From the NCBI GenBank assembly GCA_964016885.1, contig OZ024740.1, positions 399,962,001 through 400,026,000 on the forward strand: a DNA stretch of 64,000 nucleotides. Direction: 5' to 3'. The stretch is from Eledone cirrhosa. Its lineage: Eukaryota. Within the stretch, counting starts at the first letter, position 1; every line of letters starts with the position of its first letter. Under the pieces are notes generated by a model. The model was given only the letters and a program-made list of their open reading frames with translations. It had not been told where the DNA came from and did not search any database. The position numbers and the translations under genes were made by a program. Below are positions 1 to 64,000 of the stretch, piece after piece.

Positions 1-1381
1 AACCGGGATTGCACAAAGCGGTCTCGGCCTATGCCGACGACGTAACAGTAATGGTGGCGGACACCTCGGAAATCGGGGCGATCGCCACCCTACTGGAGGA
101 ATACGAAAGGCTGACGGGGGCTAGGCTGAACCGGGACAAGTCAGTCGGTTTGCAACTCGGAACGTGGAGGGGCAAACCGATGCCGTTAGACGGTGTCGTC
201 GGACGGTGGACGGAGGGCCCGGTGGAGCTGCTCGGAGTCTGGTTCGGACCGGACCTCCAGGTGGAGAAGAATTGGGGCGAGGTGACGAGCAGGGTGTTTG
301 CGCTGACCCAGAATTGGGCCAAGTGCAAACTATCACTGAAAGGTCGGGCGGAGGTGGCGAACGCTTACATAGCGTCCGTCATCTACTACCGCCTGACCGT
401 CGTGCCTTGCCCTAAGGAAACGCTCACCATCATGGAGCGCATGCTCTTCCAGTTCCTCTGGAAGAAGCGGCTTCCCATGGTGAGGAGATCCATCTGCTGC
501 CAGCACCCTTCGAAAGGAGGGCTGGGTATGCTGTGGCTGTTGATGCGTAGGCACGCATTGAGGCTACGGCATCTACAGGTATTCCTCACCGGTCAGCCGG
601 TGTGGGCCCCGTTTGTGAGGCGAGCCTTCCCACAGCTCGTCTCGCTCACCAAGCTGCAATCCTGGGTGAAGCAAAGACCGAGAAAACTGGGCAACTGGCA
701 CACCGAGTGTGCCCAGGCGCTCACGGCTCTCTGGCAAGCGGACCCGACTATCAGTGGCGAATCCACCTCGACATTCTATAGAGGGCTGGTGGCTAGCAGG
801 GGCGACGACACCTTTGGAGAGTCGCTAGGCATGGAGGAGGACGAACTGGCCAGCCTGTTCGGTAGAACTTTCGGCCCGGGACCCATGGACAACTTCCAGA
901 GGTCCCTAGCCTGGCAGTGCTACCGGGGGGCTCTGCCCGTTCGAGAAAAGCTCTACAGACACGGGCGCCCGGGCAGGGATCCCGCGAAAAAGATCTGTCC
1001 CAGATGCGTGCGCGACGAGGAAACCGTTGCGCACGCACTGGTACACTGCCCGGGCGTTGCCGATCTGTGGGGCTACGTCGAACGACTGCTGTCGCGTGTC
1101 GTGCCGATTCGATTGGCCGCCGAGTCCGTGGTGAACATCAAGCCGTCTCCTCCCTTCAGAAATGAAGCAGAGGCGGTCTTTCTATGCGTAATAGCCATGA
1201 TGAAAGAGGTTGTGTGGTGGACACGCCTGAAAGGTCGGGTGACTTTCTCTCCGGCCAACACCTGGTTTACTTCTTCCGATACCACTTCGGAAGAAGGATC
1301 AGGATGGAGAGAGAAGTGCTTGGCCCCAGACAGTTTTATGAAAGGTGGGTGAAAGCGGCGAGAATGGCTCGTGTTCTGTAG
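1..1381 (+). mobile_element. L1/Tx1-clade non-LTR retrotransposon ORF2, C-terminal half (end of RT plus zf-RVT), cut by the window edge, frameshift near 1240
   Basis: ORF 9..1352 has YADDV (RT catalytic motif), LNRDKS, LLGVWF, KLSLKGRAEVAN, KGGLG, and CPRC..ETVAHALVHC (zf-RVT). The natural C-terminus continues in frame 1184..1381 (DFLSGQHLVYFFRYH...RWVKAARM). Confidence 0.93.
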
Positions 1382-1623
1382 GTGAAGAAGTGAAGAGGAA
1401 AGGGGGAGCGCCTCCTCTCTGGGCTTCCCCCGGGAAAAGGGTTGCACACTTTTCGGGGGTATGTGCAATCCCCAACACGCCCCCTCCCTTTTGAGGACTT
1501 TTTATTATTATATTATTTTATTGTTATTCCTTTTTTCTTTACTCGCATTTATGTAAACTCCCCCTGTGTATTTGTCCCCTTCTTTTGTGCCCTCGTGGCA
1601 AATAAATAGAAATCTATCTATCT
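1382..1623 (+). other. 3' UTR and tail of the Tx1 element, ending in AATAAA and running into TCTA/CT/TA microsatellites
   Basis: GC content drops after the stop codon; aataaa near 1601 is followed by atctatctatct and simple repeats. Confidence 0.6.
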
Positions 1624-1709
1624 GCCCCCCCCTCTCTCTCTCTATATATATATATACACATAAGTTCACACACACATACACATACAGATACACACATTAA
1701 CACACACAT

Positions 1710-1793
<84 letters not shown>

Positions 1794-2222
1794 ATACATA
1801 AACAAGATAAAATGATAATATCGCCTTTGGGTATTCTTCTCGGCAATAGAAATATTCTTACTGGTCGTAATTGTATAACTGATAGCTGCAAATGAAACGC
1901 TGGCTTTTGTGGCCAGCCGACAATAAATCTACGTTAGATATGTTTGAAATCATGGAATACACTACTGCAACATAACAACTAATCAAAACACTCCTGCCAG
2001 CACAGTCACTATATCAACCCAATCATAATCAGTAGCACCAATATCGTTTCCACTACCACCTTAGCTATCACTGCTATTGCTGCCACCAACACTTTACTGT
2101 CACAGCTATATCATCAGCTCTATCATTTTCGTTATATTTTGGCGACTCATCTTAACCGCAAAATGCCGCCAGGCTCAGCCGCAACTGGCAGAATGTACGA
2201 ATTCATGTGTGCATTAATATAT

Positions 2223-2273
2223 ACAATGTGTTTATGTGATATATATATATATATATATATCACATAAACACAT

Positions 2274-2319
<46 letters not shown>

Positions 2320-2327
2320 GTGTTTAT

Positions 2328-2385
<58 letters not shown>

Positions 2386-2424
2386 GTGTTTATGTGATAT
2401 ATATATATATATATCACATAAACA

Positions 2425-2430
<6 letters not shown>
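2223..2430. repeat. 16-mer (caatgtgtttatgtg core) repeated five times in mixed orientation, separated by (TA)n
   Basis: Forward at 2223, 2315 and 2381; reverse complement (cacataaacacattgt) at 2261 and 2415. Confidence 0.9.
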
Positions 2431-2466
<36 letters not shown>

Positions 2467-2469
2467 TCG

Positions 2470-2507
<38 letters not shown>

Positions 2508-2612
2508 CGAGAGAGAGAGAGAGGGGGGGGGGAGCGAGGGAGAGAGGGAGAGAGAGAGAGATAGAAGAGAACATGTGCGGAAAAGAGATGGTGAGAGGGA
2601 ATGAAATGGTTT

Positions 2613-2657
<45 letters not shown>

Positions 2658-3391
2658 ACCTGTGTGTTTGAGTGTGTGTTTGTGTGTACAGAGGGACACT
2701 GAGAGTGTAAAGGAGACAGCGGGAAGTGGGGGGTGAGAAACACAAACAAGTGAATTGTGATTAAATAGTGGAGATGTAGCGACCACTTGGGAGATTAAAA
2801 CGAGAAAATACTGCCGTCATTTGTCTGTCCGCAGATCAAGCCGTTTGATTTATGAGAGCTGGTCGACTTCATTGTTAATGACCAGACAGTGATAAAGGGT
2901 GAGATTATGAGCTTGCCAAACATCATAGAAAATGAAGTCCTTTCGTAAGTCTAAGGAGATAGAAACTGCCTATTGACCTGGGTTTAGAAATGACACAAGA
3001 CAGATAGCTGACTAATGAAAACCAATGATTTAGCTCATCGGTTTCATTTCAGGTTTACTTCTATCATTCTGTTTTTCTCATCTACCAACCTTTCATAATT
3101 ACTAGATTTCATCACCGCCATCTTTGTTGCGCTGTATTTCTATGTCGCTAAAATTTTGTGATTACTTCTTGTCCAACTGTGTTTCAGGATATTGAAACAT
3201 TAGCAGTTCTCATGCTGAAACTCCGATTGTCACGTATGATCAGCAATGTTGCTGCCATTTTCAAAACATTTTTTTAACCTACGCCTCACCCTCCCATATT
3301 AAACCCCCCCATAACCACCACACCATTCCCACTATTTGTCTTTCATTCCTTCCTTACTTTCTCTTCTCCACTCTAACTCTTTCCTCGCATA

Positions 3392-3960
3392 ATACATAAA
3401 CACATATACACTCACGTAAACACACATACACTCACATAAACATACATACACTCACATAAACACACACACTCACATAAACACACATACACTCGCATAAACA
3501 CACATACACTGACATAAACACACATACACTGACATAAACACACATACACTCACATAAACACACATACACTGACATAAACACACATACACTCATAAAAACA
3601 CACACACTCGCATAAACACACATACACTCGCATAAACACACATACACTGACATAAACACACATACACTCACATAAACACACATACATTCACATAAACACA
3701 CATACACTCACATAAACACACACGCACTCACATAAACACACATACACTCACATAAACACACATACACTTGCATAAATACATACACTCGCATAAACACACA
3801 TACACTCGCATAAACACATACACTCGCATAAACACACATACACTCACATAAACACACATACACTCACGTAAACACACATACACTGACATAAACACACATA
3901 CACTCACGTAAACACACATACATTCACATAAACACACATACACTCACATAAACACACATA
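3392..3960. repeat. 20-bp minisatellite (cacataaacacacatacact)n
   Basis: Visible 20-bp periodicity over about 570 bp. Confidence 0.95.
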
Positions 3961-4466
3961 TTCATATTCCTGCCCACTCCCCCTTCTTTTCTCTTTTTCT
4001 TACACACTCACATACACATATGGTACACATATTCACATATTATGCACACACATTTATTCTCTTTTAAGATCCCATGAGGTTTCTATTGCTAAACGTATTA
4101 TTGCCGTTGAAATTTCGTGTAAATTCGACCGGAAACTATTTGGAAATAATGTAGGAGATGGGATGAAAAACTGGGAACTAATATCAATAAATTTTAAAAG
4201 AAATAAAGCACAGTGATTATGAAAACAAATTTATTTCTTGCCCCTCGTGAAAACACTAAGGTCAACAGCCAAGTATATTACGGAAGAGGTGAGGTGAATC
4301 AATAAGATTTGTTTTTATTGTAAATGGCAGCGAAAATATTATTTTCCTTCATTTTATAGCAAGATTGAGAATGAAAAAATATAAAAATGAGAAACCAAAT
4401 AGGTTTGAGAGAGTTGTAAATAGGATATTGATAATCACAGGTCTATTCATTTTGCTTCGTTTTTTC

Positions 4467-4540
<74 letters not shown>

Positions 4541-4799
4541 ATTATCTATCTATCTATCTATCTATATTTTATGTACTTTATATTAATTCACTATGAGAAG
4601 CTAATTTTCATCTTAGTTAAATATGAGAATACAATGATACAAGTATACATACCCGCATATTTAACAGAGCTAAGACAATAATCACATGAGTTTGTATGTT
4701 ATTGCTGCATGTGTTGAGTTGTCACGTTTTCCGCTTTAGTTTAGTCCCAAGAAAGGGAATGTTCCAATGAGTGTCGCGGGTCCTCCGTGATCTGTGTGA

Positions 4800-5220
4800 G
4801 AAATGTCATTAACATTGCTCCTCAACCTTTGCAAGTAGGCGGCTGCAGGAAACAAATATATATGCAAGGGAGAGTATTCCAGATTGTAGAGGTTCTGGGA
4901 AAGACGTATTGAGAATTGTGTATTGTGCACATCCTAGAGGGTGGACACTATGACTGAAAAGTGCTTAAGGAGTACCCGGGTGAAGGTCCATGAGATCAGC
5001 TAGTTTTAATGAGCAGAGGTCAGTGTAGTAGCAATAGAACTGGCAGAGAGAGGAGACAACACCAGTTTGAGACTGGTGAAAGTGGTGAGTAACTTCATGC
5101 TAATTAGTCGAGTGGCCTTTCTTCGAATGGGGTCGAAGTTTTCTCTGTGTTGCAACAGTCTAGTTCCAAATGTAGGAGCAGAACTAAATTGTGAATCTCA
5201 CCTGAGCTTGACAGAGATTA
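4800..5220 (-). mobile_element. Degraded 3' end of a Jockey/CR1/Crack-group LINE
   Basis: Minus-strand fragments translate as QAQVR..FCSYIW, RRKATRLI, SLCQFYCYY..CS and FPRTSTIWNTLP, typical C-terminal motifs of this group; many stops and frameshifts. Confidence 0.6.
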
Positions 5221-6283
5221 ATATTTTCTAGTTTTGGAGTGGAAGGCAACATTTGTGATGTAATTTTGAATATGTTGAAAATTACTTTCACCAGTGTTGA
5301 TAAAAGTTAGCATTTGAAGCAATCGTAAGGGTTCTATTCTTGTACAGTCCATTTTTAGTGGGAATGGAGAACGATAATATTTTCTTGATATGCGGAGTAT
5401 TTGTGGCGTTTTGGTGTTAAAGTACACAAGGTTAGCATGATTCAGTGGAGGATGTTATCGAATTCTCGGTTCTTTGTCAATGCAGGTTTGGCGTCTAGTG
5501 TCTAGATTACGGCAGGACAGGTTCAACTTTGACTTTCATTCTTTCGGAGTCAGTAAAATAGTGTAACAGTCCAGAGCAGGGAATTGGCAGAATTCTTAGA
5601 GTGCCAAACAGGATGCCTAACATTACTTGTTCCATCTCTTTGCATTTTGAGTTTAAATCTCCTTGTGGCCTTCCTGGATGGTAGGATTAACCAGCGACCC
5701 AATTGGTTGTAATTGGAGATTTACCTAGTGCGAGCAGTGTGAAATTAGATACAAAGCGGAAAGCAATTGTTGGGATTTTCTCCACGGGAGTACCGCTCAT
5801 AGAATCAAAATGGTGGAGAAAAATAGTAAAAATGGATTTCGTAAAGTTGCTAACGATTGTTTTCACAAGGGAACAAAAACAAATCGGCTACAATTTGAGT
5901 TGGGGGTGTTTGTGGCTGCGCGGTGCATAGAGGCATACGTCCCATCCTAGATTGTTGTCTTGCGAGAAATGCTCTGACTAAGAGACATCCAATTTGAAAG
6001 AGTGAGAATATTTTCCCAAGAGCTCTTCTAATATATTGAAAAAGTGGTTTATGCCTGTTTTATCTGAGGTAAAAACTATTGAATAAGTCATCAATGACAA
6101 TCGCGAACTGAGTTCGTATCTGTAAACACGTTTTAAAATCTATTCCTTGGCAAGACCTCTCCAAGCCAACATTTTCATTATCTAAACAAGAGATCTTTAT
6201 CTTTTGTATTCTAGTTAACGCTCTTATGGAAGGCATATATACATACACGTGTGCACGTGGCATATAAGTATCTATCTATCTAG

Positions 6284-6320
<37 letters not shown>

Positions 6321-6381
6321 CTCTTTATATATATGTATATATATTTATACACACACACACATATATATATATATGTATATA

Positions 6382-6414
<33 letters not shown>

Positions 6415-6599
6415 ATATGTATATGTATATATATATATGTATATCTATATCTATATATGTATATATATATATATATATGTATGTAAAAGGTAAACAGAAA
6501 TAACAACACAATCGGTACAATGTATTTATATATGTGTGGATGTATGTCTATGTGCCTCTGTGTGCCTCTGTGTGTGTGTGTGTGTGTGTGTACGAATGT

Positions 6600-6635
<36 letters not shown>

Positions 6636-6890
6636 CTGATGTTTGGCACAATGATAAAACTGTTCTGATAGGTACGTACTGTTAATTTTATTTCTCAAGT
6701 CAATGACTCAATGGACGACAGCAGTTTAAACGAGCATTATAGCACGGCTACCACAAATATTAAAACACGTGGAAAAATAAATGAGAAGATACAAATTTAT
6801 TTTCTTCTTTTCAGTTCTGTACGCATTCATATAGAACAAATGGTTTCTTTAATGTGGCACAGAGTCATCTATTTCCCCCCTCACGATATA

Positions 6891-6932
6891 TGTGTAGTTG
6901 AAAATGGTGAACAAAACACAGGAGGCAATTGA

Positions 6933-6964
<32 letters not shown>

Positions 6965-6990
6965 GCATGTGTGCGTATGGATTTATGTAC

Positions 6991-7022
<32 letters not shown>

Positions 7023-7162
7023 TATGTGCGTATGTATATATGAATATATACATATGCACATAACACATATATATATCCATACGCACACATGCATATATAC
7101 ATATATATACAATTGCCTCCTGTGTTTTGTTCACTATTTCAACTACACATACACACACACAT

Positions 7163-7203
<41 letters not shown>

Positions 7204-7341
7204 CATACACACACGCACACACACACATATATATATATATATATGTATATATATCCATACACACACATGCATATATATATATATGTACAATTGCCTCCTG
7301 TGTTTTGTTCACTATTTTCAACTACACATACACACACACAT

Positions 7342-7382
<41 letters not shown>

Positions 7383-7505
7383 CATACACACACGCACACA
7401 CACACATATATATATATATGTATATATATCCATACACACACATGCATATATATATATATGTACAATTGCCTCCTGTGTTTTGTTCGTCATAATCAACTAC
7501 ACACA
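6891..7505. repeat. About 177-bp tandem repeat with an inverted first unit (palindrome 6891-7150)
   Basis: caattgcctcctgtgttttgttc at 7110, 7288 and 7463; its reverse complement lies within 6891-6931. Confidence 0.9.
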
Positions 7506-7734
7506 CACACACACACATACACTCATGCACACACACACACACACATACTTATACACACACATACACACACACACATACACACACACACACATATATATAT
7601 ATGTATATAGCTACAAATATGTGAGGTTGTGCTCGTATATACACACATTTATATCAACCTAACAGTTAATGTACACGTACGCACACACACATACAAACAC
7701 ATACACACATACACACACACGCACACACATACGC

Positions 7735-7796
<62 letters not shown>

Positions 7797-8047
7797 ACAT
7801 ACACACACACACGCGTACATAGACATATATATTCAGATACGGGGACGATTAATGCGGTTTGAATGTGCTGATATGATTGTTTGTTTATAAGACAATCTTT
7901 CACTAAGTAGAAGTTAGCCATCTTTGAAAAAAATACGAAATGATTGATAAAATACACAGGCACATATGAGCAAACAAACATATACAGAATACATTAATAA
8001 CATACACGCATACATATACATTCCAAACATCTACACACACACACACA

Positions 8048-8126
<79 letters not shown>

Positions 8127-8132
8127 TTATAT

Positions 8133-8226
<94 letters not shown>

Positions 8227-8370
8227 GTATATATGTATACATTCATACATATATATTCCAAACTTCCACAAACACACACACATATATATATATTTATATA
8301 TATACATATATATATTCATACATACATTCATACTTACATTTATATATATATATATATATGTATATATATA

Positions 8371-8436
<66 letters not shown>

Positions 8437-8894
8437 CATATATGTACGTGTGTGTGTTTGTATGTGTATGTTTGTGTATTCAGACATATGTATGACATAA
8501 ATGCCACAATTGAAATGTAATATTCATATACTCATCGTGACAAACGAAATACCTACCCTTGACATGCATATAGGGGTAAAACACACATATATACCTTAAA
8601 ACCAGACTTACACACGCGAGCGAAATACAAAGCAAACTCAAAAGAAAAACACATATAAGCCTATTGAATTTACGAACTTAACAGTCGTATAAACAGAAAC
8701 AGAAACAGAAACCGCACACATACCCATACGTATACAGAATTAGAAGTGGAAACATACACATAAACAGACACATATACACAAACATACATATATACACGAA
8801 CACACATAAACTCTATACATACCTTCATACACACATATTTATATAACAATAAATATACAAACGAGACACTGTTTAGCAAATAGGCAGACATGAT

Positions 8895-9745
8895 ACACAT
8901 ATATATATGTATGTATGTGTGTATGTATGTACACACATATATATGTATGTATGTGTGTATGTATGCATGTACACACTTATATATGTATGTATATGTGTAT
9001 GTATGTATGTACACACATATATATGTATGTATGTGTGTATGTATGCATGTACACACTTATATATGTATGTATGTGTGTATGTATGTACACACATATATAT
9101 GTATGTATATGTGTATGTATGTATGTACACATATATATGTATGTATGTGTGTATGTATGCATGTACACACATATATATGTATGTATGTGTGTATGTATGC
9201 ATGTACACACTTATATATATGTATGTGTGTATGTATGTACACACATATATATGTATGTATGTGTGTATGTATGCATGTACACACTTATATATATGTATGT
9301 ATGTGTGTATGTATGTACACACATATATATGTATGTATGTGTGTATGTATGTATTTACACACTTATATATATGTATGTATGTGTGTATGTATGTACACAC
9401 ATATATATGTATGTATGTGTGTATGTATGCATGTACACACTTATATATATGTATGTGTGTATGTATGTACACACATATATATGTATGTATGTGTGTATGT
9501 ATGTACACACATATATATGTATGTATGTGTGTATGTATGCATGTACACACTTATATATATGTATGTATGTGTGTATGTATGTACACACATATATATGTAT
9601 GTATGTGTGTATGTATGTACACACATATATATGTATGTATGTGTGTATGTATGCATGTACACACTTATATATATATGTATGTATGTGTGTATGTATGTAC
9701 ACACATATATATGTATGTATGTGTGTATGTATGCATGTATGAATG
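8895..9745. repeat. Compound TA/TG minisatellite with units of about 36-44 bp
   Basis: Repeated gtatgtatgtgtgtatgtatg(catg)tacacac(at/tt)atatat units. Confidence 0.9.
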
Positions 9746-9856
9746 TATGTATCTATGTGTGATCATGTATCTATGAATATATATATATATATATATATAT
9801 AAGTATTAAGGCCAGTTACTACAACGGCGTCAAACCAGATACCAATATACGCACAA

Positions 9857-9963
<107 letters not shown>

Positions 9964-9969
9964 GATATA

Positions 9970-10056
<87 letters not shown>

Positions 10057-10073
10057 ATGTGTGTGTGTGTATG

Positions 10074-10114
<41 letters not shown>

Positions 10115-10115
10115 A

Positions 10116-10211
<96 letters not shown>

Positions 10212-10657
10212 CGTGCGTGTGTGTATATGTACATATGTGTACCTATGTAAGTCATGATAACAACAACCACACACATAAACAACAACAAAACACACAAACA
10301 CACACATGTGTTGTACAGCTTAATGGAGTTGGTTTGACGTATAAGAACTCTAGCAACAAACTGAATACCGAGCCATGTTGACAGATGTGTAAAAAGCAAA
10401 ACACACTTTAGACACAAATCGCTTTAGCAGCGTATCATTCTCGTCTTTAACTCGTCCTTGCTTGTTCTTCACCATAGAATCATGTCGTTTAGCGCATGTA
10501 ATTAAGCATCGTAACCGTACAGGTGAAAAGAAATATACAAAAACAATTGAAGAAGTCGTAAATCAGACTGAGAGATTGACATGTACATCTAGTAGAGTGT
10601 GTGAAAGAAAGAATTAGTAAATAGATTTATGAAAAAATGAAACGTAGAGAACGAAAT

Positions 10658-10732
<75 letters not shown>

Positions 10733-10846
10733 TAGAGAGAGAGAGAGAGAGATAGAGAGAGAGGGGGAGAGAGAGTGAGAGAGAGAGCGGGAGAGAGAGA
10801 GAGAGTGATATACATATCATATGTATATATATATATATATATATAT

Positions 10847-10954
10847 GAAAAGATTCAGGACCCCGACGGCTGAGCTCCGGCCGTTTCTACACTACTATCC
10901 CAAGTTTCGAGTACTCTAGTGGGTTATGGTCCACCTGGTATCTTACCACAAGAT

Positions 10955-10960
<6 letters not shown>
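10847..10960. mobile_element. Short TA-embedded element, family A (half-hammerhead), partly deleted copy
   Basis: Homologous to 28334-28470 and 34094-34281 (ggacccc.acggctgagctc..gccgtttc; gagtact; gttatggtccacctggt); flanked by (TA)n on both sides. Confidence 0.85.
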
Positions 10961-10990
<30 letters not shown>

Positions 10991-10996
<6 letters not shown>

Positions 10997-11800
10997 TAAG
11001 TATGTATACGTACATACGTACATATATGTATACAGACGTACAGTAGTATGTATATATATATATACATACATGCATACATATATATATGTACAAACAAACC
11101 GAGCATTATAATAAATGTTCGGTAAATCCATAAGTACATATATATATGTGTGCATGTATGTATATATATATGTACTTATGGATTTACCGAACATTTATTA
11201 TAATGCTCGGTTTGTTTGTACATATATATATGTATGCATGTATGTATATATATATATACATACTACTGTACGTCTGTATACATATATGTATGTACGTATA
11301 CATACTTATATTTAAGTAACAGCCGTACTAAGAGTGAGAAATGAAATTTCGTTTTTTTTTTTCCATTTATCGTTTTCGGTGCGCCCGGCCGATTAATTCA
11401 CTCGATATGCAAATTAGGCTGCTCAGCCGTTAATATGCATAAGGAAAGTATATACTTTCAGAAGTTCAACCATCTGGCAGGAAGGTATACGGTGCTGACG
11501 ATAGCTAATAAGCTTGAAACTAGTACATCGTTCCTTTGTCAGTGTTGAACAAAAGGGTAACGATGGTTGCTTAACACTGTACGGCTAAATTCGGGATGTT
11601 CGTTTACAAACAAACCGAGCATTATAATAAATGTTCGGTAAATCCACACGTACATGTATATATGTGTGCATGTATGTATATATATACATACTACTGTACG
11701 TATGTATACATATATGTATGTACGTATACATACTTATATTTAAGTAACAGCCGTACAAAGAGTGAGAAATGAAATTTCGTTTCATTTTTTTCCATTTATA
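10991..11800 (+). mobile_element. Retrozyme/PLE-like non-coding element: about 430-bp direct-repeat period, one HHR, inverted left end, TA-flanked
   Basis: taagtaacagccgtac..gagtgagaaatgaaatttcg at 11313 and 11741; tacaaacaaaccgagc at 11089 and 11605; 10991-11147 is the reverse complement of about 11161-11313. Confidence 0.75.
11489..11531 (+). ncRNA. Type I hammerhead ribozyme, intact core
   Basis: acggtg CTGACGA t-agct-aata-agct-t GAAAC ta GTA catcgt: stem I acggtg/catcgt, stem II agct/agct, palindromic stem III actagt, predicted cleavage after GUA. Confidence 0.9.
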
Positions 11801-12007
11801 TATATATATATACAAAATTTAGTACAGCATCATCGAAGCTCTGGTTGCAGACAAGCTAACGAATGCAATCTCGGTGTGCAGCTAATCACTCAATAGGGTA
11901 TACTACCCTAGAGTTATAACATTACGTTTAGACAGCTTTGCAAATTGAAGACAGCGACCGATAGACGGGCCGCAGTGACCATAGCGACGAAAAAAACTGA
12001 ACTCAGG

Positions 12008-12035
<28 letters not shown>

Positions 12036-12039
<4 letters not shown>

Positions 12040-13736
12040 ATACTTTGGGAGGGTCATGTTGCCAATAAGAAACACACGCACCAGTTGCTTTCACTTCAAT
12101 TTATTATAATAAATTTATAAATTTAGGAATTTATAAATTTCCGGTTGGTTGGTTGGTTCCACAACCAGATGGTTGTTTATATATTGTCAAAGTTCTTTCG
12201 TCACACATTCTGTGACCTCTTCAGTGACTGGGGGTTCATTTCTTTGTTTTTTTGTTTTTTGTGCCTCTCCTTTGTTCTGTCCTACGCCATCTTGTTTTTT
12301 GTGTGTGTGGTGTGTGCTTAGTTTGCGCATGTGTTGCATCCGGGTGTCTGTGTGTGTTTATATTCGTTTATTTATTTGTTTATTTACATGTTACTGGTTG
12401 GTTGTTTGTTCTATGTGCGTGTGTCTTTTCATTTTGTCCTTAATTGTAAGTTGTGATATTGCTGTTCCACTCATGTTTTCTATTTAATTTTGGTTGTAAT
12501 TCATTTATGTTTATTGCCTCTGTGATTTGTCTAAACATTGCGTCTTTTCTGTGTGTAGATTCTATTTTTATTTCTATGTTCTCTAATTTACCCTTATGTT
12601 CTATTTTAGCATGTTGGTAGAGTACAGATGATTCTTTACTATCTTGAAGGTCTCGCCAGTGTTTATTTATCCGTTCCCCTATACTACGAGCTGTCTCACC
12701 TATGTACACTATATTTTTATCTCTACAATGTCCTTCAGTACATCTTATGCTATATACTACATTTCTAGTTTTACAGTTAATATGGAGGCTTAATTTACAG
12801 ATTATACATTTCTTATCTATACAAGGAGGTCTTTGAAAAGGGTATGTCTTGCTAATAAGTGTTTTTATTTTATTTTTTTATTTTTATGGAGGTACCTGGT
12901 CTTTCTACTATCTTAATATTGAGTTTATGTTCATCTAGGGCCCTTCTAAATTTGTAAGCCAATATCTAGGGGTTGTATTGATGAACATTACACTCTGGTA
13001 TTTATTGCTATCATACCATGAGTTTATTCTATTAGCCTTATTCCTAGTTCTTTCTAGTCTATTCCAAACTTTGCTCCTATACAAGGGACAGGTCCCATTT
13101 GTGTCATTATTTACCATTTTTTCCTATTTGGTTCTGGCTCCTCTATACACTCTGATTTTATCTCTCTGATTGTAACCAGAGAACTGCATACGGTGGATGA
13201 AGTGTTGTATGTGTCTCTCTAGTTCTTCGGGGTTGCACATGCGGGACACGTTTCTCATCACCCGTACCAAATCCGCAATCAGTATGTTGATTTTGGTATG
13301 GTCCGAAACAGCTGAGCTTCGGTGGATCAGATATTTGGAAGTCATGGGTTTGGCATAATGGGAATGGAGAATTTGTTTTTTGTTATTAATGGTATCTAAC
13401 CAGAGCTCTGTGTCTAGTACAGGTAATCGATGGTTGGGGTGTTTGCTTGGGTAGTCTATAGTAGCTCTAATACTCTGGTGGATGGAGTTAGCTATTTGCT
13501 GGATGCTTTCCATTGTGTTTTTCTCCAATTCCTGACTGTTCTCTATGGGGGTGTTTTAACTACGATGTTTATATCATCAACGTAGCGGGAGTACATTATC
13601 AGGGTTAAGGGGTCTTCTAATTGTTCTTTAAGTTTAATTTTAAGTCTACTGTCCCACCATACCATGAATAAGTTAGCTATGTCGCTTGCAATGCTAACCC
13701 CAATGGCTGCTCCCTTGCCAAACAAATTCAGAAACG

Positions 13737-13740
<4 letters not shown>
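12036..13740 (-). mobile_element. Penelope-like element copy 1 (5'-truncated; RT, C-rich linker, GIY-YIG, HHR-like 3' region), degraded, inserted in (TA)n
   Basis: [28 protein letters not shown] and YIGETARSIGERINKH...ITEAI in ORF pieces 13543..14055, 13124..13528, 12935..13117 and 12440..12709; closely similar to 29119-31927. Confidence 0.93.
12186..12228 (-). ncRNA. HHR-like motif in the 3' region of PLE copy 1
   Basis: Minus strand: gtca CTGAAGA g-gtcaca-gaatg-tgtgac GAAA gaac TT tgac; stem III is minimal. Confidence 0.6.
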
Positions 13741-13826
<86 letters not shown>

Positions 13827-13828
13827 TG

Positions 13829-13885
<57 letters not shown>

Positions 13886-14178
13886 GAGAGAGAAAGAGGG
13901 AAGAGTGTTGATTGACAAATATATTGAAAAATAACACCACCTAGCTTATCTATCGCCAGCCTCCTTCTATAACGCCTTAAACCACATATTTGAAACAAAT
14001 TGACCAAAAGTTTTATCATTTCGTCGATAGTTTCCTGCGTGCAGAAGTAGATCATGTACTGCCTGGCTATCTGTCAGTCTGTCAGTCTGTCTGTCAGTCT
14101 GTCTGTCTGATGTCTGTCTCTCTGTCTGTCTGTCTGGCCTTTCCCCCCTCCCTTTTTTCTGTATATAGAGGGTAAAAT

Positions 14179-14400
14179 GGTTTCTTATATAGGCACATGG
14201 CCAACAATTTTGGGGGAGGGGAAAGTCGATTAAATCGACGCCAGTGCATTACTGGTACTTTATTTTATCGACCCCGTAAGGATGAAAGACAAAGTTAACC
14301 TCGGCAGGATTTAAACTCGGCAGGATAATAAAGGGCCGTTACTCTATACTGCAAAGCATAGCGTCAGACTCTCTACCAATACTGCCAATCCATCGCCCTT
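14179..14400 (-). mobile_element. tRNA-derived SINE with Meta-like central domain (long variant)
   Basis: Reverse complement of gaggttaactttg.ctttcatccttacggggtcgataaaataaagtaccagt with a tRNA-like head; many copies in the window. Confidence 0.85.
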
Positions 14401-14449
14401 ATATATGGAGAGTAAAATGAAGTACAGAAACCATGAGAAAATGAAGTGA

Positions 14450-14520
14450 TTTTGTATTTGCAAGTTTCTTGATATAAACTCGTGTTGAAACATATTAAAC
14501 TTTGGAAGGGTCATGCTGCT

Positions 14521-14562
<42 letters not shown>

Positions 14563-14590
14563 ACCAGTTGGTTTGACAACGGTTTTATTA
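14450..14590 (-). mobile_element. Diverged 3'-terminal fragment of the PLE copy 1/2 family with an internal (CA)n expansion
   Basis: tttgtatttgcaag..cgtgttgaaacatattaaactttggaagggtcatgctgc(ac)n accagttg aligns by eye to 29134-29232. Confidence 0.75.
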
Positions 14591-14640
14591 TTAGTCAAGT
14601 AATTAACTGAGGATTGGATTAGTTACCAGATTAATATATT

Positions 14641-14829
14641 TGTTTCTACTTTTGGCACAAGGCCAGCAATTACTCAGTTCATTACTGGTACCTTAATTTA
14701 TCGACCCCGTAAGGATGAAAGACAAAGTTAACCTCGACGGGATTTGAACTCAGATCATAAAGGGACGTAACTCTATGCGTCAAAGCATGGTGTCCGATCC
14801 TCTACCGATACTGCCAATCCACCACCGCC
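14641..14829 (-). mobile_element. SINE, same family (short variant)
   Basis: Same core; B-box-like gagttcaaatccc on the minus strand. Confidence 0.85.
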
Positions 14830-14929
14830 ATTAATAATTGCTTCTGACTTAGGCTGGCCAACAATTTTTTGGGAGAGGAAAGTCGATTAAATCAACCCCA
14901 GTGTGTTACTGGTACTTTATTGGTTTTAT

Positions 14930-15200
14930 GCCTGAAATCGTTCAGCTCGCGTTCATCTCAGTCCGTCAAAGATCGAATTGTGGTTTTGTTATCACGCAAC
15001 ACCTCCGCCACGTGGGCCCATCAAACAACTTTGGTTCCCTCGTTTCTTAGAGCACGCACTTTAGCTCTGACAATGCAACCTTCGTGTTTCGCATTGAAGA
15101 AGTCGTCTAATGCCGTTCTCGCCGCTAGTATGTCAGTTGCAATGCCATTAATAATAGCCTCGTCTAATTTACCTACCAGCCACTACCTCCTTTCTATTTT
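14930..15200 (-). mobile_element. Internal fragment of a Tx1-like ORF2 between two SINE pieces
   Basis: Minus strand reads LVGKLDEAII..FFNAKHEGCIVRAKVRALRN, homologous to 46690-46930 (KHEVCIVRAKARALRN). Confidence 0.8.
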
Positions 15201-15212
15201 TCTTAATATTAA

Positions 15213-15398
15213 TTGTTTTTACTTTTGGCACAAGGCCAGCAATTATCCCAGTGTATTACTGGTACTTTATTTTATCGACCCCGTAAGGATGAAAGGCAAA
15301 GTTAACCTCGCCGAGATCTGAACTCAGACCATAAAGGGCCGTAACTCTTTGCTGCAAGGCATGGGGTCCGACCCTCTACCGATACTGTCTATCCACCA
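15213..15398 (-). mobile_element. SINE (short variant)
   Basis: Family core sequence. Confidence 0.85.
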
Positions 15399-15828
15399 TT
15401 TTTCTTAATAATAATAATATGCCAATATGGAGGTCAGCTGTGGAACATATGTGGATTTTTCTTTTAAGATCAGCAGGAAAATATTGATTGATGACTGCTT
15501 TGAAACCTAAAATTCTCAAGTCTGATTATAAACTTACGTTTGCACCCGTAAACATTCAGTATGCGTTTTGTAAATTCAATTTGTAAATACGCGAAACCTT
15601 CGAAAATTCAATGACTTACTATTTATACTTGTTATCTAAATCTTATTAAGGGATCTTTGTTTCTTATTTATAAAACAGCTCTTTATATGAAAGATTTAAA
15701 ACATATATATGAATAAATAAACATGCATCCACTTCCCCTACACCACACACACACACACACGTACACACACATATTAGTATATTACTAACAAAGCCCTAGT
15801 AAAGACGGAAATGTGGTTGTTATTTAAA

Positions 15829-16015
15829 GGGCGGTGAATTGGCAGTATCGGTAGAGGGTCGGACGCCATGCTTTGCAGCACCGAGTTACGGCCCTTTATG
15901 GTCTGAGTTCAAATCCCGCCGAGGTTAACTTTTCCTTTCATCCATACGGGGTCGATATAATAAAGTACCAGTAATGCACTAGGGTAATTGCTGGCATTGT
16001 GCCAAAAATAGAACC
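15829..16015 (+). mobile_element. SINE (short variant), near full length
   Basis: ggcggtgaattggcagtatcggtag (A-box-like)...gagttcaaatccc (B-box-like)...ctttcatcc.tacggggtcgat..aagtaccagt...gtgccaaaa. Confidence 0.88.
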
Positions 16016-17287
16016 ATTTATTTAAGTCTACCTTATACAATGGATTTTCTTTATTGAAGACGGTGAGGTGAAATCTGAGAAAGATTTAGTTACTATTCCT
16101 AATATGTCGACTATGTACAGGTTCTTTCATTGTGTATATGTGTGATATATGTGTGTGTTTGTCCCCTTTTGATACCAAGTCACCAGAATCCGTTCTAATT
16201 TTATGATACAAAACTGACCGTTTTAAAGTGTTCATAATTATATTAAAACATTCCAACATAATTTATACAAAAATCTTTTATTAAGCAGTTTCTAACAACA
16301 GCTAAATAATCAGAAAGTCATACATTTTACTAAATTCCGTCATATTTTGGAATATTTTTTCCAAATTAATTGAAACAACTATCTGTCTTCTAATTGTTTG
16401 CATGTCTATCTGTCTATCTAACTGGTTATCTCTCTGTCTGCCTGTCTGATTTTTTTATTTGTATCTAGCTCAACCACTACGCCCTTTCTCTACCCCTACA
16501 CATATACAGACTCACATTTCTCACATTTCCTCTTGATACCAGCAGTTTCTCGAACGTTTAAACAGCGGGTAATAGAATTTATTTACTTAGCAACCGGTCA
16601 ATAAATAAAACAGTTAGATCATATACCACTGCCAACAAGGGGGTCACTGTTACACCAAAAGAACTATATTATACACTCATACGCATACATAAATATACAT
16701 AAGAACATACACATATATACATATATATTTGATATTTATCTGTGTATATTATATATATTTATATGTGTGTGTGTGTGTGTGTGTGTGTATGTGAGTGAGT
16801 GTGTATATATATATAATTATATGAACATGTATATACATACATCTAAACTAAATATAACCAAAACGATTTGTCTTTACATATGTTCCCCAAAAGTGGGGCT
16901 GGTGGCGAAAGCGTTGTACAAGATGTCTCAGTAAGTTACTGACGGTTTTAATTGGTAAGTAAGTACTGAAAGACTGGCTCATCTGTAACCAATTGGCACT
17001 TGAAGAAATTTCTGTCAATACTTCCCAGCGGTACTCCTAAACCACGTGCAATGTTATAATCTCTGACACGTTCGTATTAACACTAAATCGTGTACAAACA
17101 TTTAGATCAAATCACTGGAAGAAACCATTAATTACCAACATACATATTCATATATACATACATAGAGAGTCAACATATATGAGAGAGATCTTGTTGATGC
17201 TACTCATATTTCTGAAATATATCTATATCTATATATATATATATATACATATATATATACATACATACACACACACACACACACATA

Positions 17288-17332
<45 letters not shown>

Positions 17333-17336
<4 letters not shown>

Positions 17337-17687
17337 CGGGCAAAATCCCGAGATCCATGGACGAGTTCTCTCCAGCGGTCTCTGCCCTTCATCCTTGCCG
17401 CCGCGTCCTGCGTCTCCAAGAGGCCAGTGTCTGTCCTTAGGGCATCAACATATGTCAACCTCGGTCTTCCTCTCCCAGTGTGTCCATGTAGGGGAACCCA
17501 CAGGAGCACTCAGTACAGTGTCAACTCTGAATGTCGGTGAGCATGTCCAGCTAACCTCAGTCTCTTCTGTGCTACTTTCGAGCTGACTTTTGGGAGGCTC
17601 CCGTACAGCGCTGAGTTCTTCATCCTCAGTGTATACTGATTAATGTTCAAAGCCATCCTCAGCATTCTCCTGTAGCACCCATCGACA
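17333..17687 (-). mobile_element. RTE-type LINE 3' end, 5'-truncated, abutting (TA)n
   Basis: DGCYRRMLRMALNI...KRLRLAGH...[16 protein letters not shown]...RDRWR; ORFs 17510..17779 and 17204..17509 are contiguous across one stop. Confidence 0.88.
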
Positions 17688-18546
17688 TACATACATATAA
17701 TGCGCACCTGTGATTTTGTGTATGTACATTTGTGTTTCATATGGTAACTAAATGGATATGAATACTCGGATCGAACCAATTTAGTTGTTGAATTATTTTA
17801 TACATCCATGCATAGTCAAATGTATAACATACATAAATATCTGTTCCTCTTGAACCAATCACAAACATGCAAATTCTCACACATTCACCTAGAGACGTAT
17901 ATAGAATTTTAAATACATAATTGATACATCAGGATGAGAAGCTATTTCTATATATGTATATACATACACACACACATACACACGAATACACACAAACACG
18001 CACACACATACACACACACACACGCGCACATACACATATATATATTCGATTCTTTATTTCTTTTTACTTCAGTTTTTAGATTGCGGCTATACATGTATGT
18101 ATGTATGTATTATGTATGTATGTGTTTGTATGTATGTATGTATGTATGTATGTATGTATATACATCCATATATATATGTTATATTTGTATTTAGTTTCTA
18201 CATATGTACCGAAAACTTGGCACTTTAAGACTTCTGACTGTGTCTAGAGTCTTCTTCTAAAGTATCCATGTTTCAATTATGCCCAGCAACCTATATAATA
18301 ATTCTTGAATAAATATTTGTATTAAAGTTCACTTAAAACACATAGATTGCCGGAATATGTCTCTATTTACAAGTAATACCACATGTTGTAAAGACTTCTA
18401 TCATAACCTTCTCGTATGGTTTTAATTTTTTGATAGCCAAATCGTTGAAGTGGTAATATATTCCAAGGTACTATTTGCTTGGGAAATTTCACCTACTGGA
18501 TTAGTAATTAAATTCAATTTAAATTTCAGACTTACATTCGTAAGGC

Positions 18547-18647
<101 letters not shown>

Positions 18648-18660
18648 CATATACACACAC

Positions 18661-18747
<87 letters not shown>

Positions 18748-19338
18748 AATACAATATGTTGATTTTAAAGTGCCCAGGATTTACTCTCCTTTAAGCACAT
18801 TATTTACAGGGAACGGCGAGAGTCTATGGCTCCGTTAATGTATCGTGATATATATATATATATATATATATATGAAAAAATGGGGAGAAGAATACTGCAT
18901 GGTTGCACATGGATAACATGTTATAAAATGAGTCCCTCATCAGTGATTTACCAACGGTCATAGGTATTTCATTGCATTAAAAATCATATACCTCACGTTA
19001 GCGCAATAATAACTAAAATAAGTTATTAGGACGATTAAAACGCGTAAAGCGAGTGAGACAAGTAAACAACACAGAGGAAAGCTAACCGAAGATAGGAAAG
19101 ACACAAGCTACATAGTTATTCTATCAGTGTAAGCTGGGTGAATATATGAGCGAGTAGAAAATAGACCTTTCGAGATGAATCCAATGTAAGAAAGAAGGAA
19201 AATCGTTAACATCGCGAATGGGGGGAAGTGAGAAGGGGAGAAACAGTGGGTGAGTGAGTGGAAGTGTGAGGAAGAGGTCAGTAGAGAGAAAATGTTAACT
19301 GACATGCCAGAGGGGACGAAAGAATATATATATATATA

Positions 19339-19419
<81 letters not shown>

Positions 19420-19428
19420 ATATATATA

Positions 19429-19460
<32 letters not shown>

Positions 19461-19470
19461 CATATATATA

Positions 19471-19511
<41 letters not shown>

Positions 19512-19520
19512 ATATATATA

Positions 19521-19552
<32 letters not shown>

Positions 19553-19562
19553 CATATATATA

Positions 19563-19622
<60 letters not shown>

Positions 19623-19688
19623 CATACATATATATATACATACATATATATATATACATATACATACGTAGATATATACATACATATA

Positions 19689-19735
<47 letters not shown>

Positions 19736-19740
<5 letters not shown>

Positions 19741-19827
19741 CAAGGTTTAGCAAATAAGAAAAAGTTTAAAAACAAATTTAAAAAGTTGACTGTACCTGCT
19801 TTTTCTTATTTGCTAAACCTTGATTAT
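19736..19827. repeat. 29-bp inverted repeat with a 34-bp spacer adjoining (TA)n
   Basis: atgatcaaggtttagcaaataagaaaaag ... ctttttcttatttgctaaaccttgattat. Confidence 0.85.
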
Positions 19828-19934
19828 ATATGTTCTGGCTCGTTAATTTATTAACCTGCCATAGAACCACATTGGCATACGGTTGGATAATACATGTGTC
19901 CCTATATGCATTTTGAATGTAGGGAAACATACTT

Positions 19935-19983
<49 letters not shown>

Positions 19984-20137
19984 CACTACATGACTGAATA
20001 TAATAAATGTAATCTGAGTTTTTCGAATATTAATAATAACATTCGATTCATTTGCAATTATGCAAACAAGCCTCATTTTTAAAGCCATGTCAGTAGAATG
20101 AGCCCCTCATTCTGGATCTTGTGTTGGCATGTAAACA

Positions 20138-20187
20138 GAACTGCAGACACTAATGTTTCTGGGTATTACCCTTCATCAGTACAGTTC
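20138..20187 (-). ncRNA. Type I hammerhead ribozyme, intact core
   Basis: Minus strand: gaactgta CTGATGA a-gggt-aat-accc-a GAAAC attagt GTC tgcagttc; 8-bp stem I, predicted GUC cleavage site. Confidence 0.92.
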
Positions 20188-20295
20188 ACTGTTCACCTGC
20201 CATCTACTAATATGGAAATCAGGCCGATCAGTCACTGTATATTTTAGAAAATATCATATATTTTCACTAGCTCTGACAGTTGGCAGGTGAACAGT

Positions 20296-20345
20296 GAACT
20301 GTACTGATGAAGGGTAATAGCCAGAAACATTAGTGTGTGCAGTTC
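20296..20345 (+). ncRNA. Hammerhead copy, probably inactive
   Basis: Same motif, but stem II is mutated (gggtaatagcc) and the triplet is GTG rather than GTC. Confidence 0.8.
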
Positions 20346-20473
20346 TGTTTACATGCCAACACAAGAGCAAGAATTTTGGGCTCATTCTACTGACATGGAT
20401 TTAAACATGAGGCTTGTTTGCATAATTGCAAACGAATCGAATATTATTATTATATTCGAAAAACTCAGATTAC

Positions 20474-20544
<71 letters not shown>

Positions 20545-21084
20545 AAAAGGAAATTAAGGTTCTATACAAAACATTGGTTATAAAGAAAAGGTGAAATTGG
20601 AAATAGCACGGAAAATCTATTTAAGGGTGTGTTTTTCTTTTTTTTCCCTTCTTTGATTCGTCAAAATGAGAGGCACAATTTTATTTAAAAAGTTTTATAA
20701 TAAGGTATATAAAGTATATAAAGTATAACCGGTTTCGATGTATTAGTAAAATTCATCTTATCAAATGTTGAGTGTTACAATTAAAAGGAATTAATAAGAA
20801 TTAAAAACTAAAAATGAAAGATTTAAAATTAAGTGCTGAGAGTTTTTTTCATCATCCTTGTTGAGAAGGAGACTGGAAAAAATATATATGTTCATTGAAG
20901 TTTGGTGGTTCACCACTGGATAGAACTGGTCATTCCGTATAGTTAACCATGATCTAATAGTAGGGAAAGCACTCGAAGTTACGCCACTCATCCATTTTGA
21001 ATGTTGAATCCTGTTGGTGGTGCGGGAACGGAGTTAATTATTATTGAATAAAATGACAGCTTCTGTGTTCGTTACTAAAGGCAC

Positions 21085-21182
21085 TGTTCGAGAATGGAGA
21101 ACATATATAATGTTCGGAAAAAATTGTTCGTGAACCGATTTATTCGTGATGTGAGGCGTTCGTGAATCGAGGCTCCATTGTA
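21085..21182. mobile_element. pogo/Tigger-like MITE end
   Basis: Ends in gttcgtgaatcgaggctccattg-ta, the reverse complement of a CA.TGGA.CCTCG-type terminal repeat, with internal gttcgtga repeats. Confidence 0.55.
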
Positions 21183-21330
21183 TCTAAAAGAAATGCGAAT
21201 ATGGCGAAACTGGTGTAAAAAGAAGACGTCTACAACGACGTCGACGATGATGGTATACAAACACACATATGTATGTAGGTGTGTATGTGTATCTGCATAT
21301 ATATACTGTATATATATATATATACATATA

Positions 21331-21376
<46 letters not shown>

Positions 21377-21908
21377 ACAAAGATACATAACACACACATG
21401 CATATATATATATACATATATATGCATGTGTGTGTTATGTAACTTTGTAAATTTCGTTTGTATTTAATAGAACTTTAACTTAGCCGCATTGATTCCTTAT
21501 ATTTCAGCTTAAGGGTGTCTGTACGTAATAGTGATAAGAAATCTTTGATAAGTATTAAGAACTAAACTTATTAACGGAAGCTACTCTTTCACCTGGTGTC
21601 GGAATACTGCAAATATTTTAATAATATAAAACAATATTTAATTTCTTTTATTCTGTTTCTCTTCTCTGATTGTTATCGTTTGTCTCGGGACTTGAATTTT
21701 AGATGTATGTTTATTTTGGTGTATCTAGCTTAATACTTTTTTAAAATATGTATGCATATATATATATATATATAAACACACACATACACACATACACACA
21801 CACATATATATACACACATATTTATACATACACATATATATATATATATATATATTTATACATACATATATATATAAACATATATAAACATATAAATATA
21901 TATATATA

Positions 21909-22056
<148 letters not shown>

Positions 22057-22769
22057 GTACATATATATATGTACATATACATACATAGATATACATACAC
22101 ATATCTGTGTATGTTTGTACATTATAGGAAAACAAACTTGATACCATAAAAGTAAATAGGTGTAAAGCTTGGCAGATGTGATATCAATATTCATGAAGTG
22201 AGATATTCTATAAAAGCTCTTCCGCACTGGTGGCATATTTGTGGGCTATTTTAATTCTTCACCTACGCCCATTGTTTTCTTGTTTTGCTTTATTTTTTTT
22301 TTATTTATAAATTCTGGTATATATGCATATTGATATTTTAAATACTTATCGATATGAACAAGGCCGAACGAGTGAGTATGTTTAGCCTTTAGTTTATAGT
22401 TTGTTGATTCACTCCTAAGTGAAATTTCATTGATGTATGCTGGTAAATATTATCATGGAAGTCAATAGCTTACTAAGTTGCAAGAATGAATATTTGTGCG
22501 TCCATAGGCAGAGCATTTATCAGACAATGGTACAACCTACACATCTTTAAATAGGCACCAAGATAAAAGTAGTGTTCATCAATTCGACTGAGCTAGCTTG
22601 TATGTATGGACCGGTAATTCCTGATGAAACCGTAGGGCCGCTATCGTGACGGGATATTTAAAACTTGGCAGAGCCCTCTCCAGATATGAATACAACCTAT
22701 TTCTTAAAGAAATGGAAAGAGAGTGATAGAGAAGGAACGAGAAAGAGATATAAAGGAAGAATCGATCGC

Positions 22770-22885
22770 AGTTCAAGACTGGTACTTTTTATCGATCCCA
22801 TAGGATAAAAGGTAAAGTTGATTTCGGCGAGTTTTGAATTTAGAACGCAGAAAGCTGGAACGAATATAGCAAAGCATTCTATTCG
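22770..22885 (-). mobile_element. Old diverged SINE
   Basis: gactggtactttttatcgatcccataggataaaaggtaaagttga core. Confidence 0.7.
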
Positions 22886-23539
22886 ACATATTGTTAAAGA
22901 GCAACCTTTACGTAGTTAATTTATTGGCTAGAACTAATAGTTGAGTCTTATTAATATCTTACGCTACCGTCTTAATTTAAGGACACATTAAAAAATGTAT
23001 TCTAGATGTACAAGCAACTACGGTATATCTAGGATGCTTTTGATCATAGGTATGTTAAATAGAGGCTGTGTTGAAGATAAAGAAGAACAAAAGCAAACAT
23101 GGACACAGTTTAATTGTGACGTCTCTACTTGAAACGACAATGAAAATAATTCGATGGTTAAAAATACCACACAGTATACTTACACACATAAATATGCAAC
23201 ACACACCATCAAATTCTAACATAAACACATTCTAAATCACATTGATACTTAATAAGGAAGCCGGATGGGTCACCACTACCCTTTTGTATTTGCTACTTCT
23301 GGTAGTGAATTTAAACAATACACGTAAATACGACTTCACTTACAAATATAGTGAGAATCAAAGTAGTCAAAATACAATACATAAGCAAATCACACAAATC
23401 TAAATGTACTGAAAACAATACTAATGACCTAAAACTCCTTTGTAAAACTGAATAAAACATCACCGAAAACACTACATTTGCAAAAAAATAAATGATAGGC
23501 ACAACAGGGGGATTCTCTAAATCCTCAATTACATCAACA

Positions 23540-24100
23540 CAAGGCTGAATAAACAAAACCTTATATACACTAGAGGAGTATTAATGAAATACATATATTA
23601 ATTTATCTAGTACATATATATATATAAAAAATAACACTTGATCACTGATAGGGCACAAAACATATAGGTATTCAAAATAAAGGCCGGTTACATGAAACCT
23701 ATTAGCATAATAAATATATACATACTACTTCCAATTCCATCAAGTTTCCTACTAGGTTACACACAACTACAACAACGTAACCTACATTTGAACATTATAA
23801 TTGAAGATTACGCCAATAAACACAGCATATCCTGGTGGGTACAACAATACTACAGATAATGCAAAAGGGGCCCAAATAGCTTCACAGTGGATTCACTTTG
23901 TATCCTAAATTATTCACAAAAACATACTCATATATGATCTCAAGCTAATTAGAATAAGTTTCTCTAGGCATCACATTTTACTCCAAAGATCTGGCTACTA
24001 AAATAACATGGGAAACTCTAATCCTACGATTCTCTGACTATTTATGTAGCTATCTTCCTCACTTACACAGTAGTGTACAAAATAGAAAAATCTTTATAAA
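23540..24100 (+). mobile_element. Possible highly decayed LINE APE-endonuclease region
   Basis: Fragments translate as KPISIINIYI..SS..GY and ITWETL..FSD; weak support. Confidence 0.3.
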
Positions 24101-24689
24101 AGCCAACCGGCGATCTTCCCCACAAGATACAGAATTAAGGTTCACAGAATTTGTAACACCACAATTACCGATTTAAGCAGTACAGAATATACAATTGAAC
24201 AAATATTTTACAAGACTACATAACAAATAGAACCCTAATTAAACAACTGGAATAGCCAACTCAGTAAGAAAACAACAACAACATCAGCCCCAAACGGAAC
24301 AGCTTAACATCTCTGGCAACAGAACTCAGCGTGAAGAAACAATGAAACAGAGCGATAAATCAGAAAAGTAACCTTAAAGAAATAGAAAAACTAATGAACA
24401 TTTGTATTTAAGATACACAACAATACAAGTAATCTTCTCATATGTAAAATGGGTAGAGAGACGGATCGTGATTGGTGAGCCAGACTAAGTTGTCATTTGC
24501 AGTATTAGGGATTGCCTCCAGGCCTCCGGGAAAAAGACTGAGGGGCGAATCCTGAACAACATGCTGTACTGTTTGTTCAGGGTCCCCAGAGTCGCATGCT
24601 GGGTTATCTTTGCCATCGACAACTCCAACAATGCCCTCCTATTACAAGGAGGGCATTGACGTCAAGGGTTGTTCGGTGGGAACAACTCG

Positions 24690-25432
24690 TAGTGGATAGT
24701 ACCTTTCCCGTCACACAGTAAAATCTTGCGAGCGTGGCGACCAGCCATTGCTTGTCGTTGTGGCACACTCTCTTTATCAACCTACGATCGCTTGCGCTTG
24801 GTCTTAATGTAGAAACGACTTTTCATCTCCAGAGACAATGGAACGTAACAAGCTGGCCGTGCAATGGTAGGAGAATAGAGAAGTCGCAGCTGCTGCCCGA
24901 CATTCACGGTTACGGTCAATCAGATTGTGAGGCACCCATTGTTTTAGCTTGCACCTCTTCCCTATTGTATGCAATTGATTGAGGATGGTTGTTTTCGATG
25001 TCTGAAGCACGTTAAGTGTTGATGTGATGTCTGGCGAAGGTTGGCTTCCACCAGCTCACACAGTTGCTCGTCATTGAAGTTGGATGGATCTCCTGCGTCT
25101 TGTCCATCTTCAATGTCGTAATCACCGGAACTGAAGAGTGCGAATCACTTCCTGGCACTGCGTTCAGACATGATGCGTAACTAATGCACCGTTAATGTGA
25201 CGACTCGGTGCTTAGACCTGATTTGAAGTCATAAAGTAAACAGTCACGAATAAACGGTTTGGATAGATCCATGTTGCTATGCCTTTGACGGCGCAAGAGT
25301 TAATGAGAAATGCACATAGTACATACCAACGCAACTTCCTTATAAATGTGCGCATGCACAAACTTCAAAATTTCCAGTATCTCTACCAAAATACTTTTTG
25401 AAAAACGGCGAGCACTTTATGTCAAACACAAT
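24690..25432 (-). mobile_element. Decayed mariner: left TIR and N-terminal half of the transposase
   Basis: ATG at 25272 gives MDLSKPFIRDCLLYDFKSG; FSSGDYDIED; WVPH and IVSGDEK in ORF 24804..25010; TIR-like tattgtgtttgacataaagtgctcgccgtttt at 25402-25432 next to TA. Confidence 0.85.
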
Positions 25433-25536
25433 ATATACATACACAGACACACACACATACTCACGCATACACACACACACAAACACATACAGCCAGACAC
25501 AGACACACACGCACACGCACACTCACACACACACAG

Positions 25537-25656
<120 letters not shown>

Positions 25657-27796
25657 ATCTACGATGTTTCGAATGCTCTATACCTCATAAATAGGCAATG
25701 GAGTAGTAAAATGTAGAAGACAAGACATAAAATGTAAATTAAAATTTATGAAAGTTATAACTAGAAAAGCAGTTATGTACTGCGATTTATTCAGAAGAAA
25801 CACTCGTGTGTACATACACACATATATACATGTGCATATACATACATATATGAGAGAGAGAGAGAGAGAGAGAGGGGGGATAGTGTGTGTGTGAGAGAGA
25901 GAGAGAGGATAGAGAGAGAGGAAGAAAGAGATAGACTGAAAAATAAAAAAAGAAAGAAGGTAAAGAAGAAAAACAAAATAAGAAAAAAGTAAAACGAAGT
26001 AAAAGGTGAAGAAAAACATGGAAAGAGGAGTAGGAAAAAGAAAATAAGAAAGAGGAATATAGGAGGTAATTAAAATAAAGAAAGTTGAACTGAAGAGAGT
26101 AAGGGTGAAAAATTAAATGGGGAAACGGAAATATGAATTTAAAGCATGATTGAAAGAAAGATTGCAAATTAGATATGTAAATGTTAAAAGGAAAGAAAGA
26201 AAGTGACGGATCAAGTGAGTGATAGATGGAGCAGGGGGAGGAGAGAAGAGACAAGTATTTGTTATCTCTTAATAACGGAACTTCTCTTTTCCTATATGAC
26301 TACAAAACAAGAAAGAGAACCTTCAACACTTTTATTGCTTGTAAATATTGGTTAGATGTTATTTTCTGGAGTTTAATAATTCAATAATTATTCAAAAGCA
26401 TTCACTTGGGGATTCATTGGAAAATAAATTCTGAAATTGTTTAAAAATATATTTTAAAATGAATATTTGTTTTTGCAAAACAAATATTCATTAAAAAATA
26501 CTAAAAAAAAAGTATGAATAATAAAAAATAACAACAACCATCCTAACTTCCATCTTGAATCCTCTAAGGTAAAAACGGTAGCCTTGCTGTTAATGTTAAA
26601 GATTGTTGCTTGCACGTAAAGTATTCGACAGATATCAAATTTAATTACAAGGATTTCGGTTTGCTTTCCATTTCTTAGTTTGCAATTCCCATGTTTAATC
26701 ATTATGAAAGTGTTTGAAAAACAATTTGTATAGATTTAGTTATAGTTATGTTTATGTAGTTATTGTTACTTTAGTGTTGGTTGCCACTGTCGTTATTGTT
26801 ATTTGTTGTTTTCCACCATCGCTGGTGGTGGCGTTGTGTTTGTTTGTTTATTATTTACTTATCTGACGTCAATCTAAAAGTATTTCATTTCTCATTTGTG
26901 TCGTTTGCTTCGCCTGCACCGATAAGGTGTCTTTTTATCTTGGCTTGTTACACTGGGAAATAACTGATCGTATATTTAAACATTTCTTACGAATTTTCGA
27001 CATGCTTATTTTATTTCTCAAAAGAAGAAAATCACACTTGTGTGCTAGTTTAGCAATGTAATGAATTGTTTTAATGTGTTCTGTTTTATTCTGTTGTTTT
27101 ACGATTAGTTTTATTATGTACCCCTTGCTCTCTCTATATTAAAATTGTAAGTTCACTCCGACTATTGACAGCTGAGCCCTTTAACATTCGTTCTTGATAA
27201 ATATATAAGTTAAAAAAAGAAATAATAGAAGTAGAAACAAGAAAAAATAAACAAGAGAATCAGTGTTGAGTTTCATTTACTTTCGTTTGCATTGATTCTA
27301 TAATATTTGTTTCATTTAAACTACACTTTAAAAAAAAAATTAGTCTCAGTGGAAATTTACCCTTCATGTTGGAAGAATGGCACACTTATACTAACATTTA
27401 GCGCATCGTTGTAAGTTCTTTAGAACAAGAAGTAAGATTCTGGAGCGTTCGATTTGCAGCTGAGGTTCGATTTTTTAAAACCCACTTTCTTTTACCTCTA
27501 AAAATATAAATGTCACAACTTCACATTTGGATCTTCAATGGAAGCCTTTCGTGTGTTTGGTAAAAAGAAATGAACGATAATATCACAGGCAGAAGCTGTA
27601 GAACTTTCTTGCAATATTTAATTTTGTTTCTCTAGGTGTCAATACAACATGCTTCATTTACCCTTAAGCATTTACATTACTCTATATATTTTCACGGTCA
27701 AGGCTTTACCTCACACAATTATCTCACATAATATCGAATCTATGAGATTTTGATATAATTTATTTTGAGAACAATACCTTAACATCAGTATGAGTG

Positions 27797-27875
27797 GCCG
27801 GTTACAGCAGGTTTGAACTGGAAGAGTTGAGAGAATTCTGTCCGGATACGGCCGGTTTAAATGCTAAAGGGTTAA
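27797..27875. mobile_element. piggyBac-like MITE terminus
   Basis: Ends in ggccggtttaaatgctaaaggg-ttaa (TTAA target, CCC terminus on the minus strand). Confidence 0.5.
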
Positions 27876-28133
27876 GGTAACTCAAACATATTCAAAACAA
27901 AATTGCACTGCAAAATAAAATTATTGCTTTGTCCTAAATCAGAAGAAATCATTATTTGCCACAATATGATAATAAAACTGCTAAACATTTTTTTCACTTC
28001 AAAGATATAACAAGCTGTTTCTGAATGCGTTTTGTACACTGATTCCAAATGTGTCTATAGCTTTTCCGTAGCGTGTCTAATTTTAAAAATACGACTGCAG
28101 CGTTTCTCTCAAATTTATCCATACTTTAGGTGT

Positions 28134-28163
28134 AACTAGCAGAATGGCCCGGCATTGCTCGGG
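28134..28163. mobile_element. Helitron/Helentron-like terminus joined to a family C fragment
   Basis: aactagcagaatggcccggcattgctcggg (ctag plus GC hairpin); the following 28164-28214 matches 34478-34528. Confidence 0.45.
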
Positions 28164-28274
28164 ATTTGTTCTAGGGTTCTTATATATTTGATATATATTT
28201 ATGCTTATCGAGCCGCGTGAAATAAATAAGTTTGTTTATATTTTGTTATTGTCTATGCAAAAATATCTGTACAC

Positions 28275-28333
<59 letters not shown>

Positions 28334-28337
<4 letters not shown>

Positions 28338-28470
28338 AAAAAGTATGACCCCGTTTCGACGGCTATTTCAGAAATAGCCGTCGAAACGGCTTGAGCTCTG
28401 CCGTTGGGATCATACTTTTTCCTATTTCCCACTCTACTACCCTAAGTATTGAGTACTCTGGTGCGTTATA
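28334..28470. mobile_element. Family A fold-back half-hammerhead element in (TA)n
   Basis: Imperfect palindrome centred on 28370 (gacggctatttc-a-gaaatagccgtc), then GAAACGGC ttgagctct GCCGTT, then the family tail. Confidence 0.88.
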
Positions 28471-28479
28471 ATATAAAAA

Positions 28480-29119
<640 letters not shown>

Positions 29120-29341
29120 TTCGTTTCTGAATTTGTTTAGCAAGATTTTTTATCTGAAATCGTGTGTTGAAACCGATATTGTTATACTTTGGGAGGGTCA
29201 TGTTGCCAATAAGAAACACACGCACCAGTTGCTTTCACTTAAATTTATTATATATTTATAAATTTATAAATTTACAAATCTACAAACTTATAAATTTCTG
29301 GTTGGTTGGTTGGTTCCACAACCAGATAGTTGTTTATATAT

Positions 29342-29386
29342 AGTCATAGTCCTTTCGTCACACACTCTGTGACCTCTTCAGTGACT
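29342..29386 (-). ncRNA. HHR-like motif in PLE copy 2, left arm
   Basis: agtca CTGAAGA g-gtcaca-gagtg-tgtgac GAAA ggac TA tgact. Confidence 0.65.
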
Positions 29387-29594
29387 GGGGATTCCTTTCT
29401 TTGTTTCTGTGCCTTTCCTTTCTTCTATCCTACGCCATTTTGTTTCTGTGTGTGTGTTGTGTGCTCAGTTTGCGCATGCGCCACATCCGGGTGTCTGTGT
29501 GTGTTTGTGTTCATTTATCTATTTGTTTATTTATTTATTTATTTATTGTTGGTTGGTTGTTTGTTCTATGTGTGTGTGTGTTTTCATTTTGTCC

Positions 29595-29980
29595 TTAATT
29601 GTAAGTTGTGATGTTGCTGTTCCACTCATATTTTCTATTTAATTTTGGTTTTAATTCTTTTATGCTTACTGCCTCTGTAATTTGCCTAAACATTGCGTCT
29701 TTTCTGTGTGTGGATTCTATTTTTATTTCTATGTTCTCTAATCTACCCCTGTGTTCTATCTTAGCATGTTGGTAGAGCACAGATGATTCTTTATTATCTT
29801 GGAGGTCTCGCCAGTGTTCATTTATTCGTTCCCCTATACTACGAGCTGTCTCACCTATGTACACTATATTTTTGTTTCTACATTGTCCTTCAGTACATCT
29901 TATGCTATACACTACATTTCTAGTTTTACAGTTAATATGGGGGCTTATTTTACAGGTTATACATTTCTTATCTATACATG
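29595..29980 (-). pseudogene. PLE Cys-rich linker plus GIY-YIG endonuclease
   Basis: CIDKKCITC..NCKTRNVVYSIRC..C..YIGETARSIGERINEH..H..H..ITEA..LN. Confidence 0.92.
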
Positions 29981-31023
29981 AGGGTTTTGGAACGGGTATG
30001 TCTTGCTAATAAGTGTTTTTACGGAGGTACCTGGTCTTTCTACTATCTTAATATTGAGATTATGTTTATTTATGGCCCTTCTAAATTTGTAGGCTAGTTC
30101 GCCTCTAGGGGTTGTATTGATGAACATTACACTCTGGTATTTATTGCTATCATACCATGAGTTTATTCTATTGGCCTTGTTCCTAGTTCTTTCTATTCTA
30201 TTCCAAAATTTGCTCCTATACAAGGGGCATGTCCCATTTATGTCATTATTTACCATTTTTTCCCATTTGGTTCTGGCTCCTTTATACACTCTGATTCTAT
30301 CTCTCTGATTGTAGCCAGAGAACTGCATACGGTGGATGAAGTGTTGTATGTGTCTCTCTAGTTCTTCGGGGTTGCACATGCGGGACACATTTCTCATCAC
30401 CCGTACCAAATCCGCAATCAGTATGTTGATTTTGGTATGGTCCGAAATGGCCGAGTTTCGGTGGATCAGATGTTTGGAAGTCATGGATTTGGTATAATGG
30501 GAATGGAGGATTTGTTTTTGGTTGTTAATGGTATCTAACCAGAGCTCTGTGTCTAGTACAGGTAATCGATGGTTGGGGTGTCTACTTGGGTAGTCTATAG
30601 TAACTCTAATGCTCTGGTGGATGGAGTTTGCTATTTGCTGGATGCTTTCCATTGTGTTTTTCTCTAGTTCCTGACTGTTCTTTAGTGGGCGTGTCTTAAC
30701 TACGATGTTTATATCATCTACGTAGCGGGAGTACATTATCAGGGTTAAGCTGTCTTCTAATTGTTCTTTAAGTTTTTGTTTAAGTCTACTGTCCCACCAT
30801 ACCATGAATAAGTTAGCTATGTCGCCTGCAATGCTAACACCAATGGCTGCTCCTTCCTCTTGGGCATATGTTTTGCCATTAAATTTGAACATATGTTCCT
30901 TAAGGGTTAATTTTATGCTGGCCCCTACCGCATGTGCAATCATTTTCTTCAGTTCATCGTGGTTTTCGGGTGTCCGTATGGCTCTGGTCCACCTGTTCCA
31001 TCTATCTGTATGGGTTTTCTTGG
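29972..31023 (-). pseudogene. PLE reverse transcriptase (N-truncated), frameshifted before the C-rich linker
   Basis: [41 protein letters not shown]. Confidence 0.92.
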
Positions 31024-31079
31024 CCAAGAAAACCCATAAAAACACTTATTAGCAAGACATACCCGTTCCAAAACCCTCA

Positions 31080-31463
31080 TGTATAGATAAGAAATGTATA
31101 ACCTGTAAAATAAGCCCCCATATTAACTGTAAAACTAGAAATGTAGTGTATAGCATAAGATGTACTGAAGGACAATGTAGAAACAAAAATATAGTGTACA
31201 TAGGTGAGACAGCTCGTAGTATAGGGGAACGAATAAATGAACACTGGCGAGACCTCCAAGATAATAAAGAATCATCTGTGCTCTACCAACATGCTAAGAT
31301 AGAACACAGGGGTAGATTAGAGAACATAGAAATAAAAATAGAATCCACACACAGAAAAGACGCAATGTTTAGGCAAATTACAGAGGCAGTAAGCATAAAA
31401 GAATTAAAACCAAAATTAAATAGAAAATATGAGTGGAACAGCAACATCACAACTTACAATTAA
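31080..31463 (+). pseudogene. Inverted duplicate of the linker and GIY-YIG endonuclease
   Basis: The ORF track gives the same 105-aa protein as 29595..29912. Confidence 0.92.
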
Positions 31464-31720
31464 GGACAAAATGAAAACACACACACACATAGAACAAACA
31501 ACTTACAATTAAGGACAAAATGAAAACACACACACACATAGAACAAACAACCAACCAACAATAAATAAATAAATAAATAAACTAATAGATAAATGAACAC
31601 AAACACACACAGACACCCGGATGTGGCGCATGCGCAAACTGAGCACACAACACACACACAGAAACAAAATGGCGTAGGATAGAAGAAAGGAAAGGCACAG
31701 AAACAAAGAAAGGAATCCCC

Positions 31721-31765
31721 AGTCACTGAAGAGGTCACAGAGTGTGTGACGAAAGGACTATGACT
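31721..31765 (+). ncRNA. HHR-like motif in PLE copy 2, right arm
   Basis: Same motif on the plus strand; stem I agtca/tgact. Confidence 0.65.
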
Positions 31766-31921
31766 ATATATAAACAACTATCTGGTTGTGGAACCAACCA
31801 ACCAACCAGAAATTTATAAGTTTGTAGATTTGTAAATGTATAAATTTATAAATATATAATAAATTGAAGTGAAAGCAACTGGTGCGTGTTTCTTATTGGC
31901 AACATGACCCTCCCAAAGTAT

Positions 31922-31957
<36 letters not shown>

Positions 31958-32107
31958 CATGTATATTACATTGTTTACTCTATTTTGACGAATCAACTAA
32001 CAACAAATATTGAAGCTGAAATGAAAACATAATGTTGCTTGTATTCTTACCAATGTCTGTTTCAACAACCTGGCGAAACAAATATATATATATATATATA
32101 TTTTTTA

Positions 32108-32298
32108 TTTATTTTATAGAAGGAGCTTCTACAGGACTAGTACTGTTTCATTCAGATGAAATCTTCCTGAAGATTTCATCTGAATGAAACAGTACTAGTC
32201 CTGTAGAAGCTCCTTCTATAAAATAAAAAAATTTACTCTGCCATGTATTGATTACCTTACTTACTGTGGTTATCCCCGACTCAACCCGGGACCTACGT
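32108..32298. mobile_element. Family B fold-back element: 120-bp palindrome centred on an HHR CTGAAGA box, plus tail
   Basis: Centre gaaatcttc-ct-gaagatttc; plus strand reads CTGAAGA tttcatctgaat GAAAC agtacta GTC ctgtag; the tail is homologous to the reverse complement of 41739-41820. Confidence 0.88.
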
Positions 32299-32307
32299 AT
32301 ATATATC

Positions 32308-32330
<23 letters not shown>

Positions 32331-32338
<8 letters not shown>

Positions 32339-32668
32339 TAATAAAAATAATGAATAAAAACAAAGAAACAGTTCCTTATATTAAAAAATTCATCATTTTA
32401 CGATCGTTTCTAGGATATATATTTTTGTGTTGGTATGTATATCATATAGATCTATGTAAAATTTGTACAAACTATCAGAGCGAATATACATACCTGCACA
32501 TATATATGTGTAGGTATGTATATTCCCTCTGATAGTTTGTACAAATTTTACATAGATCTATATGATATACATACCAACACAAAAATATATATCCTAGAAA
32601 CGATCGTAAAATGATGAATTTTTTAATATAAGGAACTGTTTCTTTGTTTTTATTCATTATTTTTATTA

Positions 32669-32674
<6 letters not shown>
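32331..32674. repeat. About 340-bp near-perfect palindrome flanked by (TA)n
   Basis: Arms differ at about two positions; the centre is a short TA run near 32503; mirror-image ORFs appear in the track. Confidence 0.95.
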
Positions 32675-32752
<78 letters not shown>

Positions 32753-32817
32753 GTGTGTATATGTGTATATGTGTGTATACATATATAAATACATACATAT
32801 ATATATATATGTATGTA

Positions 32818-32912
<95 letters not shown>

Positions 32913-33069
32913 ATATGTGTATACATATATATATGTATACATAATTATATATATACCTGACATGGACGGGTGTGATTCGAAGGAACGGTGATTTCGATAA
33001 ATATGAATAAAGAGGCCTCATTAGATCTCCGTTCTAGAGATAGCTTCCAAAATCCAACACAAAGAAATC

Positions 33070-33680
33070 CAACACAAAGACATCCAACCATACATACACA
33101 TGGTATGAGGGGAATCAGGGGCAGAGATCAATAATTGATTTCCTTATTGTCTTTGATCTCTTCGATTCTGTGCTGGATGTTCGTATTAAGAGAGGGGATG
33201 AACTATCAACTGATCACCATCTAGTTATCTGAAGCTTGAGAATATGATTGGAAGCTGTTCAGCTCGGCAGGTTCTGCCTCCACTGCTAAATGCTGAGTGC
33301 GAAAGAGGCTTGGTGTGAAGCCGGTAAGCAGGAGGAAACCCCTTTATCGAATAAGATGCCATCAAAGCAAAGATGGAGGTTTACAAAATTTGACTTGGAA
33401 ATAAGTTCTCGTTCGTGCACTTGCAGTACAAGCAGGTGCAAACAGTTATAGCAGACAGGATAGTTGGATAGATTTTATGACCAAAACCAACCGGCTGAAG
33501 ACCACGAGTAGGCACCCAACAAGATGGTTAAATAATATCCATGAGTTCGGCCCGTCTTGCTTGGGATCCAGCCCGATCAATTGGAGACAGTTGCCTCTGG
33601 CAGGACCCACTGGAAGGCAGCATTGAGGACACTGCCCCAATGACCTTCCCAAGAATATGTGTGCGAAGTAAAAGAAGAAT
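33070..33680 (+). mobile_element. Internally deleted RTE LINE (end of endonuclease joined to 3' end)
   Basis: TYTWY..GQRSIIDF..VLDVRIKRGDELSTDHHLVI; later KPTG.RP..PTRW..; ends in an aagaaga-type tail. Confidence 0.8.
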
Positions 33681-34059
33681 ATACATATGCACATGTGTAG
33701 ATGTTGTGTAGGCGAGAACGCAAGTATTTTGCATGTGTGTGTGATTGTGAGATGGATGGACAAACTTGTCTTTAGTATCTGTTTTAATTCCAAATATTTA
33801 ATTTACTGTCGTCTGAAAAATTATTCTAAAACAACTTTTTTATGTAACTTTTATTTAAGCTTTTCATTTTGCTTCTATTATTTGGTAACAAATTAACGAT
33901 GCAAAATATTATAAAAAGAATTTCAAAGAGACGAAAATTACAGATTTCATATACTTTTAAAATAGTGATTTAATTTGCTTTTAAAATAATCATTTCTTTT
34001 GAGGTAATGAAAAAACTTATATACTAATTGTTTCTGCGTTTGCACAATACAAAGTTTCC

Positions 34060-34390
<331 letters not shown>

Positions 34391-34431
34391 GTATATATAT
34401 ATATATGTATATATGTATATATATATATATA

Positions 34432-34740
<309 letters not shown>

Positions 34741-35589
34741 GCAAAAGTTTTATTTAAAATTGTTGGGTTACAACGAGTAAATATTTTATAACTGATATAA
34801 AAGCACTCAACAGTTTCTGGAGTAAGTTTACGATATTAAACAAATGGAAACTATATTTATAAAACCATATTTATTTCGTTATATATATTTCTGGGATATC
34901 ATATTAAAAATATGGTATGCCTTCCTCAGACAAAATACAATACATAAGCTGTTTTATAAATAATTTTGACATACCTTATAATAATGCAACTTCTATTTAA
35001 AAAGTTGATTTGGTAGTGAAACTGTTATGACAGTTATATAGAAAGAAAAACGAAGATGAAAAGAAGAAGATGAAGAGATGTATGTAAATAAAAAAAGAAG
35101 AAGATGAAGAGATGTATGTAAAGAAAAACAACAGAGCGAGATAGAGAGAGAAGGAGATATGGGAGAGAGAAATACATTGAGGAAGTGAAAAAATATAGTA
35201 GGCAGCTTTTGGACAGATGATCATCGTATATGTGAGAGGTTAAGGAGGGAAGGGATACAGTTAAACTAGCCGACACATAAATCACGTCCAGTGTAGAGGA
35301 GAAAAAGAAAGAAAGATGATATATTTAAAATATATTAAAAATATATTATGTCTCATCCATTTGAATTATCAATTTTTATGAATTAGGTATTATAATGTAA
35401 ATATCAGTATTCATGAATGAGACACATATCCATAATGCGTGAAAAAAATGACCCCATGCTTAGTTTAAAAATTCTTAGGTCTATAAGCAAAATCTGAGAT
35501 AAAACTTCAAACATAAGTATATATGCATTCTCATGAAAAAAGAAGAAAAGAAAAAAGAGAAAAGAGAAGGTTATCTCAAATTCAAGTTG

Positions 35590-37839
<2,250 letters not shown>

Positions 37840-38055
37840 ATATATATATATATGTATATATGTATATATGTATATATATATATGTATATTTGTATATATA
37901 TATTTGTATGTATATATGTGTATATATGTATATATATTTATATATATATATTTATTTATTTATTTAGTTATTTATTTATTTATATATATCTCGGTTTATG
38001 TGCAACAATAATATGCAAAATTGTTTAACCTAAATTGTTTATGCATTATTATTTA

Positions 38056-38229
38056 TTGGCAGTATCGGTAGAGGGTCGGACACCATGCTTTGACGCATAG
38101 AGTTACGGCCCTTGCCATTCTGAGTTCAAATCCTGCTGAGGTTAACTTTGCCTTTCATACTTACGGGTCGATAAAATAAAGTACCAGTAATGCACTAGGA
38201 TAATTGCTGGCGTTGTGGCAAAAGTAGAA
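38056..38229 (+). mobile_element. SINE (short variant)
   Basis: Family core sequence. Confidence 0.85.
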
Positions 38230-38799
38230 TTAATTATTTTTTGTGACTGAATGCGTTATCGAAGGTAACGCACAAGCGTGAAATCGAATGACAGCTATAC
38301 TTTTTAACAATAAATATACACATCCCTAAGAAAGATTTCCACGCGAAATGATTTGGGGAGTAGTGGAACCGTATTTGATGTGGAATTCAAAACTCTCTTG
38401 GATTTTGTTTTTCAACAGGATATTTAGTTCACAAGATGAGTCCAATTATATTTGAAATACTTTGTATATCAATGCAATTTAATCAACCGGTCTCGTGAAT
38501 GTAAAATTACGTTAAGAGTGTGAGATGAAGCAAAGGGTGACACTGGGTTGTGAGAATTTTCTTGGGAGCTAACAGTGTCACCCACTGCTCCATCTCCATT
38601 AACAGTTTACAGCACGGCAGGAATGAAACCAGTGCAGCGAAGACTAAGTCACACATCCTCCCACAGAGCCTGCACAGGGAACTCTTCATGTGAGTGGAGT
38701 TCGACTGAAATAGGTGATTTTCCAGTATTTTTGAGTATATATATATATAGAATCATTAGAACATCTGACTGATAAAATGACAAGTCAGTCAATCATATT

Positions 38800-39030
38800 G
38801 GTGGCCTCCTCACAGCCCCGGCGGTCAGAATGGAGAAGGCGTTTCCCCGGAGGACGGCAAGGGAGACGCGCTGGAAAAGCCATTCCAGCTCACGAGGCTC
38901 AACCTGCGGCTGGTCAGCTCAGCGCCTATGGTGGTGAGTAGGGAGGTAGCCCTAGGGCCGAGGACACCAGAAGTCTCCACTGCCAAGGGTACAACCGCAA
39001 ACCTGTCGGAGAGCGACCGGTATCTTGGGG
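38800..39030 (-). mobile_element. 3' end of a CRE-like non-LTR retrotransposon (restriction-like endonuclease)
   Basis: RYRSL..FAVVPLAVETSGVLGP.A..LL..IG, then after a frameshift EPRELEWLFQRVSLAVLRGNA. Confidence 0.82.
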
Positions 39031-39193
39031 CCGTATTCACGAGTGGTGGAAGGCAGGAGGTTGAATCAAGTGAAAGAACGGCTGGGACTGGTACAGTAAG
39101 GCTGTTAAAATTAATTAGGTATGAATTAATCAAGTACATATATTGCTCGGTGTTTTTGGGCAAGCACTAGATAAATTGTGTATAAAATGTGAT

Positions 39194-39270
39194 TTATCTC
39201 CTTATAATATATAACCAGCAATTTCTCTGTCTGTCTGTCCGAGAGTGGAAACACGTGCGCGCGTGGTTGC
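39194..39270 (+). mobile_element. Possible Helitron/HINE-like 5' end
   Basis: atctccttataatatataa...ctgtctgtctgtcc arrangement. Confidence 0.3.
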
Positions 39271-39506
39271 TATCTCTCTCTCTCTCTCTCTCTCTCTCCA
39301 GCTATCCCTCTCTTTTAGTCTGTCTGTTTCTCTCACTCTCACTCTTTCGCTTTGTAACACACTAACATTCCTCCCCTCTATCGCTGTGACGAATGGGGAG
39401 ATGGAGGAGGAGCAGGAAGAGGAGGAGAGAGTCACTTCGTCACTTCACCTCTGCCTTTCTTTCTCTCCCCTCTCACTCCCTCATTACGTACAGACATTAG
39501 ATCGTA

Positions 39507-40185
39507 CTATCCGTTAGGGTATAACGTGGGACTGTAATACAAGAAAGTTTTGTGCAATTTATGTTTACAAGCCGAAATTGCCTCATATTTTTCGTTTAAG
39601 ATGTGGTCTGTGGCGTAGAGTATTTCCAGGGCCTCAGCGGCGCAGAGGTCACATGGTCTTTTATTTCCGTTATACGATCTAGCCCTAGCTAGGATCTTCC
39701 AGTGTAACTTATATTGGGTGTGGTTGTCTTTTAGACTCCAGATATAAGCTGAAAGTGACGTCATATTCCTTCTTAGAGGGTAACGAAAAGAATGGGTTTG
39801 CATGTAAAGACGCTGCTTGAATCTATTGGCGGTTAACCCTATGTAGGCCCTACGGGACGTGGGTGTTTCAACCTTACATCTGTAGACAATGGTACTAGAG
39901 AGGCATTTCCCGGATAGGTTTTGTCTTTGCGTGTAATTGTTCTCCACGCTCCACATATGACGTATTATCTTCGTTTTTTCCGTTCATTGCCAGAGAACGT
40001 CTCTATGAACCACCTAAGAGAACATTAGTCTACGACTTCTTTTATACCATAAACGTGGTTCTGTCTTTGCGCGTAATTGTTTTTCCCCGCTCCTATTAAT
40101 GACGTATTATATTCGTTTTTTCCCGTTCTTTGCCAGGGAACGTTTCCACGAACCAAAGTATCGTCTTCCTGTCTTCCTCCGGTGG
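39507..40185 (-). mobile_element. Penelope-like element 4 fragment (GIY-YIG domain, with a diverged duplication of about 140-bp period upstream)
   Basis: GKCL..IVYRC..YIGLT..FKQR..H.F..TSLS.YIW.LK..CDLC..E; 39921-40011 resembles 40061-40154. Confidence 0.88.
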
Positions 40186-40233
40186 CAACGTTTTTTGAAA
40201 TATCCACTTCTGCGTTTACAGATTGACTTTGTT

Positions 40234-40284
40234 AGTTTCAGAAGATCCCGTTAAGGGTGAAAGCAGCGATTCTTTGCTTAAACT
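40234..40284 (+). ncRNA. Hammerhead-like motif with variant core CAGAAGA
   Basis: agttt CAGAAGA t-ccc-gttaa-ggg-t GAAAGCA gcgattctt TGCTT aaact; stem I extended by acagattga/ttaatctgt. Confidence 0.7.
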
Positions 40285-40390
40285 TTAATCTGTTATTTTA
40301 ATAAATATTTGCTCTACGGTTCTTATATATTTGATATATATTTTCCTTATCGAGCCCTCTTTGGATTTTAGTCTCCAATTTTATTATTAT

Positions 40391-40470
<80 letters not shown>

Positions 40471-40523
40471 TGTGTAACGTTTTTCGAAATATTTACTTCT
40501 GCGTTCACAGATTGATTTTTTTT

Positions 40524-40574
40524 AGTTTCAGAAGATCTCGTTAAGGGTGAAAGCAGCGATTCTTTGCTTAAACT
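40524..40574 (+). ncRNA. Second CAGAAGA hammerhead-like motif
   Basis: Same motif, stem II ctc/ggg (one G-U pair). Confidence 0.68.
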
Positions 40575-40756
40575 TTAATCTGTTATTTTAATATATATAT
40601 ATATATATATATTGAGTATATGTTGGCTGTATACTAACACCTCAGTATGCAGATTGGAGCACTCGACGAAATGCGCAGGTTGGTTTGGTTACTCCGGATT
40701 AATGTAAAATAAAATAAAATAAATAAGTCAAATGTTTAAAATTTAGCTTCGTTTAT

Positions 40757-40813
40757 GACTGCTATATATATTTCGGTGACAGCCATCTTTGGCTGTGACC
40801 TCTTCAGGCAGTC
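40757..40813 (-). ncRNA. Type I hammerhead ribozyme, intact core
   Basis: Minus strand: gactgc CTGAAGA ggtcacagcca-aaga-tggctgtcacc GAAA tatata TA gcagtc; 6-bp stem I, long stem II, palindromic stem III. Confidence 0.88.
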
Positions 40814-41228
40814 CGAATTAGTGTGGTATAGACAAGTACATATGTTGTTGAGGTGTATAACTTTCTCAAAACTCTGATATGCCTAGTTCCTGGTTGGGTT
40901 GTTATTTCACTGAGGAACTGGAATCATATATTATTACTAGGATTGGTGCTCTGAAATAGCGATGTATACATGAATGTATGTATAGTATATTTGGCAATAT
41001 ACAGTATGTTTAATTAAAAAACATTTAGAAGACCATACGCTATCAGTTTTAAAGTAGTGACTATGTCACTTACTTCTTTTCGTTGAAAGAAGGGAGAGAA
41101 GCTGACAGTCTGTTTCACGCTGGTTGGCGTTCATCAGAGCCACGTACTCCTCTGTTATATATATATATATTTATGGAATTAAAAAACAAACGATTCAAAG
41201 ACTCATATTAATCCTCTATAATTTAATT

Positions 41229-41410
41229 GTTTCTACTTTTTGTCACGAGACCAGAAATTATCTCAGTACATTACTGGTACTGTATTTTATTGACTCCGTA
41301 AGGAAGAAAGGCAAGGTTAACCTCAGCAGGATTTGAACTCAGATTATGAAAGGCCGTAACTCTTTACTGCAAAGCATGGCGTCCGACCCTCTACCGATAC
41401 TGCCAATCCG
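41229..41410 (-). mobile_element. SINE (short variant)
   Basis: Family core sequence. Confidence 0.85.
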
Positions 41411-41649
41411 ACCCTCCTGCCATCCCCTATAATTTAATGAACTCAAAGAATAGACACCGGGCCCTATATAAGACAGTATATAGAGGAAAATACACAAAGA
41501 GGTATGTGTTCAATTATAGGGGATAGAATACCACCAGAGTGAAAATCATATTGTCTACGAAAGGAATGGAAAGCACACAAAAATTAAAAGGATAAATTAA
41601 AATGTACAGACCAATGTGTACTTCGGGTACTTTTCTTTATATACTCTCT

Positions 41650-41730
<81 letters not shown>

Positions 41731-41738
41731 GCGTGCGT

Positions 41739-41926
41739 GGGGTGAGTCCCAGGTTCAATCGGGGGTAACCACATTAAGTGAAATACTCAATACATTAGTA
41801 GAGTATATACAACAATTAATATAGAAATGACTTGTACAGGACTAGAATGTTTTCATTCGAAAGAAATCATCAAGAAAGGGCGTTCTTTCAATGAAACAGT
41901 TCTAGTCCTGTAGAAGTCATTTCTAT
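41739..41926 (-). mobile_element. Family B element, older copy with a diverged fold-back (41821-41926)
   Basis: atagaaatgactt.tacaggactagaa...ttctagtcctgtagaagtcatttctat; the minus strand has tTGATGA...GAAAAC..GTC. Confidence 0.8.
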
Positions 41927-42750
41927 GTCTGGTTTAATATACGCTTTAATATCCGTTCTACCTTTCTCTATCACTCACCTATTGACTCGTAAAAGTTGTG
42001 AAATTGATCGGTTTTACGCACGTGGTTGGCCGAAATATCCCGAATTCGAATTGTAACCAGCGCGCTAATTCCATATCGCTGTCTAATTGCTTGTTGGTAT
42101 TTAATGTTCGGAAAGGTTTTAGGCACTACCATTGTTTACTGTCACACCTTATTCGCCATGGTAGTTGACGACTAGAGCCAAATGCTGCCATTCTATTGTA
42201 CAGCGATTCGCGACAGATTTTCTCTAACGAACGATTTTTTCACTCACTTGTTAATTTGTGTTTGACTTGAGATATGTTGGTTGAGTCCTTATGGAGGGCC
42301 CGAAGAATAGAATCTCGACTCTTACATTCACGTAAATTTCTGAACCAGTGGCCAATCGGTTGACGGTATTTTGATGACGCGTAGGGATTTCAGTTACTAA
42401 TCTACTACTGTGTCGCCTGTCGCATTTACTGCCACCACAGGCGGTACGGAGTGGAATCGAATTCTGTCGATCGATTGGTTATTGATTAGGCGAGACCCAC
42501 TGATGAAGCTACATGCGCCAATTGTGCATTGTTGCATAATAAATGCAGACAGTAGATTCTGTACGCTCCCTTGCCTCATTAAGTTTGGCCGAAACTCAAG
42601 TACAATTATAGATTTACGGTACCCATTTACGTGTGTTGTATTGAGGAAAATAACTTTGTGTCTACTCTGGGATTTTTACATAACCTTACGTATTGAGTAC
42701 GCTGAGATGCAACCGGTACTAGCAGGGAAACCTTATGCTAATCCCATCAA

Positions 42751-42820
<70 letters not shown>

Positions 42821-42834
42821 TATATACATATATA

Positions 42835-42913
<79 letters not shown>

Positions 42914-43078
42914 GAGATATATGTGTGTGTGTAAGCCGAAACCGCTTGGCTCCTCAGTCGGGATTATCGAACGTGCTATGTTCTAACACGGCAGGCTGTG
43001 ATGTGAGGATATGACTTCTAATTATTAGAAGGTTCTATGCTCTTGTAGAAGGTCATTGTTTTTATTATTGATGTCGTT

Positions 43079-43229
43079 AAGGCGATGGATTGGCAATATC
43101 AGTCGAGCTTTGCTTTGCCTTTCATCCTTACGGGGTCGATATAATAAAGCACCAGTAATGCACTGGGGTTGATTTAATCGACTTTCCCTTCCCCTAAAAT
43201 TCCTGGCCTTGTGCCTAAATCAGAAACCA
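43079..43229 (+). mobile_element. SINE (long variant) with a deleted head
   Basis: Family core plus the gatttaatcgac segment. Confidence 0.8.
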
Positions 43230-44171
43230 TTATTGATGTAATTTTAAGATTGTCAATATTGTTGAAATTATTCTTGTTGCTGCCAATGTAATTTGTTGCT
43301 GTTGTTGTTCTCACTACTACTGCTGTCTTTGTCTTCGTTGTTTTTGCCATTGCCATTACTATCATATATAGGGATGTTGCTATTATAGGTGAAGCTTATT
43401 ACGTTGCAGTTGTTTCTTTATTCCCAGGTCAATTCTGATCAAGCATACTTATGGTCACGACATTCCAACTGTGAATCTCAAATCTATCGTCTTTTTTTCG
43501 GACAGTGTACCTTGGATTACATTATTCAATGTATGCTTCTAAGTTTTATTTTATTCTATTTGAAACAGTAGGATGTCAATTGAGAGAGGTTTTGGCTGCT
43601 ATTTCTAGCTCGTTAAGTGACTGCCTGAAGGCAACCTCTGGTTGCTGGTGATGTTGTCGCTGCTGTATTTACCGTCTCCGCCGTACCGTTGTTTTTATTA
43701 TTTCTATTGTTGTTGTTTCTATTGTTCTTGTTGCTGTTCTTGTACTGTCAGAGTTTTCTAGTTAATATTTACGGTCGTTTCTGCTAGGTCGCTTCTTCCG
43801 GTGATTAATTACAGACAGATTTCATTGCTGTTATTGAGAGGTGCGAAAACTGAGCATCTTTTATAGATTCCAATCTTGCCACGGCGAAGAGGCATCACAT
43901 CTGACAGGTAACAGCTGCTTGGTTTTAATTTGAAACCCTTCTCTGCTCTTCCACATTTCCTGTAGCCCCCCCCTCTATATCTCTCTCTCTCTCTCTCTCT
44001 CTCTATCTACCCCCCTCTCTCTCTCGATAATTCTGTCTCTCCCCGTTTCGCCATAATTCTTCCTTTATTTCCCGGGCTCTCTTTATTTCTTCTTCTTTTA
44101 TATATCTTTTATTTCTCTCCTCCTCCCCCCTCTCTTTATTTATCATTCTCTTATTATTTCTGACACAGACT

Positions 44172-44230
<59 letters not shown>

Positions 44231-45820
44231 ACACACACAAATCTCTTTTCCCTCTCTATCTCAAATCTTCGTCCCTCTCCCTCTTTATCTAGCTCCCTCT
44301 TCCTCAACATTTACTCTTATATATTTTCTTACTTCACACATTTCCCCCGACATCCCTTCATTTTTTATTCATTAATTCTTCCTTTCTTTCCTCACCTCTC
44401 ACCTCCTATCTATTTATATGTAATTACTAACTATCACTCTCTCCCCCTATCTATTTATATATAATATCTATCTATCAATCCAGCTATCTCTGTCTTCTTA
44501 TCTATCCACCCCAATAACTTTTTCCTATCAGTGTCCTTTCAATTAATCCATTTATTCCAACTCAGGCCATTCGTCTAATGACCTACCAAACTATGAGTCT
44601 ATTCAACAAACAATATTTCTTTCTCTTGTTCCGTTTCCTTCTTCATCCATCCATATAGGCTACCGTCTACAGCAACAACACCACAAAAAACACAACAACA
44701 ACAATAACAACACCTTAATTTTATCAATCACAGAAAGATGAAATGAAAAGTTGACATCAGATGGAATTGAAATCAAAATGAAAAGAGTATTAACACATAT
44801 CACCAGTCATTTTATCGATATCTAAACGATTCGGCTTTACACTGAATGAGGGAAATCGGAAATCCGAGAACAATGGTGATGATCTGTGTCAGCAATATTT
44901 AGTACATAGAAGAGTTTGATAAAAGCACTTAGGGATCTTGTCTTTCCTCTCAGATTCAGGAAGTGGTGGTGGCGATAAAGTTAGGGTAAATAAAGTCGCG
45001 AAGAAATTAAGTGATTAAGAACATCATTATTATCATTAATAATGATAAAATAAAGTACCAGTAATGCACTGGGATAATTGCTGGCCTTGTGCCAAAAGTA
45101 AAAACAATTATTAATGAGGGTCTGTATAGTAAATATGATACTTAGTGTAACTTCAACTGTTTGTTGAATCTCAACGAGGACCTTAGACAGACATGTTTCT
45201 GAATATAGGTGCAGTGTCTAACGGGGTAGTCTTTTGTATGAGGGAAATTTGTGATTTCAGCTATATTTGCTCAATATACCCTTTCAGCTTTAGTGGTAGC
45301 AAACCCAAAGCTCCGAAGAATTATTTTGATTGCATTCGTGCAAAATCTCAAGCACTTCACACACACACACACACAACAGAAAAAGCGGTCACCTCATACA
45401 TAACAAACACAGACACAGCCACAACAACAATAACATCATCACTACCAGCACAACAACCCAAACGAAAACTCGCACAACCTGAACAACCAATAACACAGAC
45501 ACCAAACTTTGTGATAATAATAAAGGCCAACCCAGAACTCATGGCATTAGGAGAGTGAGGGAGATTTTTGCCACCAGTACATTCAAAGTGCTACACTCAC
45601 TGATATTGGTGCGAATGGCACCACAAACATATACAGACATTACAGAGCGCTTCCCGCAAGACGTGGGAACACCAAATGTAAAAACGACGAGCAGGATTTT
45701 AAAGGGGTTCCCAAAGGAACACACACCAGACATGGAGATCGAACCACCCGATCTCCAACAGAGCTCGGAGTATTAGTAGCGTCCCACCCCTATGTTTTTC
45801 TCTTTTGATCAATCAGCAAA

Positions 45821-47326
45821 CATGGTGATTATAAGAGTAGGTTGTCTAAATATTCGTGGCCTGGGGTCGTCCTGAAAGCAGGGTGTCTTTCTGAACGACC
45901 TCAGATCACTAGATATGGATGTGACTGCCATCAGTGAGACCAGGATTTCTTCACATCTCTTAGTCGGCCGAGAATGTGAGGTGGGGTGGAAGTGCAGTTT
46001 AGGAATGGTCTGGACCTGGACGGTAACTTGGTGGTATTGGACATAAACAATATCACATGTGGTGCATTTAGACTGGTGCCGGTTTACGCCTCGACCGGGG
46101 TTGGATGACCGCATTTCTTTAGGCGCATAGAAGCCGTTCTGGAAACGTTTCACCATTTACTGTTAGCGGGGAACTGGAACGGATTCTTAGACGCAGGCTG
46201 AGATTGTGTGAAAGTAGCTGATAGGAGCGGGGTTTCAAATGCCTCAAGTACCTTATCAGCCAGTTCCAACTGTCTGACAGGTCCCAACTAGATTTCGCTA
46301 ATGAGCCATCCATATATAGAATCTATATGACCGCATAGGGTCATATATATTCTATATATGGATAGGTCTTTCATTATATCAGTAGATAAGGATAGTATAG
46401 GCTGTCCACATTTCCAAAAGGTCTCCTATCCAGATCACAAAGGTGTGATCTGCATGGTCGACCTAGATAGAACATAGATGTTTGGACCTGGTTACTGGAA
46501 TCTTAAGTCATTTCCGACAGGTAAAGCCTACAGGGACGGAGTCACCACTTTAGTTAAGTGTAGGTCGATAGGGGAGGGGCGTCAACAGCATATAGTGGGG
46601 TGCTCTCAAAAGAGAGATTAGTGTAGTTTAAATAGGAATAGGTTTTAGTAAAAAAGTAGCGTTAGAAAAAATAAAAACGGCGAGGAGCTGGTAGCTAAAT
46701 TAGATGAGGGGATTGGAAGTGGCATTGTAGCTGACGTGCTAGAGGTGAGAATGGTATTAGGCTATTTTTTAAATGTGAAACATGAAGTTTGCATTGTCAG
46801 AGCTAAGGCGCGTGCTCTAAGAAACAAGAGAATAAAAGCTGCTCGATGGGCCCGAGTGGCCGAGGCGCAGCGTGGTAACAAACTACGATTCGGTCTTTGT
46901 TGGACCGAGACAAATGTGTGCTGAACGATTCCAGGCAGGCGTGTGCAGCCTTTCGCCAGCACTTTGCTCGACTATTAGGAGAATACGGAGGGGTACTTCA
47001 GTTCCTACTTCGACGGCTTCCCGCGACTCTCGACAGCCGATGCTGAGTGCTGTGAAAGGATGATAACAGTAGCCGAGAGCCAGGATTCTCTGGTCGGTTG
47101 CACGAAGCGCGAGTCACCCGTTTTGGCTAGTTTGCCCTACGAGTTTTACGTAGATATGCCAAAGTTGTTCTTCGGGATCCTCGAAGCGGTCTGCTGCAAC
47201 TGGCAGCAGAATGGGAGTATTCCTAGTTTTGTGAGTCGCGGTGTAGTAACGCTGATGAGGAAAAAATTAGAACAAGAGGGATACGTTAGACAATTTCAGG
47301 CCCATAACTCTGCTAAACACAGAGTT
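45821..47326 (+). mobile_element. Decayed L1/Tx1 ORF2, N-terminal half (APE endonuclease to RT domain 1)
   Basis: MVIIRVGCLNIRGL..ISETR; LLLAGNWN; PDHK; GPGYW; ESP.L..LPYEFY; GVVTL..K..NFRPITLLNTE. Upstream 45400-45800 may be an ORF1 remnant. Confidence 0.88.
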
Positions 47327-48369
47327 TAATTTGTTCTTATTCTTTGCGTTCTGAGTTCAAATTCCGTATCTTGACCTGCCCACATTTAGTCAGACTTGAA
47401 AAGTATCTCTAAAACCAGCATACAGGTTTTCGCTTTATCCTACAGTAGATCGAAAATTGCTTGTTCGGAAATGAAGAATGATTTGACTAACGTATCTAAA
47501 TGTTGCTCTGTAGCATCTAAATGTTGCACAAAATCACATTTTATATTTACTGTATTTGGGAAACTAAAAGGAATAACATCAGCTGTCAAGTTAAGCCCGT
47601 CCTGTGAGGAGCGACCACCAATTAGACTGTCTAAGTCAGAAGTCATTTAGTGTAGAAAAAAGATATTAAATAACATAACCCTAAATGGGGGGAGGGGTAA
47701 AAAGTTATATGACTATGTTTTGTCAGACATGCAAGAGTTTTAAAAGGTGTCTGGTATGTTCCATTATGTAGTGAGAATGGATGTGGGGGAGGATGGCACT
47801 CATGTGGGTATATGATAAATATGACAATTGAACGAGGAGGTTGCATGTTCAATCCTGAGCAAAATATGTGTCCAGAAAATGTTTTGAATTCAGCACATCA
47901 CAGTAACATTCTGAGAAATATATGAAGTCTTAACTTATTAATGATTTTGTGACAAGGCATTACCTAGTTGACGGGCAAACTAGGGAGAATCTACGTCTTG
48001 TTAAAATATCAACTAAATTTCTCTTAACCCACACCTTACTGTCTTAAAATACTTAATTGGGTTAAATGCGTAGTTCGTCACCTGGGTTAACACCACCATC
48101 TAACCTTTTGGTCCTCGACTTGAAATTTCTACCGAAGAGGACGTCCAGAGCAGCTCTCAAGCCATCGTCATGCATAATCTTCACAACCCTCTATAAAATA
48201 CAAGCGCTTTCCAGCTTTCCACTCGAGGATCACTTTGTCCAGTTGGTAAAGTGCCAAAAATAATGGTTTCTAATTTAGGCACAAGGTCAGTAATTTCGGG
48301 GGGGGGGGGGGGGTGATATGTATAAACGACGAAAATCATATCATATTTCATAAGCAGTTTCAAGTTTTA

Positions 48370-48860
48370 AGTCAGCCTAGAAATAATGGTTATTTTTTTA
48401 TATAGGCACAAAGCCAGCAATTTAGGGGGAGGGGAAAGTCGATTAAATCGACCCCTGTGCATTACTGGTACTTTATTTTATCGACTCCGTAAGGATGAAA
48501 AGCAAAGTTAATCTCGGCGCGATTTGAACTCAGATCATAAAGGGCCGTAACTCTATGTTGCAAAGCATGGCGCCCGACCCTCTACCGATACTTCCAATCC
48601 ACCACTCTAGTCAGCCTAGAAATAATGATTTTTACTTTAGGCACAAGGCCAGTAATTTGTAGGGGGGGGGAGTCGATTAAATCGACCCCAGTGCGTGACT
48701 GGTACTTTATTTTATCAACCCCGTAAGGATGAAAGGCAAAGTTAACCTCGGCGGGATTTGAACTCAGACCGTAGAGGGCCGTAACTCTGTGCTGCAAGGC
48801 ATGGCGTCCGACCCTCTACCGATACTGCCAATCCACCGCTCTAGTCAGCCTAGAAATAAT
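48370..48860 (-). mobile_element. Two tandem SINEs (long variant) bracketed by three copies of agtcagcctagaaataat
   Basis: 18-mer at about 48370, 48610 and 48843; SINEs at 48388-48606 and 48628-48840. Confidence 0.9.
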
Positions 48861-50727
48861 AGAAACCAAAAGAAAGCAAAAGGAGAATTTGATGATGAAG
48901 AGTGAGAGAAATTCTAAGATACGGTTTTTATTGTACAAAAAGAAAGATGACATGGCAAAAGAGCGGAGAATGTATATTGCACTTCTAGTCCCTGGGCGAT
49001 ACTAATTCCTTTTACTTGTACTGGTGATTTTTAAAAGAAATACATGCATGCCTCACCATATCATTCTACTCAGCTGCTTTAAACTACATAACCATGGCTT
49101 CTAACACATTGAAACAAGGTGGCCACAAATTCTACTATATGCCTGTAGTGTCCAAACTCATTTTGTCACGGAATCTTTACATGATGCTTCAAAAATTGCA
49201 AAGCCCTTATTATATATTGTGGTCAATTTCCACCATCCTCATTCAAATAAGGCAGTTAATGAAATAGAACCCATCTGAGAAACACTGCTATATACTGTAA
49301 GCCATTCTGTGTTCTGAATACAAATCCTGTCGATTATATCTTTACAAAATCGATCATATATGAGCTAATAATATTCTGAGGTCGATTTAATCAATATATG
49401 CCTCTCTTGAGAAAATAGACCTTATGCCTGGTTAACAGAAATCAGTATGAGAGAAGAAAAGATAGGAAAAATACAGCAAAAAGAGAGGGGGTGGTGTAGA
49501 AAACAAATGAAAATATAATAAAACAGGAAAATGTGAAGAACGTATGAAGATAATAATTCAGATCGAACCGAATGTAATTAAAAAGAAAAATACTTTTGAA
49601 AAACAAACTAAAGCAAAAGAAAAGTGCGTATTTTTTCCCTTTAATCTAATGACTTTCTGATGTCTGTTAGAATATTAGATAACACGAATACAACAAATAT
49701 CTCCTCTCTTCCATGGTGTTTAGTGGTAGTGTATGTGTGGATAGTAGAAACAGTGAAAACAATAGAGTGATTGAGGAAAGTGTGAAGAGAGAGGGAAAGA
49801 GAAAGAAAGACTGAGAGAAGGAGAAAGAGGTAGAGAGGGAGAAAGGGTGAGGAAGAGAAAAGTAGAAAGAAAACGTGAGAGACAGATTGGGAGAGAGAGA
49901 GAGGGGAGAGAGAGAGAGAGAGAGAAATGAGGGAGCGTGTAGAGCGAGGAATAGGGGGAGTTAGTGATGGTGAAGATGGAACCGTGTCTGATTAGTGATG
50001 TACAGGTCAGTCGATTTTCTTAATCTGCTACAGAAAAGCTAAGAAACGTTGCACGTGCTGATGACGTGTTAACAAGAAATCAGTAAGGGGGGGGGGGGTA
50101 GGGTAATGGTGAAGAGGAGAAGAGAGGAAGGGCGGCTGGTGTGAAGTGTAGATGTTGAATTAAAGAGTGGAGGGGTGGAATTAGAATAAAAGATAATGTT
50201 TTTTGTTTTTGACAAATGAAAAAGTCGATGTGTTATTATTTGCCAGTAAAGAAGTGTAGTATAATAGAAATGACGTCAATGTAATAAACCATTTTAATTG
50301 TAAACAGTATTTCTTAATTCTGCTTTCTTTTTACTTTTAAATATAATTACTTTTCGTGATGCGTGTCGGTGGAAATTGTTCGAATTGTAATCTACTCCTG
50401 GATCAATAAATAGCCTCTTGCTCTTACACTATTTACAAATTCCTGGTCTAACAACTTCTGATTAAATTATATTTTGAACTCTCGTACTAAATGTAACTAA
50501 TATTGTTTCACAGCCGCAAGATTTCCATTTTGGAATCCAGAAAATACAGCTATTCTAAATAGTAGAAACAATTTACACAGCGCAGTTGTGTTGGACTTCC
50601 GATGTGAGTTCCAGTTGCTTAACTAAAGGAACAGCCTATTCATGAAATAAACGTGAAAGTCCATGAGAACTTTTAACGTGGCTCTCAAGAAGATTCAGTG
50701 TGAGACAGTGTGATCTTTGAATTACAG

Positions 50728-50858
50728 ACAACTCATTTTTGCTGAGTGGACTGGAGTAACGTAAAATATAGTGTCTTGCCCAAAGATAAAACTCACCCCC
50801 AGGAATCCATCTCATGATCTTACAATTATGGGCTGAACACCCCAACTACCAAGTCACG
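50728..50858 (-). mobile_element. Second tRNA-derived SINE family, diverged
   Basis: Minus strand: tRNA-like head, then ttgggcaagacact..ctccagtccactcagc.aaaaatgagt. Confidence 0.6.
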
Positions 50859-52069
50859 TACCTTCACTTACAAAACGCAGGTAATACACTAGGGATTCTC
50901 CTACATGAGAGATGACGGTATGCATTAACAAAAAATATTCATTTGGATCAAAATTGTTTATCCAATGCCTTCTTCACTCTATACATCCGCCACAGTACAC
51001 TGTACACAAAATATTATTCGAGATAAAAAACACAGGAAATCTAAAAAAGCTGACAATAAATTGAAATAACTTCTATGAATAGGTTCTCGTATAACAACTA
51101 TCGCTTAGTTAGGGGTGGTATCTCCCATTGTGGGTATCATTGTTTTACATGCACTAAAAAAATTCGATTTAATTGAGACAAGAAATTCTCAACAATTTCT
51201 TGAACGAATGGTATATTTTCAAACTCTTATTTCTTCTATCAGTAGAACAACACTTTCTATATCTTACATCCTACCAACAATCTCTGATTAAATTCCTGAT
51301 AATTTATCCCATTAAACAGAATCAATGTGGCATCACAAACACTAGAATCAAGAAAATACAGCAACCTTGAAATCATACTAACTCTTTAGAAAGTGCAAAT
51401 AATGCTCTACATTAAAGATACTCCCACCTTTCCATTTTCTATACCAACACCATCTTTATAAATCATTTGACCAACAATTCTACATCAGAACTGTATTCTT
51501 TTAAAACTTCGCCACAGTCAACATTTCTCTCCCAGCCCACATTCAGCAACAAAACTACAATTCAAATTGAGCATTAGCCAAACCGATATTGCCCAACGCT
51601 CCTACAGATGAAACCAGATAACTTGTCGTAACCTCCCTGCTTTTACGATGACTTCTCCTGGCAATAAATGCTTTCATTTCTTCCAATTTGAATAATTTGA
51701 AATAACTAAACAAGTGATGGAAAACTTCCTTTCACAAGCAAAGCGCACGGTATTTAAACCCTCAAACAGTTTATCTACATTTGGGCTGTAGCAGGACAGA
51801 AAAATGAAAGTACCTAAACAACTTGGAGAAAATCACCCTCTTCAATCAACTAGGTAATATTTACCCATCATCGTGAAGCCTGAAACATTACCATAAACAA
51901 AGCAAAAGATGTTTTATTCCACAGCTGCCAATCATTCAAAAATGCTAATCTCAAACTGTCTAATTCTTTGTTAAGAGGTTCTTTGCTAATGTTGCAATAG
52001 CTTTCTAAGTCACACTCTGAATAAAAAAGACCCCACATTTGCTACAACGTTGCTCATTATTCGCTCTTT

Positions 52070-52258
52070 GGGTGGTGGATTGGCAGTATCGGTAGAGGGT
52101 CGGACACCATGCTTTGACGCTTAGAGTTACAGCCCTTGCCATTCTGAGTTCAAATCCCGCCGAGGTTAACTTTGCCTTTCATCCTTACGGGGTCGATAAA
52201 ATAAAGTACCAGTAATGTACTGAGTAATTGCTGGCCTTGTGCCAAAAGTAGAAACAAT
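52070..52258 (+). mobile_element. SINE (short variant), near full length
   Basis: Family core sequence. Confidence 0.88.
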
Positions 52259-52289
52259 TATTTCTCTTTGTATGTTCCCAAAAAACTCA

Positions 52290-52739
52290 CTCAGACAATT
52301 CTAGAGACAGGTTGTGTGTGGTGATCGTCGGCTGGCTGTTCGACTGATCGCAAGTGAGTTAGGCATGAACCGCGACAGTGTTTGGAAGATTATCACCGAA
52401 GATTTGGGTTTGCCGATGATCTGCGCGAAGATAGAGCCGAAACTGCTGAACGATGGCCAGAAGTAGCGGCACCTCGAGGTGTGTCAGGACATCCTCGAGC
52501 GACTTGAAACCGATCCGTTTTCCGGACGTGAAAACCATCAACAGGGCCGTGACGACGGCGCTGCGGAGAATCCCGGGAGAATCCTTCCAGGAGTGCATGG
52601 AGACGTGGCAAAGAAGTATAGGAAAGTGAGTTGGACTCGAGGGGGATTATTTTGAAGGGGAAAACTTGTAGTTTGTATTTTGGATTTGAAATAGCTTTTT
52701 AGCGACCTCAGTCCTGTTTCTTTTCTGACACACCTCGTA
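52290..52739 (+). mobile_element. Internally deleted mariner with right TIR
   Basis: DRRLAVRLIASELG..VWKIITEDLG..CAK..PK.L, then a jump to FQECM..W...GDYFEG; ends in ctgacacacctcg-ta. Confidence 0.85.
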
Positions 52740-53061
52740 TATACATAGACATATACATACACACTCACACACACATACATACGCATACATATATCTGATA
52801 TGTATATACACGTGTGTGAATGTATGTATATAATAAGCTGCCATATGAGCTCAATTCATACACATCAAGTGTGAGGATTAACATATTTGAAATAGCTTTT
52901 TTGCGACCTCAGTCCTGTTTCTTTTCTGACACACCTCGTATATACCGAGACACACACATACATATATCTGATATGTATATATATATATATATATAGGTGT
53001 GTGAATGTATGTATATAATAAGCTGCCATATGAGCTCAATTCATACACATCAAGTGTGAGG
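52686..53061. repeat. Tandem duplication of about 190-200 bp covering the mariner TIR and its flank
   Basis: ttgaaatagctttt...cacctcgtatatac...catcaagtgtgagg occurs twice. Confidence 0.9.
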
Positions 53062-53663
53062 CTTAAGCCACTTTGTTCTCAATATTGTTGTTGTCCTTTT
53101 CCTCCATTTTCGCTATTTAATTACACCATTGTAACAAACGTACAGTGGCCAGATATTGTAGCATAAACGTAAAACAAGATTCCACTACAATGGCAGTGTA
53201 TCTTAGAAATCAACAACAACAAAAACAACAACGACAAATACAACAAGATTTTTTGTCAATATGGTTGGCATTACAAGATTTGGTTTTATCGTAGCATTGC
53301 TGAATAAGAAATCTTTGAATAACTATCATCGATGCTGGCAAAATAGATCAATGTTATTGGATAGGATCAATGTACGAATACAACTCTTTCTTCTATTTTA
53401 TTCCCTGAAGGCAAAGTTCTAAGACCCGGTTAATAGTTTTTCCTCTCTAGAAATAGATTGACATTCTTATGGGTATTAATGTATTATATTGGATATTAAA
53501 TAAAAGTGTGTTTTTGTTCATGAAGAGCGACGAAAGGTTTAGCCGTCGGCTTGCTGATTAGTTTTATAGTAGAGAAAGAGGTTATGTTTGTACAGTGGTT
53601 ACCGAATATAATTCTCAGTAACAGGAATTTCTATTCTGAATACATTGAACAAACGACACACAC

Positions 53664-53696
<33 letters not shown>

Positions 53697-53924
53697 TACA
53701 CACACACATACACACACTCATACACACACACATACACATACACACATACACACAGACATACACAGGCACTCACACACACTCATACACACACATACACACA
53801 CACACACACATATAGTCACACACACACATACACACACTCACAAACTCACACAGACACATGAACACACACACACGAACACACACTCATCCACACGCACATA
53901 CACCAATATTCCTCTCCAACCATC

Positions 53925-56900
53925 CCACAGTCTCCCCCAGTCTCCCCCAGTCTCCCACAGTCTCCCCCAGTCTCCCCCAGTCTCCCACAGTCTCCCACAG
54001 TCTCCCCCAATCTCCCCCAGTCTCCCACAGTCTCCCACAGTCTCTCCCAGTCTCCCCCACTATCCCACAGTCTCCCCCAGTCTCCCCCAGTCACCCACAG
54101 TCTCCCCAAGTCTCCCATAGTCTCCCACAGTCTCCCACAGTCACTCACTATCCCCAGTCTCCCCCAGTCTCCCCCAGTCTCCCCCAGTCTCCCCCAGTCT
54201 CCCACAGTCTCCCACAGTCTCCCCCAGTCTCCCACAGTCTCTCACAGTCTCCCCCAGTCTCCCACAGTCTCCCCAAGTCTCCCCCAGTCTCCCACAGTCT
54301 CACACAGTCTCCCACAGTCTCCCCCAGTCTCCCACAGTCTCCCACAGTCTCCCCCAGTCTCCCGCAGTCTCCCGCAGTCTTCCACAGTCTCTCACAGTCT
54401 CCCCCAGTCTCCCCCAGTCTCCCACAGTCTCCCCCAGTCTCCCACAGTCTCCCCTAGTCTCCCACAGTCTCCCCCAGTCTCCCCCAGTCTCCCCCAGTCT
54501 CCCCCAGTCTCCCATAGTCTCGCCTAGTCTCCCCCAATCTCCCCCAGTCTCCCCCAGTCTCCCGCAGTCTCCCCCAGTCTTCCACAGTCTCCCACAGTCT
54601 CCCACAGTCACTCACTATCCCCAGTTACCCACAGTCTCCCCCAGTCTCCCCAACTATCCCACAGTCTCCCCCAGTCTCTCCCAGTCTCCCCCAGTCTCCC
54701 CCAGTCTCCCACAGTCTCCCCCAGTCTCCACCAGTCTCCCCCAGTCTCCCAGAGTCACTCACTATCCCCAGTCACCCACAGGCTCCCACTATCCCACAGT
54801 CTCCCCCAGTCACCCACAGTCTCCCCCAGTCTCCCCCAGTCTCCCCCAGTCTCCCTCAGTCTCCCACAGCCACTCACTACCCCAGTCACCCACAGGCTCC
54901 CACTATCCCACAGACTCCCCCCGTCTCCCCCAGTCACCCCCAGTCTCCTCCAGTCTCCCACAGTCTCTCACAGTCTCCCCCAGTCTCCCCCAGTCTCCCA
55001 CAGTCTCCCACAGTCTTCCCCAGTCTCCCACAGTCTCTCACAGTCTCCATCAGTCTCCCACAGTCTCCCACAGTCTCCCCTAGTCTCCCACAGTCTCTCA
55101 CAGTCTCCCCTAGTCTCCCACAGTCTCTCACAGTCTCCCACAGTCACTCACTATCCCCAGTCACACACAGGCTCCCACTATCCCACAGTCTCCACCAGTC
55201 TCCCACAGTCTCCCACAGTCCCCCACAGTCTCCCACTATTCCACAGTCTCCCCCAGTCTCCCCCAGTCTCCCACAATCCCACAGTGCCCCACAGTCTCCC
55301 ACTATCCCACAGTCCCCTACAGTCTCCCACTATCCCACAGTCCCCCACAGTACCCCACTATCCCACAGTCCACCACAGTGCCCCACAGTCCCCCACAGTC
55401 TCCCACTATCCCACAGTCCCCTACAGTCTCCCACTACCCCACAGTCCCCCAAACTCTCCCACTATCCCACAGTCTCCCACAGTCTCCCACTATCCCACAG
55501 TCTCCCCCGTCTCCCACTATGCCACAGTCTCCCACAGTGCCCCACAGTCCCCCACAGTCTCCCACTATCCCACAGTCCCACACAATCCCCCACAGTCTCC
55601 CATAATCCCACAGTCACCCACAGTCTCCCACTATCCCACATTCCCCCACAGTCCCCCACAGTCCACCACAGCTCCACAGTCCCCCACTGTCTCCCACTAT
55701 TCCACAGTCCCCCACATTATCCCACTATCCCACAGTCTCCCACTATCCCACAGTCCCCCACGGTGCCCCACACTCCCCCACAGTCTCTCACTATCCCACA
55801 GTCCCCTACAGTCTCCCACTATCCCACAGTCCCCCACAGTCTCCCACTATCCCACAGTCCCCTACAGTCTCCCACTATCCCACAGTCCCCCACAGTCTCC
55901 CACTATACCACAGTCCCCTACAGTCTCCCACTATCCCACAGTCCCCCACAGTCTCCCACTATCCCACAGTCCCCTACAGTCTCCCACTATCCCACAGTCC
56001 CCCACAGTCTCCCACTATCCCACAGTACCCCACTATCCTACAGTCCCCCACAGTGCCCCACAGTCCCCCACAGTCTCCCACTATCCCACAGTCCCCCACA
56101 GTCTCCCACTATCCCACAGTCCCCCACAGTCTCCCACTATCCCACAGTCCCCCACAGTCTCCCACTATCCCACAGTCCCCCACAGTCTTCCACTATCCCA
56201 CAGTCTCCCACAGTCCCCCACAGTGCCCCCACAATCCCACACAGTCTGCCACTATCCCACAGTCCCCCACAGTCTCCCACTATCCCACAGTCCCCCACAG
56301 TCTCCCACTATCCCACAGTCTCCCACAGTCTCCCACTATCCCACAGTCACCCACAGTCTCCCACTATCCCACAGTCTTCCACTATCCCACAGTACCCCAC
56401 TATCCCACAGTCTCCCACAGTCCCCCACACTGCCCCACAGTCCTCCACAGTCTCCCCCGTCCCCCACAGTCCCACAGTCTTCCACAGTACCCCACAGTGC
56501 CCCACAGTCTCCCACTATCCCACAGTCCCCCACAGTATCCCACTATCCCACAGTCCCCCACAGTCTCCCACTATCCCACAGTCCCCCACAGTCTTCCACT
56601 ATCCCACAGTACCCCACTATCCCACAGTCTCCCACAGTCCCCTACAGTGCCCCCCAGTCCTCCACAGTCTCCCCCGTCCCCCACAGTCCCACAGTCTTCC
56701 ACAGTACCCCACAGTGCCCCACAGTCTCCCACTATCCCACAGTCCCCCACAGTCTCCCACTATCCCACAGTCCCCCACAGTCCCCCACTATCCCACAGTC
56801 CCCCACAGTCTCCCACTATCCCACATTCCCCCACAGTCTCCCCCAGTCTCCCACAGTCCCCCACAATCCCCCACTATCCCACAGTTCCCCACAATCTCCC

Positions 56901-57195
56901 ACTATCCCACAGTCCCCACAGTCTCCCACTATCCCACAGTCCCCCACAAACTACCACTATCCCACAGTCCCCCACAGTCTCCCCCAGTCTCCCACAGTCT
57001 CCCACAGTCCCCCACTATCCCACAGTCCCCCACTGTCTCCCAATATCCCACAGTCCCCCACAGTCTCCCCCTGTCTCCCACTATCCCACAGTGCCCCACA
57101 TTCTCCCACTATCCCACAGTCCCCTACAGTCTCCCCCTCTCTCCCACTATCCCACAGTGCCCCACAGTCTCCCACTATCCCACAGTCTCCCACAC
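53925..57195. repeat. 3.3-kb C-rich minisatellite: 10-bp unit (cagtctccc[c/a]) grading into a 29-bp unit (cagtctcccactatcccacagtcccccac)
   Basis: Direct periodicity; source of the spurious S/P/Q/H-rich ORFs. Confidence 0.95.
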
Positions 57196-57283
57196 ATCTC
57201 TACCTTTCATCAATGTTTCAATCAACTTCAGCAAAACCTTAGTCAAGAATTATGTGGATCCAAAGTATCTTGTATTCTAGTGG

Positions 57284-57344
57284 CTGCTGCTGCTGATGTT
57301 GTTGTTGTTGTTGTTATAGTTGTTGTTGTTGTTGTTGTTGTTGC

Positions 57345-57393
<49 letters not shown>

Positions 57394-57793
57394 GGTGCTG
57401 TTGTTGTTCTTGTTGCTGTTTTTGCAGTTGTTGTTGTTGTTGTTGTTGCTGTTGTTGTATTTGCTGTTGCTGTTTTTGTTGTTGTGGTTGGTGTTGTTGT
57501 ATTTATTGTTGTTGTTGCTGTTTTTGTTGTTGTTGTTGGTGTTGTTGTTATCAATATGAAGCTCCTAAAGGCAATTATGAATACATAGTCAGCCAAAGGA
57601 ATTTGCTTCTCATGGATAGAGTAGTTGCTATTGACTTGTTATTGTTGTTGTTATTGCTGCTGTTGTTGTTGTTGTTGTTGTTGTTATTGCTGCTGCTGCT
57701 GTTGTTGTTGTTATTGCTGCTGCTGTTGTTATTGTTGTTGTTTTTGTTGTTGTTTTTGTTTTTGTTGTTGTTGTTGTTCTTCTTCTTCTTCTT
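57284..57793. repeat. (GTT/GCT)n trinucleotide tracts ending in (TTC)n
   Basis: Directly visible. Confidence 0.95.
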
Positions 57794-57794
57794 C

Positions 57795-59207
57795 CGCCAC
57801 CAACACCAACACCACCAGCACCAGCACCACCACCACTACCACCAGCAGCACCACCACCAGCAACAGCACCACCACCACCACTACTACCACCACCAGCACC
57901 ACCACCACCACCAATACTACCACCACCACCACCACCACCACCACTACTACCACCACCAGCAGCAGCAGCACCACCACCACCACCACCACCAATACTACCA
58001 CCACCATCACCACCACCACCACTACTACCACCACCAGCAGCAGCACCACCACCACCACCACCACCACCACCACCACCACCACCACCACCACTACTACCAC
58101 TACCAGCAGCACCACCAGCAGCACCAACACCACCACTACTACCACCACCACCACCACCACCAACCACCACCACCACCAACACCACCACCACCACAAGCAC
58201 CAGCACCAGCACCAGCACCATCACCACCTCAACCATCACCACTAGCACCACCACCACCACCACCACCACTATCACCATCTCCACCACCACCACCACCACC
58301 ACCACTACTACCACCAGCAGCAGCAGCACCACCACCACCACCACCACCACCACTACTACCACTACCAGCAGCACCACCAGCAGCACCAACACCACCACTA
58401 CTACCACCACCACCACCACCACCACCATCACCACCACCACCACCAACACCACCACCACCACAAGCACCACCACTACTACCACTACCAGCAGCACCAACAC
58501 CACCACTACTACCACCACCAACCACCAACCACCACCACCACCACCACCACTACTACCACTACCAGCAGCACCACCAGCAGCACCAACACCACCACTACTA
58601 CCACCACCACCACCACCACCAACCACCACCACCACCATCACCACCACCACCACCAACACCACCACCACCACAAGCACCAGCACCATCACCACCTCAACCA
58701 TCACCACTAGCACCACCACCACCACCACCACCAGCACTATCACCATCTCCACCACCACCACCACCACCACCACTACTACCACCACCACCACCACCACCAG
58801 CAGCAGCAGCACCACCACCACCACCACCACCACCACCACCAGCACCACCACCACTACTACCACCACCACCACCACCACTAGCAGCAGCAGCACCACCACC
58901 ACCACCACCACTACTACCACTACCAGCAGCACCACCAGCAGCACCAACACCACCACTACTACCACCACCACCACCACCACCACAAGCACCAGCACCATCA
59001 CCACCTCAACCATCACCACCAGCACTATCACCACCACCACCACCACCACCACCACCAACACCACCACCACCACAAGCACCAGCACCAGCACCATCACCAC
59101 CTCAACCATCACCACTAGCACTACTTCCACCATCACCACCATCACTATCACCACCACCACCACCACCACCACCACCACCACCACCACCACCACCACCACC
59201 ACTACTA
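57795..59207. repeat. 1.4-kb imperfect (CCA)n tract with higher-order repeats
   Basis: caagcaccagcacc..atcaccacctcaaccatcacc recurs near 58194, 58671, 58983 and 59073. Confidence 0.95.
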
Positions 59208-59974
59208 CTGTCTCGGGAGACATACGGTGGCTCTCGATCTGATCAAAGGTGTTCAAGCATTACCATCACGTCTTCTTCATAAACAATGTACAAAGAAATA
59301 CATTATCATTCCCGTTCACTTGTTCTTAAGAATCTGACGTCTGATGAAATGGCGATTTGGTTGCTATTTCTAACTTCCTCGCTGGCTCGTTTAAAACTTG
59401 CGAAGTTTCCTAGGTGAGAGTATATTTTGTGATTATGATATTAAGCAGCTTAAACTATATTCGCATATGCAGCGAACGAATAATGACATTAGTCGATGAT
59501 TATTAATACCATTTATTTCTTCGACAAATTTGGATGACAACTGACGCGTTTTAATTTTTTTAAAGCTCCTCAACAAAGCGTTATAACCTCTGCATAGCTT
59601 GCCAATGTATTATCTAGAAAATCACTAGCTAATTATATTAATTCGTTCATTTGATACGAAGTAAGAGAAACTGGCAGATTAACTTTTTTTTTCGACAACG
59701 GTATTATTATCTTGTGAGACTGGTCGATATATATCAGCGTTTGTGTTACTATGATATGGGCTAAATAATTATGAAGTTCAGTTCGAAATCAGAACGAATC
59801 TGGTTCACTACCACCAAACAGTTAGTGCAAATTTCTTCTATTAAATGCTTCAGTTGAATATGTGTACTTGAAATTTGTGTTGGCTCAAATATTACGGGCG
59901 TAATGGATGGGCTGTACTGTAATTCAAATGGCTAGCTTTTCCGGACACATATTTATTAATGAAGAAACAACGGG

Positions 59975-60630
59975 AGGTAGTTTATCAGAATCGTTAGAAT
60001 GTCCTGATTTCAAATCCCACCGTCGTCAACTTTGCGTTTTATTCTTTCAGTCTTTCGGGGGTCGGTAAAATAAAGTGGTAGTCAAGTATTGGTGAAATTT
60101 TAATCAATTTTTACTCTCCAAAAAATGCTGTTCATGTGCCTTAGAAACTAAAAGCACAGAGATTTCATTGAGAATAGGTCCTATTCTTTGTTGTGGATGA
60201 AGCACCAATATATGTCTGTAAATATCGATCTGCAGAAAGATTCAAGATAGAGACATAAGTAGATTTTGTAAAGCTTTCTTTTCTTTTTTTTCTAATTAAT
60301 TCTAGGGTGAAGAACAAAGAAAAAGTTGAAAGATCAAACTTAATGAGCGAACAAATAAACGGAAAATGAAACAAAGAACTCTATGTTGGTAGAATCGTTA
60401 GAATGTCGATGAAACGTTTGCAGTATTTAGATCCAGCTCTTTACGTTCTTCGTTCAAATCCTTTCAAGGCTAACGTCCTTTTACGCGGTGTAAACCTCGG
60501 TTTGTGTTGTTTTTCTCAGCGTTGGGCAGCAGATAAACTACTTTGCGATATTTAGTTGCGGCTCTTTAAGTTGTGTTTTCAAATCCCACTCAAATTAACT
60601 TTGTCTTTCATTCTTCCGGGATTAATAAAA
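59975..60630 (+). mobile_element. Cluster of old, diverged SINE fragments
   Basis: agaatcgttagaatgtc, ttcaaatcc, aactttg..tt.attct, ggggtcggtaaaataaagt motifs. Confidence 0.6.
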
Positions 60631-60639
60631 CTGGATTGA

Positions 60640-60730
60640 TAAAACGGGATTGATAAAATGGGATCGATTTAATGGAATTCCTATAAAACGGGATTGATAA
60701 AATGGGATCGATTTAATGGAATTCCTATAA
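60640..60730. repeat. Tandem duplication of about 45 bp
   Basis: taaaacgggattgataaaatgggatcgatttaatggaattccta occurs twice. Confidence 0.9.
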
Positions 60731-61553
60731 GGCATTCTATATCTGATTGGAATTATAGCAAACAACCTAGACCAGGAACCCAAACATTAAAAACAAATAT
60801 GCAAAACATAACATGGGAGAGAGGAATGGAGAGAAGAGAAAGTGAGAGAAAAAAAGTTTCCTTACTGGTTTTAATCACTAGACTGCGACCATGCTGGGGC
60901 ACTGGCTTGAAAGGATTTAGTCAATCATATCAATCCTATCTAGTATTTATTTCATCAATTTCTTCGTGTCGAACAGCTAGTTCACATAACTTAAATAAAC
61001 AATAACACACACACACACATATATATTTGACAGCTTTTGCAAGTTTTGGCTCGCAGATTTCACTCATATGACATTCGTCAATCAAAAGTTTATAGTAGAG
61101 GATAATTTCGCTAGATGCCACACAGCAGGACAGAACCCGAAAGCAGGTGGTTGTGAAGCAAAATCCTGCACCAGACAGCCATGTCTGCGCCAATAGGTGA
61201 AAGAATAATTATGAAAGAAACAGTTTATCTCGTGTGTAGTACAGACAACAGGCCAACTAGTCGAAGCAAACCGAGCAACCTTCAAAGAATGTTCCTATTC
61301 ATATACATATATAAACAGACCATTTAAGATTAAGGTATGATAAGTTACTTTTAGTGTGCATAAGAAATGTTTTAAATGGAAGGCAAAGGAATTGCATTCG
61401 TAAAACAAACATCATTAGCTAACTTTCGGACTCAAAATATAGATTCACATAAAGATAGCGACATATGTTTAAAACGTATCTGCATAATTACGTACACACA
61501 CACATTAACATATGTAGATATGTTCAGGAATGATATACATATATGTATATACT

Positions 61554-61650
<97 letters not shown>

Positions 61651-61822
61651 ATATATATATATCTATATCTACATACACATATATTCTCTGTATAGTTGTG
61701 TGTGTGTGTGTGTGTGTTAGTGTGTGTCTGTTTTTGCGAATGTATGAGAATACCTATATACTTATATACACACGCAGACATATATATATTTGTATATACA
61801 TATGTATTTGTGTGTGTGTGTG

Positions 61823-61925
<103 letters not shown>

Positions 61926-62059
61926 ATATATGAACCCGTAATGCAATTTCTAGGCCTTTTTACACGTGGTGGAGACCATCTCCTCTTCAGGTCAGATTTC
62001 TTCCAGAGAAGGAGAGAAAGTAAGAGAAAGCAAGTGAGAAAGAGGTATAGAGGAGAATC

Positions 62060-62215
62060 GACCCAGTAGTAGACTGGTACTTTTTATAGCGACCTTAAAT
62101 GAATGTAAGGCAAAGTTGACCTTGGCAGGAATAGAACTCACAGAGCAGAGATTCGGAACGGATACCACGAAGCATTCTATCCGACCTTTTAACGCCTCTG
62201 CCAATTCAACGCCTG
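62060..62215 (-). mobile_element. Diverged SINE
   Basis: gactggtactttttatagcgacc..ggcaaagttgacct..gaactca..ctgccaattca. Confidence 0.7.
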
Positions 62216-62268
<53 letters not shown>

Positions 62269-62631
62269 CGTGCACATACATACATACATATATACATACA
62301 CACATACATGCAGACATAAATATATACATATATACACACATACACACATACATACGAACGTACATACATACATATATACATACATACATACATATATGCA
62401 TACATACATATATGCACTGTCTGGTTCTGTAATATGCCGAGACCATATGAGTAGGTGGCTATTATGTGTGGATGTATGTTTATCTGTCTGTTTCTATATA
62501 TGTATGTATGTATGTATGCGTGTATATATGTATGTATGTAAGTACGCATGTATATATATATGTAGGCATGTATGTATGCATGTCTATGTGTTAGCATGTA
62601 TATATGTATGTATGTATGTATGTAAGTACGC

Positions 62632-62720
<89 letters not shown>

Positions 62721-62819
62721 TATATATATATATATTATATATATTATATATATTATATATATATATATATATTATATATATTATATATATTATATATATT
62801 ATATATATATATGCCTACA

Positions 62820-62885
<66 letters not shown>

Positions 62886-62904
62886 GGCATGTATGCATGT
62901 CTAT

Positions 62905-63186
62905 GTGTTAGCATGTACGTATGCATGTCTATATGTTAGCATGTATGTATGTATCTATGTATGTAAGTAAGTACGAATGTCTATATGTAGGCATGTACGT
63001 ATGCATGTCTATATGTTAGCATGTATGTATGTATCTATGTATGTAAGTAAGTACGAATGTCTATATGTAGGCATGTACGTATGCATGTCTATATGTTAGC
63101 ATGTATGTATGTATCTATGTATGTAAGTAAGTACGAATGTCTATATGTAGGCATGTACGTATGCATGTCTATATGTTAGCATGTAT
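62905..63186. repeat. 80-bp tandem repeat, about 3.5 copies
   Basis: gtaagtaagtacgaatgtctatatgtaggcatgtacgt recurs with period 80. Confidence 0.9.
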
Positions 63187-63522
63187 ATATATTTATGTAG
63201 TTTGGGAACTAAGTAGATATAAACATGCCCCGAAGTTTATACAGGCTTAATCTAAGTGCAATCGTACAAAAACACTCACATGTCATATTATTTATATACA
63301 TGTGTCTATATGTACTTGCTGTAGTAGCAGTGTTAATATGTATGTATATGATGATGTTTCCCTATATGTTTGTTATTTCTCTTGTTCGTCTTGTTGTTGT
63401 CGGTCTTGCTCATGTCTTTCTTACTTGTGAGATATCTTTCTATTTATATCTATGCCCTTTCACTCATGTCCCGTACCTCTTCAATCAAACTACTGCTATC
63501 AATGTACCTGCTTTAACTCATG

Positions 63523-63553
<31 letters not shown>

Positions 63554-63682
63554 CACACACATACATATACATACACACACGCGTGTATCTATGTAGGTTT
63601 ATATATGTATATATATATATATAGATATATTTAATGAGTTGACGGACCCAGCATATTTATCAATATATATATATATTGATAA

Positions 63683-63796
<114 letters not shown>

Positions 63797-64000
63797 ATAT
63801 GTATATGCACACACACACACACAGACACATATATATGTGTGTGTATAAACTTATGGGAATCAAGATAAGAGGAGAAGACGACGATCGAAAACAAGGCAAA
63901 ACGAAAACCAGTTTTTTTAAAGGGGAAACCTTATTAAAATGATATTTTTTGATAATAAGAATACAAACGAAAGTCACAGAACTCCAGGGCCATCAGCCGT

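Follow-up and report, generated by a model that had tools for sequence, protein, structure and literature searches.

Two fixed junction sites and one-of-each pairing of inverted arms in a (TA)n-inserted family of Eledone cirrhosa assigned to the Penelope-like elements

The window, which is the whole stretch of 64,000 nucleotides of Eledone cirrhosa DNA that was analysed, contains two copies of one repeat family. The features of these copies and of their surroundings are listed in Table 1. Both flanks of the insertions of this family are (TA)n. Copy 1 does not contain the terminal 57 nt (29119-29175) that are carried by the left arm of copy 2, in agreement with a preliminary description of this DNA, in which about 58 nt of the family terminus were said to be missing. 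An inverted piece of the missing terminus is located at the 5' junction of copy 1, as was also claimed: the sequence at 13714-13739 is the reverse complement of that at 29119-29144, with 44 of 45 positions identical when the common TA run is included (E 1e-15). The string quoted for this piece in the preliminary description is 27 nt long, because it consists of 26 nt of the terminus and a T common to the TA run. The ATAT that precedes TGTTATAC is the point at which (TA)n is joined by copy 1 as well as by the right arm of copy 2 (31929 downward), and the shared internal junction proposed for them is therefore confirmed. Among the contigs of four sequencing runs listed for the junction of copy 1, none extends across it, which speaks neither for nor against this structure. 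The right arm of copy 2 alone contains a 49-nt tandem duplication at 31449-31551, despite the identity of the two arms at all 597 columns compared. The diverged terminus that had been noticed near 14450 is present as well, at 14447-14538, and short matches of 83-93% to it are found in L104, L126, L148 and L278. These matches suggest that a second family with the same end region may exist.

Table 1. Features of the two copies and of neighbouring sequence in the window
Feature	Position	Strand	Remark
Copy 1, whole insertion	12032-13739		(TA)n on either side
(TA)n target, left flank of copy 1	12008..12035	.	last ATAT common to the inner start site of the element
Copy 1, tail-less arm, 5'-truncated PLE from the inner site (unit position 58)	12032..13713	-	90.1% vs 29176-30853
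Copy 1, inverted tailed arm, 26 nt only (unit positions 26 to 1)	13714..13739	+	one mismatch
(TA)n target, right flank of copy 1	13740..13864	.
Hammerhead-like core (CTGAAGA, 6-bp stem, GAAA) in copy 1 pseudo-LTR	12195..12232 (bounds approximate)	-	motif at 12224
Predicted GIY-YIG endonuclease frame of copy 1, with CX4CX2C linker and CCHH residues	12440..12877	-	PF01541, E 5e-5; translation
Putative RT remnant of copy 1 (YVDD motif, thumb), frameshift-broken	13124..13713	-	PF00078, E 0.028
Diverged terminus of a related or older family, no (TA)n junction	14447..14538	-	74.7% over 99 nt
Complete 57-nt tail in copy 2	29119..29175	-
Copy 2, tailed arm, about 1,905 nt	29119..31025 (inner end approximate)	-
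Copy 2, tail-less inverted arm, overlaps the tailed arm	31034..31929	+	0 substitutions in 597 compared columns

Judged from its predicted domains, the family belongs to the Penelope-like elements (PLEs) that combine a reverse transcriptase (RT) with a GIY-YIG domain at the C-terminus. When fragments of the window are compared with Pfam, PF00078 is detected in copy 2 with E 7e-5, which is below the curated cut-off, and PF01541 in copy 1 with E 5e-5. The whole 1,223-aa protein matches no Pfam family. The linker CIDKKCITC is followed by C..C within the core and by two H, and thus has the form of a CX2-5CxxC linker with CCHH. A linker of this form before the GIY-YIG core, together with CCHH, is described for the Neptune and Nematis clades of PLEs in the accessible part of PMC8557442, a likeness that is based on motifs rather than on a tree. 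The unit, which is defined from tandem copies, is 4,084 nt long, and four of the eight tandem junctions translated contain unbroken frames of 1,223-1,276 aa. The ORF starts 44 nt past the outer junction site, and the inner site is located about 100 nt upstream of the ORF start. Partial tandems with pseudo-LTRs are present, in which the tail end is joined to the element's own 5' end (452 tandem junctions genome-wide). The core motifs and two stems of a putative hammerhead are seen, and an Rfam search of copy 2 (28900-32100) gives nothing at E<=1. The unbroken ORFs of L336, L341, L342 and L310 (1,223-1,276 aa) contain a long Asn/Thr/His-rich stretch ahead of the RT, which resembles the N-rich inserts described in the accessible part of PMC3846280. 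In L309 (C1:132946000-132949500), the outer start site and its downstream bases are present eleven or twelve times in head-to-tail order, at intervals of 46 nt. L129 was considered as a full-length tandem, but was rejected because it consists of two separate insertions.

PLE insertions are described as carrying an inverted 5'-truncated copy and an optional tail of 30-40 bp on one end (accessible parts of PMC8557442 and PMC3846280). An inverted arm with a defined outer end is present in 75 of 100 insertions sampled from the tail-less end in the present family, and an optional extension of 57 nt is present on one end. This extension is the published PLE tail. The preliminary description was correct as to this piece, but did not recognise it as such. 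The family resembles complex endonuclease-positive PLE insertions (PMC8557442; Pen2a_Av in PMC3846280, as far as accessible) in the combination of RT with C-terminal GIY-YIG and in its partial tandems, and also in the head-to-head inverted arm, the tail on one end and the microsatellite target. It differs from them in the length of the tail, which is 57 nt instead of 30-40 nt and has AATATCG at both ends. What is measured in the present family, in addition to what these sources describe, is a one-of-each rule and a common template, as shown below.

The junctions were counted over the 3.0-Gb genome as exact matches of 25-32 nt patterns, for which backward controls gave 0. The tail-less (TA)n junction is found 12,045 times, the tailed (TA)n junction 12,018 times (control pattern 0), and read-through into the 57-nt extension 11,022 times. 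The numbers of tailed junctions and of tandem junctions indicate that the inverted piece of copy 1 is linked to the family, as had been proposed, and is neither a chance match nor an independent repeat. To locate the outer ends of individual arms, the search was seeded with a 26-mer (11,899 matches) that lies some 240 nt into the element, and the first 100 arms on contig 1 were taken. They end at the inner site in 56 cases, at the tail end in 40, in a tandem in one and elsewhere in three, so that 96 of 100 arms finish at two sites that are 57 nt apart. The junctions thus peak at ATAT sites and are not randomly distributed, as the preliminary description anticipated. The word AATATCG occurs only twice in the unit, once at each junction site. 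ATAT, on the other hand, occurs 25 times, and a longer TATATATA at unit position 211-215 is the junction in none of the 100 arms and, when the genome is searched with a pattern that matches a single allele, at two places. An overlap of 4-5 nt with the target therefore exists, but it cannot be what selects the sites, and annealing to AU-rich RNA is not sufficient, contrary to what had been supposed. Both sites are internal to a tandem read-through. The terminus that had been called the 3' end of the family is therefore not a natural unit end.

Arm ends also cluster at unit positions 305-330 (17 of 140, as compared with 7 and 6 in wider adjoining bins). The region 305-335 (window positions 29441 on the minus strand, 31666 on the plus strand and 12293 on the minus strand) adjoins the words AAAATGGCG and TGCGCATGCGC, which we take to be promoter motifs of YY1 and NRF1 type. 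This region is possibly an RNA start, although several arms run beyond it.

The two ends of an insertion are not chosen freely. Two samples, which overlap in many insertions and lie within the first 44 Mb of contig 1, were analysed; a few of the loci (L162, L164/L167, L176) are possibly local duplicates. In the first 100 tail-less junctions (101 seeds less one duplicate), the opposite end is a tailed inverted arm in 73 insertions, a tail-less arm in 2, a direct (TA)n join in 6, and other or unresolvable in 19. The ratio of 73 tailed to 2 tail-less partners gives a binomial p of 1.5e-19 against a free 50:50 choice. When the first 100 tailed ends are examined, the opposite end is tail-less in 67, tailed in 4 seeds (2 insertions) and another inverted end in 7, and 22 have no partner. 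Each site is also found alone between TA runs, in 6 of 100 cases for the tail-less and 13 of 100 for the tailed end. Tandem-containing insertions follow the same rule, because all 14 of those with both ends resolved (13 from 22 loci and one further locus) have one end of each type. L150 (5552-8479) is the one long example of the rare tail-less/tail-less pair. Its arms differ at 14 family polymorphisms, and it was probably made from two RNAs.

The tail-less and tailed arms overlap, by up to 1.9 kb, in 58 of the 73 pairs, and the tailed partner is shorter than 58 nt, like that of copy 1, in 15 of the 73. Arm lengths were compared in 70 pairs, which are the 73 less two tandems and one short-tail case. 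Tailed arms stop within positions 1-57 in 14 of 70 cases and within the next 57 nt (58-114) in 14 of 56. These results are not consistent with complementary, non-overlapping segments as in L1, which the preliminary description had expected, and copy 1 lies at the short extreme of a continuous range. Its locus is unremarkable within its own family. The further-reaching arm is the tail-less one in 41 pairs and the tailed one in 25, with 4 equal, and arm lengths are symmetric (36 vs 34). Arm ends are at most 20 nt apart in 14 pairs, as compared with 4.9 expected (p 1e-4), but this number falls to 7, as compared with 4.1 expected (p 0.10), once an internal palindrome is excluded. Among 14 tandem insertions there are 7 whose inverted arm outreaches the upstream piece that it would have copied in a fold-back. 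Most central junctions show inserted or mismatched bases relative to the reference; microhomology of at least 3 nt is found in 8 of 18 clean junctions outside the palindrome, as compared with 5% expected, but this set is too selected for use.

A minimal element of about 50 nt is present in L106, L108, L148, L161, L162 and L165, and is found at 322 places in the genome. At its junction, TTGCCAA from the tail-less arm abuts TTGCTAA from the tail. Pairing of these stretches with each other in the RNA, around the inner start site, would be possible.

The arms of one insertion are more similar to each other than to those of other insertions. The comparison was made for the 40 of 86 pairs that have enough comparable columns, with repeat-rich columns excluded. 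The two arms differ at 166 of 9,588 columns (1.7%), as compared with 4.6% between insertions, and 36 of 40 pairs are below the median difference (p 5e-7); an earlier pass gave the same picture. Family polymorphisms in paired arms are common to both arms in 189 cases and not in 79, whereas private changes are common to both in 24 (including 17 sense A>G; a single locus supplies 14) and not in 92. The other four of the 40 pairs are at or above the median difference; L115, L164, L167 and L025 are among the pairs that differ at common alleles. In pairs with spacers of 0.9-1.7 kb, the arms are no less similar than in symmetric pairs.

Clustered sense-strand A>G changes are a mark of ADAR. Two genome searches for copies edited in this way gave 10 and 3 matches, and the first 10 represent 4 pairs and 2 singles. 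Five insertions have matching sense-strand A>G sites on both arms (20 of 22, 29 of 29, 7 of 7, 5 of 5 and 6 of 6). Two edited matches have no partner arm across the tract. For the two heaviest tracts, no third copy is found among the 40 best candidates scored, the next best being 86% and 84%. Edited sites of different insertions overlap with a Jaccard index of 0.03-0.46. None of the 33 sampled pairs that span the region combines an edited with an unedited arm, although only one of the 33 is edited. Rare changes show no genome-wide strand bias (244 A>G on 512 A sites and 124 T>C on 274 T sites), and editing is restricted to few copies. Avoidance of a 5'-G is not seen at the edited sites (17 of 69 vs 69 of 276), so that the ADAR label is drawn from strand and clustering only. 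That a hairpin transcript was edited and re-inserted whole is rejected for the five edited insertions, because A>G changes on the sense strand coincide in position between the two arms, and T>C changes number 0-2. The edited upstream pseudo-LTR of the insertion at C1:2.08 Mb is what its tailed arm matches, whereas the outer pseudo-LTR of the long arm is unedited. This result indicates that the start sites used can be a whole unit apart. The A>G tracts are located at unit positions of about 150-335 (L127 6766-7503; L190/L241; L312-L321) and end at about 335. The 150 nt around the two start sites are free of such tracts, as if protected.

The common alleles and the common A>G tracts favour one RNA molecule behind both arms, as in twin priming of L1 type. 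Twin priming on one RNA, as proposed in the preliminary description, is therefore retained in that both ends look primed, at different sites and on one template, but not in the non-overlapping segments of L1 type. The explanation that we favour, with moderate confidence, is that both cut (TA)n ends prime reverse transcription on one RNA molecule. What the data show directly are the two fixed sites, the use of one of each, the overlap and the common source of the arms. The steps of the explanation itself, from the cutting of the two strands and the priming at either end to the use of a single RNA molecule and the joining in the centre, are inferred from them. The GIY-YIG domain would open both strands of (TA)n, and each 3' end would pair through 4-5 nt with one AAUAU site, with the choice of the site made by the protein and not by homology alone. 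The two cDNAs would copy the same stretch of RNA, with one displacing or trailing the other, or else with each on its own pseudo-LTR copy within a tandem transcript. They would stop independently and would then be joined in the middle. In copy 1, the outer cDNA would have ended after 26 nt. Three points weaken the case for priming on one RNA: the inner site shows no barrier, near-diagonal arm ends are in excess, and a few pairs are discordant. Tailed arms do not pile up before the inner site, and thus nothing shows the cDNA blocking that is expected of two polymerases on one RNA. The excess of near-equal arm ends counts against this explanation, because a fold-back predicts it. The common edits would also be expected from a fold-back, from conversion, or from an edited source locus that is missing in the assembly. 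It may be, with about as much to be said for it as against it, that PLEs use a dedicated two-ended reaction, in which one complex sets both microsatellite ends on two matched RNA sites and copies the RNA twice; fixed RNA edits would then serve as barcodes, and the tail would be the distance between the start sites.

An asymmetric protein dimer might bind two RNAs from a single source locus, with priming at the inner site of one RNA and at the outer site of the other. Such dual priming is rather unlikely, although it fits the free overlap of the arms and the absence of a barrier at position 58. It has been proposed for L1 (accessible part of PMC2837659), a dimer is predicted for the anole element (accessible part of PMC11167929), and the differing arms of L150 indicate that two templates are sometimes used. 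However, two RNAs would be edited independently, yet the five edited insertions match at almost every site, and different insertions have few edited sites in common. Dual priming requires that all five tracts exist in source DNA, but neither of the two tracts tested has a third copy among the 40 best candidates, and the 10 edited matches are 4 pairs and 2 singles. Self-priming by fold-back, in which a cDNA started at the tail end snaps back and copies itself to the inner ATAT, with a later asymmetric deletion at the centre of the palindrome by which either arm is shortened, corresponds to the model presented in the accessible part of PMC3846280. It accounts for common alleles and edits together and for the near-diagonal excess of arm ends, and at C1:2.08 Mb the edited upstream pseudo-LTR, which the long arm had copied immediately before, recurs in the tailed arm. 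Nevertheless it is unlikely, because 41 of 70 pairs have a tail-less arm that extends beyond the tailed one and lengths are symmetric, and because the inverted arm extends beyond the upstream piece supposedly copied in half of the 14 tandem insertions. Copy 1 would require a deletion of about 1,650 nt from one arm only, tail-less arms also occur alone and in pairs, and synthesis would have to pass longer TA matches before halting at position 58.

Close inverted repeats can convert. The arms might accordingly have been copied from unrelated templates and homogenised later by gene conversion or by assembly polishing, with the tail cut by an endonuclease that resolves a DNA intermediate. This is very improbable, because private changes are mostly not common to both arms (92, vs 7 common other than A>G) and pairs with long spacers are as alike as symmetric ones; resolution mediated by the endonuclease is nevertheless the origin to which the accessible part of PMC8557442 attributes the tail. 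Strict twin priming of L1 type, with non-overlapping complementary segments, is hardly tenable and is already refuted as the family rule, because most pairs overlap, the sites are fixed and internal, poly(A) is absent and arms shorter than 58 nt are not in excess, so that it describes only the short class, to which the geometry of copy 1 and of 15 of the 73 pairs and the one minimal form found 322 times belong.

In vitro, the protein of the anole Poseidon element PAc cleaves both strands, extends them and initiates at two sites that bound the tail (accessible part of PMC11167929), which speaks for the explanation favoured above. The present family resembles PAc in that two start sites bound the tail, both strands would be cut and extended, the target is AT-rich and the sites are internal to a tandem RNA. 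The sites of PAc are located 111-118 nt inside the ORF and are without homology to the target or the cut DNA, whereas those of the present family are located in the 5' untranslated part and have ATAT in common with the target. The missing homology in PAc counts against the favoured explanation. The accessible part of PMC11167929 contains no report of site pairing on one product. In twin or dual priming of L1 (accessible part of PMC2837659), both nicked strands likewise prime and inverted fragments of one element result, but the first primer is on poly(A), the second is at a variable internal site, and an internal deletion is formed. The present family has two fixed internal sites, no poly(A), and overlap in 58 of 73 pairs, and the two-ended route with one end of each type is its main route (73 of 100) and not a variant as in L1. 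The accessible part of a bioRxiv paper on retrozymes (10.64898/2026.07.22.740005) contains nothing on arm pairing, and a literature search over titles and the starts of abstracts, with few subscription journals, gave no paper on this mechanism, on site pairing or on edit barcodes in PLEs. The two-armed shape is already published, and no paper was found in this search that gives a mechanism with two sites on one RNA. The origin of the inverted arms and one-sided tail of PLEs is named as unsolved in the accessible part of PMC8557442, and is still open after the first in vitro study, as far as PMC11167929 is accessible. Priming at two sites on one RNA would account for this known shape of the elements. 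The family supplies about 12,000 natural reaction products, with a sharp rule of one tailed and one tail-less end, a common start-site word, intact ORFs and edit barcodes. Because of the number of products, the rule and the barcodes, the models with one RNA, two RNAs and a fold-back make different, testable predictions. Elsewhere in the window, at 53913-59202, long decamer and trinucleotide arrays (TCCCACAGTC, TGT, TTG, CCA) follow one another.

Follow-up and report, generated by a model that had tools for sequence, protein, structure and literature searches.

A head-to-head Penelope-like insertion in Eledone cirrhosa with a palindrome at its inner junction, and a survey of the junctions of its family

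In a 64-kb window of the 3.0-Gb Eledone cirrhosa assembly (C1:399962001-400026000, a stretch without N), a single repeat is present twice, with the copies inverted relative to each other, across positions 29116-31929 (blastn of 31024-32000 against 29051-31023), and a perfect palindrome lies where they meet. How did the two copies come to be joined? An earlier note on this DNA had read the place as a snap-back of the growing end, followed by a jump to a new template position. We conclude that the unit is a young Penelope-like insertion, two copies head to head in a TA repeat. For its family we favour two separately primed cDNAs over a single strand that copies itself, with self-copying possible at this locus.

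The left copy has its sense strand on the minus strand and runs from 31026 down to 29116, the long terminus with its 60-nt tail. The right copy reads in the sense direction along the plus strand, from 31037 to the short terminus at 31929, and is the reverse complement of 30021-29176 (Table 1). As a ruler for the family we used a natural copy of 4064 nt, which represents one tandem period (L014 1718-5781, reverse strand). On this ruler, the left arm covers ref 4064 to 2154 and the right arm ref 3154/3159 to 4004. An (AT)n stretch adjoins both outer ends and would mask any target-site duplication, and the final ATAT of the tail is attributable to either target or element. The coordinates of the earlier note were accurate within two bases, but the arm ends at 31929 rather than 31927 and measures 893 bp rather than about 850 bp; its counterpart in the left copy measures 846 bp.

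Table 1. Features of the insertion and its flanks (positions of the window).
Feature	Position	Strand	Basis or remark
Target flank on the left, a long and imperfect (TA)n microsatellite	28800..29115	.	Read from sequence; TA-rich repeat families begin at about 28275
Tail, the last 57-60 nt of the left copy (ref 4005-4064)	29116..29175	-	Ends ..CAGAAACGAAATAT against (AT)n; none in right arm
Segment of the left copy that recurs, inverted, in the right arm; GIY-YIG and 3' non-coding region	29176..30021	-	Alignment, Pfam
Part present in the left copy only, C-terminal half of the putative reverse transcriptase	30022..31008	-	Colinear with ref 3158-2171 of the natural 4064-nt unit
Perfect 15+15 palindrome	31009..31038	.	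Centre 31023/31024; tatgggttttcttgg followed by ccaagaaaacccata
Right arm, inverted 5'-truncated copy (ref 3159-4004), tail-less	31037..31929	+	Ends ..AACAATAT against (AT)n
Open frame with GIY-YIG in the right arm	31053..31463	+	Identical to 29595-30005(-)
Perfect 49-bp tandem duplication, right arm only	31449..31546	+	Copies 31449-31497 and 31498-31546
Hammerhead-like words (CTGAAGAG, GTCAC..GTGAC, GAAA)	31719..31765	+	By eye; mirror at about 29342-29388(-)
Right target flank, short (AT)n	31930..31953	.	Read from sequence

Other inverted repeats lie to the right of the insertion. Positions 32298-32709 form a spacer-less palindrome of 206+206 nt, 99% complementary, from an abundant fold-back, MITE-like family with at least 137 matches among the 40 of 930 candidates that were scored; some are whole palindromes and some are halves of about 211 nt. 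A second hairpin repeat, with arms of about 60 nt and a 2-nt spacer, occupies 32100-32230 between two TA runs and gave only sub-threshold matches to microRNA models (mir-1805, with 38.7 bits where the gathering score is 64). We took the microRNA-model matches that Rfam returned on these neighbouring palindromes as hairpin look-alikes.

The Penelope identity proposed in the earlier note is borne out by a putative reverse transcriptase fragment together with GIY-YIG, by tandem and inverted partial copies, by a one-sided tail and by the (AT)n target. The ORF fragment at 29972-31045(-) matched RVT_1 at E 7.3e-5 with 23 bits, under the Pfam cut-off of 29.6, and YVDD is present in it by eye. Among longer ORFs of the family, RVT_1 matched one of 865 aa (L050) at E 8.9e-4, and one of 1026 aa (L027) was without a match. 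The nearest Atlas clusters, a lead only, bear RVT_1, HTH_animal, DUF8422 and GIY-YIG. The endonuclease domain itself (PF01541) passes its cut-off of 22.6 on 29595-30005(-), with 23.8 bits and E 5.6e-5, and the right arm carries an identical open frame, so the copied part includes GIY-YIG as the earlier note had it. This domain is C-terminal to the reverse transcriptase, and in L014 the reverse transcriptase frame continues straight into it. In the translations, a C-x4-C-x2-C linker, PSCIDKKCITCK, precedes it.

In both arms of the window unit, the reverse transcriptase and GIY-YIG frames are separated by a 1-nt deletion. The 20-mer with this frameshift also occurs in L027 (twice), L028 and L029, and in public contigs roughly half of the depth over the family has the extra G. 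The template was thus already of a frameshifted lineage. Of the open frames seen in the family, the longest (L027:3956-7033(-), the 1026-aa ORF) ends at the frameshift of the window copy and has a long asparagine/threonine-rich low-complexity insert in its N-terminal part. The hammerhead-like motif of the earlier note fared less well: its words are visible at 31726-31754, but the Rfam scan of 28500-32800 at E<=1 found no hammerhead, and the stretch folds no better than shuffles (z -0.76).

At the inner junction, the palindrome reported in the earlier note is present exactly where it was placed. Positions 31009-31026 are family sequence, which includes a natural TGGCCA, and 31027-31038 are the turn-back copy. 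Past the turning point the family continues ...CTTGG/CCA, with CCATTGAGG in 18 of 25 copies. Since the family already reads TGGCCA at the turn, only the 12 nt at 31027-31038 are certainly new turn-back sequence. The turn-back is followed by a gap of about 986 nt in the element sequence; the TA at 31037-31038, which belongs to both the palindrome and the start of the right arm, bridges it. The TA microhomology and the arm start equivalent to about 30021 are as the earlier note described, since blastn places 31037 opposite 30021 with the TA overlapping. For the end of the cDNA, folding gave nothing above shuffles. For the proposed snap-back and template jump, the turn-back and the TA-bridged gap stood, but copying along the same strand is unsupported as stated, as the arm stops at ref 4004.

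One way to obtain this junction would be for a single cDNA, primed at the long site and extended to ref 2154-2157, to turn back and copy its own strand. The 986 nt would then have been skipped in a jump guided by TA, or lost later from an unstable palindrome by a TA-microhomology deletion. The turn-back itself suits this explanation, and so does the fact that the whole right arm is contained in the longer tailed arm. Arkhipova et al. (2013, PMC3846280), in the part that treats such palindromes, interpret them as self-priming. Geometry stands against it: a polymerase on its own strand cannot form a spacer-less hairpin, and here the turn works only with GGCC as the loop.

The junction is unique in the genome. 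Its 24-nt palindrome core occurs a single time in 3.0 Gb at <=1 mismatch, and a 251-nt junction query has a full-length match at its own locus only. More than 30 other copies, 95-99% identical, match the query only up to 31026-31027, so the family extends beyond the truncation point of the window copy.

Long reads are known to contain fold-back chimeras, and the palindrome and inverted arm could in principle be absent from the DNA of the animal. The search of sequencing runs gave no independent support for the junction, as every run contained <=0.23 of 13 sampled words. Among the Logan contig pieces listed for 30700-31350, none spans 31009-31038, although these are low-coverage short-read contigs and cannot show absence. 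The same low-coverage short contigs gave a very high summed family depth over this interval with a dip in the bin 31008-31029, and their loose ends near the junction are the canonical family continuation on both sides. However, the same head-to-head plan recurs at 48 junctions in 55 loci on many contigs. A read that was read twice would also give a symmetric and identical mirror, whereas these arms are unequal (1.9 vs 0.9 kb), differ at 5 places and end in different flanks at the two proper termini of the family. We consider an artefact of reads or assembly very improbable.

The earlier note had judged by eye that the arms differ at a handful of sites and that the event is recent, and the alignment agrees: the first 466 bp are 100% identical, and in the other 434 columns there are 3 substitutions and a GT indel of 2 bp, to which the 49-bp tandem duplication of the right arm is added. 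The insertion is young. Each of the four small differences occurs in one arm alone and in none of 20 other loci. Two substitutions, the 2-bp indel and the 49-bp duplication are private to the right arm, and one substitution to the left. A copy of a copy might show more private changes, as the right arm does, but this imbalance is not significant. We rejected the arm differences as proof of two source RNAs, because private changes and a variable repeat fit later mutation equally well.

The duplication at 31449-31546 falls in a 3' non-coding region with a variable number of repeats. This region is 161 nt long in the left arm against 210 nt in the right, and nine related copies have 238-263 nt. 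Repeats of 38-49 nt vary in number in the young subfamily (L011-L014, L027-L029), where the region spans 161-263 nt. The repeat allele is usually common to both arms of a unit (246/246 in L013, 260/262 in L027), unlike in the window (161/210) and in the L014 tandem (161/244).

For the family survey, we sampled the window and 54 further loci, 55 loci in all, from this abundant and young family. Tandem joints from ref 4064 to ref 1 occur in L013, L014, L017, L018, L024 and L030. The family has two discrete termini, ..AACAATAT against (AT)n at ref 4004 and ..GAAACGAAATAT against (AT)n at ref 4064, and both sites read AATAT/CG wherever the sequence continues internally. Every outer terminus seen in the family adjoins (AT)n. 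By our own reading of the alignments, 34 of the 37 complete head-to-head units have one long and one short end; the exceptions are one short+short unit (L024), one long+long unit (L055), whose host flanks are also inverted repeats, and one odd unit (L018). At about 12 loci we saw one copy only and no inverted partner. The head-to-head architecture is the norm for this Penelope-like family.

Arm lengths bear directly on self-copying. Of 33 scorable units, 22 have a tailed arm at least as long as its partner, and 11 have a longer tail-less arm (L012, L013, L019, L026, L031, L039, L045, L046b, L051, L059 and L063a). In L013, the tail-less arm is full length, and the two arms agree at all 1171 compared sites and have 3 private variants in common. 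Tail-less arms that are longer than their partners cannot be copies of the tailed arm, so they arise without a tailed template. Therefore, tail-less arms are cDNAs in their own right that start at ref 4004, where the right arm of the window ends. Self-copying leaves unexplained why the window arm would stop exactly at ref 4004, 60 nt before the end of its template, and this is the same terminus as in the 11 of 33 tail-less arms that cannot be self-copies. The arms within a unit are nearly identical, often with common private variants, which fits one RNA or one source.

The earlier note had suggested a survey of the family for micro-hairpins. We examined 48 head-to-head junctions (19 + 29) in the 55 loci. 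Most of them have a few nucleotides of arm overlap (0-14 nt) or a few filler bases. The longer fillers are built from repeats of adjacent sequence: 33 nt in L013, 61 nt in L018 and 35 nt in L021. Such overlaps and locally copied fillers are the mark of repeated pairing and extension of ends. Palindromes of at least 10 nt with a spacer of 0-2 nt are present at 4 of the 48 junctions: the window (15), L048 (10), L055 (29) and L047 (137). When we made artificial head-to-head joins with random breakpoints, palindromes of at least 10 nt appeared in 8 of 2000, and 7 of those 8 came from near-coincident breakpoints. Junction palindromes are thus enriched about twenty-fold, yet they occur at a minority of junctions. 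Together with the unique core, this control excludes a chance origin of the 15+15 palindrome. The turning points of the window and of L048 lie on natural 6-nt palindromes, TGGCCA and GGTACC.

The claim that the window junction is unusually informative is unsupported as stated. Palindromes at inverted PLE junctions have already been read as self-priming (PMC3846280, in the part on such junctions), and three further junctions of the 48 carry palindromes of 10-137 nt. L047 is an exact mirror at ref 3365/3367, with 137-nt arms and a 1-nt spacer. Exact or near mirrors at L047, L055 and L032/L043 mean that full fold-backs do occur, and the jump-free mirror of L047 and the near-mirrors of L032/L043 and L053 are what a strand that copies itself would leave. 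L051 pairs a 6-nt turn-back with a 53-nt skip, also in line with self-copying; its 6-nt length is within chance.

Two of these loci point to a different origin. L032:7331-8823 and L043:994-2390 have unrelated flanks and the same near-mirror junction, ..tttatGGAacggataaatg.., so that at least some mirror units seem to be copied whole. If a parent locus had been the source of the window unit as well, through retrotransposition of a hairpin transcript or through DNA duplication, its junction would say nothing about this insertion. With a core found nowhere else in the genome at <=1 mismatch and a 251-nt query that matches in full only at home, we think it most improbable here.

Inner breakpoints also cluster along the ruler. 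One cluster lies at ref 3717-3741 (..ctacgccatttt) and holds L051, L053 and L055, as well as L036, L046 and L054; a second, at ref 3349-3367, holds L032, L043 and L047. The template RNA may have favoured 5' ends at these two places.

Since the right arm ends exactly at the second start site of reverse transcription (ref 4004), we favour two target-primed, 5'-truncated cDNAs, made from both cut strands and joined at their growing ends. We advance this tentatively, at somewhat less than an even chance. The enzyme of the element would nick both strands of the TA repeat, and each 3'-OH would prime reverse transcription at one of two internal ..AAUAU/CG.. sites, ref 4064 and ref 4004. The left cDNA would stop at ref 2154-2157. 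Its self-complementary TGGCCA end could then turn back on itself, or anneal to another end of this kind, after which either the reverse transcriptase of the element or a host repair polymerase would extend it by 12 nt. The TA of the new ..CCCATA-3' end would pair with that of the ..TTTTTA-3' end of the right cDNA, synthesis of which would have ended at ref 3159, and each end would be filled in on the other. The explanation by a single strand that turns back and copies itself is possible at this locus, and we hold it to be somewhat less likely.

Two independent choices of start site do not predict the near-obligate pairing of a long with a short end, so two separately primed cDNAs need an extra assumption, such as one RNA for both strands. 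In this more specific form, one RNA would be copied twice, once per nicked strand and always from different start sites, with the ends welded, sometimes via a turn-back at self-complementary hexamers. We regard that specific form as rather unlikely.

Much of what the window insertion displays is already published for PLEs: inverted 5'-truncated copies, one-sided tails, TA targets, priming on both strands and junction palindromes interpreted as self-priming. The parts of PMC8557442 and PMC3846280 that deal with structure describe inverted 5'-truncated copies, tails at one end only and (TA)n targets, and the latter describes palindromes at an inverted junction. Like the EN+ PLEs as portrayed in those parts, our family has a single putative reverse transcriptase followed by GIY-YIG at the C-terminus. 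Its copies are heavily 5'-truncated and form partial tandems, an inverted truncated copy abuts their 5' end, only one end is extended, the target is (TA)n, and palindromes occur at junctions. Unlike them, its tail is 60 nt against the 30-40 nt quoted there, Rfam models detect no hammerhead in the window copy, and the subfamily of this copy has the 1-nt frameshift between reverse transcriptase and endonuclease. In the portion of Craig et al. (2021, PMC8557442) on these groups, the Neptune/Nematis traits are a bias towards insertion into (TA)n and, ahead of GIY-YIG, a CX2-5CxxC linker. Judged by its sequence, our family appears to resemble this type in its C-x4-C-x2-C linker and in outer termini that all abut (AT)n.

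Biochemical work on the green-anole element PAc (Poseidon) is closest to the mechanism that we favour. Its protein cleaves and extends both target strands in vitro (Frangieh et al. 2024, PMC11167929), and we infer the same for the window family. In PAc, reverse transcription starts at two adjacent internal sites whose spacing is the genomic tail, and the targets are AT-rich (PMC11167929); our family is like it in both respects. The start sites of PAc have no reported homology to the cut DNA (PMC11167929), whereas here both read AAUAU beside (AT)n. That paper covers priming and not 5' joining, and it describes the PLE integration steps after first-strand synthesis as still unvalidated (PMC11167929). 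To go by the sequence, the (AT)n end of the target could pair with the RNA at the AAUAU start sites of the window family.

Two other systems offer parallels for the joining step. In the twin priming of human L1, cDNAs from both target strands are joined by short homology and the 5' part becomes inverted; Zingler et al. in 2005 reportedly described microhomology joining of L1 5' ends. In twin priming, the two L1 cDNAs copy different parts of one RNA, and the halves are not known to repeat each other. Our insertion is like L1 in having two target-strand cDNAs joined at a short homology, on the reading that we favour, and unlike it in that both arms carry the 3' end. End joining by polymerase theta makes snap-back templated insertions, and the window junction is similar: a short reverse-complement copy beside a 3' end, then a join at 2-nt homology. 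Our literature search found no paper that pairs a Penelope retrotransposon with a snap-back template, so the word may be new for PLEs; the phenomenon itself is already known.

As a single locus, the window insertion carries little weight, for it has the usual mirror build of its family and junction palindromes are already in print. Its value is that of a clean, dated example in a genome with a young, abundant family. What this study adds are the family counts, which bear on the late steps of integration: one long and one short end in 34/37 units, a longer tail-less arm in 11/33, and turn-backs of at least 10 nt in 4/48 junctions, two of them on natural 6-nt palindromes. If one RNA is indeed copied twice, from two start sites, the junction and the family survey would be a fossil of how Penelope-like elements finish integration. 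In that case a census of this very young and very abundant family could show how 5' joining, a step of PLE transposition still to be solved, takes place.
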